DNA from: an uncultured Planctomycetota bacterium
Lineage (GTDB): Bacteria > Planctomycetota > Planctomycetia > Gemmatales > Gemmataceae
Assembly: GCA_963849325.1 (NCBI GenBank)
Contig: CAWKHF010000012.1
Span: 608,001-672,000 of the forward strand
Direction: 5' to 3'
Length of the DNA: 64,000 bases
The notes beneath the pieces are model-generated. The model was given only the letters and a program-made list of their open reading frames with translations. It searched no databases and was not told where the DNA came from. Each line of letters opens with the position of its first letter. The first letter of the stretch is position 1. The translations under genes were made by a program, and so were the position numbers. Below, in pieces: positions 1 through 64,000 of the stretch.

Positions 1-223
1 GACCGGCGGCGGAGTATCCAGGGGGGAGAGATTGGTTGGCGTCGTGATAGCCGTGCAGGGCGAATCCCATCTGCTTGAGATTGTTCTGGCAGCTCATCCG
101 GTTGGCCGACTCGCGCACTTTCTGCACGGCCGGCAGCAGCAGACCAACGAGGATGGCGATGAGGGCGATCACCACCAACAACTCGATCAGCGTGAACGCG
201 GTTCGGATGCTTCGCGCGCGCAT
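1..223 (-). CDS. DUF1559 / prepilin-type N-terminal cleavage-methylation domain protein (5' part; runs off window start)
   Basis: Manual translation [61 protein letters not shown], the typical planctomycete DUF1559 N-terminus; AAGGAG RBS upstream of ATG at 223. Confidence 0.92.
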
Positions 224-336
224 GGCAACGCACTCCTTTCGACAAAAAGAAGAGGTTGAGGTGCGTTGCGAACGGATGCGGGCGGTGCCCACTGCGGTGG
301 CGAAGCAGCCTCGGCAGGAAAAAAAGATCCAACTTC

Positions 337-359
337 TTGATACTGAGTCTCAGTAGCAA
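337..359. promoter_or_regulatory. Fur-box-like inverted repeat between divergent DUF1559 gene and hemP
   Basis: TTGATACTGAG-T-CTCAGTAGCAA, 11-1-11 palindrome with 10/11 match; resembles the Fur 9-1-9 box; lies upstream of hemP. Confidence 0.6.
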
Positions 360-435
360 TATCCTGCCCCTATCCTACCGTCCCGCCAGAGGACGTCAAG
401 GGCTACCTCAACAAAGAATCCCGAGAGGAAGAGCG

Positions 436-615
436 ATGTCTGAACTCGAAGACGGCAAGGAGACCAGCGCCCGGCAACAGGCGGATGGACCGAGGATGCC
501 GGTCGTGCATACGGAGGAGTTGTTTCGGGGAGAGCAGGAGATTTGGATTGAGCACGACGGCGTGCGCTACCGTCTGCGCATCACGCGGCGGAACAAGCTC
601 ATCCTGCAAAAGTGA
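436..615 (+). CDS. hemP: Hemin uptake protein HemP
   Basis: 59 aa ending EELFRGEQEIWIEHDGVRYRLRITRRNKLILQK (HemP signature); GAGAGG RBS. Confidence 0.88.
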   Translation: MSELEDGKETSARQQADGPRMPVVHTEELFRGEQEIWIEHDGVRYRLRITRRNKLILQK

Positions 616-631
616 TCGTCTGCGGCGAACC

Positions 632-684
632 GAGCCGCGACCGTAGGGGAGAGAAGTACCCCTGCTCCCTTACGGTCGCGGCTT
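632..684. repeat. REP-like palindrome (GAGCCGCGACCGTA..GGGAG family) between convergent genes
   Basis: GAGCCGCGACCGTAGGGGAG...CTCCCTTACGGTCGCGGCT; half copies at about 20010-20031 and 40492-40514. Confidence 0.8.
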
Positions 685-687
685 GGA

Positions 688-2414
688 TTATTTGCTCTGA
701 TGGACGAGCTTGCCGTTGACGTAGGTGCGAAGGACGCGGACCTCCTTGATATCGTCTACCGGACACGTCAGCAAGTCCCGGTCGAGGACGATGAGGTCGG
801 CCAACTTGCCCGCTTCGAGTGAGCCAACGCGATCTTCCAGAAAGAGGATATAGGCGTTATTGCTCGTGTAGAAGCGAATGGCCTGTTCGCGGCTGAGGGA
901 TTCTTCGGGGTGCAGTCGGCCGTCGTACCATTTCGCCCGGCGTGTGATGGTCGTCCATATGCCGAGGAAGGGGTTGTACGGATTGACCGAGCGCAGCGAG
1001 CCGATTTTTTGCATGTGGTCGGAGCCGCCGCCGGCGATGGCGCCGGCGTCAAACAAGCTCTTCAAGGGCTGGAAATAGCGAAGGCGGTCGTATCCGAACT
1101 GGGCCGTCAGCGTGCGCGTGTCGAGGTACAGCCAGGCCGGTTGAATGTCGGCCACCACGCCCAGCTCGGCCAGCTTGCGAACCGCTTCCGCGCTCATGAA
1201 GTTGCAGTGCGTGATGCACGGCCGCGTCCGCCGAATCGGCAGCGAGCGCGACAGCTCTTCGTAAACGTCCAGCAGCGTGTGGACCGCGCCGTCGCCGACC
1301 GAGTGCGCCGTGAACTGCAAGCCGGATTCGATCGTCGTTTGCACGATCGGCAGCAGGCGCTCCTTGGGAATGAACAGTACACCGCGATAATCCGGGTCTT
1401 TGATGGAGTAAATTTTGCTCACGCCCCACGGCCGGCGCATGTAGGCGCTGCCGGTGAGCATGCCGCCGTCGAGATAGGTCTTGATGCCGACGATGCGCAG
1501 GCGGGCGTCGCCCTTGACGAGCGGGTCTTCGGCCACGCGGCGAATGTTTTTCTGGATCTTGTCGATGGCCCCGATGGTGTCGATGTGGTGCGAAACGGCT
1601 ATGCGCACGCTGAGGCGGTCCTGCGCCAGCAGTCGGCGATAGCGGTCGATGGCCGATGGGCTGGCATCGCGGTCGCCGATGGTCGTCAGGCCGACCGCGT
1701 TGTAATCCTTGAACAACTGCAACAACCGTTCGCTGCGATCCAGTTCCGTCGGCCTGCGCCCGAGGGTTGGCTCTTGACGTAGCGCGTGCAGCTGCGCAGG
1801 ATGCCGGTCGGCTCGCCGGTCTTGGCGTCCTTTTCGGCGTAGCCCGGCCCGCCGTCGGTGACTTTGAAATCCTTATCGATGCCGCTGAGCTTCAAGGCGA
1901 GCGTGTTCAGCGAAGCGTCCGGCCCGGTCGAGAAGACGACTGGGTTGTCCGGGGCCGTCTCGTCGAGTTCTTGCCGCGTCGGATAGCGCTGCTCGCGGAG
2001 GCGAGTGATGAAGACCTGGCGCACTTGAATCCATTCGCCCTTGGCCAGCACCTTCGCTCGCCCCTTGATGTAGGCCAGGACGTCGGCGATGGTCTCCATC
2101 ACGGGGATGGGGTGGTCGAACTCCACCATGCAGGCGGCGGTCGGATGCACGTGCGAATCGATCAGGCCCGGCAGGACGGACTTGCCGGCGAGGTCGAGGA
2201 CTTGCGTGTGCGGCCCCTTGGTCTTCAGCACCTCCGCGTTGCTGCCGACGCGCAGGATGCGACCGCCGCCGACGGCGAGCGCCTGGTGGATCGAGAACTT
2301 TTTGTCCGCGGTGACGATCTTGCCGTTGTGCAAGATCAGGTCCGCGTCCGCGGCGGCTTCCGCGCGGGAGCCGGAGGCGAGCATCACCACGGTGACAAGG
2401 AGACGACATCGCAT
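688..2414 (-). CDS. Amidohydrolase family 3 (YtcJ-like) with signal peptide; frameshift near 1725-1770
   Basis: ADLILHNGKIVT, VLPGLIDSHVH, AHSVGDGAV, GSLEAGKLADLIVLD motifs split over ORFs 1686-2837 and 688-1725. Confidence 0.88.
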
Positions 2415-2437
2415 GAGGAATACTCCAAGGAAGGCGC

Positions 2438-3562
2438 TCAGCCGCGCTCGGCGAGCGGCTTGACCATCCGCGCCGCTGGCCCGGTGTAGCGTCCGCGCGG
2501 ACGGATCAGTCGATTGTGTTCCTGTTGCTCCATGAAGTGGGCGCTCCAGCCCGTCACGCGCGACATGACGAAGATGGGCGTATACAGCGGTACTTCCAGG
2601 CCGAGGGCGTGGTAGAGTCGGCCGGCCGGCCAATCGAGGTTGGGGAACAGGTGTTTTTCGGCGCCCAGGACGCGCTCGATGATCTCGGCCGTCTCCTCCC
2701 ACGCCAGCGAGCCGGTCGCCGTCGCCGCCTGCCGGGCATACGGCTTGAGGATGCCGGCACGCACGTCGCCGGCCTTGTAGACGCGGTGGCCAAAGCCCAT
2801 GATGCGCTCCTTGCGCGCCAGCGCTTCGCGCAGCCATTTCTCGGCGTTGGCCGGGCCGCCCGTCTTCTGCAGCAACTCCATCACCTTCTCGTTGGCCCCG
2901 CCGTGCAGCCGGCCCTTCAAGGCGCCGATGGCGGCGACGATGGCGGAGTGCAGGTCCGATTCGGTCGAGCAGACCACGCGGGCGGTGAAGGTCGAGGCAT
3001 TGAATTCGTGCTCGGCGTACAGGATCAGCGACACGTCCAGGGCGCGCGTGTCGGCGGCGCTCGGCTCCTGGCCACGCAGCATGTACAGAAAGTTAGCCGC
3101 GTGGCCGAGGTCCGGCCGTGCCGCAACGGGTTGCTGTCCGTTGCTGACGCGATGGTACACGGCGACGGCTACCGGCACCTGTCCCAGCAGACGCTCGGCC
3201 TTGCGCAGGTTGGCGTCGCGTGAGGAGTCGGCCGTGTCGGGGTCGAAGTGGGCCAGGATGCTGACGGCGCTGCGCAGCACGTCCATCGACGACGAGCCGC
3301 GCGGCACGGACCCCAGCAAGTTGATCAAAGGCCCAGGCAGGCAACGCGCCGACGCCACGCGCTTCTGGAAGTCGGCCAGCTGGGCTACGGTCGGCAGCTC
3401 GCCGTGCAGCAGCAGGTACGCAACCTCGTCGAATGTGGCCTTTTCGGCCAAGTCCATCACCGGGTAGCCGCGGTAACGCAGGCCGTCGGCCACGGTGGAG
3501 ATGGCCGTCTCACCGGCGATCACGCCTTCCAGGCCCGGCGAATAAATCTCACTCTCCGCCAT
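2438..3562 (-). CDS. prpC: 2-methylcitrate synthase / citrate synthase
   Basis: GLEGVIAGET, YAEHEFNASTF, LHGGANE, IMGFGHRVYK, FPNLDW; adjacent to prpB. Confidence 0.85.
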   Translation of the reverse strand: MAESEIYSPGLEGVIAGETAISTVADGLRYRGYPVMDLAEKATFDEVAYLLLHGELPTVAQLADFQKRVASARCLPGPLINLLGSVPRGSSSMDVLRSAVSILAHFDPDTADSSRDANLRKAERLLGQVPVAVAVYHRVSNGQQPVAARPDLGHAANFLYMLRGQEPSAADTRALDVSLILYAEHEFNASTFTARVVCSTESDLHSAIVAAIGALKGRLHGGANEKVMELLQKTGGPANAEKWLREALARKERIMGFGHRVYKAGDVRAGILKPYARQAATATGSLAWEETAEIIERVLGAEKHLFPNLDWPAGRLYHALGLEVPLYTPIFVMSRVTGWSAHFMEQQEHNRLIRPRGRYTGPAARMVKPLAERG

Positions 3563-3585
3563 CGCTTGCCCTCTCGAAAAAAGAT

Positions 3586-3740
3586 TTCACCACGGAAAAC
3601 ACGGAAAACACGGAAAAAGACAAAAAAAGAGGACCGTCAACGTGGCGAGAATAGCAACTGCGAACCCATTAACGCGGCTCCTAGCTTATTTCACTCTTTT
3701 TTGTATTTTTTTCCGTGTCTTCCGTGTTTTCCGTGGTGAA
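3586..3740. repeat. Long inverted repeat with 9-bp (CACGGAAAA)x3 arms and AT-rich spacer
   Basis: TTCACCACGGAAAACACGGAAAACACGGAAAAAGACAAAA ... TTTTTTCCGTGTCTTCCGTGTTTTCCGTGGTGAA. Confidence 0.85.
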
Positions 3741-3747
3741 TTTGTTT

Positions 3748-4630
3748 TCAACTGAAATAGGATCGGTCGCGTTCCTCGTAGCCGGCATAGTCCAGCAAGT
3801 CGTACAACTCGGCGCGCGTCAGCATCCGGTCGAGCTGATCGCGCTGGTGCCCCTTGTGCAAGATGTCCGTCAGTGCCGCCTGCGCAGCGGAGGGCCGCAC
3901 GCAAGGCCGTCACCGGATAGAGGACCATGCGGTAGCCCATCTCGGCCAACTCGGCGAAGTCCAGGTTGGGACTGCGGCCGAACTCGGTCATGTTCGCCAG
4001 CAGAGGCATCGGAGCCAGCGCCCGAGCGAAGGCGGCGAACTCGTCCCTGCTCTCCAGCGCTTCGGGGAAAATGGCGTCGGCGCCGGCGGCGACGTAGAGA
4101 CGAGCGCGGCGGACGGACTCCTCGAAGCCGGCGACGCCGCGGGAGTCGGTGCGAGCGATGAGGACGAAATCCGGATCGCGGCGAGCGGCGACCGCCGCCC
4201 GTATCTTGGCCGCCATGACCTCGGCGTCCACCAACTGTTTGCCCGACAGGTGGCCGCAGCGCTTGGGCAACTGCTGGTCTTCGAGATGAATCCCGGCCGC
4301 GCCGGCGTCCTCGAACAGGCGCACCGTTCGCTCCACGTTGAGCGCCTCGCCGAATCCGGTGTCGGCGTCGCACAACAGCGGCAACCGCGTCGCCGACGCG
4401 ATTGTTCGCGCCGCTTCGACGAACTCCGTCAACGTCAGCAGACCGACATCCGGCAGCGCCGTCGAGGCGGACAGCGCGGCGCCAGAGAGGTAGACGGCCC
4501 GGAAGCCGAGTTGTGCGGCCATGCGTCCTACGAGGGCGTTGAAGACGCCGGGCAGAGCCAGAGGCGCCGCCGTCCAGGCGTCGCGCAGACGGCGGCCGGG
4601 CGAGGCCATGCCTTCTCGCGGGTCGCTCAT
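3748..4630 (-). CDS. prpB: Methylisocitrate lyase; frameshift near 3880
   Basis: DADTGFGE, IHLEDQQLPKRCGHLSGK, ANMTEFGRSP; C-terminus MLTRAELYDLLDY in a shifted frame ending TGA at 3748-3750. Confidence 0.9.
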
Positions 4631-4748
4631 GCGCTCCCTTTCCTCCTGAGGCCGTTGTTGATGCTCCGAGGGCAGCATAGCGGATGACAGGGGAGCGGGC
4701 AACGCCCGCCCCGTACCGCGCCCCTGCTCGATGAATAGTGTTTTTTCC

Positions 4749-4790
4749 TTGACGGCGGCCATGCCCCCTGTGTAATGTGACAGTGTTACA
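4749..4790 (+). promoter_or_regulatory. Putative sigma70 promoter with overlapping TGTAA-N10-TTACA operator-like repeat
   Basis: TTGACG-18 nt-TAATGT; TGTAA/TTACA at 4771-4790. Confidence 0.4.
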
Positions 4791-4849
4791 CTTCGGCGGA
4801 ACGAGACTGCCGAGAACTCTTCCGTTGTTCCTCCAAAGGAGTCTCCATC

Positions 4850-6486
4850 ATGGCGATGGCAAGTGGGAATCGATGGCGTCGTAGCGGTGTGGCGGGTTTG
4901 TTGCTGGGTGTGCTGCTTTTGACATTGCTCCGGGTCGAAAACTCCTTGCCGGCCCGTGACAAGGCGAAGGTGCCGGCCCTGCCCTCGGACCTGGTGAAGG
5001 TGCCCAGCGATAGCGCCTTTCTGCTCTCCGTGAGGGTCGCCGATCTGTGGGGCAGCGATCTGGTCCAGCCCATCCGCCGGAAGTTGGCCAAGGACATCGG
5101 CGAGGCGAGTGGAGCCTTCGAGAAAAACTTCGGTCTACCGCTGCAACAGGTCGAGCGCTGGACGATGGTCAGCGTTTCCCCTCCGGCCGGCCCCGCGGAG
5201 CCGTTAATGTTCGTGCATACGACCCAGGCGTATGACCGGGCCAAGGTGCTCGCCGCCCACAAGAACGTACAGGAAGAGAAGTACAAGGGCCAAACCTTCT
5301 ACTCCGCCGACAAGAAATGGGCGGTCTATCCGCTCGATGAGCGTTCGCTGGTATACGGATCGCCCAATGAACTTCGCGGCTTGATCGACCATCCCGCGCC
5401 GAAGACCGAGGGCAACCTGGCCGGCGCCCTACGCCTGGCTGCGGGCAAGCATACGCTGACGGCGGCGGCGAACGTGAAAGCCATTAACAACGCCGTCGGC
5501 GGCCAACTGCCGGGTGAAGCGGAGCCGTTCAAACCGTTGCTGCAAGCTCTGTCCGGCACGCTGACCGTGGACGTCGGCGCGGAGTCCCCTGTCCAAGCGA
5601 AACTGATCTTCCCGACCGAGGCCGACGCGAAAGCCGCCGTCAAGCCCGCCAACACCGGCGTGGATCTCGCCGCGCATCGCCCTCGCCCGTGGGATGGCGG
5701 CGTTGGCGAAGCAGAAAGATGCAAACAAGATCGTCGAATTGCTCAAAGAGGTCCAAACGGCCTTGAGGGACGCCCGCATCGAACAGGAGGGCAAGACGCT
5801 GCAAGCCTCGGCCGCGCTCAAGGTCAACGTCGCCTCGGCCGGCGTCTCATTGATGGCGGCGATCCAGCAGGTCCGCGACGCGGCCTCCCGCGCAGAGCAG
5901 CAACAACCTCAAGCAGATTGCCCTCGCCATGCACAATTCCCACGATACCTACGGCCAACTCCCGGCACGAGCTACCTTCGACAAGAACGGCAAGCCGATG
6001 CTGAGCTGGCGCGTGATGATCCTGCCCTTCATCGAGCAGCAGGCGCTTTACGTCCAGTTTCACCTGGATGAGCCGTGGGACAGCGAGCACAACAAGAAAT
6101 TGCTGGTCATGATGCCGCGGACCTACGCCTCGCCCCATGACGAGAAGACCATCCAGGAGCACACGACGTACTACCAGGCGTTCGTCGGCGAGGGCACTGT
6201 CCTGGGAGGCAAAAAAGGCATCACTTTCAGGGACATCACGGACGGCCTCTCGAACACGATCCTGATCGCCGAGGCATCGAAGGCCGTGCCGTGGACCAAG
6301 CCGGAAGACATTCCCTACGACGCCGACAAGCCGCTGCCGAAGCTCGGCCTGCCCGGCGCCAGCGGCTTCCAGGCGGTGTTCTGCGATGGCTCGGTGCGCG
6401 TCATTGCCAACACGGTCAAGCCGAAGGTGCTCCACGCCCTCATCACCTACAACGACGGCATCGACATCAAGGGCGACGATTTCTAA
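4850..6486 (+). CDS. Large secreted/membrane protein with C-terminal DUF1559 domain; two frameshifts (about 5680 and 5895)
   Basis: N-terminal hydrophobic segment; QQVRDAASRA..NNLKQIALAMHNSHD..LSWRVMILPFIEQ..DITDGLSNTILIAE..FCDGSVR. Confidence 0.85.
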
Positions 6487-6544
6487 TTGCTGTTTCGCGG
6501 CGGCTCTCCGAGCCGCCGCGAAACCTGAAAGGGGAGAGTCGATC

Positions 6545-8205
6545 ATGCGATCGGGCTTCGTTGTCTTTGTCCTCATCGTGCTCCTCGCCGGCCTGGCTGT
6601 CTCCGCCGAGAAGCCGGCTGTCGTGCCCGGCGACGCCCAGGATCTGTTGCTGTTTCTGGACGCGCGCCCCTATCGGATTCGTCTGCATCTGCAGGTCCGG
6701 GGCCGCTCCTTCCGAACGCACTGGGACGATACGGCGAGCCGCCTGTTCGGCTATCTGGACGTGGACGGCGATGGTTCGCTCAGCAAGAAGGAGGCAGCGC
6801 TGGCCCCCAGCAACACGCAATGGGTACAGATGATGAACGGCACTCCGATCGAACCGGATGCCGCCCCCGACTTCACCGCCCTGGCCGGCGCCGCCGCGAC
6901 GACCGTGACACGCGACGCCTTCCTCCGCTACTATCGCGGTTCCGGGGCCGGGGCGCTCCAGGTCGAATGGGGCTGGCGTCCGCCGGCGGCGGATCGGCTG
7001 ACCGACGCCTTGTTTCGCTACCTCGACACGAACAAGGACGGCGCTCTGTCCCGCGAGGAGTTGTCCGCCGCGGAGACCGCCCTGCATCTGCTCGACCTAG
7101 ACGGCGATGAGATGATCCGGCCCACCGAGCTGGACGCCGCCGGTGTCTACCCCGTCTTTACTTTCCGCTCCTCGACCGAGACGCAGGCCGTGCCGGCTAA
7201 CTTTCCCTTCGCGGTCCTCCAGCCCGACACGCCCGCCAACGTCGTGACCGGCCGGCTGTTTGCTTTTTACGACAAGAACAAGGACCGCAAGCTGAGCCGG
7301 ACGGAATTACCGCTGGACCGGCCGGCCTTCGATCGATTGGACCGCAACCGCGATGGCCAACTCGATTCGGCCGAGTTGGCCGCCTGGCGGAAACTGCCGC
7401 CCGAACTGGAGCTGATCGTACCGTTGGAGAGGAAGGCGCGGCAAGACATCCTCGTCATGCCGGCTGCGGATGGCAAACCGAACCACCTGGCCGCGCGACT
7501 GTCGCCCCGCGACGGCGCTCTGCGCCTGCCGATCGACGAGAAGCAGCTCGAATTGGTTAGCGGCGGCGCCGGGTCGACGGTTCGGCAAACCCTGCTGAAA
7601 CAGTTCGACGACAAGGCCGGCGACAAAGGCGTCCTCGGGGAGAAGGCGATCTACCAACCGCCGTTCACGTTCGTGGCCCTCCTGCGCCTGGCCGATCGGG
7701 ATGGTGACAATCAGTTGTCACGCAAGGAGCTGGCGGATTTCCTGGACATGCAGGAGAAGTTTTTCTTCCGCGCGTCGTACCTGACCGTGGTGGACCGTGG
7801 ACCGTCACTGTTCGAGTTTCTGGACAGCGACCACGATGGCCGCCTGAGTCCGCGCGAGTTGCGTTCGGCGTGGACGCGGTTGTCCCCGTGGGACCGCGAT
7901 AACACCGGGCGCATCGCCGCCGGCAGGTGCCGCGCCAGTTTCAGCTCGTTCTCAGTCATGGCCAGCCGCGCGCCAACCTCCCCGCCGGAGGAGGGACAGG
8001 TTTCGCCGACCTGCCGCTGTTCCGCGACCGCTCGCCCGGCCCGTTGTGGTTCCGCAAGATGGACCGCAACGGCGACGGCAACGTCTCGCCGACCGAGTTC
8101 CTCGGCACGAGCGAGCAGTTTCGCCGTCTCGACGCCGACGGCGATGGTCTGATCAACGTCACGGAGGCCGAGCGCGCCGACAAGGACATGCGCAAGCGTC
8201 GCTGA
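6545..8205 (+). CDS. Secreted multi-EF-hand calcium-binding protein; frameshift near 7920
   Basis: Signal peptide; about 10 DxDxDG loops (DVDGDGSLSKKE, DTNKDGALSREE, DRNRDGQLDSAE, DRNGDGNVSPTE). Confidence 0.88.
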
Positions 8206-8217
8206 GGCCCACCCGCG

Positions 8218-9153
8218 TTATGGTTGCTTCATCGGCGGTGCGGTGATCAGGTCCAGACCGTTCGCTCCGAGGTGATGGTCGAGCAGGTCGATCTGACCGT
8301 TTTGTTTGAGGCGAGCGAAGAGCTTGCCGCGCTCCTCTTCCCAGATTTGCCGCAGGTAATGCGGGTTCTCCTTCCGGCCGACCTCATACTCCTGGAGCCG
8401 CTTGAGGAAGCGCTCAGCGTCGCGGTGGGCGAGCAGCTTCCGTGCGTGGACGTAAGCGGCCGTCTCCTGTTCGAGTTGATACTTCTCCGCCTCGGCCAGT
8501 TGGAGATTGCGGGCCACGCTCTGCTCCGCCTCGTTTCGCAGGGTGGTGGTGCGCGTCTGGGCCAGGGCGACGCTATCGAAGGCCGGCTTCACGTCGTCCG
8601 GCGGCGCGATCAGCGCCACGCGCGCATCCAGGATCTGCACGCCCAGGCGGTACGGCTCGATCCATTCCTGCGCCTGGCCGACCAGCACGGAACGCATCTC
8701 GTTCTTGCCGTTGAGCAGCACGTCATCGACATTACGGCCGGCGACCCAGCGGGCCATGACGGCTTCCACCGCTCGGCTCAGCAGGGCGTCCACGCGGTCG
8801 GCTTGCAGTACGTAGTCGGCTTCCTCGTCGCGGCGCACCTTGTAGGTGAGCACGGCCTGGACGTTGACCAGGTTGTGATCGCCGGTCAGGAGTTGGCCGG
8901 ACGGCATCGTCTCGCCGGAGGAATCGTCTTCCTGGTAGCCGATGGTGACGCTCTGCACGCGATCGACGGCGACGCGATCGACGCGATCCATGCCCCACGG
9001 CAGCTGCACCGACAGGCCCGGTTCCAACCGGGACGGCAGCAATCGGCCGAAGCGGCGCACGACGCCGCGCTCGCCGGGCCGAACTTGCACCACGCCGGTC
9101 AGAGCGTAACCCGCCATGAGCAGCCCAGCCGCCAGCAACCAGCGCAGTCGCAT
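8218..9153 (-). CDS. SPFH/band-7 protein, HflK-like
   Basis: N-terminal TM; VRPGERGVVRRFGR, LPWGMDRVDRV, LLTGDHNLVNVQ, PPDDVKPAFDSV. Confidence 0.85.
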   Translation of the reverse strand: MRLRWLLAAGLLMAGYALTGVVQVRPGERGVVRRFGRLLPSRLEPGLSVQLPWGMDRVDRVAVDRVQSVTIGYQEDDSSGETMPSGQLLTGDHNLVNVQAVLTYKVRRDEEADYVLQADRVDALLSRAVEAVMARWVAGRNVDDVLLNGKNEMRSVLVGQAQEWIEPYRLGVQILDARVALIAPPDDVKPAFDSVALAQTRTTTLRNEAEQSVARNLQLAEAEKYQLEQETAAYVHARKLLAHRDAERFLKRLQEYEVGRKENPHYLRQIWEEERGKLFARLKQNGQIDLLDHHLGANGLDLITAPPMKQP

Positions 9154-9166
9154 GATTCAGCTCCCA

Positions 9167-9301
9167 AGAGAAAAACCACGAATCACACGAATTACACGAA
9201 TAATAGATAAGAAGAGTAAATAGTTCGGTTATCTACGTCCGATTTCGGGTGTCTTTGATTGCATTTTTTCGTGTGATTCGTGTGATTCGTGGTTTTTCTC
9301 T
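9167..9301. repeat. Long inverted repeat with 9-bp (CACACGAAT)x3 arms; overlaps the 3' end of the hflC-like gene
   Basis: AGAGAAAAACCACGAATCACACGAATTACACGAA ... TTCGTGTGATTCGTGTGATTCGTGGTTTTTCTCT. Confidence 0.85.
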
Positions 9302-10257
9302 TTGCCCGGATTGGGCGGGTTGAGCAGGGTGTCGAACATTTCGCGGTGTGTCGAGAGCAGCAGCGTACTCTTGTTATCGCCGAGAATGCGCTGATAGTCC
9401 TCCAGCTTCTTGAGGAAGGTGTAGAACGCGGGATCCTGCTGCGAGGCAGCGTTGCGGATGCGGTCGGCGTCGGCGTCGGCCTGGCCGCGCAGCTGGATGG
9501 ACTGGGCTTCGGCCTCCGCCTTCATCTCGGCCACGCGCCGCGCCCCGGCACTCTCGATGTCCTGCTTGCGCCGTTGACCCTCACTCTCGTAGTCGGCGGC
9601 CTTCTTCCGCCGCTCGCTGCGGATGCGATCGAAGATGGCCTCGCGCACCGCGGCCGGATGGTTGGAGCGACGCAGGCGAATGTCCACCACCTGGATGCCG
9701 TACTCCGATTGGGCCACGGACTCCAGTGACGGGCTGCCCGTGCCGCTGCCCCGCAGCAGCCGATCGCGGAGTTCACTCCGCTTGTCATCCACCTTTTTCG
9801 GGTCCTCGCTGATGAGGTCGTCGAGTTCCATCCGGCCGATGGCGGCGCCCAACTCGCTGTTGATGCGCTGGCCGAGGATCGCCTGTGCCCCCGCCGGCGT
9901 GCCCACGCTGCGGATGAACGTGTCCACCCCCTTGGCATCGGCGATGCGCCAGCACACGTAGGCATCGATGGTTAGCGTGCGATCGATGGTGTTGCGCTTC
10001 GGATCGCGCGTCAGCAATTCCGCCCCCGGCAGGTCGAAATACTGCAAGCGGCGGTCGAGGCGCTGCACCGACTGGATGGGCCAGGGCCATTTGAAGTGCA
10101 GGCCAGCTTGCTCGCCGTTGGCACCGTCGTAGGTGGCCAACGGCCGGCCGAACTGCGTCAGGTAGACGAACTCGGTACGGTCCACGGTGAAGGCACACAG
10201 CGGAGCGACGACGGCCGCCCCGACAAGCCCAAGGATCGCGAGAAGTTTCCAACGCAT
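9229..10257 (-). CDS. SPFH/band-7 protein, HflC-like
   Basis: FTVDRTEFVYLTQFGRP, GLHFKWPWPIQSV, YGIQVVDIRLRR, IFDRIRSER, DPAFYTFLKKLEDY. Confidence 0.88.
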   Translation of the reverse strand: MRWKLLAILGLVGAAVVAPLCAFTVDRTEFVYLTQFGRPLATYDGANGEQAGLHFKWPWPIQSVQRLDRRLQYFDLPGAELLTRDPKRNTIDRTLTIDAYVCWRIADAKGVDTFIRSVGTPAGAQAILGQRINSELGAAIGRMELDDLISEDPKKVDDKRSELRDRLLRGSGTGSPSLESVAQSEYGIQVVDIRLRRSNHPAAVREAIFDRIRSERRKKAADYESEGQRRKQDIESAGARRVAEMKAEAEAQSIQLRGQADADADRIRNAASQQDPAFYTFLKKLEDYQRILGDNKSTLLLSTHREMFDTLLNPPNPGKEKNHESHESHEKMQSKTPEIGRR

Positions 10258-10298
10258 AACAGCCTCAACTTACCGGCCGGCTCACGCCGGCCATTCGC

Positions 10299-13200
10299 CT
10301 ACGGTTCGCCGCGCATCTCGCTCGGTTGAGTGCGCGGGGGCGCCATCAAGCCGGGCAGGGGCAGACCGAATGGGCCAGGAGGGATCAGCCAGAGGTTGCG
10401 CCGGCCGGGCACGCGGTCGGCGTCGATGAGGATCTTGTCGCGGTTACTCAGGGCGGCCGACAGGGAGTCCCAGTACAGGCGGAAATCGGTCAACGCCGCT
10501 TGCCGGACCAGCGCCTCGTCGCGGCGGCGCAGGTACTCCTCGCCCACCTCGGCGGCCGGCCGGCCCTTGCCCATCTCCCGCCAGGCGTCGCGGAACAGAC
10601 GCCATTCCTCGGCCAGGTCCAGACGTACTCGCGTTCGGTATCGTGCCTGGAACGCCGACAGGTTCGGCCTGGGCGAGGAGGACTTTATTCCGGGAGTCGG
10701 ACTGCGCCTCGCGGACCTGTTTCAGTCCGTCGGCCTGCTGCCGCCGTTCATCGCGCAGCACTTTTTCCTCGCCCTGGTTGACCAACTGGTCGCGTTTCTC
10801 CATCGCGCGGGTGACGTCGTGGTAAGCCGCCACCACGTCCTGCGGCGGATGCAGGTCGTGCAGGTCCAGACCCTTCAGGGCGATGCCCATGCCCTTGCCG
10901 CCATACTCCCCGCAACGCTCCCGCAAACGTTCCAGGGCCATGTCCTGAAACCGGCCGCGATCGCTGGTCAGCAACTCGGCGAATTTCCGGCCGGCGACCG
11001 TCTCGCGCAGCACGGACTCGGCGGCACTGCGCAAGAGAGCGTCGGGTTCGGCGATCTCGAACAGGTAGACGTGCGGGTCGGCGATGGTGTAGCGAAGGGT
11101 GCCTTGCAGCTCGATCAGGTTGCCGTCGCCGGTAATCATGACGGCTTCCTCGGGGATGCGGCGAACGCCGTCGTTGGCGTGCAGGCTCGACCAGGCCCGG
11201 CCGCCGGCCACGGCCTTACTGCCGGGCAGAGTACGGAAGCCGATCTCGACCGTGTGAACGCGGGCCGGTTGCAGGCGCGTGACGGTATCAATCGGCCACG
11301 GCCAGCACCAGTACAGACCGGGACCGAGATCGTCCGGCAGAGGCCGGCCGAAGCGGCGCACCACGGCCGACCTCGTCGGGACCGATCGCGTTCAGCCCAC
11401 TCAAGCCCCAGACGGCCGCGGCCAGCAGCACGAGGACGGCGAGGATCGGTTTCCATTGATGCGACAGCCGTGCAACGCCTCGTCGAGGTCGAGGCGGTGT
11501 TCGAGCCAGTCGTTGAACCGGCGCAGGCCGCCGTACAGGCGCTGGAACAGCGGGCTGGTCGAGGTGCGCTCAAACCACAGCAGCCGCATGGCGTTGAGCA
11601 GGACGGCCAGCGAGCCGAGCTGGTGATAGACGACGGCGGCGACGGGCGATTGCTCGTACCACTGCGGCGGGGCCAGCAGCGGCCACAGCCAGGCCGTCGT
11701 CACGATGCCGACAGCGTTGACGCCGAAGGCGAAGATGAGGATGTTCTGGCGGATGATGCGCACCGTCTCGCGCGACAGCCGGAGTAGCAGCGGCAGCGGA
11801 CGTAGCGGATCGCCCATGAAGACGACATCGCCGGCCTCGGCGGCGATGTCGGCGCCCGTACCGCCGATGGCCAGGCCGACGTCGGCGCGGGCCAGGGCCG
11901 GGGCGTCGTTGATGCCGTCGCCGACCATGGCAACGCGCCGGCCGGTCTGCTGCCAGGCGGCGACGAACTCCGCCTTCTGCTGCGGCAACAGCTCGGCGTG
12001 GACCTCGCTCACTCCCAACGCGGCGGCGACGACTCTGGGCCACCGCCGCGCGATCGCCGGTCAGCATGGCGATGTGCGTGATGCCCAGCGCCCGTAGGTC
12101 GGCCAGCACCTCCGCCGCCTCGACGCGAGGACGATCGCGGACGCCGATCATGCCAAGCAGTTTGCCGTCGCGGACGACAAGCAGCGCCGTTTGACCGTTG
12201 GCGTCGAGGGCGTCGAGCATCGGCTGGGCTTGCGGCGGCAGGCCGACGCCCTGTTCTTCCAGCAGCCGACGATTGCCGACGATGATCCGGCCGGCGGATG
12301 CGCGGGCCGAGACGCCGGTGCCAGGATGGGCCCGGAAGTCCTCGACCGGCTCGGGAGCGATCCCTCGTCGGCTCGCCTCCTGCGACGATGAGCCGGGCGA
12401 TGAGGTGCTCGCTGGGCTGCTCCGCACTGGCGGCGATCCGCAACAATTCTTCACGCCGTGGACGCCCTCGTCGAGCCGGAGGAGTCGCCCAGCTCCAGAC
12501 GGCCCTCGGTGAGGGTGCCGGTTTTGTCGAAAGCGAAGGCGTCGACCGGGCCAGACGTTCCAGGGCCGAGCCGCCCTTGATGAGGATGCCGGTTCCGGCC
12601 AGGCGCCCAGCGCCGCGATGATCGCCGCCGGCGTCGCCAGGATCAGCGCGCACGGACAGGCCACGACCAGCACGGACAGGGCCGGCAGCGTCACCAGCTG
12701 CCGAAAACTCAGGTTCGTCTCGGGCGGACGCATCCAGCCGGTGCCGTAGCCGACGAGGCAGACCAGGAAGGTCAGCGCGGCCAGGGCCAGGACGGCCGGC
12801 AGGAAGTAGCGGGCCAGGCGGTCGGCGGTGCGTTCCAGCGGCGCCTTGTCCTTCAGGGCGCGGGCGGTCATCTCGATGACCCGACCGACGACCGTGTGCT
12901 CGGCGACGCGGCGGGCCTCGAAGGTCAGGGCGCCGAACTGGTTGAGCGAGCCGGCCAGCACTTCGTCGCCCGGCCCTTTGTCCACCGGCAGACTCTCGCC
13001 GGTCAAGGCGCTAACGTCCACGGCCGAGCGCCCTTCGAGGACGACGCCGTCGGCCGGCACGCGGCCGCCCGGCTTGACGACGACACGATCGCCGACCTGC
13101 AAGTCTGCCGCGAGCACGCGCTCCTCACGGCCGTCGCGCAGCCGCCAGCAGCGGCGCGGACAGACCTCGACGATGCGACGAATGGCCCGCTGCGTCCGCT

Positions 13201-13582
13201 CGAAGGTGACGCTCTCCAGGCATTCGCCGAGCATGCCGATGAAGACGATCTCGGCGGCGACGAGCGGCTCCTGCACGAGGATGGCGGCGACGGAGGCGAT
13301 GGCCACCGCCAGGTCGGCGCCAATTCGTCCCTCAAACAGCGAATTGAGCGAACCGTACAGGGTGCGCGCTCCGCCGAGGATCGCGGCCAGCAGGGCGATG
13401 CGGTAGCCGAAAGGCTCGTTGGACCAGGTAGGCAGGGACGGCCCTCCGGCGGCGATCCAGCGGGCCGCGATCGGCCAGACGTCGGCGCCGATCAACACGC
13501 CGAGCAGGCCCGTCAGCAGGTAGAGGCCGAGCCGGCCCTCCTGTCCGAAGGCGTCGTCGGCGTGGGAGATCTCGCGGTGCAT
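10299..13582 (-). CDS. Heavy-metal P1B-type ATPase apparently fused to a C-terminal HflK-like SPFH domain; several frameshifts
   Basis: LTGES, ACPCALILATP, FDKTGTLT (shifted frame), MLTGD, GDGINDAPAL, then TM helix and VVRRFGR..MITGDGNLIEL..HPPQDVVAAYHDV SPFH motifs. Confidence 0.75.
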
Positions 13583-13775
13583 CGGCGCGGCTCCGGGGTG
13601 CGCGGGCATCAGGTGGGTGTTCAGATTTGTTCAGGCTACGGTGGCCGGAGAACGTCGTCAAGCGTGTCTACGGCCCTCGCGGGGCAGCGCCGGAAAAAAA
13701 GTGAACGAAAATCCTTCGAGGGCGCCACTATTATGGGAAGAGATATCACTGCCTGACCGCGAAGGAGAAACCGCC

Positions 13776-16010
13776 GTGCGCCTGACCCTGCGAACCTTGC
13801 TGGCTTACCTGGACGACACGCTGGAGCCGATGGAAATCAAGAAGATCGGCCAGAAGGTCAGCGAGAGCGAAGCCGCCCAGGAACTGATCGCGCGCATCAA
13901 GCAAGTCACCCGCCGCCGTCGCATCACCACGCCGCCGGCCACCGGACCCAACGCCTTCGACCCGAACACGGTCGCGGACTACCTCGACAACGAGCTGTCC
14001 TCCGAGGAGATCGCCGAGCTGGAAAAGATCTGCCTGGAATCGGACGTACACCTCGCCGAGATCGCCACCTGTCATCAGATCCTGACGCTGGTACTGGGCG
14101 AGCCGGCCCTGGTGCCGCCGACCGCCAAGGAACGCATGTACGGCCTGGTGCAGGGCCGCGAAGCCATCCCCTTCCGTAAGGCGGCCACGCCCGGAGTCCA
14201 TGCGCCGTCGCCCAGCGCCGCGGACATTGACGCCGACGAGATGTTTCTGCTCGGCTTGCCGTTTTACCGTCGCGGCAGCTGGCTGCGCTGGGCCTTGCCC
14301 GTGGCCGGCGTCGTCCTGCTCGCGGTGGTGGCCGTCGCCCTGTGGCAATCCATCTCCAGCCTCAACCAGGCCACGCAGCCGGCGCCGGTTAAGCAGGTCG
14401 CCGACGCGAGCAATCCCGACAAGCCGGACAACACCAAACCCGATAACACCAAGCCGGACAACACCAAACCCGATAACACCAAGCCGGACAACACCAAACC
14501 CGATAACACCAAGCCGGACAACACCAAACCCGACAATACGGACAGCAAAAAACCTGAGAATACGGACAGCAAGAAACCCGACAACACGGACAACACCAAG
14601 CCCGACAACACGGAATCGAAGAGGCCGGCGAGCAACCCCGTCACCCGTAAAGCCAAGCCGAGCACCGAGCGAGCGGAGGTAGGCGGTTACTACTTCGACG
14701 CCAAAAGCCCGCCGAGCATCTTGGTACAGCGCAAGAACGAGGAGGACGGCTGGCACCGGCTTAAACCAGGCACGCGGGTATCCAGCAAGGACCAGTTGAT
14801 GAGCCTGCCCGGCTATGCCAGCGAGCTGCGCCTGGACAACGGCGCCCATCTGCTGCTGCGCGGCCACGTCCGCGAGTTCTCGCTTCCCCTGTATCCCCAC
14901 ATGGATTATCTGCAGGAAAGCGCGGTCGTGCTGCACAAGAACAAGGACGTCGATGTCGATGTGACGCTTCAGCGCGGCCGGCTCTACCTCTCCAACCACA
15001 AGGACAAAGGCCCGCTCGTGGCCCGGCTGCGCTTTGAGACGGAGGTTTGGGATCTGACCCTGGAGGAGCCTGGCTCGGAAGTCGGGATGGAGTTGCTCAA
15101 GTATTACGACCGCAACAGCGATTACTCGCGCGGCGAGGAACCGGTGGCCATCCTGTACCTGCTCGTGCTTCAGGGACGAGCGAGCCTGGCCGTGGAATAC
15201 AACCAGTATCCCAACCTGTCGCGGACGGGCGCGGGCTTTTTCCAGTGGGACAACAAGGGACCCGGCGCTCAGGGGCCGCAGCGCGTGGACGACCAGGTAC
15301 GCGGCGCCTTCGCCAAGGTGCCGCCGTCCAATCGCGGCGCCGAGGGCATGGATTTGGCCCTGAACCAGATCAGCCGCCGCATGCTCCCCGACAAGTTCCC
15401 GTCCGTCGCCCTCGATGAAGCGCTGCTGAGCAGCAACCAGCCAATGGAACACATGCTGGCCATCTACTGCCTCGGCGCGCTGGACGAGGTCAAGAAACTG
15501 ATTGGCGTTCTCGGCGACAACGATCCGGTCCACGCTCCGAACCGCGACACGGCCATCTTCACCCTGCGGCGCTGGCTCGCGCGCGATGCGTCGCAGGGTC
15601 TGAAACTCTACGATCCCAAGAACAAGACCGGCCTGTTGCAGGTAGATCGGGAGTACAAAGAAAGTGAGGCGGATACCGTCTTCCTGTTGCTGCACGACTT
15701 CAATGAGGAGGACCGGGCCAAGCCGGAGACGTACGATTTGCTGGCGACCTGCCTCCTGAGCGAGAAAGTGGCCATCGCGGAGTTGGCCCGCTGGCACCTG
15801 TATCGGCTGTCCAGCACGTTGGGTGTCAAGCTCTCCGCCCTGGACAAGTTCAACGCCGCCTTGCCACGCCCGGAACGCGAAGCGGCGGCTCGGGAAGTAC
15901 GAGACAAGATTAACGAAGGCAAGTTGCCGCCGCGTACCACCGGCAGGCCCACCGGACCCGCCCCGGTCACACCCCCACGCAACGGCTCGGGGACGAAACC
16001 CAAGAGTTAG
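13776..16010 (+). CDS. Planctomycete-type membrane-anchored hypothetical protein (anti-sigma-like N-terminus, TM, DNTKP repeat linker, large extracytoplasmic domain)
   Basis: GTG start with GAAGGAG RBS; MRLTLRTLLAYLDDTLEP..ADYLDNELS..EKICLESDVHLAEIATCHQIL; one TM helix. Confidence 0.8.
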   Translation: MRLTLRTLLAYLDDTLEPMEIKKIGQKVSESEAAQELIARIKQVTRRRRITTPPATGPNAFDPNTVADYLDNELSSEEIAELEKICLESDVHLAEIATCHQILTLVLGEPALVPPTAKERMYGLVQGREAIPFRKAATPGVHAPSPSAADIDADEMFLLGLPFYRRGSWLRWALPVAGVVLLAVVAVALWQSISSLNQATQPAPVKQVADASNPDKPDNTKPDNTKPDNTKPDNTKPDNTKPDNTKPDNTKPDNTDSKKPENTDSKKPDNTDNTKPDNTESKRPASNPVTRKAKPSTERAEVGGYYFDAKSPPSILVQRKNEEDGWHRLKPGTRVSSKDQLMSLPGYASELRLDNGAHLLLRGHVREFSLPLYPHMDYLQESAVVLHKNKDVDVDVTLQRGRLYLSNHKDKGPLVARLRFETEVWDLTLEEPGSEVGMELLKYYDRNSDYSRGEEPVAILYLLVLQGRASLAVEYNQYPNLSRTGAGFFQWDNKGPGAQGPQRVDDQVRGAFAKVPPSNRGAEGMDLALNQISRRMLPDKFPSVALDEALLSSNQPMEHMLAIYCLGALDEVKKLIGVLGDNDPVHAPNRDTAIFTLRRWLARDASQGLKLYDPKNKTGLLQVDREYKESEADTVFLLLHDFNEEDRAKPETYDLLATCLLSEKVAIAELARWHLYRLSSTLGVKLSALDKFNAALPRPEREAAAREVRDKINEGKLPPRTTGRPTGPAPVTPPRNGSGTKPKS
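14421..14612 (+). repeat. Coding tandem repeat, 15-nt unit (KPDNT) with 30-nt higher-order period
   Basis: (AAGCCGGACAACACCAAACCCGATAACACC) repeated about 4 times, then degenerate units. Confidence 0.95.
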
Positions 16011-16025
16011 CGGGAAGTTCCTCGA

Positions 16026-16090
16026 CGTTTCGCCGCGACGCGCAGCGGAGCGCGGCAGCCCCGCGCTCCGCTGCGCGTCGCGGCGAAACG
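16026..16090. repeat. REP-like hairpin (CGCCGCGACGCGCAGCGGAGCGCG family) between convergent genes
   Basis: Perfect 29-bp arms; near-identical copy at 63580-63640. Confidence 0.88.
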
Positions 16091-16112
16091 AAAGGAATGG
16101 TTGGAAGCGCCC

Positions 16113-16931
16113 TTAACGCTTCAACGCCTCGCGCGTGAAGGTGTCGGCCGGGAAGTTCGGGTTGAGCTTGATGTCGCGGAAGAAATACTCGCCGATCAGC
16201 TGGCCCTCGCTTCCCTTGATGATGGAGCCGACCTGCAGCCACGTCTGTTTCTCAACGTAGATCGTCAACTCGGCGATGCCGTCTTCCTCCGCCTTTTGGT
16301 AGCCGGTTCGCCGGAGCACCCAGCACGGCCGATCGCCGGCTTCCTTGATTCGTTTGACGCCGAGATATTCGATGTGCAGGGTCTTCGCCTTGCGGGCCGC
16401 CTCCCAGGAGGCCAAGGTACGCTGCATGCCGATCTTGATGCCGAACTCCGTGAGCGGATAACGTCCTCCCTTCTTGGCATCGCTGCCGTTGGGGTCGCGC
16501 TGGACGATGCCGGCCACGGACAGGACGCCGGCCGGCCGCACCAGAATCTGGTCCTTGTTCTGGCCCTTCACGTACAGCGTGGCCGCCGCCCGACGCGCTC
16601 CCTCTTTCCACTTCATCCGCACGCTGAAAGGGTCTTCGCGGAAGGCCACGTCGATCACTTCACTTCGCTCCAGCCGGCCATCGATGCGTTCCTGTTTGCG
16701 CAGCGTACACGTGTACCCCTTGACCTCGCGGTCGTAGCGGCGAATGCAGGTTTCCAGAAAGGCGAGCGGATCGGTCTTGGCCAGCCGCTCCACGGCGGCC
16801 TCGCTCGGCAGCGGGTCGCCGTTGTCCGTTACGTCTCGGAACGTCGTCACCGTCGGGGCTTCCTTGCTCGACAGTCCCGAGATGAATACCAGGCACAGCG
16901 GCAAACACGGCAGCAAACGGCGCATGGTCAT
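16113..16931 (-). CDS. DUF1571 domain secreted protein
   Basis: Signal peptide; YTCTLRKQERIDG, REDPFSVRMKW, RYPLTEFGI, GEYFFRDIKLN. Confidence 0.8.
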   Translation of the reverse strand: MTMRRLLPCLPLCLVFISGLSSKEAPTVTTFRDVTDNGDPLPSEAAVERLAKTDPLAFLETCIRRYDREVKGYTCTLRKQERIDGRLERSEVIDVAFREDPFSVRMKWKEGARRAAATLYVKGQNKDQILVRPAGVLSVAGIVQRDPNGSDAKKGGRYPLTEFGIKIGMQRTLASWEAARKAKTLHIEYLGVKRIKEAGDRPCWVLRRTGYQKAEEDGIAELTIYVEKQTWLQVGSIIKGSEGQLIGEYFFRDIKLNPNFPADTFTREALKR

Positions 16932-17325
16932 CCTCCCTCGGGCCGAAAATGGCGAACGGCCGGCGTCAGCCGGCTGATAGCTGACCCTATTTCTATTTTA
17001 AGCATTGGGGCAACTCTGCCAATCAAAAGTTAGGCAAGAAGAGAGGAATAGGGAAAAAGGAAGGTCTGCACGGGAGGATCGGAACGGTAAAAGGATGCGA
17101 TCTTTGTGCGAGAACCGATCTGTAGGGAAGGAGGGGATGGCTGCCACGGAATTTCCGGGCGTACTCGGTTCAATTGTGCCTCCCGCAACGACCGAAAGCG
17201 CAGAATAGAGCACACGCCGCCGCTCGCCGTCTCGCCGGAATGCCGGGAGGCCTCGATCCGACGTCGAGAGGATGTAGCGGGTGGCGCAGGATAAACGTCT
17301 GTCCTGCCGGAGGGATTCCGCCGTG

Positions 17326-18120
17326 ATGCGAGGGACCCCCCTTCGTTGGCCCCTGGCCGTTTTGCTCTGGCTCTTGAGTTGTGCCGTACCGTGTCCGCAA
17401 GCCCGGGCCATTGGGCCATTCCGCGCCCCCCGCGGAATCGTCTATGCCATTGATGGGGCCGGCGGATTCGGGGTCTGTTCGCAGACGATCCGGGAGAGTG
17501 CTGCCGCCGACAACCTGCCGCTGGAGGTGCGCACCTTCGACTGGTCCCACGGTTACTGCCGAGTCCTTGCGGACCAGATCCACGCGGCGCACATGCGCCA
17601 ACAAGGCCGAAAACTGGCGGCACTGGTGCTTCGCTGCCGGCAGGAGTGGCCCGGCCGTCCGGTCTATCTGCTCGGTCACAGTGCCGGCTGCGGCGTGGTT
17701 CTCAACGCCGCCGAGAACCTTCCTCCCCACAGTGTCGAACGCATCATCCTGCTGGCACCGGCCGTGTCGGTCAACTATGACCTACGGCCGGCCCTGGCCA
17801 GCGCTTGCCGGGGCGTGGACGTGTTTTACAGCGAACACGACTGGGCCTGTTTGGGTATCGGCGTTCTGCTGGCCGGTACGACGGATCGCCATCGGACGCT
17901 GGCGGCGGCCGGCAAGATCGGCTTTCGGCCGGTGCTCACCCGTCCGGGCGACGCGGCCCTCTATGCCAAGCTGCGCCAGTATCCCTGGGATCCGAGTTTG
18001 TCGTGGACGGGACACAAGGGCGGCCACTACGGCGCTCACCAGCCCGGCTTCCTGCACACGTTTGTCCTGCCGCTGCTCGATCCCGCGGCGGCGGTTGCGC
18101 GGGATGGAGTTTGGAAATGA
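17326..18120 (+). CDS. Secreted alpha/beta hydrolase
   Basis: Signal peptide; IDGAGG, VYLLGHSAG nucleophile elbow, GHKGGH. Confidence 0.8.
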   Translation: MRGTPLRWPLAVLLWLLSCAVPCPQARAIGPFRAPRGIVYAIDGAGGFGVCSQTIRESAAADNLPLEVRTFDWSHGYCRVLADQIHAAHMRQQGRKLAALVLRCRQEWPGRPVYLLGHSAGCGVVLNAAENLPPHSVERIILLAPAVSVNYDLRPALASACRGVDVFYSEHDWACLGIGVLLAGTTDRHRTLAAAGKIGFRPVLTRPGDAALYAKLRQYPWDPSLSWTGHKGGHYGAHQPGFLHTFVLPLLDPAAAVARDGVWK

Positions 18121-18141
18121 GAAGGCCGGTGCGGCGCCGGC

Positions 18142-19780
<1,639 letters not shown>

Positions 19781-20132
19781 GATCGTCCTCCGTGCGAATG
19801 ACCTGCGGTTCGTCTGCCGAGAGCGAAAACATGCGACTGGGGCCGCATCGTCGGACGCGAAGCAACGCTGGTCCGCGAACTTCGTCATCCCTCCGGGACG
19901 ACGATTGGTTATTGTAAATCTTTCCGCGCTGGGACGCCAGATGTCGGCTGGGGTTGAGCGACGCGCCCTCCTTACGGAACGGAATCGCGCAGGGCGACAG
20001 TGCTCTCCCCGCTCCCTAACGGTCGCGGCTCCGACGTGCCCGGTCGCTCTTCTCAGCGAAGGGCCGTCTTGCTACATTGACTATTTCGACATGGCCCGGC
20101 ACGGGTCGGGCCGTCAGCAAATGGAGGGACGT

Positions 20133-20702
20133 GTGGCCTCGATCAATTACAGCCAGGTGCGCAAGGGCATGGTCATTGTCGGCGAGGACGGCCAGCTCTA
20201 CGCCGTGGTGGACCGCGACCTGAACACGCCGGGGAACTGGCGCGCCATTCTCAACTTGAAGCTCAAGAACCTCAAGACCGGCGCCGTCACGCCAAAGCGC
20301 TTCCGTCCGGACGACAAGGTCGAATTGGCCTACCTGGACAAGCGGCCGATGCAATACCTCTACAAGGAGGGCGATGGCTTCGTCTTCATGGACAAGGAGA
20401 CGTACGACCAGATCACGCTCAGCGAAGAACTGGCCGGCGAAATGATTCTCTATCTCAAGGAGAATGAGGACGCCCTGGTCACGTTCTACGAAAGCAAGCC
20501 GCTCAGTCTGGAGCTGCCGGCCACGGTCGAGTTGAAGGTGGTCGAGACGGAGCCGTCGGTCAAGGGCGCCACGGCGGCGGCGCAGTTCAAGCCGGCGACG
20601 CTGGAAACCGGCCTGAAGGTGACGGTGCCGCCCTTCATCGCTATCGGCGAGTTGATCCAGGTCGATACCCGCACCGGCGAATACCTCAGCCGCGCCAAGT
20701 AA
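20133..20702 (+). CDS. efp: Elongation factor P
   Basis: MQYLYKEGD, FMDKETYDQ, ETEPSVKGATA, KPATLETG, VDTRTGEYLSRA; loop reads TPGNW. Confidence 0.95.
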   Translation: MASINYSQVRKGMVIVGEDGQLYAVVDRDLNTPGNWRAILNLKLKNLKTGAVTPKRFRPDDKVELAYLDKRPMQYLYKEGDGFVFMDKETYDQITLSEELAGEMILYLKENEDALVTFYESKPLSLELPATVELKVVETEPSVKGATAAAQFKPATLETGLKVTVPPFIAIGELIQVDTRTGEYLSRAK

Positions 20703-20710
20703 GAAAAGCC

Positions 20711-20849
20711 ATTCACCACGGAAACCACGGAACACACGGAAGAAAAAGACAACCAAGAAAGCCCGGCGCCGATCGGCGCGGCCTTGTCTTGAATAAATTC
20801 GTATCTATTTTGTCTTTTTTCCGTGTGTTCCGTGTTTTCCGTGGTGAGG
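20711..20849. repeat. Long inverted repeat, CACGGAAAA family, between convergent efp and sigma genes
   Basis: TTCACCACGGAAACCACGGAACACACGGAAG ... TTTTCCGTGTGTTCCGTGTTTTCCGTGGTGA. Confidence 0.85.
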
Positions 20850-20863
20850 AATTCTTCTCTTCC

Positions 20864-21825
20864 TCATTTCGGCTGTGCCGGGGCGCTGTGACAGGGGGAA
20901 GAGGTGGAAGTGCTGGCTGCCTCCGTCGTCGTTTCCGGCCCCATCGTCGCTATTCCCCATGCCAGGGCGGAGCTACCCAGCAACAGCAGTAAGACCAGGA
21001 TCGCCAGGTAGCGCAGCCGGCCCCAGCGCATCTCGTCGGCCGTCTCGGCCATCAGCTCGAAGACCGAATCGGAAACCGTGGCCCCCATCGCTTTGCCGAG
21101 GGCCGTCAGTACCGCCGTTTGCACCGTGGCGTTGACGAGTACCGGCGACACCGCCGACAGAGACGAGCCGTGCTGTTCGAGCAGGTGAATCAGCGACGTG
21201 GACGACGGCGTCCAGCCGCGCAGGGTCAGCCGGGCGCGCAACCGCTCGCGCGCCCGTCCGACACGCGATTGCACCGTCCCGCGTGGACAACCCAGGTGCT
21301 CGGCCGCCTCCTCGCACGTCTTCCCTTCCAGGTGGCAGAGAATGAAGGCCGTGCGATACTTCTCGGGAAGGTGCCGCAGCTCCACGTCGAGCATCCGCCG
21401 CAACTCGTTCCAGGCGGTCAGGTCGGCCGGGTCGCCGCACTTCTCATCGATGGGCAGTTCGTCCAGAGGTTTCTCCATGACCCCTCGGCGGGCCGCCCGC
21501 GCCTGCGCGCGCAGGGCGATGCGGTAAGCGACGGTGTACAGCCAGCCGCTGAGCGACGTCGCGTTTGCCGATGGAGCCGGCCTTGCGCCAGCATCAGGAA
21601 GGCGGCCTGGAAGGCATCCTCGGCGTCCTGGGTGTGGTGCAGCACGCGCCGGCAGACGCCGAAGACCATCGGTCCATGCCGCCACATCAACAGCTCGAAC
21701 GCCGCCTCATCGCGGTCCTGGAGAAAACGCTCCAGCAGATGCGCATCGGTGACGACTCCCGACAGCGACGGCCGCAGGCGTCGTTGCACGTGTTCGAGAA
21801 TGGCCGGCAAGGATCGGGTCATCAT
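20864..21825 (-). CDS. ECF sigma-70 factor with C-terminal TM extension; frameshift near 21580
   Basis: [75 protein letters not shown]. Confidence 0.9.
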
Positions 21826-22030
21826 GTCTGCTTCTCCGTGGGGGACCTTCTGACGGTATAGAGGCAGCGGGCGTCTGTCCGCATCCCATTTTTTCGGTCG
21901 CGACGGAGTTCCTTGCAATCGCCCACGGACGCCCCTAGAATGCAAAAGGTTTGATGGATGGCCGAACCTCTTCTCCACAGGTGCTCGTCTTCCGCCGTCA
22001 TTTCTCCGACCGCCGCAGGGAGCGAGACTC

Positions 22031-23338
22031 ATGAACGACCGATCCGGACTGTGGCTCCTGCTGATCGCTTCCTTCGCGTTCGGTCCACGGATGGCCGCGG
22101 CCCAGTATTTTCCCTCTCGGGAATCGCACCGCCCTCTGCCGAATGATCCGGACATGAAGGCTGGCCAGGAGATGATGGCCGATCGCCTCAAGGAGCTGCA
22201 CGAATTGCGCCAGCTGCAAGACCAGGTGCAAGGTCTGCTCCAGGATAAGGATTTCCTCAACAACATCAAACAACATCTCCCGGAAGAAGATTTGCGACGG
22301 TTGCAGGAGAAAGTTCTTCGCGGCGACGGTCTGTCCGGCGATGACAGGTGGAACAAGCTGCTTCAGCAGGCGGTATCTCAACACAAGCTGGACAATCGGC
22401 AGATCGACGTCCTCCGCCGCTGGGCCGAACGGGCCGACAAGACGCGGACAAACGTCTCCAATGAGGCGGCCCTCCTGAATGACCGTGCCCCGACCGTGAC
22501 CCCTTCCTCATCGTCATCTTCCGGTCCCTCCGGCTCAACGGTGCCTCCGTCGCCGACGGGACCATCGGGGTCGTCGTTCTGGGACCGGGTGCAAGAACAA
22601 ACATCGACGTGGATCGGCGCGGACATGGATGGCCTGGCCGGCGACGTGGCCGACGCCCTGATCGAACTGGGAGCCACCGAGGAGGGATCGCCGCTGGCGG
22701 AACTGCTGCGCAACGGGAAGTATGCCGGCTTCTCGGAGGACGAACTCGCCGAGGAAGCCGCCGGCCTGTCGCGCTACCTTCCGGACGCGGCCGAGTTTCT
22801 GAGCGAACAGCGCGGCGTCTGGGACGAGGTCGGTTCGATCTTTCGCGCGGCCCTTCCGTCGTCCGCCCCTGGTCTGGACCGCGCTCCTTCGATGCCTTCT
22901 CCGCCGGCGGAGAAGGGCGGAAACTGGGGCGGCGGCACCATCGCGCTGCTGGGGCTGGCGGTGCTGATGCTGATGCTGTGGACGATGGGCGGATGGTCGA
23001 GGTGGAGAACGGCCCGCGGCGAACCCGGCGAATGGCGGCTGGGGCCGTGGCCGGTGTCTCCCGCCGCCGTCTCGACGCGGCAGGACGTGGTACGCGCCTT
23101 CGAGTATCTCGCTCTGCTTCGCCTTGGGCTGAACGCCGGCACGCGCCATCATTGGGAACTGGCCGAGCGTCTCGGCGAAGGCGGTGGCAGCGATCCCGTT
23201 CGCCGTCGCGCCGCCGAGCAGCTGGCCGGCTTTTACGAGCAAGCTCGTTATGCCCCCGAGGGCGAGCCGTTGTCGCCACAGAAGTTGGCCGAGGCTCGAC
23301 AAGCTCTTTGTTTGCTCGCGGGAGTGACAGCCGCATGA
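22031..23338 (+). CDS. Membrane protein with C-terminal DUF4129-like domain
   Basis: Signal peptide, TM helix, C-terminal [12 protein letters not shown]; first gene of the MoxR cluster. Confidence 0.7.
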
Positions 23339-24921
23339 CACTCCGCCGCGCTGCCCGGTGTGCCGTTCTCGCCGGACTGTTGACGTTGGCCCTCGTCCCG
23401 CCTTGCGCCGCCCAACGGCCGCAGGCGCCGGGCGGGTTGAAGCAACTCCCGCTCCGTCTCGAAGCCATCCCTTATGGTCAGCGGACGGATGCTTTTCGAC
23501 GCCTTCTCTTCGAGTTCCGCTTCCAGCCGGTCACCACTTTCGCCGAGATGCAAGAGAAGCCCGACGAATCCATCCTCATCGTGTTCGGCGATCCGAATTG
23601 TTTGACCAAGCAAAGGTTTCGAGACTATTTCCCTGACGGACCCCGCTCTTTTATCCAGGCCGGTGGCGCTGTGCTGATCGCCACCGATAAGGAAGTGGAG
23701 GGCGAGGCACGCGAGAATTTGTGGGACATAGCCCGAGTATCCGTGACCGGCGAAACCTTTAAGTGCTCGGAGGGTACGGAAGTTTATCGGAGGCTGGACT
23801 ACTGCCCCTTCGTGGAGCCGATCGCGGATTCCGGGCTTATGGATCGTTTGGCGAAGGTCATGGGCATGGGCGATAAGCCGGCTCTGTTCCGCAATCCCCA
23901 TCCCAATCAACCCGACCTGCGCGTCGCCACCAACGCACCCTCCAGTCTACGGGAGTCCCCGGGCTGGTGGGGCTTGCCGAGCGGCATCCATCGGCTGGCC
24001 CGACTTCCGGCCGCCTGTCTTAGCGACCGCGGCACACCGCAACGCGAAGGTCCGCTCTTCGCCGTCGGCGGATCGCTGGGTCAGGGCCGCGTTCTGGTGT
24101 TGGCGGACCACAGCATCTTCATCAACCGCATGATCTTGCCGCGCGACACCGGCAATCTGGAATTCGCCGCGAACTGCCTGCACTGGCTGCGCGGCGGCGC
24201 CTCCACTCCGGTCGAGATGCTCCACGCGGTCAAAAGCCCGCAAGCACTCCCGCGGCTGACCGGCCAGCGCAACAAGGTCCTGTTCGTGGAGGACGGCCAA
24301 GTCCACGACAGTTTCGCGGTGCCCATGAAGACGGTGCCGATCAAGCCGCCGCCGGCTTCGGAGCCGGCCATCGTCGCCGCCGTCGATCGAACCTTGGCCA
24401 ACATGGAAGATCGCCATTTCTTCGACGAGGGTCTGCTGAACAAGCTCGGCGACCACGGTTGGACGACGCGGAACCTAGGACGGAGCGCCGTGTGGCTGTT
24501 CTCGCTGACGCTGCTGCTCTTTCTGGGCTATCGCTACGTCTGGCGCGGCCGGCATCAGCTCGACACGGCAGTGCCGCTGCTGGAGCAAGCGGTGGCCGAG
24601 CACGAGCCGACCGCATCGCTCCTCGCTCAGCGCCGTCGGGCCTTGTTGCGGGCGGGCAACGTCTGGGAGACGGCGCATCAGTTGGCCCGGCAATGCTTCG
24701 AGTCGGCAGGCGTTGCCCTGACCGGACCCTCTCGGCCGCGCCTCGCGGTCCAGGGCAACTGGTGGCAGCGCTGGCGCGTCCGCCGGCGCGTTGCGCGCCT
24801 GTGGCAGCTGGCTCACGGCGAAACGCCGGTTCGCATTTCCCCCGCCGCCTTGAAACGATGGGTCCGCGAGCTGGACGAACTGAAGACCGCCCTGGCGAAG
24901 GGAACGATCCGATTGACCTGA
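23335..24921 (+). CDS. DUF4350-like secreted/membrane protein of the MoxR cluster
   Basis: ATGA overlap with upstream gene; GGAVLIATD, GQGRVLVLADHSIFINRM..NLEFAANCLHWL; C-terminal TM. Confidence 0.7.
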   Translation: MTLRRAARCAVLAGLLTLALVPPCAAQRPQAPGGLKQLPLRLEAIPYGQRTDAFRRLLFEFRFQPVTTFAEMQEKPDESILIVFGDPNCLTKQRFRDYFPDGPRSFIQAGGAVLIATDKEVEGEARENLWDIARVSVTGETFKCSEGTEVYRRLDYCPFVEPIADSGLMDRLAKVMGMGDKPALFRNPHPNQPDLRVATNAPSSLRESPGWWGLPSGIHRLARLPAACLSDRGTPQREGPLFAVGGSLGQGRVLVLADHSIFINRMILPRDTGNLEFAANCLHWLRGGASTPVEMLHAVKSPQALPRLTGQRNKVLFVEDGQVHDSFAVPMKTVPIKPPPASEPAIVAAVDRTLANMEDRHFFDEGLLNKLGDHGWTTRNLGRSAVWLFSLTLLLFLGYRYVWRGRHQLDTAVPLLEQAVAEHEPTASLLAQRRRALLRAGNVWETAHQLARQCFESAGVALTGPSRPRLAVQGNWWQRWRVRRRVARLWQLAHGETPVRISPAALKRWVRELDELKTALAKGTIRLT

Positions 24922-24953
24922 ATGAGCTGCTTGCGGCTTAGAGTCTGTCCGTT

Positions 24954-25072
24954 AAGCCCCTCTCCCCCGTACTCGGGGGAGAGGGGTTGGGGGTGAGGGG
25001 GCGGCAAACCCTGGGAAACCGCACCCCCTCACCCCAACCCCTCTCCCCCGGAGTACCGGGGGAGAGGGGCTT
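24954..25072. repeat. Nested palindromic repeat (CCCCTCTCCCCC..GGGGGAGAGGGG pair)
   Basis: Two hairpin-containing arms in inverted orientation. Confidence 0.85.
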
Positions 25073-25202
25073 ACCGGACAGACACTTAGCGCTAAGCCGC
25101 AAGCGGCGGAGTGGGCCCGTTTGCTGAGGTTTGCTGCATGGCCGGCGATCACGGATTGAACAGCGCGACGGATACCGAGGCGCTACGGCGCTCGTGCCGA
25201 AG

Positions 25203-26160
25203 ATGCGCGAGCTGCGCGATCGCGTCGTCGCCGAGGTCGGCAAGGTCGTCGTCGGCATGACCGAGGTCACGCACCAATTTCTCATCGCGCTGTTGGCCGG
25301 CGGACACGTCCTGCTTGAAGGCGTGCCCGGCGTCGCCAAGACGACGCTGTCGAAAACCTTCGCGCGCGTCCTCGGCACGCAGTACCAGCGCTTGCAGTTC
25401 ACGCCCGATCTGCTGCCCTCCGACGTGACCGGCACCTACGTCTTCGACCGCAAACAGAACGAATTCGTCCTGCGCAAGGGTCCGATCTTCTGCCAGGTGC
25501 TGTTGGCCGACGAGGTCAACCGCGCCCCGGCCAAGACGCAATCCGCCTTGCTGGAGGCGATGCAGGAGAACCAGGTCACCATCGAGGGCACCACCCTACC
25601 GCTGCCGCAACCGTTCATGGTGCTGGCCACGCAGAACCCCATTGAGCAGGAAGGCGTTTACCGTCTGCCCGAGGCCCAGCTCGACCGCTTTCTGCTGCGC
25701 GTGGACATGGGCTATCCCCAGCGCTTCGATGAGGTGGCCATGCTGCGTCTGCACAGCCATCCGGTGGCGCCGACGGACCAGTTGTTCACGGCCGAGCAGA
25801 TCCTCGACATTCAGTGGCAGGTAGCGGCGGTGCATGGCGACGAGACTCTGTTGGAATACATCGTCGATCTGGCCGACGCCAGCCGCAATCATCCCGACCT
25901 GGCCCTCGGCGCCAGCCCGCGCGCGCCCTGTGTCTGCTGCGCTGCGCCGCGCCTGCGCCGTGCTCGATGGCCGGCATTATTTCACGCACGAGGACGTACA
26001 GGCCATCGCTGTGGGCGTGCTCGGCCATCGCCTGATCGTGCGGCCCGAGGCCGAGGTTGAAGGCAAGCGCGCCCTCGACGTAGTGCGCGAGCTGCTGGAG
26101 ACGGTGCCGGTGCTGGAATCCGCGCCGCGGAAAACTCGGAAAGGCGAACGGCCGGCGTAA
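25203..26160 (+). CDS. MoxR-family AAA+ ATPase; frameshift near 25925; start uncertain
   Basis: HVLLEGVPGVAKT, QFTPDLLPSDVTG, LADEVNRAPAKTQSALLEAMQE, ATQNPIEQEG, LPEAQLDRF. Confidence 0.93.
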
Positions 26161-26242
26161 GCCGGCTGGTTCCCCCACCAGCCGGCTTCTACTGAACCAG
26201 CCGGCTTCTACTGAACCAGCCGGCTTACGCCGGCCGTTCGCC
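26143..26242. repeat. REP-like palindrome GGCGAACGGCCGGCGTAAGCCGGCTGGT with internal 19-bp tandem duplication
   Basis: Arms 26143-26170 and 26215-26242; ACCAGCCGGCTTCTACTGA twice (26177-26214); supplies the MoxR stop codon. Confidence 0.9.
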
Positions 26243-26309
26243 ATTCGAATGAAGGCCGCCTACACTATCTCCGCGTCCGACACGAACTCGACCATCGAGG
26301 GTTGCTGCC

Positions 26310-27697
26310 ATGAGAGATCCTTCTCGACGAGGATGGCTCTGCCTGGCCGTTGTGACGGCCCTGGCCGGAGCGTCCGTCTGCCGCGGCGAGGAGACGAAAA
26401 AACCGAATGTCGTTATCCTTCTCGCCGACGACATGGGTTACGCCGACGTCGGTTTTCACGGCTGTAAGGACATTCCGACGCCGAACATCGACTCGATCGC
26501 TCGCAACGGCGTCCGCTGCACCAACGGCTACGTCTCCGGCCCGTATTGCAGTCCGACGCGCGCCGGCTTGCTCACGGGCCGTTACCAGCAGCGTTTCGGC
26601 CACGAATTCAACCCCGGCGGACAGGGCGAAGAAAAAGGATTGCCGTTGACCGAGACGACAATCGCCGATCGGTTGCACTCGGCCGGCTATGCCACCGGAT
26701 TGGTCGGCAAGTGGCACCTCGGGAATGCTCCGCGCTTCCATCCGCAGAAGCGCGGCTTCGACGAGTTCTTCGGTTTCCTTGGCGGCGCCCATCCCTACCT
26801 GCCGGGCATGGGTGCTCCGATCTACCGCGGCACGGAGGTCGCCAAGGAAAAGGAATACCTCACCGACGCCTTCGGCCGCGAGGCCGTCGCCTTCATTGAT
26901 CGGCACAAGGACCAACCGTTCTTCCTCTACCTGGCCTTCAACGCCGTCCATACGCCGCTGCAAGCCACCGACGATCGCTTGCAGAAATTTTCCTCGATCG
27001 AAGATCCGAAAAGGCATAAGTATGCGGCCATGACCTTGGCGATGGACGAGGCGATCGGCAAGGTGCTTGCCAAGCTGCGCGGAAAAGCTGGAAGAGCGAC
27101 ACGCTGATCTTCTTCTTCAGCGACAACGGCGGGCCGGTCATGCGTGGCACGACGATCAACGGTTCGCGCAACGACCCGCTGCGCGGCTCGAAACGCACGA
27201 CGCTGGAGGGCGGCATTCGCGTGCCGTTCGCCGTCCAGTGGAAGGGGCACGTGCCGGCCGGCAAGGTCTATGAGAAGCCGGTCATCCAACTCGACATTCT
27301 GCCGACCGCGTTGGCCGCCGCCGGCGTGGACGTTCAAGCGGAATGGAAGCTCGACGGCGTGGACTTGCTGCCATATCTGAACGGCCGCAAGACCGGGACG
27401 CCGCACGAGACCCTGTATTGGCGGCTGGGACAGCAGATGGCCATTCGCCGCGGCGAGTGGAAACTGGTTCGCTACGACTCAGTCGCCGACGGCGCGGAGG
27501 GCGGCAAGGGCGCCGCCGTGACTTCCGCCAAGCTCTATCACCTCGGCGAGGACATCGGCGAGAAAAACGACCTGGCCGCCAAGCAACCCGAGCGCGTCCG
27601 CGAATTGCAAACGGCCTGGGACAAGTGGAGCGCCGAACTCGCCAAACCGCTGTGGGGTTCGCCGCGCCGAGCCGCGGCTCGGACGAATGGTCGCTAA
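26310..27697 (+). CDS. Sulfatase (formylglycine type); frameshift near 27085
   Basis: PNVVILLADDMGY, CSPTRAGLLTGRY, GKWHLG, AVHTPL, EGGIRVPF. Confidence 0.93.
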
Positions 27698-27710
27698 CGA
27701 GTTCTTCTCC

Positions 27711-27762
27711 GAGCCTGAAGCGTAAGCGAAGAGAATCGACTCTTCGCTTACGCTTCAGGCTC
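27711..27762. repeat. REP-like hairpin (GAGCCTGAAGCGTAAGCGAAG family)
   Basis: Perfect arms; related copies at 30909-30962, 38741-38789, 52162-52215 and 62484-62527. Confidence 0.9.
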
Positions 27763-27796
27763 CGAAAAAACGCGCTCTCCGGTATGAAGTAACGCC

Positions 27797-29887
27797 ATGT
27801 TGACCGCGCGTGCCTGGTGGTTCCTGCTCAGCGTACTGCTGGTCCTGACCGTGGGACTGCTGACGCCGTCACTGCCGCTCCTCCTGGTCGGCCTGACGCT
27901 GCTAGTGTGGTTCGCCTCGCAGTGGCTTCTGTTCCTGCTGCGATTGCCGGGTGTGCGCGAGCTGGACGTTGAGCGCGAGGTCTGGGACGACAAGGCGCCC
28001 GTCGCCACGCTCTGGGCCGGCCAGTGCTTCGAGGTGCGTCTGCGCCTGGTCGCCCCCAACTGGCTGGCGTCGCCTCACGTCGCCGCCGCCGATCATGTGC
28101 CCTATACTGTCGAACTCGTGGACGGACTCCGCACCGCCCAAGGCTCGGTCGGTCCCGGCCGACCCCTGGAGCTGTCCTATCGCATCGGCTGCGGTTCGGC
28201 CGGCCTGGTCCGCTTCGAGGGAATGCGCGTCCAGGCCGCCGACTGGCAGGGCTTCTTCTATCACGTCCATTTCGTCCACGCCGTCATGGTCCTGCGCGTC
28301 CTGCCGACGTTGGGACAGCGGGCCGGACAGCCGGCCTCGAAGAAGCGGCACAACCTGCTCATGCCGCCGGGCATCCACCGCTTGCACCGTCCGGGTTCGG
28401 GCAGCGAATTACTCGACCTCCGTGACTACCTGCCGGGCGATCCGCCCAAGACGATCGCCTGGAAGGTGTCGGCGCGGCGTGATCGTCTCATCACCAAGGA
28501 GTTCGAGAGTGAAGTGCCCGTCCGCTGTACGCTGTTCGTGGATACCTCGAACTCGGTGCGCATCGCCGGGCTGTCCGGCGTCGGGCCGCGCCAGGTGAGT
28601 TACGGCAAGTCTCTCGATCGCCTCGTCGAACTGGCCGCGGGCATTTTGCAAGCCGGCGTCCGCATCCGCGACCTGACCGGCCTGTGTCTGTTCGACGAGC
28701 AGGGCGCCGCGAGCGTCCGGCCGGATCGCGGCGGTGCCCACCTGACGGATTGCCTGCGTCGGTTGGCCGACGCCGCCGCCTTGCAGCCCCGGCTCGAGCG
28801 CGTCAATCCTGATCACCTGCTCCCTCTGGCCTACAGTTTCGCTGTTGAAGTTTACCCGGAGCTGTTGCGGCCCGCGGTCAACTCCACGCCCCTGTTGATG
28901 ACCTGGCTGGAAGGGTTCGCCGGCTACACGCGCCGGCTCCCCTTTGGCCTGTGGGAGCTGCGGCGGCGCTGGAGGACCGCGCTGGGTAGGCTCGATCTCT
29001 TCGAGCTGCTGCATCGTCGCAAGAGCGAACTGCGCAGTCTCTGCTGGTGGTCGTCGTTCTGGGCCTTGGTCCTGCCGTTGTCTCTCTTCGCTGCCAAAGT
29101 GTTCCTGAAAGTTCGCATCCCGGAAAAGCTGCTGGTGTTTGTGCTCTTCTTCTCTCCCCTGGCGTCCCTTCTAATGTGGGGATCGACCTTCCTTCTCTTC
29201 GGGCTGGATGCGTTAACGGGCCGGGCCAAGCGGCGGCGCGATCGCTGGCGCAAGCAGTTGGCCGCCATCCTGTCGGCGCGTTACGGCCTGGGGGCGGGCG
29301 GTTTGTCGGCCCTTCTGGAAGACGACGACGCTTTTTCGCTGCGGACCCAGCAATTCCTTGGCGAGCACCAGGTTCCGTACTCACTGCCCTTGTACGGCCG
29401 CGATGGCCGGTATCTATTCGCGTCCCCCGAGAAGGTATCGGTGCTGGCTGACGCCCTGCTGCGCGCCGTGGGCAAGGGACGCGATAACGAGCTGTTCGTC
29501 CTCCTGGCGGACCTGCTGGAGCTGGATGACGGACTCGATCCGCTCTTGCGGGCGGTGCGCGTGGCTCTGGGCCGGCATCACCAGGTCGTACTCATCTGTC
29601 CCTGGCCGCCGGGCCTGGCCCTGCCTCACGACAACCCGGCCGGACAGGCCGCCGCCGCGCTGGCGGTCCACGGCCGGCCGCGCGGCCGACGTTCGGCGTC
29701 GGCCAGCCCGCACGCGGTCTTGTGGGACCAGGTAACGACGCGGCGTTTCCACGCCGCCTATCAGCGGCTCCGCCGAACCTTCACGCGCCTGGGCGTGGCC
29801 GTCGTCTGCGCCGCCAGTGATGAGCCGGCCCCGCTGATTCTCCGTCGCCTGGAACGCTTGCGCACCTTGGGGAGACCCCACGCATGA
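27797..29887 (+). CDS. DUF58 domain membrane protein (MoxR partner)
   Basis: GSGSELLDLRDYLPGDPPKTIAWKVSARR..KEFESE..LFVDTSNS. Confidence 0.88.
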   Translation: MLTARAWWFLLSVLLVLTVGLLTPSLPLLLVGLTLLVWFASQWLLFLLRLPGVRELDVEREVWDDKAPVATLWAGQCFEVRLRLVAPNWLASPHVAAADHVPYTVELVDGLRTAQGSVGPGRPLELSYRIGCGSAGLVRFEGMRVQAADWQGFFYHVHFVHAVMVLRVLPTLGQRAGQPASKKRHNLLMPPGIHRLHRPGSGSELLDLRDYLPGDPPKTIAWKVSARRDRLITKEFESEVPVRCTLFVDTSNSVRIAGLSGVGPRQVSYGKSLDRLVELAAGILQAGVRIRDLTGLCLFDEQGAASVRPDRGGAHLTDCLRRLADAAALQPRLERVNPDHLLPLAYSFAVEVYPELLRPAVNSTPLLMTWLEGFAGYTRRLPFGLWELRRRWRTALGRLDLFELLHRRKSELRSLCWWSSFWALVLPLSLFAAKVFLKVRIPEKLLVFVLFFSPLASLLMWGSTFLLFGLDALTGRAKRRRDRWRKQLAAILSARYGLGAGGLSALLEDDDAFSLRTQQFLGEHQVPYSLPLYGRDGRYLFASPEKVSVLADALLRAVGKGRDNELFVLLADLLELDDGLDPLLRAVRVALGRHHQVVLICPWPPGLALPHDNPAGQAAAALAVHGRPRGRRSASASPHAVLWDQVTTRRFHAAYQRLRRTFTRLGVAVVCAASDEPAPLILRRLERLRTLGRPHA

Positions 29888-30670
29888 ACCCGGCTCACGC
29901 CGCGCCTCGGCCGCCCTCGCGCCAGGAGCTGCGCACCCATCCGGCGGTGCGCAACTACACGCTGTTCAGTCTCGCCTCGATGTTCCTCCTGGTCGTGTGC
30001 CTGGCGGATCGCGGTCTGGGGTGGTGGTGCCTGATGCCGGCGGTGGTCGGCGGCTTGTCCCTGCTGGCGCACTGGAGTATTGGACCGCCGCTGGTGATCG
30101 TGTCCCTGACTGGCTTGCTCCTGTCGAGCAGCCGTTACCGTCCGGTCTATCCGTACTGGGGACGCGACCCGGTGCCAACGGCGATGGATTTGCTGCTGTG
30201 CGCCGCCGTGCTGGGTTATGTCGTGGGGCACTATCGTCTGCTGTCGCTGGTGCGTCACGTCTTCCCGGCCGACCCGCGGCGCCCTCTTCGCGGTCCCCTG
30301 GCGAACACGGCCCGGCGTCGCTCCGCCGACCTGGTGAGCGCCGGCGAGATGACTCGGCTGGTGTTGACGCTGCCGTTGTGGACGGGAACCTCCATCCTCG
30401 CCTGGGGATGGCTGATAGAGGAAGCTCCGGCCCTGGACATGCCGGTTCGCGTTTGGCGAACGCTGCGGATGGTCTGGGCCATCCTCGCCGTTCTGGCCCT
30501 GACCGCGATCGTGGCCGGCTACCTGCGGCAAACGACGGCGACGCCGGAGGAAAGTTTGCTGTACTTGCAGGACCAGGTTCTGGCGGCCGACGCGAGGAGA
30601 GCAAGGCCGTCTCCATCGCTGGCTGACGTGGGCGCGGCTACGCGGCCGGCGCGGAAGGGAGACGTTATGA
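29884..30670 (+). CDS. Hypothetical polytopic membrane protein (3' end uncertain; apparent fusion to next gene probably due to an indel near 30580)
   Basis: Multiple TM helices; ATGA overlap with the DUF58 gene. Confidence 0.65.
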
Positions 30671-30903
30671 GGTTCTGGTGGCGCGAGCTGGGCGGCTGGC
30701 TGCTGATCGGTCTGGGGCTGTTGTGCTTCGGCGTCGTCTGGCAGTTCTGCAAGAGGCGCTGGCTGCTGGAAGCGATGCCGATGACGGTCATCGGCATGAT
30801 GATCTTCTGGGGCGGCATTCATCTGCTCAAGGTCGCGGTCGCGGTGCGCATCTGTCAGCAGGCCCAGGATCGGCTCTACCCCGCCTCGAAGAAAAAAGAA
30901 TAA
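30667..30903 (+). CDS. Small two-TM hypothetical protein
   Basis: MRFWWRELGGWLLIGLGL..; GGGAG RBS. Confidence 0.6.
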   Translation: MRFWWRELGGWLLIGLGLLCFGVVWQFCKRRWLLEAMPMTVIGMMIFWGGIHLLKVAVAVRICQQAQDRLYPASKKKE

Positions 30904-30965
30904 CAGAATCCGAGCCTGAAGCGTAAGCGAAGAGATTTCTTCGCTTACGCTTCAGGCTCGGACCC

Positions 30966-31355
30966 TCACCAGCCGCGGATCATCAGCGCCAGGCCGATCC
31001 ATTGCGTCAACGCGATCAGCGCGCCGAAGAGGACTGCCGCCTTGGCCCGGTTGCGCGAGGCGATGTCGCTGGCGAGGTTGTGCGCGGCCCGACAACCCAG
31101 GACGACCGCCACCGGCCCGAGAAGTAAACCGACCCCCGGTATCAGAGACCACAGCGAGAGCCGATAGGCCCGCCACGCCGCCGGGTCCGTATCATTGCCC
31201 GCCGTCTCCCCTTCGTCCGGATTGCCGCGCCGCCGCGTGCCGGAGCGCCGCTCCGAGGAACGGGGCGGAGCGGGGTCGGCGCGCAGCGGACTTCCGCAGG
31301 CGGAACAGGTGACGGCTTCGACGCGGTTTTCGGTGTGGCAGGCCGGACAATCCAT
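30966..31355 (-). CDS. Zinc-ribbon plus two-TM (DUF4190-like) protein
   Basis: MDCPACHTEN..TCSACG; SLIPGVGLLLGPVAVVLG. Confidence 0.75.
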   Translation of the reverse strand: MDCPACHTENRVEAVTCSACGSPLRADPAPPRSSERRSGTRRRGNPDEGETAGNDTDPAAWRAYRLSLWSLIPGVGLLLGPVAVVLGCRAAHNLASDIASRNRAKAAVLFGALIALTQWIGLALMIRGW

Positions 31356-31497
31356 AAAGTCCGAAGTACAAAGTACGAAGTACGAAAAACGGCCCAACGA
31401 TCCGGCCGAGTCTCTGGACGTGAGGCTGTTATAGTCCGTTCGTTCGTCGTCGTCTTCTTTTCGATCTTTGTCGTTCGTAGCGAGTCGGATGGTTGTC

Positions 31498-33018
31498 ATG
31501 CGCTATCGTCCCAGTTTCGAGGAATTCGTCGAACTGACGCGCTCGTCGGCCGGGCCGGTCGGTCTGGTGCCGGTGTATCGCCAGCTCATCGGCGACACGC
31601 TGACGCCGGTCAGCGCCTTCTGCAAGGTCCAGGAGGGCGACTGGTCGTTCCTTTTCGAGAGCGTCATCGGCGGCGAACGTCTCGGGCGCTACAGCTTCGT
31701 CGGCTCCGGTCCATTCCAGCGCTTCGAGGCGTTCGGCCGAAGGGTGCGGATTCACGCGCCGCCGCCCGGATCGCCAGCCGGTGCCGTCGCATTGACCGAG
31801 TTGGAACATCCGGACCCACTGCGTCTGCTGGAAGAACGGCTGTTGGCTTATCGGGCGCCGTACCTGCCGGGCCTACCGCGCTTCTGCGGCGGCGCCGTCG
31901 GTTACGCGGGCTACGACGCGGTTCGCTACGTCGAGCGCCTACCCCAGTCGCCGCCGGACGACCGCGGCTTGCCCGATCTCTGCTTCGCCTTCTACGACCG
32001 CATGGTCATCTTCGACCATCTCAACAAGACCGTGGCCGCCGTCGCGCACGCCCACGTCGATCCGTCCAACCCGCGGGCCTGCTACGACGCCGCCTGCGGC
32101 CGCGTCGATCGGCTCGTCGAACGGTTGCAGCAAGGTGTCGCCGACCTGCAACTGACCGATATCCAACCCCTGGGCGACGCCACGGCCCCTTTCCGGTCGA
32201 ACTTCGAGCGCCGCGCCTTCGAGGCTGCCGTCGTGCGCTGCAAGGAGTACATCTACGCCGGCGACATCTTCCAGGTGGTCCTCAGCCAACGATTGCAAAC
32301 GGAGACGCGGGCGCGGCCGTTCGACATTTACCGGACCCTGCGCGTCGTCAATCCCAGTCCGTTCCTGTTCTACCTGAAGTCGGGACCGTTGTGTCTGGTC
32401 GGCTCGTCGCCGGAGATCATGGTCCGCGTCGAGGGCGACAAGGTGACGATCCGCCCGCTGGCCGGTACACGACGGCGAGGCCGCGACGACGAGGAGGACG
32501 AGCGCCTGGCCGCCGAGCTGCTGGCCGATCCGAAGGAGCGCGCCGAGCACATCATGCTCGTGGACCTCGGCCGCAACGACGTCGGCCGCGTCGCTCGCTA
32601 TGGCAGCGTCCACCTGAGCGACGTGCTGACCGTGGAGCGCTACAGCCACGTCATGCACCTGTGCAGCACCGTGACGGGCCGTCTGCAAGCAGGCAAGACC
32701 GCCTTCGACGCCCTGCGCTCGTGCCTGCCCGCCGGCACGCTCAGCGGCGCTCCGAAGGTGCGCGCCATGGAGATCATCGACGAGCTGGAGCCGCATCGCC
32801 GCGGCCCCTACGGCGGGGCGGTCGGCTACGTCGATTTCAGCGGCAACATGGACACCTGCATCGCCCTGCGGACGCTGGTGCTCAAGGGGCAGACGGCTTA
32901 CTTGCAGGCCGGCGCCGGTATCGTCGCCGACAGCATTCCCGCCAGTGAATATGAGGAGACGTTGAACAAGGCGCGCGGCCTGCTACGAGCGCTGGAGATG
33001 GCCGAGAAGCAGTTGTGA
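31498..33018 (+). CDS. trpE: Anthranilate synthase component I
   Basis: DTLTPVSAF, FLFESVIGGERLGRYS, GDIFQVVLSQR, NPSPFLF, AEHIMLVDLGRND, PAGTLSGAPK. Confidence 0.95.
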   Translation: MRYRPSFEEFVELTRSSAGPVGLVPVYRQLIGDTLTPVSAFCKVQEGDWSFLFESVIGGERLGRYSFVGSGPFQRFEAFGRRVRIHAPPPGSPAGAVALTELEHPDPLRLLEERLLAYRAPYLPGLPRFCGGAVGYAGYDAVRYVERLPQSPPDDRGLPDLCFAFYDRMVIFDHLNKTVAAVAHAHVDPSNPRACYDAACGRVDRLVERLQQGVADLQLTDIQPLGDATAPFRSNFERRAFEAAVVRCKEYIYAGDIFQVVLSQRLQTETRARPFDIYRTLRVVNPSPFLFYLKSGPLCLVGSSPEIMVRVEGDKVTIRPLAGTRRRGRDDEEDERLAAELLADPKERAEHIMLVDLGRNDVGRVARYGSVHLSDVLTVERYSHVMHLCSTVTGRLQAGKTAFDALRSCLPAGTLSGAPKVRAMEIIDELEPHRRGPYGGAVGYVDFSGNMDTCIALRTLVLKGQTAYLQAGAGIVADSIPASEYEETLNKARGLLRALEMAEKQL

Positions 33019-33031
33019 TCGACCTGGAGTC

Positions 33032-34099
33032 TCAGGGGATGAGCGTTGCCCGCCATTGCTCATCGAGTTCCTGGACCGTCTTGCCCGTCAGCGTCTGGAA
33101 CGCTTCCTCCTTGTACTTGCCCTCGCGCATCAACTGGTTAAGTTTGCGCACGAGTCCCTTGTCGTATTTCTCGGTGACGTAGGCCAGGAACGCCGCCGTT
33201 ACCCGATAGCTGCCGTTGTAGTGGGCTCGCTTCGGATTGATGGGTCCCAGCTTGCCTGGCTCGTACTTGAAGAAGCGGATGTAATCGGCGATGCCCTCCA
33301 CCAGCCAGCCTGGATTGCCCCGAGAACGATAATCCTGCACGATGTGGACCGTCTCATGGACCATCGCGCCAACGTCCTGGGGGCGGTCCTTGAACCACTT
33401 CACCGAACCCGTGATGCGACCGCCGCCGGCCGCCGCCACGCCTCGATAGTCCTTCCGCAGTGTCATCTTCACCACACGCCGCGGCCGGAAGCCGTCGCTC
33501 TTCAGTTCCTCGTTAATCATCGGATATTGGCGCTCGCAGATGCGCGCGGCCTTGTCGGCCCAGTCCTTCATCTCCGGCGCATCGCTCACGTCCACGACGA
33601 ACTCGACGGGATACTTGAAGATCGCCACCGCCGGATCGGACTCGATGGTGATCTCGCGGACGGCCAGCGGGTGCGGCAAGTCCGCGGCGGGTTTGATCCG
33701 AATGGCCTTGATCTGCCGGTCCGCGGGCCGAGCACGGGCAACTCCGTCCGCGAACTTCGCCACGGACTCGAACTTGTCGCCGTCCGCCGAAACCTCCAGT
33801 GTCCCCGCGTCGAGCTGGTCGCGTCCCTCGGGCCGGCCGGTGGTGACGACGAGGGACTTCACGGCCACCAGCTTGTCGAGCACCAGCGTGAAATGATCGC
33901 TCGCGCCGACGTTCTTCTCCGAAGCGAAAAACGTCGCGGGATCGCCGTCGAAGGCGAGCTGGCGGATGTGATCGGCATCCGTTGTCAGCGTCGTTTCGAT
34001 GGTCGCGGCCACCGGCGATTTCGCTGGCTTCGCGGTTGGTGTCTCCCGCGCCAGGCATGGCAGTGCGACGAGGAAGAGGAACGGAAGCAAACGTCGCAT
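33032..34099 (-). CDS. Secreted basic-secretory-protein (BSP) family metallopeptidase-like protein with N-terminal discoidin-like domain
   Basis: Signal peptide; AFDGDPATFF; MVHETVHIVQ (HExxH); GWLVEGIADYIR. Confidence 0.85.
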   Translation of the reverse strand: MRRLLPFLFLVALPCLARETPTAKPAKSPVAATIETTLTTDADHIRQLAFDGDPATFFASEKNVGASDHFTLVLDKLVAVKSLVVTTGRPEGRDQLDAGTLEVSADGDKFESVAKFADGVARARPADRQIKAIRIKPAADLPHPLAVREITIESDPAVAIFKYPVEFVVDVSDAPEMKDWADKAARICERQYPMINEELKSDGFRPRRVVKMTLRKDYRGVAAAGGGRITGSVKWFKDRPQDVGAMVHETVHIVQDYRSRGNPGWLVEGIADYIRFFKYEPGKLGPINPKRAHYNGSYRVTAAFLAYVTEKYDKGLVRKLNQLMREGKYKEEAFQTLTGKTVQELDEQWRATLIP

Positions 34100-34110
34100 G
34101 AAGGGCCTTC

Positions 34111-34623
34111 CTATTCTGGATCCCTGGAATGGCAACTACCCCCGGCAGGACTCGAACCTGCGGCCGTCGGTTTAGAAAACCGATGCTCTATCCTCTGAGC
34201 TACGGGGGCAAATAATCGATCTACTCCCAAGTAATCGCTCGCTGCCCACTTGGCATTGGGGTCGAAGCGAACCCAGATTTCGGCTGCCATAGTGGCCGGT
34301 ATTTCATCCGTCCTCAGATAGTAGACCTTATCGGTATCCGGGCAGTAGACCGCAAATCCATCGATTTTCGTTCGATCCAGAATACATGACGTACATCCTC
34401 CACTCCAGCTGTAGCAACTACGCAATCGTATACTGAACTTATTGTCTTTGCGTGTGGAATACCGAACTTGCACTCTCCTCAGTAGACAATCGGCATTCAC
34501 TAACACCAGGTCAAAAGGTAGGTGTTCTGTAATCGGTATACACGCCTTGACGCCCGCCTTGGCGGCTTCGGCAATAACCGCAGCCACCGCCACATCGCCC
34601 TTCTCTTTCGTATGGTGGCTCAT
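34111..34623 (-). CDS. PD-(D/E)XK endonuclease, I-Ssp6803I-like (group I intron-associated family); ORF overlaps the whole tRNA-Arg gene
   Basis: MSHHTKEKGDVA..P..EHLPFDLV..RRVQVR..IDGFAVYCPDTDKVYYL; GGAGG RBS 4 nt upstream of ATG; visibly lower GC than flanks. Confidence 0.82.
   Translation of the reverse strand: MSHHTKEKGDVAVAAVIAEAAKAGVKACIPITEHLPFDLVLVNADCLLRRVQVRYSTRKDNKFSIRLRSCYSWSGGCTSCILDRTKIDGFAVYCPDTDKVYYLRTDEIPATMAAEIWVRFDPNAKWAASDYLGVDRLFAPVAQRIEHRFSKPTAAGSSPAGGSCHSRDPE
34137..34209 (-). tRNA. tRNA-Arg (anticodon UCU); CCA not encoded
   Basis: GCCCCCG-TA-GCTC AGAGGATA GAGC-A-TCGGT TT TCT AA ACCGA-CGGCC-GCAGG TTCGAGT CCTGC-CGGGGGT-A forms a complete cloverleaf. Confidence 0.96.
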
Positions 34624-34682
34624 ATTACCTCCTCGGGAGCGGCGGTGCATTGTCCCTTATGCTACGGGAGCCTTCGCTCCCG
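34624..34682 (-). ncRNA. tRNA-like structured leader / partial tRNA remnant lacking the T-arm
   Basis: CGGGAGC-GAAG-GCTCCCG-TA-GCAT AAGGGACA ATGC-A-CCGCC GCTCCCGA GGAGG-TAAT-(ATG). Confidence 0.6.
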
Positions 34683-34685
34683 GTC

Positions 34686-34714
34686 ATTAGAGCAAACCCG
34701 AATAGGGACAGCAA
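34686..34714 (-). promoter_or_regulatory. Putative sigma70 promoter for leader-nuclease-tRNA unit
   Basis: TTGCTG-17 nt-TCTAAT with TGn extension. Confidence 0.45.
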
Positions 34715-34757
34715 CCCATGCCGTGTCCTCCACCATCGGCGTGAGTGAACGCGACTG

Positions 34758-35513
34758 CTATCTCAGCACCTGGATGAGCTTGACGAGCACCACGTCGGCG
34801 ACGAGGACGAGGAAGATGGACACGACGACGCCGCGCGTGGCGGCCTGACCGACGCCCTCGGTGCCGCCGCGCGCGTTCATGCCGAACCAGCAACCGCTGA
34901 CGCCGATCAGGTAGCCGAACACCACCGTTTTCAGCACGGCCGGGATGGCGTCGCTCAAGGTGAGGACGCGCAGGCACTCCGTGCGATACTGCGTCCAGGA
35001 CAGGCTGCCGCCGAGCGCCTCGGCGACGAAGCCGGCGCCCAGCGCCAGATAGGCGATGAACAAGGTCAACAACGGCAGCGCCACCATGCAGGCGAGCAGA
35101 CGCGGCGCCACCAATTCCCGCAGCGGCGAGAGGCCGAGCACTTCCAGAGCGTCGATTTGTTCGGTCAGCCGCATCGATCCCAGTTCGGCCCCGAGACTGG
35201 CGCCGGAACGGCCGGCGACGAGAAGGCCGGCGGCCAGCGGCGCGAATTCGAGCACCACGGCCAGGGACAGCGCTTGCGGCAAATACTGCACGGCGCCCGG
35301 CCCGCCCACCGTCTGCAAGGAGCCGCGCAGGTGCAGCCAGACCACCGCGCCGATGGCGACCCCCGCTGCCACGCCCAGTGGCAGCGCCCCCAGCAGGATT
35401 TGATGGAGCTGGACGTGCAGAGAGGACAACCGGCGCAGGGCAAACGGCAACGCCAGCAGCGCTCGTCCGGCGAAGTAGATGGCGTGTCCCAGGCTTTCGA
35501 GGAAGGCGAGCAT
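34758..35513 (-). CDS. MlaE-family ABC transporter permease
   Basis: VVLEFAPLAAGLLVAGRSGASLGAELGSMRLTEQIDALEVLG; GGTEGVGQAATRGVV. Confidence 0.92.
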   Translation of the reverse strand: MLAFLESLGHAIYFAGRALLALPFALRRLSSLHVQLHQILLGALPLGVAAGVAIGAVVWLHLRGSLQTVGGPGAVQYLPQALSLAVVLEFAPLAAGLLVAGRSGASLGAELGSMRLTEQIDALEVLGLSPLRELVAPRLLACMVALPLLTLFIAYLALGAGFVAEALGGSLSWTQYRTECLRVLTLSDAIPAVLKTVVFGYLIGVSGCWFGMNARGGTEGVGQAATRGVVVSIFLVLVADVVLVKLIQVLR

Positions 35514-35530
35514 CCCAAACCCAGCGAGCG

Positions 35531-35579
35531 GGGTTGCGTCCGCGCCCCCAGGGTCTACCTCGGGGCGCGGATGCAACCC
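35531..35579. repeat. REP-like hairpin
   Basis: GGGTTGCGTCCGCGCCCC ... GGGGCGCGGATGCAACCC. Confidence 0.7.
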
Positions 35580-35602
35580 CGCTCGCCGGGGAGCAATCCC
35601 TT

Positions 35603-36001
35603 CTATACCTCGACGAGGCTCTCTTGGGGCCGGACGCGAACCGCTGCGCTGCGCCGCCTCAGCTGCTCCTTGCGGAATAAATCCAGAAGGTCGAACCGCA
35701 GTTCCAGGTCGTGAACGCCGCGGCGGTCCCACTCGCGGAGGACGTGCGACGTGGCCGGGTTGAGTCCGGCGATGTGGTGCAGCCAGGTGATGCCCGCGTC
35801 CAGGGTCAGATGGCGGGTACGCGGATGGTGCCAGGCGGCGTGCGTCGCCAGGCAGCCCATCGGCACGGCGCGGGTGAAGCAGCCGTGGATAAGTAGCGGA
35901 CTACTCTTTTGCAGCAACTCCACGAGGCGGTCCAGGCCCGCGTCGGTGAGATGGGGCAGCCACGCCGACCGCAATTCACCCAGGCATTCGGGAGAAAGCA
36001 T
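35603..36001 (-). CDS. Hypothetical protein (Cys/His-containing)
   Basis: AAAGGAG RBS; TATAAT at 36085-36090 (minus); non-shadow amino-acid composition. Confidence 0.7.
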   Translation of the reverse strand: MLSPECLGELRSAWLPHLTDAGLDRLVELLQKSSPLLIHGCFTRAVPMGCLATHAAWHHPRTRHLTLDAGITWLHHIAGLNPATSHVLREWDRRGVHDLELRFDLLDLFRKEQLRRRSAAVRVRPQESLVEV

Positions 36002-36188
36002 AGCACGACTCCTTTGCGTTGGTTTCCATCCACAGCCGACGTCGCATCGGCCGTCACGGAGAATGCGCCTGTGAAGGCAGCGCTATTATACGGCGTTTCG
36101 TTCAGTCCAGGTGTCCCTGGAAGGCCTCGGCCGCCGACCGGAAGGGTAGATAGCGGTCGCTTGTCTCTGTGGGACGGTGCGTTAGGAG

Positions 36189-36225
36189 AAAAAACCCCGC
36201 CGTTCGCGGGTGCGAAGCGGCGGGG
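36189..36225 (-). terminator. Intrinsic terminator
   Basis: CCCCGCCGCTTCGC-ACCC-GCGAACGGCGGGG-TTTTTT. Confidence 0.8.
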
Positions 36226-36253
36226 CCGGAACAGAGAAGAGGCCGTTAAGTTA
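36189..36253 (-). ncRNA. Candidate small RNA or attenuator transcript (~65 nt)
   Basis: Lies between a TTGACA-17-TACTTT promoter and a hairpin + U6 terminator. Confidence 0.5.
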
Positions 36254-36259
36254 GGGTAG

Positions 36260-36288
36260 AAAGTAACGCCTTCCTTCCGCTCTGTCAA
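36260..36288 (-). promoter_or_regulatory. Sigma70 promoter
   Basis: TTGACA (36283-36288), 17-nt spacer, TACTTT (36260-36265); AT-rich upstream tract. Confidence 0.65.
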
Positions 36289-36565
36289 CCACTTTTCCCA
36301 AAAAAATCTCGATTGCTACTGTACATTATTGCACTATGCCAAGGAGCCCCCTCCCTTTGACTTCCGAAATCTTCCCTTCATTCGTGGAGGGGATTGCTCG
36401 GCACGGATGGACCGTTTACACTAACACAGCTTTTTCAAGAATCGGGTGAACCCGACCAACTCTCCAGGTTCCGATAACGAGCCGTGTCCTGGGAGCCTCC
36501 GTGTTTGACCTGGTGCCTTTCTCGTTGCGCCTTCGGACCATCCTTGAAGGAAGGGGTTTCGTCTC

Positions 36566-37363
36566 ATGTGGACAACGATTGCGCTACTGACTGTCCTGGG
36601 CGGGTCGCCGGGTCAATCCGAGTTGAACCTCACCCACGTGCGCTCCACCCACGGACTGCTCGGCCCGGAGCGCACGAACGAAACCCTTGCGCCGGGCGAC
36701 ATCCTTTTTCTGTGCTTCGACATCGAGGGCGTCCGGGTCGATGACGACGGCAAGGTGAAGTACAGCATGGGAATCGAGGTGAGCGACTCCGGCGGCAAAG
36801 TCCTGTTCAAGCAGGTCCCCCAGGACCTCGAAGTGAAAACGTCCCTCGGCGGCGTCGTCGTGCCGGGGTTCGCCAAACTCAACGTCGGCCTCGATACGCC
36901 GCCGGGCGACTACCAGTTCAAGCTCACCGTCAAGGATCTCGCCTCGGCCAAGGAACAGAGCCTGACGCGGAACGTCAAGGTCCTGCCCAGGGATTTCGCC
37001 CTCGTCCGTGCGAGCACGAGCGTCGATCCGGACGGCCAGTATCCCGCCGCCGTCTTCGCGGCCGGGCAGGGCGTTTGGGTCCACGGCCATGCGGTCGGCT
37101 TCGCCCGCAGCGGCGCCGGCGGTCAACCCAACGTCGTCTTCGAGATGCGCGTGCTCGACGAGAATGGCAGGCCGACGTTGTCCCGGCCGGTCACGAGCAC
37201 GATCAACAAGGGCATTCCCGCCAAGGAAGCCGCCTTGCCGATGGCGTTCCCCCTAACGCTCAACCGCGCGGGCAAATTCACAGTCGAATTGCTGGCCACC
37301 GATCAGGCCAGCGGCAAAAAGACCAAGACGTCGTTCCCCCTCATCGTCCGGGCCGGACAATAA
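36566..37363 (+). CDS. Secreted hypothetical protein with two similar beta-sandwich-like halves
   Basis: Signal peptide; TPPGDYQFKLTVKDL and NRAGKFTVELLATDQ internal similarity. Confidence 0.75.
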   Translation: MWTTIALLTVLGGSPGQSELNLTHVRSTHGLLGPERTNETLAPGDILFLCFDIEGVRVDDDGKVKYSMGIEVSDSGGKVLFKQVPQDLEVKTSLGGVVVPGFAKLNVGLDTPPGDYQFKLTVKDLASAKEQSLTRNVKVLPRDFALVRASTSVDPDGQYPAAVFAAGQGVWVHGHAVGFARSGAGGQPNVVFEMRVLDENGRPTLSRPVTSTINKGIPAKEAALPMAFPLTLNRAGKFTVELLATDQASGKKTKTSFPLIVRAGQ

Positions 37364-37430
37364 TAACGAGCAAGCCGCTGGCGGCTTGGCGGAGGAGCGG
37401 CAAGCAGCTTTGGGATGGAGGGAAGTTCGT

Positions 37431-38720
37431 ATGAACAAGCGAATCCTCATGGCGACGGTCGCCCTTGGGATCATCGGGGGCAGTGTCCGCGCCGCGGAGC
37501 CGAAGGCGGCCGTGGGACATCTGCTGACTGCGGAAGGCACGTTGTTTCAGCGCGCCAGGGTCGGCCAGCCCTGGCGGACGGTGCCAGCGAAAGGGTCGGT
37601 ACAAGCGGGAGAGATGTTAGTCGGACTGCCCGGCGCCGCCATCGAAACCAACAAGGCAGCGGTGCGGCTGTCCCTCTTGACGGACATGGACAAGAACTCG
37701 CCGTATCCAGTCTTCGAGGCCGCCGTCATCCTGCACGCTAGTCCGGGCTACGACCTGGATTTCACGCTGGACCGCGGCCGCGTCGATGTCGCCAATACGA
37801 AGCCGAAGGGGGCGGCGCGCGTGCGCATCCGCTTCCACGACCAGACGTGGGAGGCGACGCTGAGCGAACCGGGTACGCGCATCGCCCTGGAACTGTATGG
37901 CCGCTGGCCCAAAGGGGCGCGTTTCAGTCCGAAGGCCGATCCGCAAAACGTGCCGGCCGCCGATCTGCTGTTCCTGGTCCGCAAAGGCCACGTCGATCTG
38001 AAGCACGGAGGCCGCCAGCACGCCCTGTCGGCGCCGCCCGGCCCTGCGCTGCTGCACTGGGACAACGGCGGCGAGCCGGAGGAAGGGCCGCAGAAACTCG
38101 ACAAAGTGCCCGACTGGGCCGGCACCGACGAATCCACCTCCGAACGCGCACAGCGGATCAAGAAAGTCCTTGATGAGTTTCGCCAGGAGGTGGTCGCCTC
38201 GTCGCTGCCGGCCGCCCTGGATTCGTTCGTGACGTCGGAAGACCCCAACCATCGGGCCACCGGCGTGATCCTCGTGGGTGCCACCGACGACCTCGAACGC
38301 CTCGGCACCGTCCTGACGGAAACCAAGTATCCCGATGCCTGGGATTGGGCCGTGGTGGTGGTGCGGAACTGGATCGGTCGCGGTCCCGGCCAGGACCAGA
38401 TCATCTACCAACGGATGCTCGCCAAGCGGAAGATGTCTCCCGCTCATGCCCAGACCATCATGCAGCTTCTGCACAGCTTCGGCGACACCGACCTGGCCCA
38501 GCCCGAGCTATACAAGATGCTGGTTAAATTCCTCGATCACGAGGTCATGGGCATCCGCGGGTTGGCCCACTGGCACCTGGTGCGCCTGGTGCCGGTCGGC
38601 AAGAAGTTCGACTTCAATCCGCTCGACCCCAAGGAGAAGCGCGACAAGGCCCGCGATCAGTGGAAGAAACTCATCGACGACATGCTGGCCGCGAAGCAGT
38701 TGCCGCCGCGTAGTTCGTGA
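37431..38720 (+). CDS. Secreted hypothetical protein, paralogous to the C-terminal domain of 13776-16010
   Basis: Signal peptide; shared blocks LDFTLDRGRV / VDVTLQRGRL and GLAHWHLVRL / ELARWHLYRL. Confidence 0.8.
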   Translation: MNKRILMATVALGIIGGSVRAAEPKAAVGHLLTAEGTLFQRARVGQPWRTVPAKGSVQAGEMLVGLPGAAIETNKAAVRLSLLTDMDKNSPYPVFEAAVILHASPGYDLDFTLDRGRVDVANTKPKGAARVRIRFHDQTWEATLSEPGTRIALELYGRWPKGARFSPKADPQNVPAADLLFLVRKGHVDLKHGGRQHALSAPPGPALLHWDNGGEPEEGPQKLDKVPDWAGTDESTSERAQRIKKVLDEFRQEVVASSLPAALDSFVTSEDPNHRATGVILVGATDDLERLGTVLTETKYPDAWDWAVVVVRNWIGRGPGQDQIIYQRMLAKRKMSPAHAQTIMQLLHSFGDTDLAQPELYKMLVKFLDHEVMGIRGLAHWHLVRLVPVGKKFDFNPLDPKEKRDKARDQWKKLIDDMLAAKQLPPRSS

Positions 38721-38815
38721 AGCGTAGCGAACTCTTATCCGAGCCTGAAGCGTCAGCGAAGAGATGCTCTTCGCTGACGCTTCAGGCTCCGAAAGATGGC
38801 TCTGGAGAAATCAAC

Positions 38816-39895
38816 GTGTTTTTCTCGCCATTCCGTCTAACCCCGCTGCTCGTCATCTTGATGGCCGGCTTTGTCGTCCTGCCTGCACGGGCGCAGTTTT
38901 CCGCCGTCGGGGGTGTCACCGCGCCTCGCATTCTGCCACCCCCCCGGCTCAACTACCGTCGCGGCTACGTCGTTCCCCGCTACGGCTACGGTTACGGCTA
39001 CGGCTGGAACAACTGGATGCAGAACCCCTACCAGGGCTATCTCAACGGCGCCGCTAACGTGACGAACGCCAACGCCCAGTATCAGTTGACCATCCAGCAG
39101 GCCAAGCAGGCCCGCGAGGAGGCCCGGCGTTCCGCCCTGCGGACGCGGCGGGAAACCATCGAAGAACGGCAGTACGAACAGTCGTTGATGCCCGATCCGG
39201 AGCAGATCCGCCAGGACCAGATGCGGCGCAGCCTCCAGCGCAGCCGCAACAATCCGCCGCTGACCGATATTTGGTCGGGCAAGGCCCTCAACGATTTGCT
39301 GCTGGCCATCCAGCAGGCGCAGACGCGCGGCGTCACCGGACCCTCGGTCCCGCTATCCTCCGAGGTCGTCCAGCACATTAACCTGACGACCGGCACGACG
39401 TATGGCGGGATCGGTCTGCTTAAAAACGGCGGCCAGCTGTCGTGGCCTTTCATCCTTCGCCAGTCCATATTTGACGACGAACGCAATCGGCTGAACGACC
39501 TGGTGCGGCAGGCGGTGAAACAGGCCCAAACGGGCGAGGTGGCGGTCGAACTGCTCAACGACATCGGCGCCGCGCTGAAGCAGCTGGGAAGCGCCATCGA
39601 CACCCGCGTCAACGCCCTGACACCGACGCAGTACGTCCAGGCCACGCGCTATGTGCGCGAGCTGAACGAGTCGTACAAGGTGCTCCAGCAGACCGACGTA
39701 GCCAGGTATTTCCGGCCCGGCGGAACGGCGCAAGGCTCGACGGTGGCCGAGTTGGTCAAGCAGATGACGCAACAGGGTCTGCGCTTCGCCCCGGCGGTGT
39801 CCGGCGACGAACCGTACTACACGTCGTTTCATCGCTCGCTGGTGGACTACGACATGGGCATGGCCCAGCTGACGGCGTCGGCGTCGCGGCCCTGA
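38816..39895 (+). CDS. Secreted hypothetical protein (Tyr/Gly-rich N-terminus, helical); start uncertain
   Basis: Signal-peptide-like N-terminus; long open frame with typical codon usage. Confidence 0.72.
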   Translation: MFFSPFRLTPLLVILMAGFVVLPARAQFSAVGGVTAPRILPPPRLNYRRGYVVPRYGYGYGYGWNNWMQNPYQGYLNGAANVTNANAQYQLTIQQAKQAREEARRSALRTRRETIEERQYEQSLMPDPEQIRQDQMRRSLQRSRNNPPLTDIWSGKALNDLLLAIQQAQTRGVTGPSVPLSSEVVQHINLTTGTTYGGIGLLKNGGQLSWPFILRQSIFDDERNRLNDLVRQAVKQAQTGEVAVELLNDIGAALKQLGSAIDTRVNALTPTQYVQATRYVRELNESYKVLQQTDVARYFRPGGTAQGSTVAELVKQMTQQGLRFAPAVSGDEPYYTSFHRSLVDYDMGMAQLTASASRP

Positions 39896-39976
39896 TGCGG
39901 TAAAATGCGAGGTCCGCCGCGTGACCGAGGGGATCGCCGAGGGAAAAGATATTCGAGAGACCGGCCCAGAACATGA

Positions 39977-40005
39977 TTGCGTTGAATACTCCGGGCGGCT
40001 ATAGT
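39977..40005 (+). promoter_or_regulatory. Putative sigma70 promoter
   Basis: TTGCGT-17 nt-TATAGT. Confidence 0.5.
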
Positions 40006-40080
40006 CGTCTGCAACTCTAGAGGGAGTTCCCCCGACCGTTTGGGGGGCGAGACCGAAACCGCATATGGGGAGGTTTGCTG

Positions 40081-40395
40081 ATGAGGACAACCGTGAAGTT
40101 GGGTCTGAGCCTGGCCGTGGTCCTGGGCTTCCTGGTCCTGGCTCGGGCCGACGAAGGCAAGGAACAAACCCTGAAGGGCACGATCACCTGCGCCAAGTGC
40201 GATCTGAAATTGGTGAAGAAGTGCGCCACCGTCATCAAGGTCAAGGACACCGTCTACTGGTTCGATGCGGACAGCCACAAGAAGAACCACAAGGCGATTT
40301 GCACGACACCCAAGGAAGGCACCGTGAAGGGCACCGTCTCCGAAAAGGATGGCAAGAAGTGGGTGAAGGTGTCCGACATCAAATACAACGACTAG
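40081..40395 (+). CDS. Small secreted Cys/His protein (DUF6370-like)
   Basis: Signal peptide; TLKGTITCAKCDLK..C..HKAIC; GGGGAGG RBS. Confidence 0.75.
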   Translation: MRTTVKLGLSLAVVLGFLVLARADEGKEQTLKGTITCAKCDLKLVKKCATVIKVKDTVYWFDADSHKKNHKAICTTPKEGTVKGTVSEKDGKKWVKVSDIKYND

Positions 40396-40597
40396 CCTGT
40401 CGTTCGCCCCGCTCGCCAAGCTGATCCGCCAACGCCACCCAACCGGGTGGCGTTGCTGTTTTGCGGGCCGAACGGTTGTGGATTTCAGGTCCGAGCCGCG
40501 ACCGCGAGGGAGCGGGGACTGGGATCGAGGCCTGCGCACTCGCATGGCGAGAAAACGGCAGGGACGCTACGATACAGGCAACGAGGAGGAAGAAATC

Positions 40598-41527
40598 GTG
40601 CACATCATTCTCGCCAATCCGCGCGGCTTCTGTGCCGGCGTGAACATGGCCATCGAGAGCCTGGAACGCGCCCTTGAGGTCTACGGCACCCCGCTGTACG
40701 TCTATCACGAAATCGTTCACAACCGCCCGGTCGTCGAGCGCTTCCGCAAGCACGGCGTCGTCTTCGTGGACCACGTTCACGAGGTGCCGGCCGGGTCCAC
40801 CCTTCTGTACAGCGCCCACGGCGTCGCTCCGGCCATCCGCGCCGCCGCCGCCGAGCGGCGCCTGCGGGCCATCGACGCCACCTGTCCGTTGGTCACCAAG
40901 GTCCATCTCGAAGCCGTCCGCTTCGCCAGGGAGAATTACATCATCCTCCTCATCGGCCACGAGGGACACGATGAGGTGCTGGGGACCACCGGCGAGGCGC
41001 CGGAGCACATTCGCCTGGTGCAGAGCGTCGAGGAAGTCGAAGCGCTGGACCTGCCGGCCGGCGCCAAGGTGGCCTACCTGACGCAGACGACGCTGAGCGT
41101 GGACGATGCCGAGGTCATCATCGCCGCCCTCAAGCGGCGTTTCCCGCACATCGTCGGCCCGTCGCGCGACGACATCTGTTATGCCACGCAAAACCGGCAG
41201 GAGGCCGTCAAGGAGCTGGTGCCGCGGGCGGACGCCGTCATCGTACTCGGCAGCCAGAATAGCTCGAATAGTCTGCGCCTGGCCGAGCTGGCGCGGACGC
41301 ACGGCAAACCGGCCTACCTCATCGACAGCATCCGCGATCTGCCGGCGGATTGCTTGATCGGCACGGAGACGGTGCTCATCACCGCCGGCGCCAGCGCCCC
41401 GGAAGAGGTGGTCCAGGAATGCGTCGAGGTCCTGCGCGAACGCTTCGGCGCCCGCGTCGAGTCGAGGACCGTCCGCGAGGAACACGTCAGCTTCCCGTTG
41501 CCCCGCGAGCTGCGCGTGTTGACGTGA
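40598..41527 (+). CDS. ispH: 4-hydroxy-3-methylbut-2-enyl diphosphate reductase
   Basis: PRGFCAGV, HEIVHN, SAHGV, DATCPLVTKVH, DICYATQNRQ, NSSNSLRL, TAGASAPE. Confidence 0.97.
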   Translation: MHIILANPRGFCAGVNMAIESLERALEVYGTPLYVYHEIVHNRPVVERFRKHGVVFVDHVHEVPAGSTLLYSAHGVAPAIRAAAAERRLRAIDATCPLVTKVHLEAVRFARENYIILLIGHEGHDEVLGTTGEAPEHIRLVQSVEEVEALDLPAGAKVAYLTQTTLSVDDAEVIIAALKRRFPHIVGPSRDDICYATQNRQEAVKELVPRADAVIVLGSQNSSNSLRLAELARTHGKPAYLIDSIRDLPADCLIGTETVLITAGASAPEEVVQECVEVLRERFGARVESRTVREEHVSFPLPRELRVLT

Positions 41528-41553
41528 GGCGAAGGAAAGGAGCGGAGGGAGAC

Positions 41554-42159
41554 ATGGCGATCCTTGTGAAACTCGGTCCGGCGGATCACGGCCGACCGAT
41601 GACCCTGGAAGAGTTCCACGTGAGCGATTACCAGGAAGGTTACCAGTACGAACTTATTGACGGAAAGCTGTACGTGTCCCCTCAACCCAACGCCCCCCAG
41701 GGGCTGGCCGATCGCTGGATCTACCTCAAGCTTCAGCGCTACTCGGACGACCATCCGGAAGTCCTCAACTTCGTGTACGGCAAGTGTCGCGTCTTCGTTC
41801 CCGGCCGGCCCGGCGTGACCAATCCCGAGCCGGACGTGACGGCGTACAAGGATTTTCCGCTGGATCTTCCGGTTTCCGAAGTTCGCTGGCAGGACGTCAG
41901 TCCCGTCCTTGTCGTCGAGGTACTGTCCCTGGACGACCCCGACAAAGACCTGGTCCGCAACGTGGAGCTGTATGGCCTGGTTCCCTCGATCAAGGAATAC
42001 TGGGTGATCGACACGCGAGAAGACGTCGAACATCCGCGTATGCTGGTGCATCGCCGGGGTCGCGGTCGTAAGTGGCGCTCTCTGGACGTTGGACCCGACG
42101 AGCGTTACACCACGCCTCTGCTGCCCGACTTTGAGCTGATTCTCGATTTGCGACGCTGA
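41554..42159 (+). CDS. Uma2-family restriction-endonuclease-like protein
   Basis: [39 protein letters not shown]. Confidence 0.9.
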
Positions 42160-42166
42160 GGCGCTT

Positions 42167-43300
42167 ATGGAACCGTCACTGGATTACCTGCCCCGGATGC
42201 CACGGCGCAAGGACTTCCGCATCGGCTGCGTCGGCGCCGGCTTCATCATGCGCGACTGTCATCTCGTTGCCTATCGCCAAGCCGGTTTCAACCCGACGGC
42301 CATCGCCTCCCGGACGCCGACCAAGGCTCGGAAGGTGGCGGAGCAGCACGGCATCCCCCGCTGTTACGACACCATCGAGCAGCTGCTGGACGATCCCGCG
42401 ATCGAAGTGCTCGACATCGCCGTTCCTCCGGACGTACAGCCGGATGTCCTGCGCGCGGCGTGCCTGCGTAACAAGCACCTTCGCGGCATCCTCGCCCAGA
42501 AGCCGCTGGCCCTCAGCGTCCGCGAGGCCCGGCAATGCGTCGAGCAATGCACCTCGGCCGGCATCACCCTGGCCGTCAACCAGAACATGCGTTATGACCA
42601 GTCCGTCCGCGCCCTCAAAGACCTTTTGCGGCGCGGTTGGCTTGGCGAGCCGGTGCTCGGCACCATCGACATGCGGGCCATCCCGCACTGGATGCCCTGG
42701 AGCGAAGGGTTGCCTTCGCTCTCGACGTTCGTTATGAGCATCCATCACCTCGACACGTTCCGTTACTGGTTCGGCACGCCCGACCGCGTGCTGGCCAGCA
42801 CCCGTCCCGATCCGCGCACGCGCTTCTGCCACGCCGACGGCATCAACCTGTACATCCTCGAATACGACAACGGTTGCCGAGCCAGTGCCTGGGACGACGT
42901 GTGGACGGGACCGGCGCGGGAGGGCTGCGCCGGCGACATCGGCATTCGCTGGCGCGTCGAAGGCACCGAGGGTTTGGCCCGCGGCACCATCGGCTGGCCG
43001 AGTTACCCGCAGCGCACGCCCAGCACGCTGGACTTCGCCACGCGCCGGCAGCCGGACGCCTGGCTCCAGCCACGCTGGTCCGAGGTGTGGTTCCCCGATG
43101 CCTTCATCGGCACGATGGCTCAACTGCTGTGTGCGCTGGAGGAGGGCCGCGAACCTGAGATCAGCGGCCGCGATAATCTGGAGACGATTGCGCTGTGCGA
43201 GGCGGTTTACGCCGCTGCCCGCGAGCACCGCGTCACCACCGTCCGCGAGTTCCTCGTGGCCCCAGAGAAAAACCACGAATCACACGAATCACACGAATAA
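42167..43300 (+). CDS. Gfo/Idh/MocA-family oxidoreductase
   Basis: [29 protein letters not shown]. Confidence 0.9.
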
Positions 43301-43346
43301 AAGACATCTCAATTATTATTCATTCGTGTGATTCGTGGTTTTCTCT
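43264..43346. repeat. Inverted repeat, CACACGAAT family; overlaps the oxidoreductase 3' end
   Basis: AGAGAAAAACCACGAATCACACGAATCACACGAAT ... ATTCGTGTGATTCGTGGTTTTCTCT. Confidence 0.85.
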
Positions 43347-43348
43347 TT

Positions 43349-44854
43349 TCAGTGCAGAGCCCGCAGCAATCCCTCGGCCTTGTGCAGCGTCTCCTCATAC
43401 TCCGCCTCCGGCGTGGAGTCGGCGACGATACCACCGCCGACGGGGAACTGCATCCAGCCTTTTCCGATCGTGAACGTGCGGATGAGGATGTTCGCGTCCA
43501 TGCTGCCGTCGAAACCGATGTAGCCGAGACTGCCGCAATACGGCCCGCGCGCCGCCGGCTCCAGTTCGGCGATGATCTCCATCGCGCGCACCTTCGGCGC
43601 TCCCGTCACGGAGCCGCCGGGAAACGCGGCCCGCAGCAAATCGATCGGCCCCAACCCCGGCCGCAATCGGCCAACCACCTCCGAGACGAGATGATGCACG
43701 GTGCGATAGCTCTCCAGCCGGCACACCGCCGGCACGCGCACGGAACCATAGGTACACACCCGGCCCAGGTCGTTGCGCAGCAGGTCGATAATCATGACGT
43801 TCTCGGCGCGGTCCTTCGCCGAGTGCAGCAAATCGTCGCGCTGGCGCTGGTCCTCGTCCGGCGTGGCCCCGCGCGGTCGGGTGCCCTTGATGGGACGAGT
43901 TTCGACATAGCCATCCTCAACGCGCAAGAAGCGCTCCGGCGAGGCACTGACGACGACGAAATCGCCGACATCGAAATAGCCGGCGAACGGCGCCGGATTG
44001 CGTTCGCGCAGCCGGCCGTACAGCTCCAGCGGCGCGAGGACGGCCGGGCACAGCAAGCGCTGCGACAGGTTGACCTGGAAGCAGTCGCCGGCGTGGATGT
44101 AGTCGATGGCGCGCCGTACCGCCGCGAGATAGCCTGGCCGATCGAAGTTGCTGAAGACACCCGACAGTCCCGGCAGCGGATGAAGATTATCGGGAGAGGT
44201 AGTGTCTCCACCGAATATGCCCGGAAGCGGCGACGAGTGGTGCGGATCGATCAGTCGGCGTTTCACCGCTTGCAGTCGGAGGAGCGCCCGCTGGCGGCGC
44301 CGTACCGCATCGGTCTCGGGCAGCCCGGTCGAAACGATCCAGGTCCGCCGCTGGACGTGATCGAAGGAGACAACCCAGTCGTACAACCCGATGGCCAGGT
44401 CCGGTGTTTGGAACTCGTCGCCGCGCGGCCGCGGCAGGCGCTCGATGTGATGGCAGAGGTCGTAGCCAAACAGTCCGGCCGCACCGCCCTGAAACGGCGG
44501 CAATCCGGCGATGGTCTCGACGCGCCACCGGCTCAGGCGGTCTCGAAGGGCCGCGAAAGGATCAACCTGTTGCTCCCCCTCGTCACCTTCCAGGATCTGC
44601 CCGCGCCGGACGCAGAGCCAATGAAAGGGGGCGGCGGTTACGAGAGAATAGCGGCCGAGTCCCGGCTGAAGAGCGGCGCTTTCCAGGAACAGCAGGTGGG
44701 GCAGAGAAGCCAATCGACGGCAAATGTCCCAGGGATCGAGCCAGGGCGTCAGCTCTTCGACGAGCGGAGTGATGGGATCGCATGGTGCGGAGCAAGGACC
44801 TGCTGGCGGCAGGCCGAGCCGTTGCGCGGTCATCCTCGGTTGGGTGTTCCCCAT
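43349..44854 (-). CDS. pabB: Aminodeoxychorismate synthase component I; start uncertain
   Basis: GDCFQVNLSQR, NPAPFAGY, SPERFL, TRPIKGTRPRG, KDRAENVMIIDLLRND, FPGGSVTGAPK. Confidence 0.92.
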   Translation of the reverse strand: MGNTQPRMTAQRLGLPPAGPCSAPCDPITPLVEELTPWLDPWDICRRLASLPHLLFLESAALQPGLGRYSLVTAAPFHWLCVRRGQILEGDEGEQQVDPFAALRDRLSRWRVETIAGLPPFQGGAAGLFGYDLCHHIERLPRPRGDEFQTPDLAIGLYDWVVSFDHVQRRTWIVSTGLPETDAVRRRQRALLRLQAVKRRLIDPHHSSPLPGIFGGDTTSPDNLHPLPGLSGVFSNFDRPGYLAAVRRAIDYIHAGDCFQVNLSQRLLCPAVLAPLELYGRLRERNPAPFAGYFDVGDFVVVSASPERFLRVEDGYVETRPIKGTRPRGATPDEDQRQRDDLLHSAKDRAENVMIIDLLRNDLGRVCTYGSVRVPAVCRLESYRTVHHLVSEVVGRLRPGLGPIDLLRAAFPGGSVTGAPKVRAMEIIAELEPAARGPYCGSLGYIGFDGSMDANILIRTFTIGKGWMQFPVGGGIVADSTPEAEYEETLHKAEGLLRALH

Positions 44855-45109
44855 CTTCGTCTTTCTATCCTCGTGGCTCGGTTTCGGCCCGCAGTCATCC
44901 GGTTCTCGGCCGCCTGGTAGAGAGGAATCCGAAGAAAAAGGGAACGACGCCAAACGGCGAAGGAGCCGGGGCGACCGGCAGGGATTTTGCTTAACGGGCA
45001 AACGTCGTGAGCTTGAGGTAGCGGTGTTAGGACGCACCGGCACGCCCTAAGCCCCTGCGCTGGGCGCGCCGGCGCGCTTGAAGAACATAGTTCGGCGAAG
45101 AGGAGGTCG

Positions 45110-45138
45110 TTGACGGGTGATTTCGGACGGTGTACGCT
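45110..45138 (+). promoter_or_regulatory. Sigma70 promoter of TA operon, probably giving a leaderless mRNA
   Basis: TTGACG-17 nt-TACGCT; ATG 6 nt after the -10 box; no RBS in between. Confidence 0.55.
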
Positions 45139-45144
45139 TGCGCT

Positions 45145-45360
45145 ATGGACTACACGCACCTTATCACGATTGAGCCGGGCAAGCGGAGCGGCCAGCCATG
45201 CATCCGTGGCATGCGGATCACCGTGCAGGACGTGCTGGAGTACCTTGCAGGAGGCATGACTGCTGAAGAGGTACTGGCCGACTTCCCCGAGTTGACCACG
45301 GAGGACTTGCGCGCGTGCCTGGCGTTCGCAGCCGAGCGTGAGCGGCGGTTGCGGGTATGA
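45145..45360 (+). CDS. DUF433 antitoxin
   Basis: ITIEPGKRSGQPCIRGMRITVQDVLEYLAGGM..DFPELTTEDLRACLAFAA. Confidence 0.93.
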   Translation: MDYTHLITIEPGKRSGQPCIRGMRITVQDVLEYLAGGMTAEEVLADFPELTTEDLRACLAFAAERERRLRV

Positions 45361-45689
45361 GTCTCTTGTTCGACCAGAACTTGTCCCGCAAGTTGGTCGG
45401 GATGCTCGCGGCCGAATATCCCGGCTCCGAACACGTCGAGGGCGCGGGCCTATTGGGGGCCGACGATCTGACGGTGTGGCGTTACGCGGCGGGGCGGAGC
45501 CTGATAGTGGTATCAAAGGACTCGGACTTCCGTCACTTAGCGCTACTGCACGGCCCTCCGCCGAAGGTGATTTGGGTGCGGGCCGGGAACGGGCCGACGG
45601 CGGCGGTAGCGGCCCTGCTGCGTGCGCGGGTGACAGACGTGCAGGCATTCGCCGCGGACTCGGCCCTAGCATTGTTGGTCCTGCCGTAG
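45357..45689 (+). CDS. DUF5615 PIN-like toxin
   Basis: LLFDQNLSRKL, DLTVWRYA, IVVSKDSDF, GPPPKVIWV; ATGA overlap. Confidence 0.92.
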   Translation: MSLLFDQNLSRKLVGMLAAEYPGSEHVEGAGLLGADDLTVWRYAAGRSLIVVSKDSDFRHLALLHGPPPKVIWVRAGNGPTAAVAALLRARVTDVQAFAADSALALLVLP

Positions 45690-45750
45690 CTTCCCGGGTA
45701 CGAGTCGCTGATCGCCGAAACAGTAGTTCGACGAAGGAAAAGTAATTACG

Positions 45751-46899
45751 ATGTCCCGGTTCTTCACCTGCCACTGGCAGAACAAGTACTGGAACCCCGA
45801 CTGCAATAGCGAGGGCAAGCCCATCCGCAGTTCTGGTGGGAACCGCTACACGAGCCGGGGGATTGCCGGTGGGCGTGGCCACAAAGCTTACATCGTCAGC
45901 ATGCTTGACGGCCAACTCTACCTCGGTGGCCGAATGACCGTCTCACGGATCGTCTCTCGCGAGGAGGCAGTGCGAATTCGTGGCAATGACCGCCTGTATC
46001 CAGCTGACGAGTGGCTGATCGATGACACTCTTGAGGGCGGGACTTCGCTCCATCTCCGGCGGCGGCTGGCCCCGAAGGTCGCTCAGCAAATCCGGTGCAT
46101 CCTGGCCAGCGGCGAGGAGCGAGGATTGTTCTTTGTCTCGGACACGCATCTGGACGTGCAGGCGACTCGAGGCGTCCGAGAATTGACAGCCGAATCCGCA
46201 GAGTTTCTGGATCGGATAATCACGTTGACTGACGCGATGCCCCCTGACGAGAAATTAGTCACTGTCACTGATGAGATGCTTCTAGTGGCTCATCAGGCAG
46301 GCACGCCAAGCGCCTCCGAGCGCGGCGTTGCAGCAGATCGGAGATCCAAGCCTGTTGTTATTGACATCTATTCCGACGAGGTCGAATCTGGCGCGATATA
46401 CCGAGAGGGAGCAGTCGTCCAGAGATCGGTGAATGCCTATGAGCGGAACTCCGCCGCACGAGAAGCTTGCATCGCGTATCATGGTACGAACTGCTGTGTC
46501 TGCGACATTAACTTCGGGCAGATATATGGGCCAGAGGTGGACGGCCTCATTCATGTCCACCACCTGCGCTCGTTATCGGAGATCGGTGCTGAATACACTG
46601 TGGACTCTCTCGCCGACCTTCGCCCAGTTTGCCCGAATTGCCACGCAGTCTTGCACTCTCGCACCCCAGCGTACAGTATTGAGGAGGTCCGAGGTTTTTT
46701 GAGACGGCAGGAGAGCACGAACCAGTCTCTGCAGCAGGCCGGCCACGCGAATGAGGTTTGTCTGTGCTTCCTTTGTCATTGCATGTCGGCCGGCGCCGGT
46801 TACGATGTCAGAAGATCGGCGGATGCGAGGATCCTGAAGGCAAGGCGGAGTTACGACCATGTTGCAGTTGGAGAGCGAGAAGCGGCCCCAGAGCTGTGA
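45751..46899 (+). CDS. HNH endonuclease (McrA-like C-terminal domain) with unrecognised N-terminal domain
   Basis: EG..YERNSAAREACI..CCVC..IHVHH..DLRPVCPNCHAVLH; lower GC; last ~60 aa look like non-conserved read-through. Confidence 0.85.
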   Translation: MSRFFTCHWQNKYWNPDCNSEGKPIRSSGGNRYTSRGIAGGRGHKAYIVSMLDGQLYLGGRMTVSRIVSREEAVRIRGNDRLYPADEWLIDDTLEGGTSLHLRRRLAPKVAQQIRCILASGEERGLFFVSDTHLDVQATRGVRELTAESAEFLDRIITLTDAMPPDEKLVTVTDEMLLVAHQAGTPSASERGVAADRRSKPVVIDIYSDEVESGAIYREGAVVQRSVNAYERNSAAREACIAYHGTNCCVCDINFGQIYGPEVDGLIHVHHLRSLSEIGAEYTVDSLADLRPVCPNCHAVLHSRTPAYSIEEVRGFLRRQESTNQSLQQAGHANEVCLCFLCHCMSAGAGYDVRRSADARILKARRSYDHVAVGEREAAPEL

Positions 46900-48123
46900 C
46901 GGTCTGACGCGACGAGACTTCTTGCGCGTCGGCGCCCTCGGCGCTGGAGCGGTCGGCCTGTCGCTGGCGGACCTGCGCCGGCGATTCCCGGAAGGATGTC
47001 AACTGTATCCTCCTCTTCCTCGTCGGCGGTCCCAGTCAGCTCGACACCTGGGACCTGAAGCCAGACGCCCCCGAGACGATTCGCGGCCCGTTCCGGCCGA
47101 TTTCGACCAGCGTCCCCGGTATGCGGATCAGCGAACATTTCCCCCTCATGGCCCAGCGGGCACGGCACTACGCCATCGTTCGCTCGGTCCATCACGAGGA
47201 AGCGCCCATCCACGAGACCGGCCAGCAGCTGATGCAGACCGGGCACCTGTTCCGCGATGGCCACGAATATCCGCACTATGGCGCTGTGCTGTCGCAGCAG
47301 CGCGGACCGCGGGTCGAGGGGATGCCGCCCTTCGTCGTGCTGCCGGCGCCGATCGGCCACACCGGCGTCAGCGTCGCGCACGGCCAGGGCGCCGGCGCTC
47401 TCGGCGGCCGTCACGAGCCATTCGTCCTGCACGCCGACCCGGCCCGCTTGCCGCACGGCCGGGCGCTGCTCGACGCCGTGGACGCCGCCCACCGCGCCCT
47501 CGATGCCGACCCTTCGCGCGATCCGGCCTTCCACCAACTGTTCGCCTCCCGGGCCAAGAAAGCGTTCGACCTCGCCGGCGAGAACGAGGACGTGCGCGGC
47601 GCGCTATGGACGGAACACCTTCGGCCAGTCGTGCCTGCTGGCCCGGCGGTTGATCGAGCACGGTGTTCGGCTGGCGACGGTCAACATGTTCGACACGGTG
47701 TTCAACGAAATCACCTGGGACTGTCACGCCGACGGCGGGGCGCTGGGCACGACCCTGGACGATTACCGCGCAACGCTGTGCCCGATTTTTGACCAGGCGT
47801 ACTCGGCCCTGCTCGACGACCTGGACGCGCGCGGATTGTTAGAGAGTACGCTGGTGGTGGCGATGGGAGAGTTCGGCCGGACGCCGCGTCTGAACCCGCG
47901 CGGCGGCCGCGATCACTGGCCGGGTGTGTGGTCCATCCTGTTCGCTGGCGGCGGCGTGCATGGCGGCCAGGTCGTCGGTTCGTCCGACCATCTCGGCGCC
48001 GAGCCGCGCGATCGCCCGGTGACGCCGGCCGAAGTCGCGGCCACGATCTATCACCTGCTCGGCATCGACAGCCGAACGCTCTTGTCGGAAGCGACGCCCA
48101 TTGCGGAGCTACTTCGTGGCTGA
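46859..48123 (+). CDS. DUF1501 domain protein; frameshifts near 46985 and 47600
   Basis: TRRDFLRVG, GGPSQLDTWDLKP, FGQSCLLARRLIE, MGEFGRTP..GRDHW. Confidence 0.88.
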
Positions 48124-48136
48124 CGGCACGCCTCCA

Positions 48137-48230
48137 TTTTCACCACGGAATACACGGAAAACACGGAAATAAGACAAAAAGTCTATTCGCATTCTTTTTT
48201 GTCTTTTTTCCGTGTATTCCGTGGTGAAAA
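48137..48230. repeat. Long inverted repeat, CACGGAAAA family
   Basis: TTTTCACCACGGAATACACGGAAAACACGGAAAT ... TTTTTCCGTGTATTCCGTGGTGAAAA. Confidence 0.85.
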
Positions 48231-48240
48231 AGTGTCTTCT

Positions 48241-48531
48241 TCACGAACCGGCGTGGGCCATCTCGGCTTCGACCGTGCCCGACTCCAGACCGAGCCGTTC
48301 GCGGGCCTGACGCAGGACGCGCCAGGGCCCGAGGAACCAGACTAATTGCAACTCCGCATCCATCTCGGTCGGGTTGAGCACCGGCCCATCGCCGAGATCG
48401 CTCCCCTTCGGCTGGACGAGAATAAACCCGGTGAACATGTCGAGCAGAAGGACGTCGCTCGGGACGCTCCGCTTGCGGATGGCCTTGGCGCGTTCCTTGG
48501 ATACCCAACGAGCCTCGAATTCTGTCTGCAT
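48241..48531 (-). CDS. Hypothetical protein
   Basis: 96 aa; GGAGAGG RBS; sigma54-like site upstream. Confidence 0.55.
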   Translation of the reverse strand: MQTEFEARWVSKERAKAIRKRSVPSDVLLLDMFTGFILVQPKGSDLGDGPVLNPTEMDAELQLVWFLGPWRVLRQARERLGLESGTVEAEMAHAGS

Positions 48532-48576
48532 GATGTGTTACCTCTCCGGGGCGACAACAACCGGATACGGTTTTTA

Positions 48577-48592
48577 TGCAAATGCGATGCCC
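48577..48592 (-). promoter_or_regulatory. Putative sigma54 (-24/-12) promoter
   Basis: GGGCATCGCATTTGCA (GG-N10-GC). Confidence 0.45.
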
Positions 48593-48658
48593 GGAACCGG
48601 CAAGTCTTCTGTCGTCTGGAAGGCGGAGAGGAGAAGGCGAGAATAGCTGGCCTGGCCC

Positions 48659-50166
48659 GAATGGCGTTCGGTTAAGCCGCATCTTCTTGTGGTGGTGACG
48701 TTTGATGCAACAATCTCTCGCGCAGCGCGGCTCGTGGTTGGTTCATCAAGTCGTAGGGTTTGGCCCGACGTTTCTTCACCCGCGGTTCCACGCGACCGGG
48801 ACGACACGGTACTACCTGCAGCCGCGGCAATTCTTCGCCATGCCGCGCTTCCCGCAACCAACGCCACGCATCCGCGAAGCTAATACGTTCTGGTTCCACC
48901 TCTTGCTGTCGCGCCGCCTCCACCATCACCCGACGCACCAGATTATACACCAGCACGAAGACCAACAGTTCCTTCCACACACCTTGCCACGTCTCACAAC
49001 GCAGCACGTCCATGCGCAAGGTCTGTTTCAGGTGACGCAGATTGACTTCCACGCCCCAACGCTTCTCGTACAGCCGAGCCAACACCTCCGGCGGATAACG
49101 CCGTCGATCCAACAGCGTTGTCACCAGGGTCAACTCCCGCACCCGGCAAGTCGGCGTCCGGATCGGCACACGCACCTCACGGACCACCAGCGACGACGGC
49201 AAGGATTCATACTCCTGGCTGTCCATCCAGGCCGGACACTCGGCTGGCTTAACGTACTCGACGAGTTGATCGTCGCGGCCCAGCCGACGCAGCCAGCGCG
49301 AGCGGGGCAAGCCCGCTTCTGCCTTGCGGGGCTGACGGTTCGGCGCGCTACGTGCTTCCGCCGCGGCTTGAAGGAGATGATAAGACGCTGATGGGCACGA
49401 AAGAGGCTGAAAACGCCTCGTTGGTGTCGCATCGCCAGGTGAGCATAGGAGCAGAAAGCGCGATCGCCGGCCACCACGTCGCCAGCCCGCAGTCCGCGGT
49501 GGGTCCAGGTCAGGTCGGCCAGGTCGTGCGTCCGTAACGGTCCCGGCATGACGTTGATCAGATAGCCGGTGTAGGCATGAAACTGCACCAGCAGGTGGGC
49601 CGTGGGGAAGCCGCAGCCTTGGGCCTGCTGGCCACTCTGACCGAAGGCGGCATGCAAGTCGGGCGTGTCCGGCATGGAGAAACTGGAACCATCGAGGAAA
49701 AAGACGCGATGACCATGCCACAAGGCGCGTGGGTCGTTGTCGCTGGAGCGGCAGCGGTCGAGGACGGCGACGCCCAGTCGTTGGAAGAAGGGCACGGGCA
49801 GGCGTTGTCGGGCCTCGCAGTAGGACGAGTCTGCGAAGGAAAGCTTGGCGAGGCGGCGGAGTTCGGAGACCGAGGTGTTCCCTTCGAGGATTTGGCGGAT
49901 GAACAAGTGGGTGGTGACCAGGGGAGTCAGCCGACGCTGACGTTCCGCCCAGACGGAGCGCTCGTGCGAGGGAATGGATGAGGGGGGCATCGATCCATTG
50001 GGCGGTAGCACCCTTGATGCGTTCGAGGGCTTGCGACATACTAAGCATGGCGGCCTCCTGAGATGATGAGGTCTGGACAACTCCATCATGGCAGGAGGCT
50101 GCCGCCTTTCCAAGATCGTCAGAAGTTCAAGCAGCGAAAGAGGCTACGCTTAACCGAACGCCATTC
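48659..50166 (-). mobile_element. IS4-family insertion sequence, 1508 bp
   Basis: Perfect 19-bp TIR GAATGGCGTTCGGTTAAGC (48659-48677 / 50148-50166); 11-bp TSD TGGCCTGGCCC (48648-48658 / 50167-50177). Confidence 0.95.
48672..50048 (-). CDS. IS4-family DDE transposase; internal frameshifts
   Basis: FLDGSSFSMPDT, VAGDRAFCSY, LYEKRWGVEVNLRHLKQ (YREK), GRVEPRVKKRR. Confidence 0.92.
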   Translation of the reverse strand: MLSMSQALERIKGATAQWIDAPLIHSLARALRLGGTSASADSPGHHPLVHPPNPRREHLGLRTPPPRQAFLRRLVLLRGPTTPARALLPTTGRRRPRPLPLQRQRPTRLVAWSSRLFPRWFQFLHAGHARLACRLRSEWPAGPRLRLPHGPPAGAVSCLHRLSDQRHAGTVTDARPGRPDLDPPRTAGWRRGGRRSRFLLLCSPGDATPTRRFQPLSCPSASYHLLQAAAEARSAPNRQPRKAEAGLPRSRWLRRLGRDDQLVEYVKPAECPAWMDSQEYESLPSSLVVREVRVPIRTPTCRVRELTLVTTLLDRRRYPPEVLARLYEKRWGVEVNLRHLKQTLRMDVLRCETWQGVWKELLVFVLVYNLVRRVMVEAARQQEVEPERISFADAWRWLREARHGEELPRLQVVPCRPGRVEPRVKKRRAKPYDLMNQPRAALRERLLHQTSPPQEDAA

Positions 50167-50177
50167 TGGCCTGGCCC

Positions 50178-52127
50178 TTATTTCTCGGCCGGGAATATTT
50201 CCTCGAGCGGTACTTCCCACTGGCCGATGCCGACGCTCACCAGGGCAATGTTGCGCTTGAAGTCCACGCGAACGATGCGTCCGGGCTTGTCGAAGCGCGG
50301 CACGCGCACCACGTCGTTGGGTTGAAGGCGAAGGCGCGCCTCGCGGAGAGCGGCGGCCTCCTCCTTTTCGCGCTCCAGCCGTTCCGTCTTCTGGCGCAAT
50401 TCTTCCCGTTGTCGCTCCGCCTCATGCTGGGCAACGAGGGCATCCTCGCGCGCCTTCTCGGCCTCCTCGCGCAAGCGTTGCAGTTGGGCCATTTCGGGAG
50501 CGCGGCGCTGGCGGCGGCGCAGGTAGCGCTGCGCTCGCCGCAACAGCTCCCGTGGCAGTTTCAAGCGCCGCGCGATCCGCAGGGCGTTGCTCATGCCGAA
50601 CTGGCCGATGTGCAGCCGATACGTCGGCCGCAGCGTTTCGACGTCGAACTCGACCGCGCCGTTCTCGGCGCGGTCATTGTGAAAGGCGTAGGTCTTCAGG
50701 TCGCCCAGGTGCGTCGTCACCATTGCCCGGCAGCCGATGCGATCCAGTTCATCGAGGATGGCCCGGCCCAGGGCCGCCCCCTCCGTTGGGTCGGTGCCTG
50801 CTCCCAACTCGTCCAGCAGCACCAGGCTCTGCGAGTCCGCCTGGCGGAGGATGAAGGCGATGCGCGAGACGTGAGAGCTGAAGGTGCTCAGCGATTGTTC
50901 GAGGCTTTGCTCGTCGCCGATGTCGGCGAGGACGTGATGGAAGACCGGCACGTTGCTGCCCTCGCCGGCGGGAATGTGCATGCCCGACTGCGCCATCAGG
51001 CACAGGAGTCCGGCCGTCTTCAGGCAGACCGTTTTGCCGCCAGTGTTCGGCCCAGTGATGATGAGCAGGTTGAAGCCGAAGCCGAGGCGGATATCGATGG
51101 GGACGACAGTGCGCGGCGAACGGCCGGCGTCAGCCGGCTGGTGGGGGTCGGACCAGCCGGCTGACGCCGGCCGTTCGCCCACGTCGCGGAATAGATGCAA
51201 CAACAACGGGTGCCGCGCCTGTCGCAGCCAGAGCTGCCCCTCCGTGTTGATCTCCGGAGCGTACATGTCGTATTCGCGGCTGAAACGGGCCTTGGCCGTG
51301 ATCAGGTCGAGGCGGGCGAGGATGTCGATGGCGAAGGTGAGCGGCTTGGTCACGCGCGCGACCTCGCCGCTGAGGCGGCGCAGGATGCGGCCAATTTCCC
51401 GGTCCTCCTCACCCTTGAGCACCGCGCGCTCGGCGCTGAGACTGGCGAGGCCGGCCGGCTCGATGAATAAGGTCTCGCCGGTACTGCTCGTGCGATGGAC
51501 GACGCCTTGTAGCTTGTGCCGATGATTGACCGCGACCGGCAGGACGTAGTGATCGCCGCTGACAGTGGCGTTGGGATAGCGGAGGATCTTGCGCAGCTCG
51601 GGATCGCGCAGGAGTCGGCGGATCTGGTTCTGCACGCGCTCCTCGACATCGCCGAGCTTCTGGCGGACCTGGGCCAGTTCGCGGCTGGCCATGTCGAGAA
51701 CGTGGCCGCGACCGTCGATGCAGCCGCTGATGGTCTTGGCCACCGGACCCAGATCTTCGACGGGCGCCAGCAGGTCGGCCAGGCGCCGCTGCGGATCGCC
51801 CAGCCTCATGCGATAGCGGTAGACGTTGCCGGTGCAGGCCAGGGTATCGGCCACCTCCAGCAACTGCTCGATGGTCAGCTGGGCGCCGATGGCGGCTCGG
51901 CGGACGGTCAGGCGGATGTCGTGCAGCCCGCCGAAGGGCGGCGCCAGACCTTGCCCCAGAGCGTCGGTCATCTCGCCGACCAGGGCCAGTTCGGCACGGA
52001 TGCGTTCGGCGTCGCTGCCGGGTTCGAGTTGGCGCGCCAGTTCCTTGCCGAGCGAGCAGGCGGCGTGGCCGGCCAGCAGCTCGCGGATTTTGTTGAATTC
52101 CAGAAGCTCCAGCGTATGAACGTCGTG
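50178..52127 (-). CDS. mutS2: MutS2-family protein lacking a C-terminal Smr domain; start codon not canonical (likely sequence error)
   Basis: DVHTLELLEFNKIRELL, SSTGETLFIEP, ITGPNTGGKT, DIGDEQSLEQSLSTFSSH, LLDELGAGTDPTEG; ends in a KOW-like domain. Confidence 0.88.
   Translation of the reverse strand, partial: HDVHTLELLEFNKIRELLAGHAACSLGKELARQLEPGSDAERIRAELALVGEMTDALGQGLAPPFGGLHDIRLTVRRAAIGAQLTIEQLLEVADTLACTGNVYRYRMRLGDPQRRLADLLAPVEDLGPVAKTISGCIDGRGHVLDMASRELAQVRQKLGDVEERVQNQIRRLLRDPELRKILRYPNATVSGDHYVLPVAVNHRHKLQGVVHRTSSTGETLFIEPAGLASLSAERAVLKGEEDREIGRILRRLSGEVARVTKPLTFAIDILARLDLITAKARFSREYDMYAPEINTEGQLWLRQARHPLLLHLFRDVGERPASAGWSDPHQPADAGRSPRTVVPIDIRLGFGFNLLIITGPNTGGKTVCLKTAGLLCLMAQSGMHIPAGEGSNVPVFHHVLADIGDEQSLEQSLSTFSSHVSRIAFILRQADSQSLVLLDELGAGTDPTEGAALGRAILDELDRIGCRAMVTTHLGDLKTYAFHNDRAENGAVEFDVETLRPTYRLHIGQFGMSNALRIARRLKLPRELLRRAQRYLRRRQRRAPEMAQLQRLREEAEKAREDALVAQHEAERQREELRQKTERLEREKEEAAALREARLRLQPNDVVRVPRFDKPGRIVRVDFKRNIALVSVGIGQWEVPLEEIFPAEK
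51115..51179. repeat. REP-like palindrome inserted in frame inside mutS2
   Basis: 28-bp perfect arms GGCGAACGGCCGGCGTCAGCCGGCTGGT; same family as 26143-26242 and 16951-16976. Confidence 0.92.
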
Positions 52128-52426
52128 AATGGCTTGTGCCTCTCAGCGCTCCCATGTATTTTCCGAGCCGGAAGCGTAAGCGAAGGGCTTCCTTCGCTTA
52201 CGCTTCCGGCTCGGAGGAATTCGCTCCGCTGGCTCTTAGACACGGCTTCGAGCGGGTGGTTCAGTCATCCAGGCCATTCATTCTCGGTTGATTTACCCTC
52301 GGCGAACAGGTTCGTCCAGTAGGGTTCCTTTGGCGAAAACATTCGAGAACAACCCTTCTGTCGGCCGGGCCGGCGCTTTACACTGAGATCGCTTCGATTC
52401 CGAAAGTGCTTGCGTGAGGGTGGACC

Positions 52427-54137
52427 ATGTTGAAATTGACGTTCCTTGTCCTGCTAACCGTGTGGTTGTGGGGTGGGTGCTCGGTGGTGGAGGCGGGTGA
52501 GCGGCTGACGCCGGCGGCGGGGCGGGCCGGGCGTTCGGTCGTCCTGGCTCCGCACGGCATGGTCGCCACCAGCCAGCCATTGGCTGTCCAGGTCGGCCTG
52601 GACGTGCTCAAAAACGGCGGCAACGCCGTCGATGCCGCCATCGCCACGAATGCCGCGCTGGGCCTGATGGAACCCATGAGCTGCGGCATCGGCGGCGACC
52701 TGTACGCTCTCGTCTGGGACGCCAAATCGCAAAAACTGTATGGACTCAACGCCAGCGGCCGCTCGCCCTACCGGGCCACCCGCGAGTTCTTCGCTTCGCA
52801 GGGACTCAACGAAATCCCCGAGACGGGACCGCTGAGCTGGTCGGTGCCCGGCTGCGTCGATGGCTGGGAGGAATTGCGCGGCGCTTCGGCACGCGGCACG
52901 TTGGCCCAGCTCCTGGAGCCGACCATCCGCTACGCCGAGGACGGCTTCCCCGTCAGCCCGGTGATCGCCGGTTCTTGGCGAGGCGCGGAGAGCAAGCTGC
53001 GGCGCCATCCCGACGCCGCTCGCACTTACCTGATCGACGGCCACACCCCGCGCCGGTGACGTGTTCAAGAACGCCAATCTGGCTCGTAGCTATCGCCTTC
53101 TCGCCGCCAAGGGCCGCGATGCCTTCTACAAGGGCGATCTCGCTCATGCCGTCGTCGCTTTTTCGGAGAAGAATGGTGGTCTGTTTTCGATGAAAGACTT
53201 CGCCGACCACACTTCCACCTGGGTCGAGCCGGCCAGCACGACGTACCGCGGCTACCAGGTCTGGGAGATTCCGCCGCCCGGCCAGGGCATCGCCGTCTTG
53301 CAAATGCTCAATCTGCTGGAAGACTACGACCTTAAGAAGTTGGGTGCCGAGTCGGCGGACTGGTGGCACCTGTTCCTCGAAGCGAAGAAGCTGGCATACG
53401 CCGACCGGGCGCGCTTTTACGCCGACCCCGACTTCGTGAAAGTGCCGGTACACGAACTCATCTCGAAGCCCTACGCCGCCGAGCGCCGCAAGCTCATCGA
53501 CCGGAACAAGGCGATGACGCGCGTGCCGGCGGGCGAGCCGAAACTGGAGCGCGGCGATACCGTATACTTGTGCGCGGTGGACAAGGACCGCAACTGCGTG
53601 TCGCTGATCCAGAGCAATTATTTCGGCTTCGGCTCCGGCCTGGTGCCGGGCGATCTCGGCTTCGCGCTGCAAAATCGCGGCACGCTCTTCGCCCTCGACG
53701 CGCGGCACGCCAACCGCCTGGAGCCGCACAAACGGCCATTCCACACCATCATCCCGTCGCTGGTGACGAAGGACGGCAAACCGTGGTTTGTCTTCGGCGT
53801 CATGGGCGGCGACATGCAGCCGCAAGGACAGGTGCAAGTGCTGGTCAACCGGATCGACTTCGGCATGAACGTGCAAGAAGCCGGCGAAGCGCCGCGATTG
53901 GAGCACGTCGGCTCGGCGACGCCGACCGGCTCATCCGGTAGCCGCAGCGGCGGCACCGTCCGCGCCGAGCGCGGCATCTCCGCCAAGGTCATCGAGGAGC
54001 TGACGCGCCGCGGTCATCGCGTAACCACGGTGCGGACCAACGGCGGTGGCTACCAGGGCATCCTCATCGACCCCAAGACGAACGTGCTGCACGGCGGCTC
54101 GGAAGCGCGCAAGGACGGCTGCGCCGCCGGATATTGA
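52427..54137 (+). CDS. ggt: Gamma-glutamyltransferase; frameshift near 53050
   Basis: GGNAVDAAIAT, CGIGGD, PPPGQG, GDTVYL (catalytic Thr), KRPFHTIIP, GVMGGDMQPQG. Confidence 0.92.
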
Positions 54138-54152
54138 GGCAGGGCGACAACC

Positions 54153-54491
54153 ATGTATCCTTCCGGGACGTGGCGCGGTTACTGGGAACAGGAAGTATGG
54201 GGCCGCCAACCGATGGGCCCGCTGGTGCTGCGTTTCGCGGACGGTCGCATTGACGGCGAGGGCCGCGACATGGTCGGTCCCTTCACGTTCACGGGGGAGT
54301 ACGACGACCAGGGGGCGATCCGCATGGTGAAACAATATCTCGGCAGGCATCAGGTGATCTACCACGGCACCTACGATGGGGAAGGCACGATCTTCGGACG
54401 GTGGTCGATCCCGCCGTTGTGGTCTGGCCCATTCGCCCTGTCGCCGGTCGCTGGCAAACTGCCCCCGGACGCGCCCATTGAGGAGTTATGA
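54153..54491 (+). CDS. Hypothetical beta-rich protein
   Basis: SGTWRGYWEQ..IDGEGRDMVGPFTFTGEY..KQYLGRHQVIYHG..IFGRWSI. Confidence 0.75.
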   Translation: MYPSGTWRGYWEQEVWGRQPMGPLVLRFADGRIDGEGRDMVGPFTFTGEYDDQGAIRMVKQYLGRHQVIYHGTYDGEGTIFGRWSIPPLWSGPFALSPVAGKLPPDAPIEEL

Positions 54492-54767
54492 CAGATGTTT
54501 GCTCGGCTGGAATGCGGGCCATGCGAATGCAGTCGGCAGACGGGGCGGGACTGGTTGCCACCCTGCCGCCGCCGAAAAAGGCTCGGCAAGGAAGACGGGT
54601 TCTCGAATCTGGTACAATAATCAGAGTGCTCTAAAAGAAAGAGGACTTTCTGATTGAAAACTCACCTACTCAAGCTTCTTTTTATGGTTTCGGGTGACGC
54701 ACAGCGTCATGACCACTCTGTATAAATCAATCCAATAATGGCGTCGGGAAGCCGGGAAGGAGGAGAC

Positions 54768-56051
54768 ATGCAGAAGGACGAATTGGTGCCGCTGACACAT
54801 AACAACTTGGAGCCTCTCTTCCAGCGGGCGATTTCTAACGTGCGCGACGAGATAATCGACAACCCCTACATCGCCGAGGCTCTACGGGTCTTGCCCGTAG
54901 GCGGCTTCCGGAGCGCGATCGGCTCCTTCTGGAACGCCGTCGTCGATGACCTGCGAAATAAGATCATCCATCGTAGCGTGAAGCTCTTCAACAAGGCGGT
55001 CAATGTCGGGCGGGAAGTCAAGACCTACGAAGACTTCCAGAACCACGTCACCGACGACAACCTCATTGACGGCGCCCACAAAATCGGCGTAATTGGCTGG
55101 GAGGCCGCCAAGATCCTCAAGCACGCCAAGGAGACGCGGCACATCTTTGACGGCCACCCGCGGAGCACCGATCCGTCGATCATCAAGGTGCTGGCCATGT
55201 TCGAGGACTGCACCAAGTACGTCCTCAACGAGCCCTACCCCCCGCAAGTAGTGGACATCGACGAATACCTCACGATGATGGCATCAACGGATTTCGACCG
55301 CAATGAGGTCGCCATCGCCAACGCGCTCACCGAACTGCCCGATGTGTACAAAACGGAACTGATCAACCGCCTTTTTACGGCCTACATCCACGAAAATGCG
55401 TCCTCCGATCTGCGCTCGAACATCGAACTCACCGCTCCGATCCTGTGGAACTTATTGCCGAAGGAGTTGAAAATTCAGGTGGTCCGCCGTGTTGATCAGG
55501 AAATCCCGAAGGGCAATGCGGCGAAGACAAAGGAAGCGTTTCGCTTCGTCCACCTGGTGAAGGCGACCGCGTATCTGACCATCACGTCCCGGAGCTACGT
55601 CATCAAGCCTTTGGTCGATAGGCTACAGGCCAGCCTGGATGATTTCGACACTGAGGATCTGTGCGTCCGCTCCCTGGCTCCGTATGCATCCAACATACCC
55701 CCCGAGTTCGTTGCCCCCTATGTGTCCGCGATTACCCACACTTATGTGGGACGCATAGGGTCCAGCGGCCGCTTTTCCCGCACGGACTGGTACGCGAATG
55801 GCGCGGCGACGCGTATCCCGAAGATGGTGGAGGCGTTCGACGACACCGCCTCATCGGCCTTCATCGATTGCATCCGCAAGAGTTCGACGTTGCGCCGGCG
55901 CATCCAGACGCCTGTCAAATTGAATCGGCTACGGTCGCTCGGGAACATTGTCCTCGGGCGTGTGTCGGCTGCGTTCCCGGAGAAGAAGTTCCTCGAAGCG
56001 ATGGTCGATCCGAATCGCGAGGAGGAGTTCCTGGAGATGCTGAAGGGCTGA
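54768..56051 (+). CDS. Hypothetical protein with HEPN-like N-terminal domain and helical C-terminus
   Basis: AGGAGG RBS; EALRVL..GFRSAIGSFWNAV..; RHIFDGH (R-x5-H); lower GC than flanks. Confidence 0.7.
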   Translation: MQKDELVPLTHNNLEPLFQRAISNVRDEIIDNPYIAEALRVLPVGGFRSAIGSFWNAVVDDLRNKIIHRSVKLFNKAVNVGREVKTYEDFQNHVTDDNLIDGAHKIGVIGWEAAKILKHAKETRHIFDGHPRSTDPSIIKVLAMFEDCTKYVLNEPYPPQVVDIDEYLTMMASTDFDRNEVAIANALTELPDVYKTELINRLFTAYIHENASSDLRSNIELTAPILWNLLPKELKIQVVRRVDQEIPKGNAAKTKEAFRFVHLVKATAYLTITSRSYVIKPLVDRLQASLDDFDTEDLCVRSLAPYASNIPPEFVAPYVSAITHTYVGRIGSSGRFSRTDWYANGAATRIPKMVEAFDDTASSAFIDCIRKSSTLRRRIQTPVKLNRLRSLGNIVLGRVSAAFPEKKFLEAMVDPNREEEFLEMLKG

Positions 56052-56225
56052 GAAACAGGGAGAGGGTGTCAGGAATGAATGGCACTTCTCAAGATCGTCA
56101 AATCAGAGGAGGAGTGGGAACATCTCATACAAGGCATCACTCGCAAAGATCCGCCGGACGCATTTGCCGACGGGATGTTGCAGCCGGCATGGACGAGTTG
56201 CAGAGTGCCAGCGGTTTCAACCTCG

Positions 56226-56687
56226 TCAGGGACTGGGCAGTTGCGAAGCGAGCACCTGCTGCGGATCGAGGACGGTCAGGGTCTGGTAGCGCTGGAAGTC
56301 GGCGACGTTGAAGGTGAGGATTCGGCTGAGGCCGTGAACCATCATAGCCGCCGCGAGGCGGGCATCGTGGGCATTCTTTCCGCTCACCTGATATTGCGTG
56401 ACCAACTGCTCCCATTGGGGAAAGACGGCAGAGGTCTCGTCGAGGATCGTGAAAAGAGTCTTGAGGCGGGAAAGCTCTGCTTGCACCTCGGCCGGTGTAA
56501 GTCCCAGTCCATTCTGCGCCGCTGGCCGTGTGCAAACCACCCAGAATTCGTAGAGGTTTTGGGGCACAAGGCAGAGCGTTTCACCCTGCCGGCGCAGCTC
56601 GGTCACGGCATCCGCGGCGAGTTGGTGCATCGAGTGGCCCGGCTGAGCGGCGCGCGTCAGGATATTGGTGTCGAGGAGCGTGCTCAT
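56226..56687 (-). CDS. VapC-family PIN toxin
   Basis: LLDTNIL, QNLYEFWVVCTRP, GKNAHDARLAAAM, ILTFNVADF. Confidence 0.92.
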   Translation of the reverse strand: MSTLLDTNILTRAAQPGHSMHQLAADAVTELRRQGETLCLVPQNLYEFWVVCTRPAAQNGLGLTPAEVQAELSRLKTLFTILDETSAVFPQWEQLVTQYQVSGKNAHDARLAAAMMVHGLSRILTFNVADFQRYQTLTVLDPQQVLASQLPSP

Positions 56688-56935
56688 TCGCCGCGTCCGG
56701 CATAGATGCTATCTCGATCATCTTCCGCCACCGAAGGAAGAGCCTTATGGCCAGCCACCCACGCACGCCAGGCCGCCTCCCAAGCTTCAAAAGAGACAGT
56801 CGTCCCCTCCCCGCTGGGAGCGACAGCTCGCTCCACCAACTGCTCGATATATTCCTCCAACGTCAGCCCATTCCTGGCGGCCTCTCCTCGAAGGCGGCGC
56901 TCAACCTCGGCGTCCAGGCATAATGAGATATTCAT
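56684..56935 (-). CDS. Putative antitoxin (RHH-like)
   Basis: ISLCLDAEVERRLRGEAARNGLTLEEYI..RDSIYAGRGE; 4-nt overlap with the PIN gene. Confidence 0.8.
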   Translation of the reverse strand: MNISLCLDAEVERRLRGEAARNGLTLEEYIEQLVERAVAPSGEGTTVSFEAWEAAWRAWVAGHKALPSVAEDDRDSIYAGRGE

Positions 56936-56954
56936 GGGATACCCTTTCCTTTTT

Positions 56955-57839
56955 CTACCGCGCCGCGTCGCCGAACGGGTGCGCCGTCACGGTCCCCACC
57001 GGCCAATTCAGCCATAACAGACGCTTGAAGTGGTAATCTCCGCCGACATTGTAACCGCGGATACCGTGCCAGGTACACTCTCTCTCACGGTGCGTGTGGC
57101 CGCAGATGGCGAAGGCGATGCGCTCGGCGTGGCGGGCCAACAGTTCCTCCATCGCCCGATTGCCGCCGAACGCCTCCCAGAGCAGATCGTCCAGGGTCAG
57201 CGGTGACTGTTTCTCCGGGAAGCTGATGCACCGCATCGGCGGATGGTGCGTCACGACAAGAACACGCTCGACCTGCCCCAGTGCCGCGCGCAGATGTTGT
57301 TCGAGCGTGCCCACCACCTGAGCCGTGAAGCCGGCATCTTCGAGGGGCCAGCGGATGAAGTTAGCGTCGTTGTGCCGGCCGCGCGTAAAGCGCTTGCTCT
57401 GCAAGCGTTCTTCCTCGAAGGGGTAATCGCGGCGAATCGCCTCCAGCGACCACGAATAATCGTACCAGTTGATCGAGCCGACCAGAGCCAGTCTCGACTC
57501 CGACAGCAACAGCGGCCCGCGGTCGAGGTAGTGGAAGCCGTGGGACGCGCAGATGGCGGGGAGGTCTTGCTGATAGAGCTGGAGCGAGTCGTGTCCATCC
57601 TCGGGCCGCACCCATAGGTCATGATTGCCGGGCACCAGCGCCTTGCGGCAGGGCAGATCGGCGAACAAGCGCAGACACTCGCCGAAGTACGAGCCGGTGC
57701 CGAGGTCGCCGGCGAGAACGAGCACATCGGGCGTCTTTTCATGCAGGAAGGAGGCGAGCAGGCGCGTGGCGTCCTCGCCGCGGCCGCCGTGGCCCCAGTG
57801 CAAGTCGGCAGTGATGGCGACTTGCAGTTCCCGGTCCAT
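56955..57839 (-). CDS. Calcineurin-like metallophosphoesterase
   Basis: ADLH, AGDL, PGNHD, THHPP, CGHTH. Confidence 0.92.
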   Translation of the reverse strand: MDRELQVAITADLHWGHGGRGEDATRLLASFLHEKTPDVLVLAGDLGTGSYFGECLRLFADLPCRKALVPGNHDLWVRPEDGHDSLQLYQQDLPAICASHGFHYLDRGPLLLSESRLALVGSINWYDYSWSLEAIRRDYPFEEERLQSKRFTRGRHNDANFIRWPLEDAGFTAQVVGTLEQHLRAALGQVERVLVVTHHPPMRCISFPEKQSPLTLDDLLWEAFGGNRAMEELLARHAERIAFAICGHTHRERECTWHGIRGYNVGGDYHFKRLLWLNWPVGTVTAHPFGDAAR

Positions 57840-57945
57840 GAAAAACCTCCGTCGCCTTCTTGAAACCCGACGCCCTCGCGGCGAGTATGCACTGCCGACT
57901 CATGATGTCTCTCGGCTCGTCGTATTGTACAGGAGTCTGCCTGCC

Positions 57946-59724
57946 ATGTGCCTGTTTCGCTTTATCGCGGGCGGCCTGATCGGCCTGACCTTTTGCGTCG
58001 CGGTTGCTCGCGCCGAGACGCCCGATACTCCGACCGTCGCCTCGGGGCGCTTACGCGACCCCGCTCGCCTGCTGCCCGAGCAAGCCGATGTGCTGATCCA
58101 GGTTCGCCAGCCGCGCCGCCTCGTGGAGACGCTGACCACGCTGGAGACCTTACAACAACTCCGGCAATTCGCCCCGGTGCGCGAGTTGTTCGATTCCACC
58201 AACGCGCGCCGCTTCCAGCAGCTTGTCGCCTACTTCGAGAAAGAGCTGGGCGCGCCCTGGTCGCAACTGCTCGATCGCCTGGCCGGCCGCGGCGCCGTCC
58301 TCGGCATCAAGCTCGGCGCCAACCCGGCCCCGACCCTGCTGGTTATCCAGGGCGAGGACGCGCCGCTGATGCGCCGGTTCTTCCGACTCAGCCTGGACGT
58401 TGTCAAGCAGGAACTGGCCCGCAAGGAGGCGAAGGAGAAGCCGGTCAAGGTTTCATATCAGGGCGTTGATACGGTTCGCATCGGCACGGACTTCCACGCG
58501 GCCGTCGCCGGTGGCGCCCTCTTTGTGAGCAACAACGAGAAGACGCTGCAAGCGGGCCTCGACCGCCACCTGGGTCGCAACAAAAAGAGCATGGCCGACG
58601 TGCCGAGCGTGGCCGAGGCCGCCAAGCTCTTACCGCCCGGGCCGCTCGTTTCCTTCTGGCTCAACATGGAGACGGTTCGCCAATCTCCCCAGGGCAAGGT
58701 CTTCTACAAGGCACCGCCGCGCGATGACCCCAACCAGACCGTCCTCCTCGGCCAATACATCGACCTGCTCGGCCGATCGCCGTTCGTCTGCGCCGGCGTG
58801 TATCCGGAAAAGAGCGGTTTCGTGGCCACCCTTCGCACGCCGCGCGGTCGGGACGGCATGGGACCGGACAGGCTAATGCACGTCCCGCCGTCCGGTATGC
58901 CCGGTTCGCGGCCGCTGCTGGAGCCGAAGGACGTCCTTTACAGCGAAAGCAGTTATCTCGATGTCGCGCGCATCTGGACGGATCGGGCCAAACTCTTCAA
59001 CGTCAAGCAGGTGAAGGGACTGGAGAAGTTCGACAGTCAATCCAGCCTGCCGTTGTTTTTGAGCGGCGTCAAGCTCAGCCGGCTTTTGCCGCAGATGGGA
59101 CCGTACTACCGCTTCGTCGCCGCCCACCAGAATGGAGGCTATAAGAAGAGTCCGAAAATCTCCATTCCGGCCTTCGCCCTCGTCTGGGAGTTGCGCGAGC
59201 CGGAAGCTTTCGTCAAGACGATGGACACCGTTCTCCGCGGCGCTGCCCTGCTGGCCGGCGCGAAGGCCAACCTCAAGCTCGTCGAGGAGGACTACAAGGA
59301 CGGCAAACTCGTCGGCTATCGCTTCCCCGAGGACCAACCGCTCCAGGGCGACGTCAACGACCTGCGTTTCAACTTCAGCCCATGCTTCACGCGCGTCGGC
59401 AACCAGTTCGTCGCGTCCTCGACCATCGAGCTGTGCCGCGAACTGGTAGATCTGCTCCACAAGGAGGGCATGTCGCCGACGCGCGGCGATGCCTCCACGG
59501 CACGCATGCGGCTGTACGGCTCCGGGGCCGCCGCCTACCTGCGGACCATCGAAGACTTGCTCGTCACGCAAACCACGCTCGACCAGGCGGTGTCGCCGAA
59601 GGAGGCGCGCGAGCAGATTCACCTGTTCCTCGACCTGGTCCGCCGGTTCGGCGCGCTGTCGCTCGGCCCGCGCTTTCACGACAAGACGTTTCAGTACGAC
59701 ATTCGGCTCCAGCCGGAGAAATAA
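57946..59724 (+). CDS. Secreted hypothetical protein upstream of the DUF1800/DUF1501 pair
   Basis: Signal peptide; AGGAG RBS; long open frame. Confidence 0.78.
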   Translation: MCLFRFIAGGLIGLTFCVAVARAETPDTPTVASGRLRDPARLLPEQADVLIQVRQPRRLVETLTTLETLQQLRQFAPVRELFDSTNARRFQQLVAYFEKELGAPWSQLLDRLAGRGAVLGIKLGANPAPTLLVIQGEDAPLMRRFFRLSLDVVKQELARKEAKEKPVKVSYQGVDTVRIGTDFHAAVAGGALFVSNNEKTLQAGLDRHLGRNKKSMADVPSVAEAAKLLPPGPLVSFWLNMETVRQSPQGKVFYKAPPRDDPNQTVLLGQYIDLLGRSPFVCAGVYPEKSGFVATLRTPRGRDGMGPDRLMHVPPSGMPGSRPLLEPKDVLYSESSYLDVARIWTDRAKLFNVKQVKGLEKFDSQSSLPLFLSGVKLSRLLPQMGPYYRFVAAHQNGGYKKSPKISIPAFALVWELREPEAFVKTMDTVLRGAALLAGAKANLKLVEEDYKDGKLVGYRFPEDQPLQGDVNDLRFNFSPCFTRVGNQFVASSTIELCRELVDLLHKEGMSPTRGDASTARMRLYGSGAAAYLRTIEDLLVTQTTLDQAVSPKEAREQIHLFLDLVRRFGALSLGPRFHDKTFQYDIRLQPEK

Positions 59725-59762
59725 TCCCCCTCGTCGGGTGACGAATCGCCAGGAGGTACTTC

Positions 59763-61171
59763 ATGGCAGATGCTTCCGCGAAGACCCTTGATCCGCGCTG
59801 GGCGTGGCAGCCGTATCGACCCGGCAAGGAGTCGCCGTGGGACGTCCGGCGCGTGGGCCATCTCTATCGCCGTGCCGCCTTCGGAGCGACGAATGCCGAG
59901 CTGGAGGTGGGACTCAAGGCTGGACCCCAAGCCCTCATCGCTCGGCTCCTCCAGGGAGGTCCGGGGTTGAGCGCGTTCGACGCCGAGATGACGCCCCTGG
60001 CCCAGAACGTCGCGCGTTACAACGATGCGCCGCACCTGCGCGCCTGGTGGCTGACGCGCATGCTGTATAGTCCGCACCCGCTGCAAGAGAAAATCACCCT
60101 TTTCTGGCACAACCACTTCGCCACCAGCTACGCCAAGGTGCAGAGCGCCCGCTTCATGCTCGGCCAGTACGAGCTGATGCGCCGTCACGCCCTGGGCAAC
60201 TTCGCCGACCTGCTGCGCGAGATGTCCGCCGATCCGGCCATGCTGATCTGGCTGGACGGGCGCGACAGCAAGAAGGGCAACCCCAATGAGAATTACGCCC
60301 GCGAGCTGATGGAGCTGTTCAGCCTCGGCATCGGCCACTACACCGAGAAGGACATCCGCGAGGCCGCCCGCGCCTTCACCGGCTGGGAGATTCAAGGGAC
60401 GAAAGCCGTCTTCAGTTCCCGGCAGCACGATGACGGTCCAAAGACGGTCCTCGGCCAAACCGGCAACTGGAAAGGCGACGACATCGTTCGCATCTGCCTG
60501 GAGCAGAAAGCGGCGCCGTTGTTCCTTGTCGGCAAGCTGTACCGCTTCCTCGTCAGCGAGACGCTGACGCCGACGCCGGAACTGCTGGCGCCGCTGGCCG
60601 AACAATTCAAAACGAGTGGCTACGACTTCGGCGCGCTCGTCCGGACGATGCTGTCGTCGAACCTGTTCTTTTCGCCGATCGTCTACCGGACGCGCGTCAA
60701 ATCGCCGGTCGATTTCGTGCTGGGCATCGTCCGCGGCTTGGAGGGCAAGATGGGAACGACGGCACTGGCGCAGGCGCTGGAGCAGCTGGGCCAGAACCTC
60801 TTTTCGCCGCCGTCGGTCAAGGGCTGGGACGGCGGACGCACCTGGCTCAACGGCCAGACGCTGCTGTTCCGGCAGAACCTGGCGCTGGCGCTGACCTCGA
60901 CGGAGGACGCCCGCTTCGGCCGCCGCAGCGACCCCGCCGTTCTGGCGCGCAAGTACAACAAAAAATCAGACACCGAGCTGGTAGACTTCTTCCTGCGCCT
61001 GTTCTTGCAGGACGACGTGCCCGCTGAGACGCGGCGCGCCTGCTCGACTATCAGCGTCATGCCCACGAGCTGCCGGCGCCGGTATACTGGACGGTGGAAG
61101 ACGCCGCCGACCATCGCGTGCGAACCCTGTGTCATCTGGTGTTGTCGCTGCCGGAGTTTCAGCTGGATTAG
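59763..61171 (+). CDS. DUF1800 domain protein; frameshift near 61035
   Basis: HLYRRAAFG, LQEKITLFWHNHFATS, PNENYARELMELFSLG, PPSVKGW, LPEFQL. Confidence 0.92.
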
Positions 61172-61221
61172 ATGCCGCAGACGGCTTAACGCTAAGCCGG
61201 ACGCGGCCGGAGGATCTGCAC

Positions 61222-62461
61222 ATGACCGCCAATCGTCGTGACTTCTTGAAAACGTCGCTGGCCGGCGCGGGCCTGGTCAGCTGGAGCCTCAGCGCGCCCG
61301 GCTTCCTCAGCCGAACCGCGGCGGCCGCCCCCGAGGCCGGCAAGCCTGGCGCCAAAGACACCATCCTCGTCGTCATCGAGCTGACCGGCGGCAACGACGG
61401 CCTGAACACGGTCATTCCCTTCAAAGATCCGGAATACGCCAAACTGCGGCCGACGCTGCGCCAACCGGAGGCGCAGATCAAGAAGATCAACGACCATCTC
61501 GGTCTGCATCCGTCGATGGGCGGCCTGGCTGATCTGCTGCAAGACAACGCCCTGTGCGTCGTCCAAGGCGTCGGCTACCCCAACCCCAACCAGTCGCACT
61601 TCCGTTCGATGGACATCTGGCAGACGGCCAGCGCGGCGGAGGACGTCCGCGAAGGCTGGCTCGGCAAGGCGCTCAAGGGTCTACCCGGCGCGCCGTCGTT
61701 CCACCTGAAGAACAACAACGAGCCGTCGCCCCTGGCCCTGGACGGCGCTCCGGCGCGGGTGCCGTCGATCAAGACGCTGGAGGAGTTTCAGCTCCAGGTG
61801 GCCGCCGCCAGCGGCGCCGACAAGAGAGAGCAGCGCACCGTCATCGAGGGGGCGGCCCAGGCCAGGGGCGGACCCGGCTTGCTCGATTTCGTGCAGCGTA
61901 CCGCGTCGAATACCTACGCCAGCAGCCGGCGCTTGCAGGAGATCGGCCGGAACTACAAGCCGAAGGTGACCTATCCGAATACGCCGTTGGCCGGCCGTCT
62001 CAAGCTGGCGGCCCAACTCATCGACGCCGGCCTAGGCGCTGCGTCTCTTCTATGTGGCCCACGGCAATTTCGATACGCACGCCGGGCAAGCGCCGGCCCA
62101 CATGAACCTGCTGGGGCAACTGTCTGCCGCCGTCACCGCCTTCTTCAAGGACGTGGCGGCGCGCGGCCACCGCGACCGCGTGCTGGTCATGACTTTCTCT
62201 GAGTTCGGGCGCCGTGCCAAGGAGAACGGCAGCAAGGGCACCGATCACGGCTCGGCCGCGCCGATGCTGCTGATCGGCGGCCGCGTCAAGGCCGGAACGG
62301 TCGGCGAACATCCGAGCCTGAGCAAGCTCGAACTGGGCAATCTGAAACATCACACCGACTTCCGCCAGGTGTACGCCGCCATCCTCGACAAGTGGCTCGG
62401 CACTCCCAGCAAGGACGTGCTCGGCGGCGAGTTCAAGCACGTGGACATTTTCAAGAGCTGA
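61222..62461 (+). CDS. DUF1501 domain protein (Tat signal); frameshift near 62040
   Basis: NRRDFLK, LTGGNDGLNTVIP, SHFRSMDIW, FDTHAGQ, FSEFGRR..GTDHG. Confidence 0.92.
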
Positions 62462-62599
62462 TCGCGCGCGAGATCCTGTCCGAGCCCGCAGCGTCAGCGA
62501 GGGACATCCCTCGCTGACGCTGCGGGCGCCGAAAGATCGTCTACTCTTCTCTCCTCGGCCTCCACGTCAGCCCACCCTGCTTCCCTGAATATCTTGTCA

Positions 62600-62615
62600 T
62601 GGCAGCGTTTTTGCA
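62600..62615 (+). promoter_or_regulatory. Putative sigma54 promoter
   Basis: TGGCAGCGTTTTTGCA (GG-N10-GC). Confidence 0.4.
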
Positions 62616-62855
62616 TGAAGGATGCCGAGCCTCGCCGCGACGGGGAAGGATCCACAGGTTCGGTCGTGGGCGGAGTCTGAGTGGTCCCACGGTCGGGCCG
62701 GAGTTTCCCGTTGCTCCGCGGCCCAAAAAGAGTATGCTGACAGCGCCGGCGAAGTGAATCGCCTCTTGAGGAAATGATGCCCGCCGCCTGGCCAACCGGC
62801 CGTGTCCCGCGCTGAAACAGCGGCCGAGGCGGTGCGCAGAACGTGAGGCATCCGG

Positions 62856-63554
62856 ATGCACATCTGGGTTGAGTGCGGAAACTTCTTCCGCGAGTGTCGG
62901 CGGCACTTCCATACCACGGGAGCGATCTTGCCCAGCAGTCGTTTTCTGGCCCGAGCCTTGGCTCGTCCCTTGCGCAGCTCGCGGACGCCGTGCCGCATCC
63001 TCGAAGTCGGTCCCGGCACCGGCTCGGTAACGTGCGAGATCGTCCGCCGTATGCTGCCGGGCGATCGACTCGACGCCGTGGAGGTCAACGGCCACTTCGT
63101 CGCCCTGCTGGAGCGCCGGCTGCGCCAGGAGCGTGTCTTCGCCCTCCACCGCGATCAGGTCGAGGTCATCCACGCGGCCGTGCAGGATCTGATCGGCAAC
63201 GCTGTCTACGACTTCATCGTTTCGGGCCTGCCGTTGAACAACTTCCCGGCCCACGAAGTGCGCGACATTTTCGCCACCTATAGCCGTCTGCTCAAACCGG
63301 GCGGCACGCTGACGTATTACGAGTACACGCTGGTGCGCCAGCTGAAGTCACCATTCGTCGATCGCCGCGAGCGCCGCCGCCTGTTCCGCGTCGGCCGCGT
63401 CATGCGCGGCTACATCCGGGATTACCAGGTCCGCCGCGAGCGGATCTTCATCAACCTGCCGCCCGCGACCGTGCGTCACCTGCGCTTCACGCCGGGGATG
63501 ACTCGGCCCGTGGCGGGAGTGATCGAACACCCTTCGAGCGTCCTGCACCGCTGA
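62856..63554 (+). CDS. SAM-dependent methyltransferase, phospholipid N-methyltransferase-like
   Basis: TGAILPSSRFLA, ILEVGPGTG, IVSGLPL, NLPPATV. Confidence 0.85.
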   Translation: MHIWVECGNFFRECRRHFHTTGAILPSSRFLARALARPLRSSRTPCRILEVGPGTGSVTCEIVRRMLPGDRLDAVEVNGHFVALLERRLRQERVFALHRDQVEVIHAAVQDLIGNAVYDFIVSGLPLNNFPAHEVRDIFATYSRLLKPGGTLTYYEYTLVRQLKSPFVDRRERRRLFRVGRVMRGYIRDYQVRRERIFINLPPATVRHLRFTPGMTRPVAGVIEHPSSVLHR

Positions 63555-63713
63555 TACATCGTTGTCTGCGAACCTTTCTCGTTTAGCCGCGGCGCGCAGC
63601 GGAGCGCGTCTCGCGCTCCGCTGCGCGTCGCGGCGAAACGACCGGAGCAGAAGCCCTGAGTCGGCCAATGGAGTCGGCCGGCGTCCTATCTCGTGGAACG
63701 GAGGGAGCCGTTG

Positions 63714-64000
63714 ATGAATCGTCGCTTGCTAAGCGCCTGCCTGGGCGCCGTGCTGATGGTTGTGCTGTCCATGCCAGCCCGCCTCGCCGCCAAGCCGCCC
63801 GACCTGCCCATGAACGAGACCAACACCGTGACGCCGCGCGTCGATGCGGAGGCCGAGGAACCGGCCGAACCGCCACTGTCCGGAGGCGCGATCGTCTCCG
63901 GATCGGCTCGGGAATCAGTAGCCCCGGATATTCTGAATTGGGTTCGGCAGCATTCGACAGCCACGCCGATGCGCGCGCACCCGTTGCTCTCCGATGTTCA
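63714..64000 (+). CDS. Secreted hypothetical protein (runs off window end)
   Basis: GGAGGGAG RBS; MNRRLLSACLGAVLMVVLSMPARLAAKPPDLP signal peptide. Confidence 0.65.
   Translation, partial: MNRRLLSACLGAVLMVVLSMPARLAAKPPDLPMNETNTVTPRVDAEAEEPAEPPLSGGAIVSGSARESVAPDILNWVRQHSTATPMRAHPLLSDV

Follow-up and report, generated by a model that had tools for sequence, protein, structure and literature searches.

Results

A nuclease gene that runs into a tRNA gene

Between the genes for a permease and a peptidase, the window (the whole 64 kb stretch of DNA analysed) carries a compact unit on the minus strand in which a nuclease ORF lies between the putative promoter of a tRNA-Arg(UCU) gene and the tRNA itself. 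This is the sole tRNA called by ARAGORN in the 64 kb, and of the 92 tRNAs called across the 8.16 Mb genome a single one is Arg(tct). The features, from upstream to downstream, are:

34758..35732, minus strand: mlaE permease gene, the upstream neighbour, start codon uncertain (PF02405, 197 bits)
34715-34111, minus strand: the five-part unit, in the order promoter block, tRNA 5' relic, Shine-Dalgarno site, 170-aa ORF, tRNA-Arg(UCU)
34685..34715, minus strand: putative promoter block of the tRNA-Arg(UCU) gene, recognised by conservation with G003 and L086
34714-34709 and 34691-34686, minus strand: putative -35 (TTGCTG) and putative -10 (TCTAAT), separated by a 17-nt spacer
34645..34671, minus strand: decayed tRNA 5' relic GCTCCCGTAGCATAAGGGACAATGCAC, spanning tRNA positions 1-27 (5' acceptor strand plus D arm)
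34628..34634, minus strand: Shine-Dalgarno-like GAGGAGG, 4 nt 5' of the ATG, read from the sequence
34111..34623, minus strand: nuclease ORF, 170 aa, with ATG at 34623 and stop at 34113-34111
~34623-34210, minus strand: PD-(D/E)XK nuclease domain (PDDEXK_5, I-Ssp6803I family), ending at about residue 138
34137..34209, minus strand: complete, uninterrupted tRNA-Arg(UCU) (Rfam 72.1 bits; ARAGORN 34136-34210)
33032..34099, minus strand: BSP-family peptidase gene, the downstream neighbour (PF04450, 77.6 bits)

The original prediction had described a lower-GC unit between the mlaE and BSP genes that ends in a complete tRNA-Arg(UCU), and the locus agrees with this in each respect: GC content is ~0.50 in 34150-34600 and 0.62-0.71 in the flanks, both neighbours match the Pfam families listed, and the tRNA is recognised by ARAGORN as well as by Rfam. 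The likely start of the BSP gene, as read from the sequence, is the ATG at 34099; it lies 37 nt past the tRNA and begins a stretch resembling a signal peptide. A promoter had also been predicted. Its block is conserved with G003, a related genome, and with L086, a metagenome contig, but a promoter consensus scan called no site at the window locus, and it is by conservation that the block is named a promoter here. The fold of the leader (z -0.79) is in no way structurally special.

No stop codon interrupts the ORF ahead of the tRNA. The first tRNA base directly follows ORF codon 138, and from codon 139 onward the protein is translated tRNA, such that the last ~32 residues come from the tRNA gene and the bases beyond it. 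This arrangement is widespread: in 28 of 31 evaluable cassette loci (see below) the ORF lacks a stop ahead of the tRNA, and it ends inside the tRNA in 18 of these and past it in 10. Among the 18 stops within the tRNA, nine are a TAG ending at tRNA position 10 and five a TAA in the anticodon loop. Close homologues of the window protein end with translated tRNA up to the anticodon-loop TAA, while the window frame runs on to 34111 because the D loop of the window tRNA is one base shorter.

The ORF encodes an I-Ssp6803I-family nuclease

Against Pfam PF11645 (PDDEXK_5), whose gathering score is 26.1, the ORF product scores 77.7 bits over profile positions 1-120 of 138; NCBIfam gave no family match for it. 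The C-terminal W-A-x-D-Y motif is kept and there is a 7-residue deletion relative to the paralogues. A profile of the window protein plus its paralogues detected I-Ssp6803I (2OST) at E 6e-10, and the protein alone did so at E 0.003. An AF2 model built on an alignment of 75 relatives reached a pLDDT of 92.5, and Foldseek ranked 2OST_A first (E 1.5e-9, TM 0.79/0.74, rmsd 2.9 Å over 138 columns); an earlier structure model, made with 11 sequences (pLDDT 52.5), was set aside. Family profile, sequence and predicted fold therefore all uphold the I-Ssp6803I membership that had been proposed from motifs. Homologues begin with the same Met-x-His-His-Thr-Lys as the window ORF.

The active site presumably consists of D10, E33, D38, Q52 and R54, roles that were assigned from the alignment. 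D10, E33, D38 and Q52 are retained, and the Lys of the Q-x-K motif is Arg54 in the window protein, which thus lacks the complete catalytic set. The earlier reading of QVR instead of QVK is correct, as position 54 is Arg in the residue table. The accompanying suggestion that Val replaces the acidic residue of the first helix was mistaken: Asp10 aligns with the I-Ssp6803I Asp and is nearly invariant in the 75 relatives.

Empty and occupied alleles of tRNA-Arg(UCU)

The original prediction placed a partial tRNA upstream of the ORF, comprising acceptor 5' strand, D arm and anticodon arm and lying 4 nt from the ATG. The acceptor strand and D arm are present (34671-34645), but the anticodon arm is unsupported, and 21 nt separate the end of the relic from the ATG. 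About 20 of the 27 relic bases are alike in the tRNA. The pairwise alignment score was reached by 106 of 2000 shuffles and by 72 of 500 shuffles and is not significant alone. Infernal found no tRNA at the relic, even with the stretch cut to allow a truncated match; a tRNA-Arg profile aligned to it over positions 2-27 with 6.0 bits, the best of 1240 shuffles reaching 4.3. Weak on its own, the case for a genuine relic comes from its context: it lines up, column by column, with the true tRNA 5' end of an empty allele and is conserved in L086.

The empty allele is found in G003, where 15 nt lie between a GTTGCTG...TCTAATG block and the start of an unbroken tRNA-Arg(UCU). The window carries this block at 34715-34685, and downstream of it come 13 nt, the 27-nt relic, the ribosome-binding site, and then the nuclease ORF and tRNA. 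L086 encodes a protein with 67% identity to the window protein; it joins the upstream flank of G003 to relic, ORF and tRNA and is therefore the occupied form of the G003 locus. Presence and absence of the insert at one locus among relatives are thereby observed for tRNA-Arg, with G003 empty and L086 occupied. No empty site with the order mlaE-tRNA-BSP was found in 10 relatives from the genus, where these three genes are at separate places, indicating that the empty allele occupies another genomic position and shares only promoter and tRNA with the window. The tRNA matches fetched in this empty-site search were mostly other Arg isoacceptors.

No 3' tRNA relic was found at the window locus. With its decayed 5' relic, the missing 3' relic and Arg for the catalytic Lys, the window copy is, to judge from these traces, old and fixed. 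It had further been proposed that the carried tRNA is resistant to cleavage. This finds no support at the present locus, the window tRNA having the same anticodon arm as the empty G003 allele.

Relatives interrupt tRNA-Arg(UCU) at a single point

The clade of the window protein occurs almost only at tRNA-Arg(UCU) genes. At 8 loci (5 unique) the tRNA-Arg(UCU) gene is split between U34 and C35 by an ORF-bearing insert of 628-690 nt, of which ~230-280 nt are non-coding; U is the last base of the exon and G that of the insert. We infer group I introns from these terminal bases and from motifs at one locus, L138, where two stretches after the ORF, GAGACTATACG and AGAGATAGTCC, resemble by eye what we take to be conserved group I elements. 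Rfam searches of 20 loci at the gathering threshold and of 5 loci at E<=1 gave no Intron_gpI at the ORF-bearing inserts, nor was any found when both non-coding parts of the L138 insert were searched separately. A sub-threshold Intron_gpI match was seen at L137, in an ORF-less position elsewhere on the contig.

Four further loci (L116, L117, L125 and L126) have the same break in tRNA-Arg(UCU) with a shorter insert that leaves no room for a ribozyme. Here the insert consists of a 33-57 nt leader, the ORF and a complete tRNA-Arg(UCU) that the ORF enters, and the 3' half of the resident tRNA follows 5-16 nt after the complete one. Such intron-less cassettes measure ~527-548 nt. When the insert was removed, ARAGORN recognised a restored tRNA-Arg(UCU) at each of the 10 loci tested. 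Relics and carried tRNAs are not identical (73-97% in local alignments), other loci have one relic only, and most cassettes are without detectable relics. In a set of four closely similar cassettes there are also hints of cassette exchange, seen among L114, L126 and L128: L126 and L128 share 98% of the cassette and ~75% of the upstream flank, and L114 and L128 share 93% of the cassette and 92% of the flank, percentages to be read against the high baseline of AT-rich non-coding flanks.

That the clade includes intron-borne relatives raises the question of whether the window unit is itself a cryptic or degenerate group I intron from which the tRNA is still spliced. At the window locus no Intron_gpI match was obtained with Rfam/Infernal at E<=10, which is weak evidence in itself because Rfam also misses the inserts of those relatives. 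The dimensions of the locus speak more directly. The window tRNA is uninterrupted, and only 21 nt separate the relic from the ATG and 0 nt the nuclease domain from the tRNA, as against ~230-280 nt of non-coding sequence in the intron class. An intron still in place is accordingly very improbable, and the original statement that the unit has no room for a ribozyme core holds. The locus fits a free-standing homing endonuclease gene, which lies outside any intron or intein and adjoins a conserved target gene; the intron-encoded class does not fit, as the ORF is outside any intron and the tRNA is unbroken.

A tRNA gene may also be the attachment site of an integrase-borne island or prophage, of which the nuclease gene could be one part. 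One distant relative, L082, does lie near an integrase-like ORF (recognised by eye, with no Pfam match) and an ORF with HNH_3/NUMOD4. Among the 8 neighbouring window ORFs scanned there is no integrase or transposase, as the original prediction had it, the insertions are only ~490-550 nt as bounded by empty-site comparison, and the repeat corresponds to the tRNA 5' end beside the promoter and not to the 3' end. An origin of this kind is hardly credible.

The same layout at other tRNA genes

A paralogue in the same genome (L002, contig C10) repeats the arrangement at another tRNA: a promoter, a tRNA-Ala 5' repeat, AAGGAGG, a 152-aa PF11645 ORF of the Lys type, 15 nt and a complete tRNA-Ala(CGC). 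The upstream repeat is identical to the first 26 bases of the tRNA-Ala(CGC) (26/26) and runs on with CAGCG, which is the strand found in the anticodon stem of the empty allele of the related genome G002. The complete tRNA has TCGCG instead, with the other stem strand changed to match. The repeat is therefore the 5' portion of the resident gene, with its break close to the anticodon loop, and the complete tRNA belongs to another allele. At tRNA-Ala(CGC), G000 is occupied, G002 and G009 read as empty sites, and in G003, G005 and G006 the flank and tRNA matches abut. L002, the empty and occupied alleles and the same-point inserts in relatives all support the earlier proposal that the module broke a resident tRNA and supplies a complete one.

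Within the genus, tRNA-Ala(GGC) is occupied in 5 genomes and empty in 5. The tRNAs of G003 (empty) and G006 (occupied) are identical at this locus, which, together with the G003-like anticodon arm of the window tRNA, leaves a resistant tRNA unsupported for these loci. No relics were found at tRNA-Ala(GGC), Thr(UGU) or Thr(GGU) loci. A weaker relic case is L098 at tRNA-Lys(UUU), where the score was reached by 1 of 500 shuffles.

All three PF11645 genes of the window genome abut a tRNA gene, namely Arg(UCU), Ala(GGC) and Ala(CGC). The same is true of 8 of 9 PF11645 matches in 41 related genomes, which are mutually dependent, the exception being the weakest match (30.6 bits). In loci from many phyla, collected like the others by peptide patterns that sample subfamilies, 27 of 37 lie no more than 100 nt from a tRNA (Thr-UGU 18, Ala-GGC 6, Thr-GGU 2, Ala-CGC 1). 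A metagenome scan with the clade of the window protein gave 78 loci, 65 of them unique; 46 of the unique loci have a tRNA within 100 nt, 42 of these being Arg(UCU), 5 more split a tRNA-Arg(UCU), and 14 do neither, 9 of which have a short contig flank. Homologues are thus strongly enriched next to tRNA genes, a point on which the original prediction depended. The window protein as a query matched only 3 of 401 genomes of the phylum and is therefore found only rarely there. All four orientations of ORF and tRNA occur, indicating that the tie is to the DNA and not to a shared transcript. Protein clades also follow tRNA identity: the tree has 15 label changes, against a minimum of 10 and an average of 42.5 after shuffling, and none of 200 shuffles reached so low a number. 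This statistic is inflated by kinship. The Ala(GGC)-linked protein clade spans four phyla.

These patterns bear on the possibility that the window layout is a local accident, in which the 5' tRNA repeat and the ORF arose from an unrelated duplication and insertion and the ORF is a mere passenger. The lack of relics in most cassettes would be in keeping with this. Against it, the same layout is seen at three tRNA types (Arg-UCU, Ala-CGC and, more weakly, Lys-UUU), the breakpoints coincide with the insertion site of the intron-like inserts, and clades track tRNA type across phyla. A chance assembly is consequently improbable.

Recurrent replacement of the catalytic lysine

Among 73 proteins of the clade the catalytic Lys position is occupied by Arg in 16 and by Thr in 1, and at the intron-class loci it is Lys in 8 of 8; the change from Lys to Arg recurs in free-standing forms only. 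On the clade tree, at least 6 changes of state are needed. Comparison of the window gene with L086 gave a dN/dS of 0.19 (dS 1.13), and most Arg-type pairs, at 0.05-0.21, resemble Lys-type pairs; selection therefore maintains the gene. Values of 0.52 and 0.88 were obtained for two Arg-type pairs that are very close. The window protein probably cuts weakly or only binds DNA. Attenuated activity, as the original prediction had suggested along with domestication, is plausible in view of the restriction of Lys-to-Arg to free-standing forms, but the gene is still under purifying selection.

Domestication could take the form of a guard or regulator, in which the Lys-to-Arg protein no longer cuts and is kept for binding the tRNA-Arg(UCU) gene, either shielding the only copy from active phage- or intron-borne relatives or tuning transcription of ORF and tRNA. 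Several observations fit such a role: the Lys is replaced in 17 of 73 clade members and at none of 8 intron-class loci, repeatedly on the tree, 16 of the 17 replacements are the charge-keeping Arg, most Arg-type pairs are as constrained as Lys-type pairs, and the adjacent tRNA retains the anticodon arm of the empty allele. The two less constrained pairs count against it, Arg may still permit slow cleavage, and recurrence is easy given that Lys to Arg is a single transition. A guard or regulator is therefore possible, though on balance doubtful, and it would describe present function only, being compatible with a cassette origin.

Discussion

The window unit is most likely a homing-endonuclease cassette that has no intron, belongs to the I-Ssp6803I family and occupies a tRNA-Arg(UCU) gene. 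In the history envisaged for such a cassette, an ancestral enzyme would have cleaved unbroken tRNA-Arg(UCU) genes close to their anticodon arm, and repair from an occupied allele would have copied in the ORF plus a full tRNA. The carried tRNA would have replaced the function of the broken gene, which is the job of the ribozyme in intron-borne relatives. The tRNA promoter would then drive ORF and tRNA as one transcript, and, since the reading frame continues into the tRNA, 5' processing of that tRNA would sever the message where the nuclease domain ends. A more speculative extension, put forward here only tentatively, is that the whole cassette homes across phyla into the anticodon loops of tRNA genes, bringing a spare tRNA to spare its host, and that fixed copies lose the catalytic Lys and stay as guards of the sole tRNA-Arg(UCU) gene, their expression tied to it by the promoter and the overlapping frame.

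Among the closest known systems is I-Ssp6803I (PDB 2OST), from the group I intron of the Synechocystis tRNA-fMet gene. The window protein shares with it the Pfam family, the fold and the tie to a tRNA gene, and relatives of the window protein lie in intron-like inserts in a tRNA anticodon loop. In contrast to I-Ssp6803I, the window gene is intron-less, is found at Arg(UCU), stands between promoter and tRNA, overlaps the tRNA, and encodes Arg for the catalytic Lys. A review describes I-Ssp6803I as borne by an intron in tRNA-fMet, with homologues that are generally cyanobacterial (PMC3384342), and a superfamily survey notes a patchy distribution (PMC3424549).

Homing without an intron is known for the seg and mob genes in general. 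The GIY-YIG homing endonuclease SegB is free-standing in the tRNA gene cluster of phage T4 (PMC2330249) and, like the window gene, sits among tRNA genes; it drives its own inheritance and that of the adjoining tRNA region with no intron involved. SegB differs in belonging to another nuclease family and in acting in a phage during co-infection, and the abstract describes no broken tRNA with a carried replacement. In fungal mitochondria, free-standing endonuclease genes are accompanied by partial duplication of atp6, cox1 or atp9, with pseudogene pieces left behind (PMC7487136). The resemblance lies in insertion at a host gene of which part is duplicated, leaving one whole copy and a relic. The fungal cases described there concern protein-coding genes, LAGLIDADG or GIY-YIG enzymes and organelles, unlike the bacterial chromosomal tRNA gene considered here, whose relatives carry a whole tRNA. 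Jug jumbo phages have 80 PDDEXK_5 genes, all stand-alone (PMC12880540), so that the family is found outside introns there too; the passage that counts them reports neither a link to tRNA genes nor a relic architecture.

A literature search covering few subscription journals returned no description of this bacterial tRNA layout. For genome annotation, short 5' tRNA relics and ORF stops inside tRNA genes need handling, as does the name 'group I intron-associated' on genes that are intron-less. In the usual account, homing endonuclease genes persist in essential genes by hiding within self-splicing introns or inteins, and the cassettes point to a second route into an essential gene, that of bringing a spare copy. 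At the tRNA-Arg(UCU) anticodon loop, a single enzyme clade is found in three states, intron-like, as a cassette with a replacement tRNA and as an old, decayed cassette, which offers a natural series for how endonuclease genes and introns join or separate.

Repeat and tRNA clusters in the host genome

A palindromic repeat was found close to the start of mlaE, the upstream neighbour of the cassette, by sequence search (query positions 2520-2591):

35519-35590 of the window: palindromic repeat, ~65-70 nt, inside the mlaE 5' region or immediately upstream

Dozens of matches to this repeat are present on both strands in the window's own genome (G000) and its genus relatives, at 80-88% identity, and the repeat resembles REP or MITE elements. 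Outside the window, tRNA calls placed short tRNA genes (71-75 nt) in tight clusters on two contigs of G000:

Contig C4, ~434300-435175: tRNA cluster
Contig C12, 839047-839378: tRNA cluster

Ala, Arg and Pro tRNA genes lie only a few bases apart in these clusters, which are possible tRNA arrays.

PF11645 genes and intron-like signals at other tRNA genes

A distant, Lys-type relative (36% identical), which keeps the catalytic Lys of the Q-x-K motif, is encoded at locus L082 (genome G438), downstream of a tRNA-Arg(UCU) and ~105 nt away from it. Its neighbours are another ORF of endonuclease type (HNH_3 + NUMOD4) and one that resembles an integrase and has no Pfam match:

L082, 12-590 and 983-1572: intervals of this gene group

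At locus L137, an ORF-less match to the Rfam Intron_gpI model (391-620; sub-threshold at 42.4 bits, the gathering score being 50) shares a tRNA cluster with an ORF-bearing split tRNA-Arg(UCU). Locus L043 carries a partial and a complete tRNA-Gly(GCC), ~240 nt apart (z 16.5), with a PF11645 gene ~330 nt away:

L043, 1321-1360: tRNA-Gly(GCC) 3'-part copy, 40 nt
L043, 1597-1671: complete tRNA-Gly(GCC) gene

Longer ORFs (227-255 aa), each with a partial second copy of the N-terminal PDDEXK_5 region, occur at L098 and L113 (proteins P0010 and P0012), where a tRNA-Lys(UUU) lies 7 and 37 nt past the frame ends. A tRNA-like 5' piece lies upstream in L098, its score being reached by one of 500 shuffles.

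At three tRNA-Ala(GGC) loci (L001, L005 and L006) the PF11645 ORFs are convergent with the tRNA, ending 1-3 nt from its 3' end or reading into it in antisense. Empty tRNA-Ala(GGC) alleles have an AT-rich stretch 3' of the tRNA, with a faint likeness to the last codons of the ORF. Two further loci adjoining tRNA-Ala(GGC), L050 and L052, encode almost identical PF11645 proteins in assemblies labelled Acidobacteriota and Bacillota, and this near-identity reflects either a binning error or transfer between phyla.
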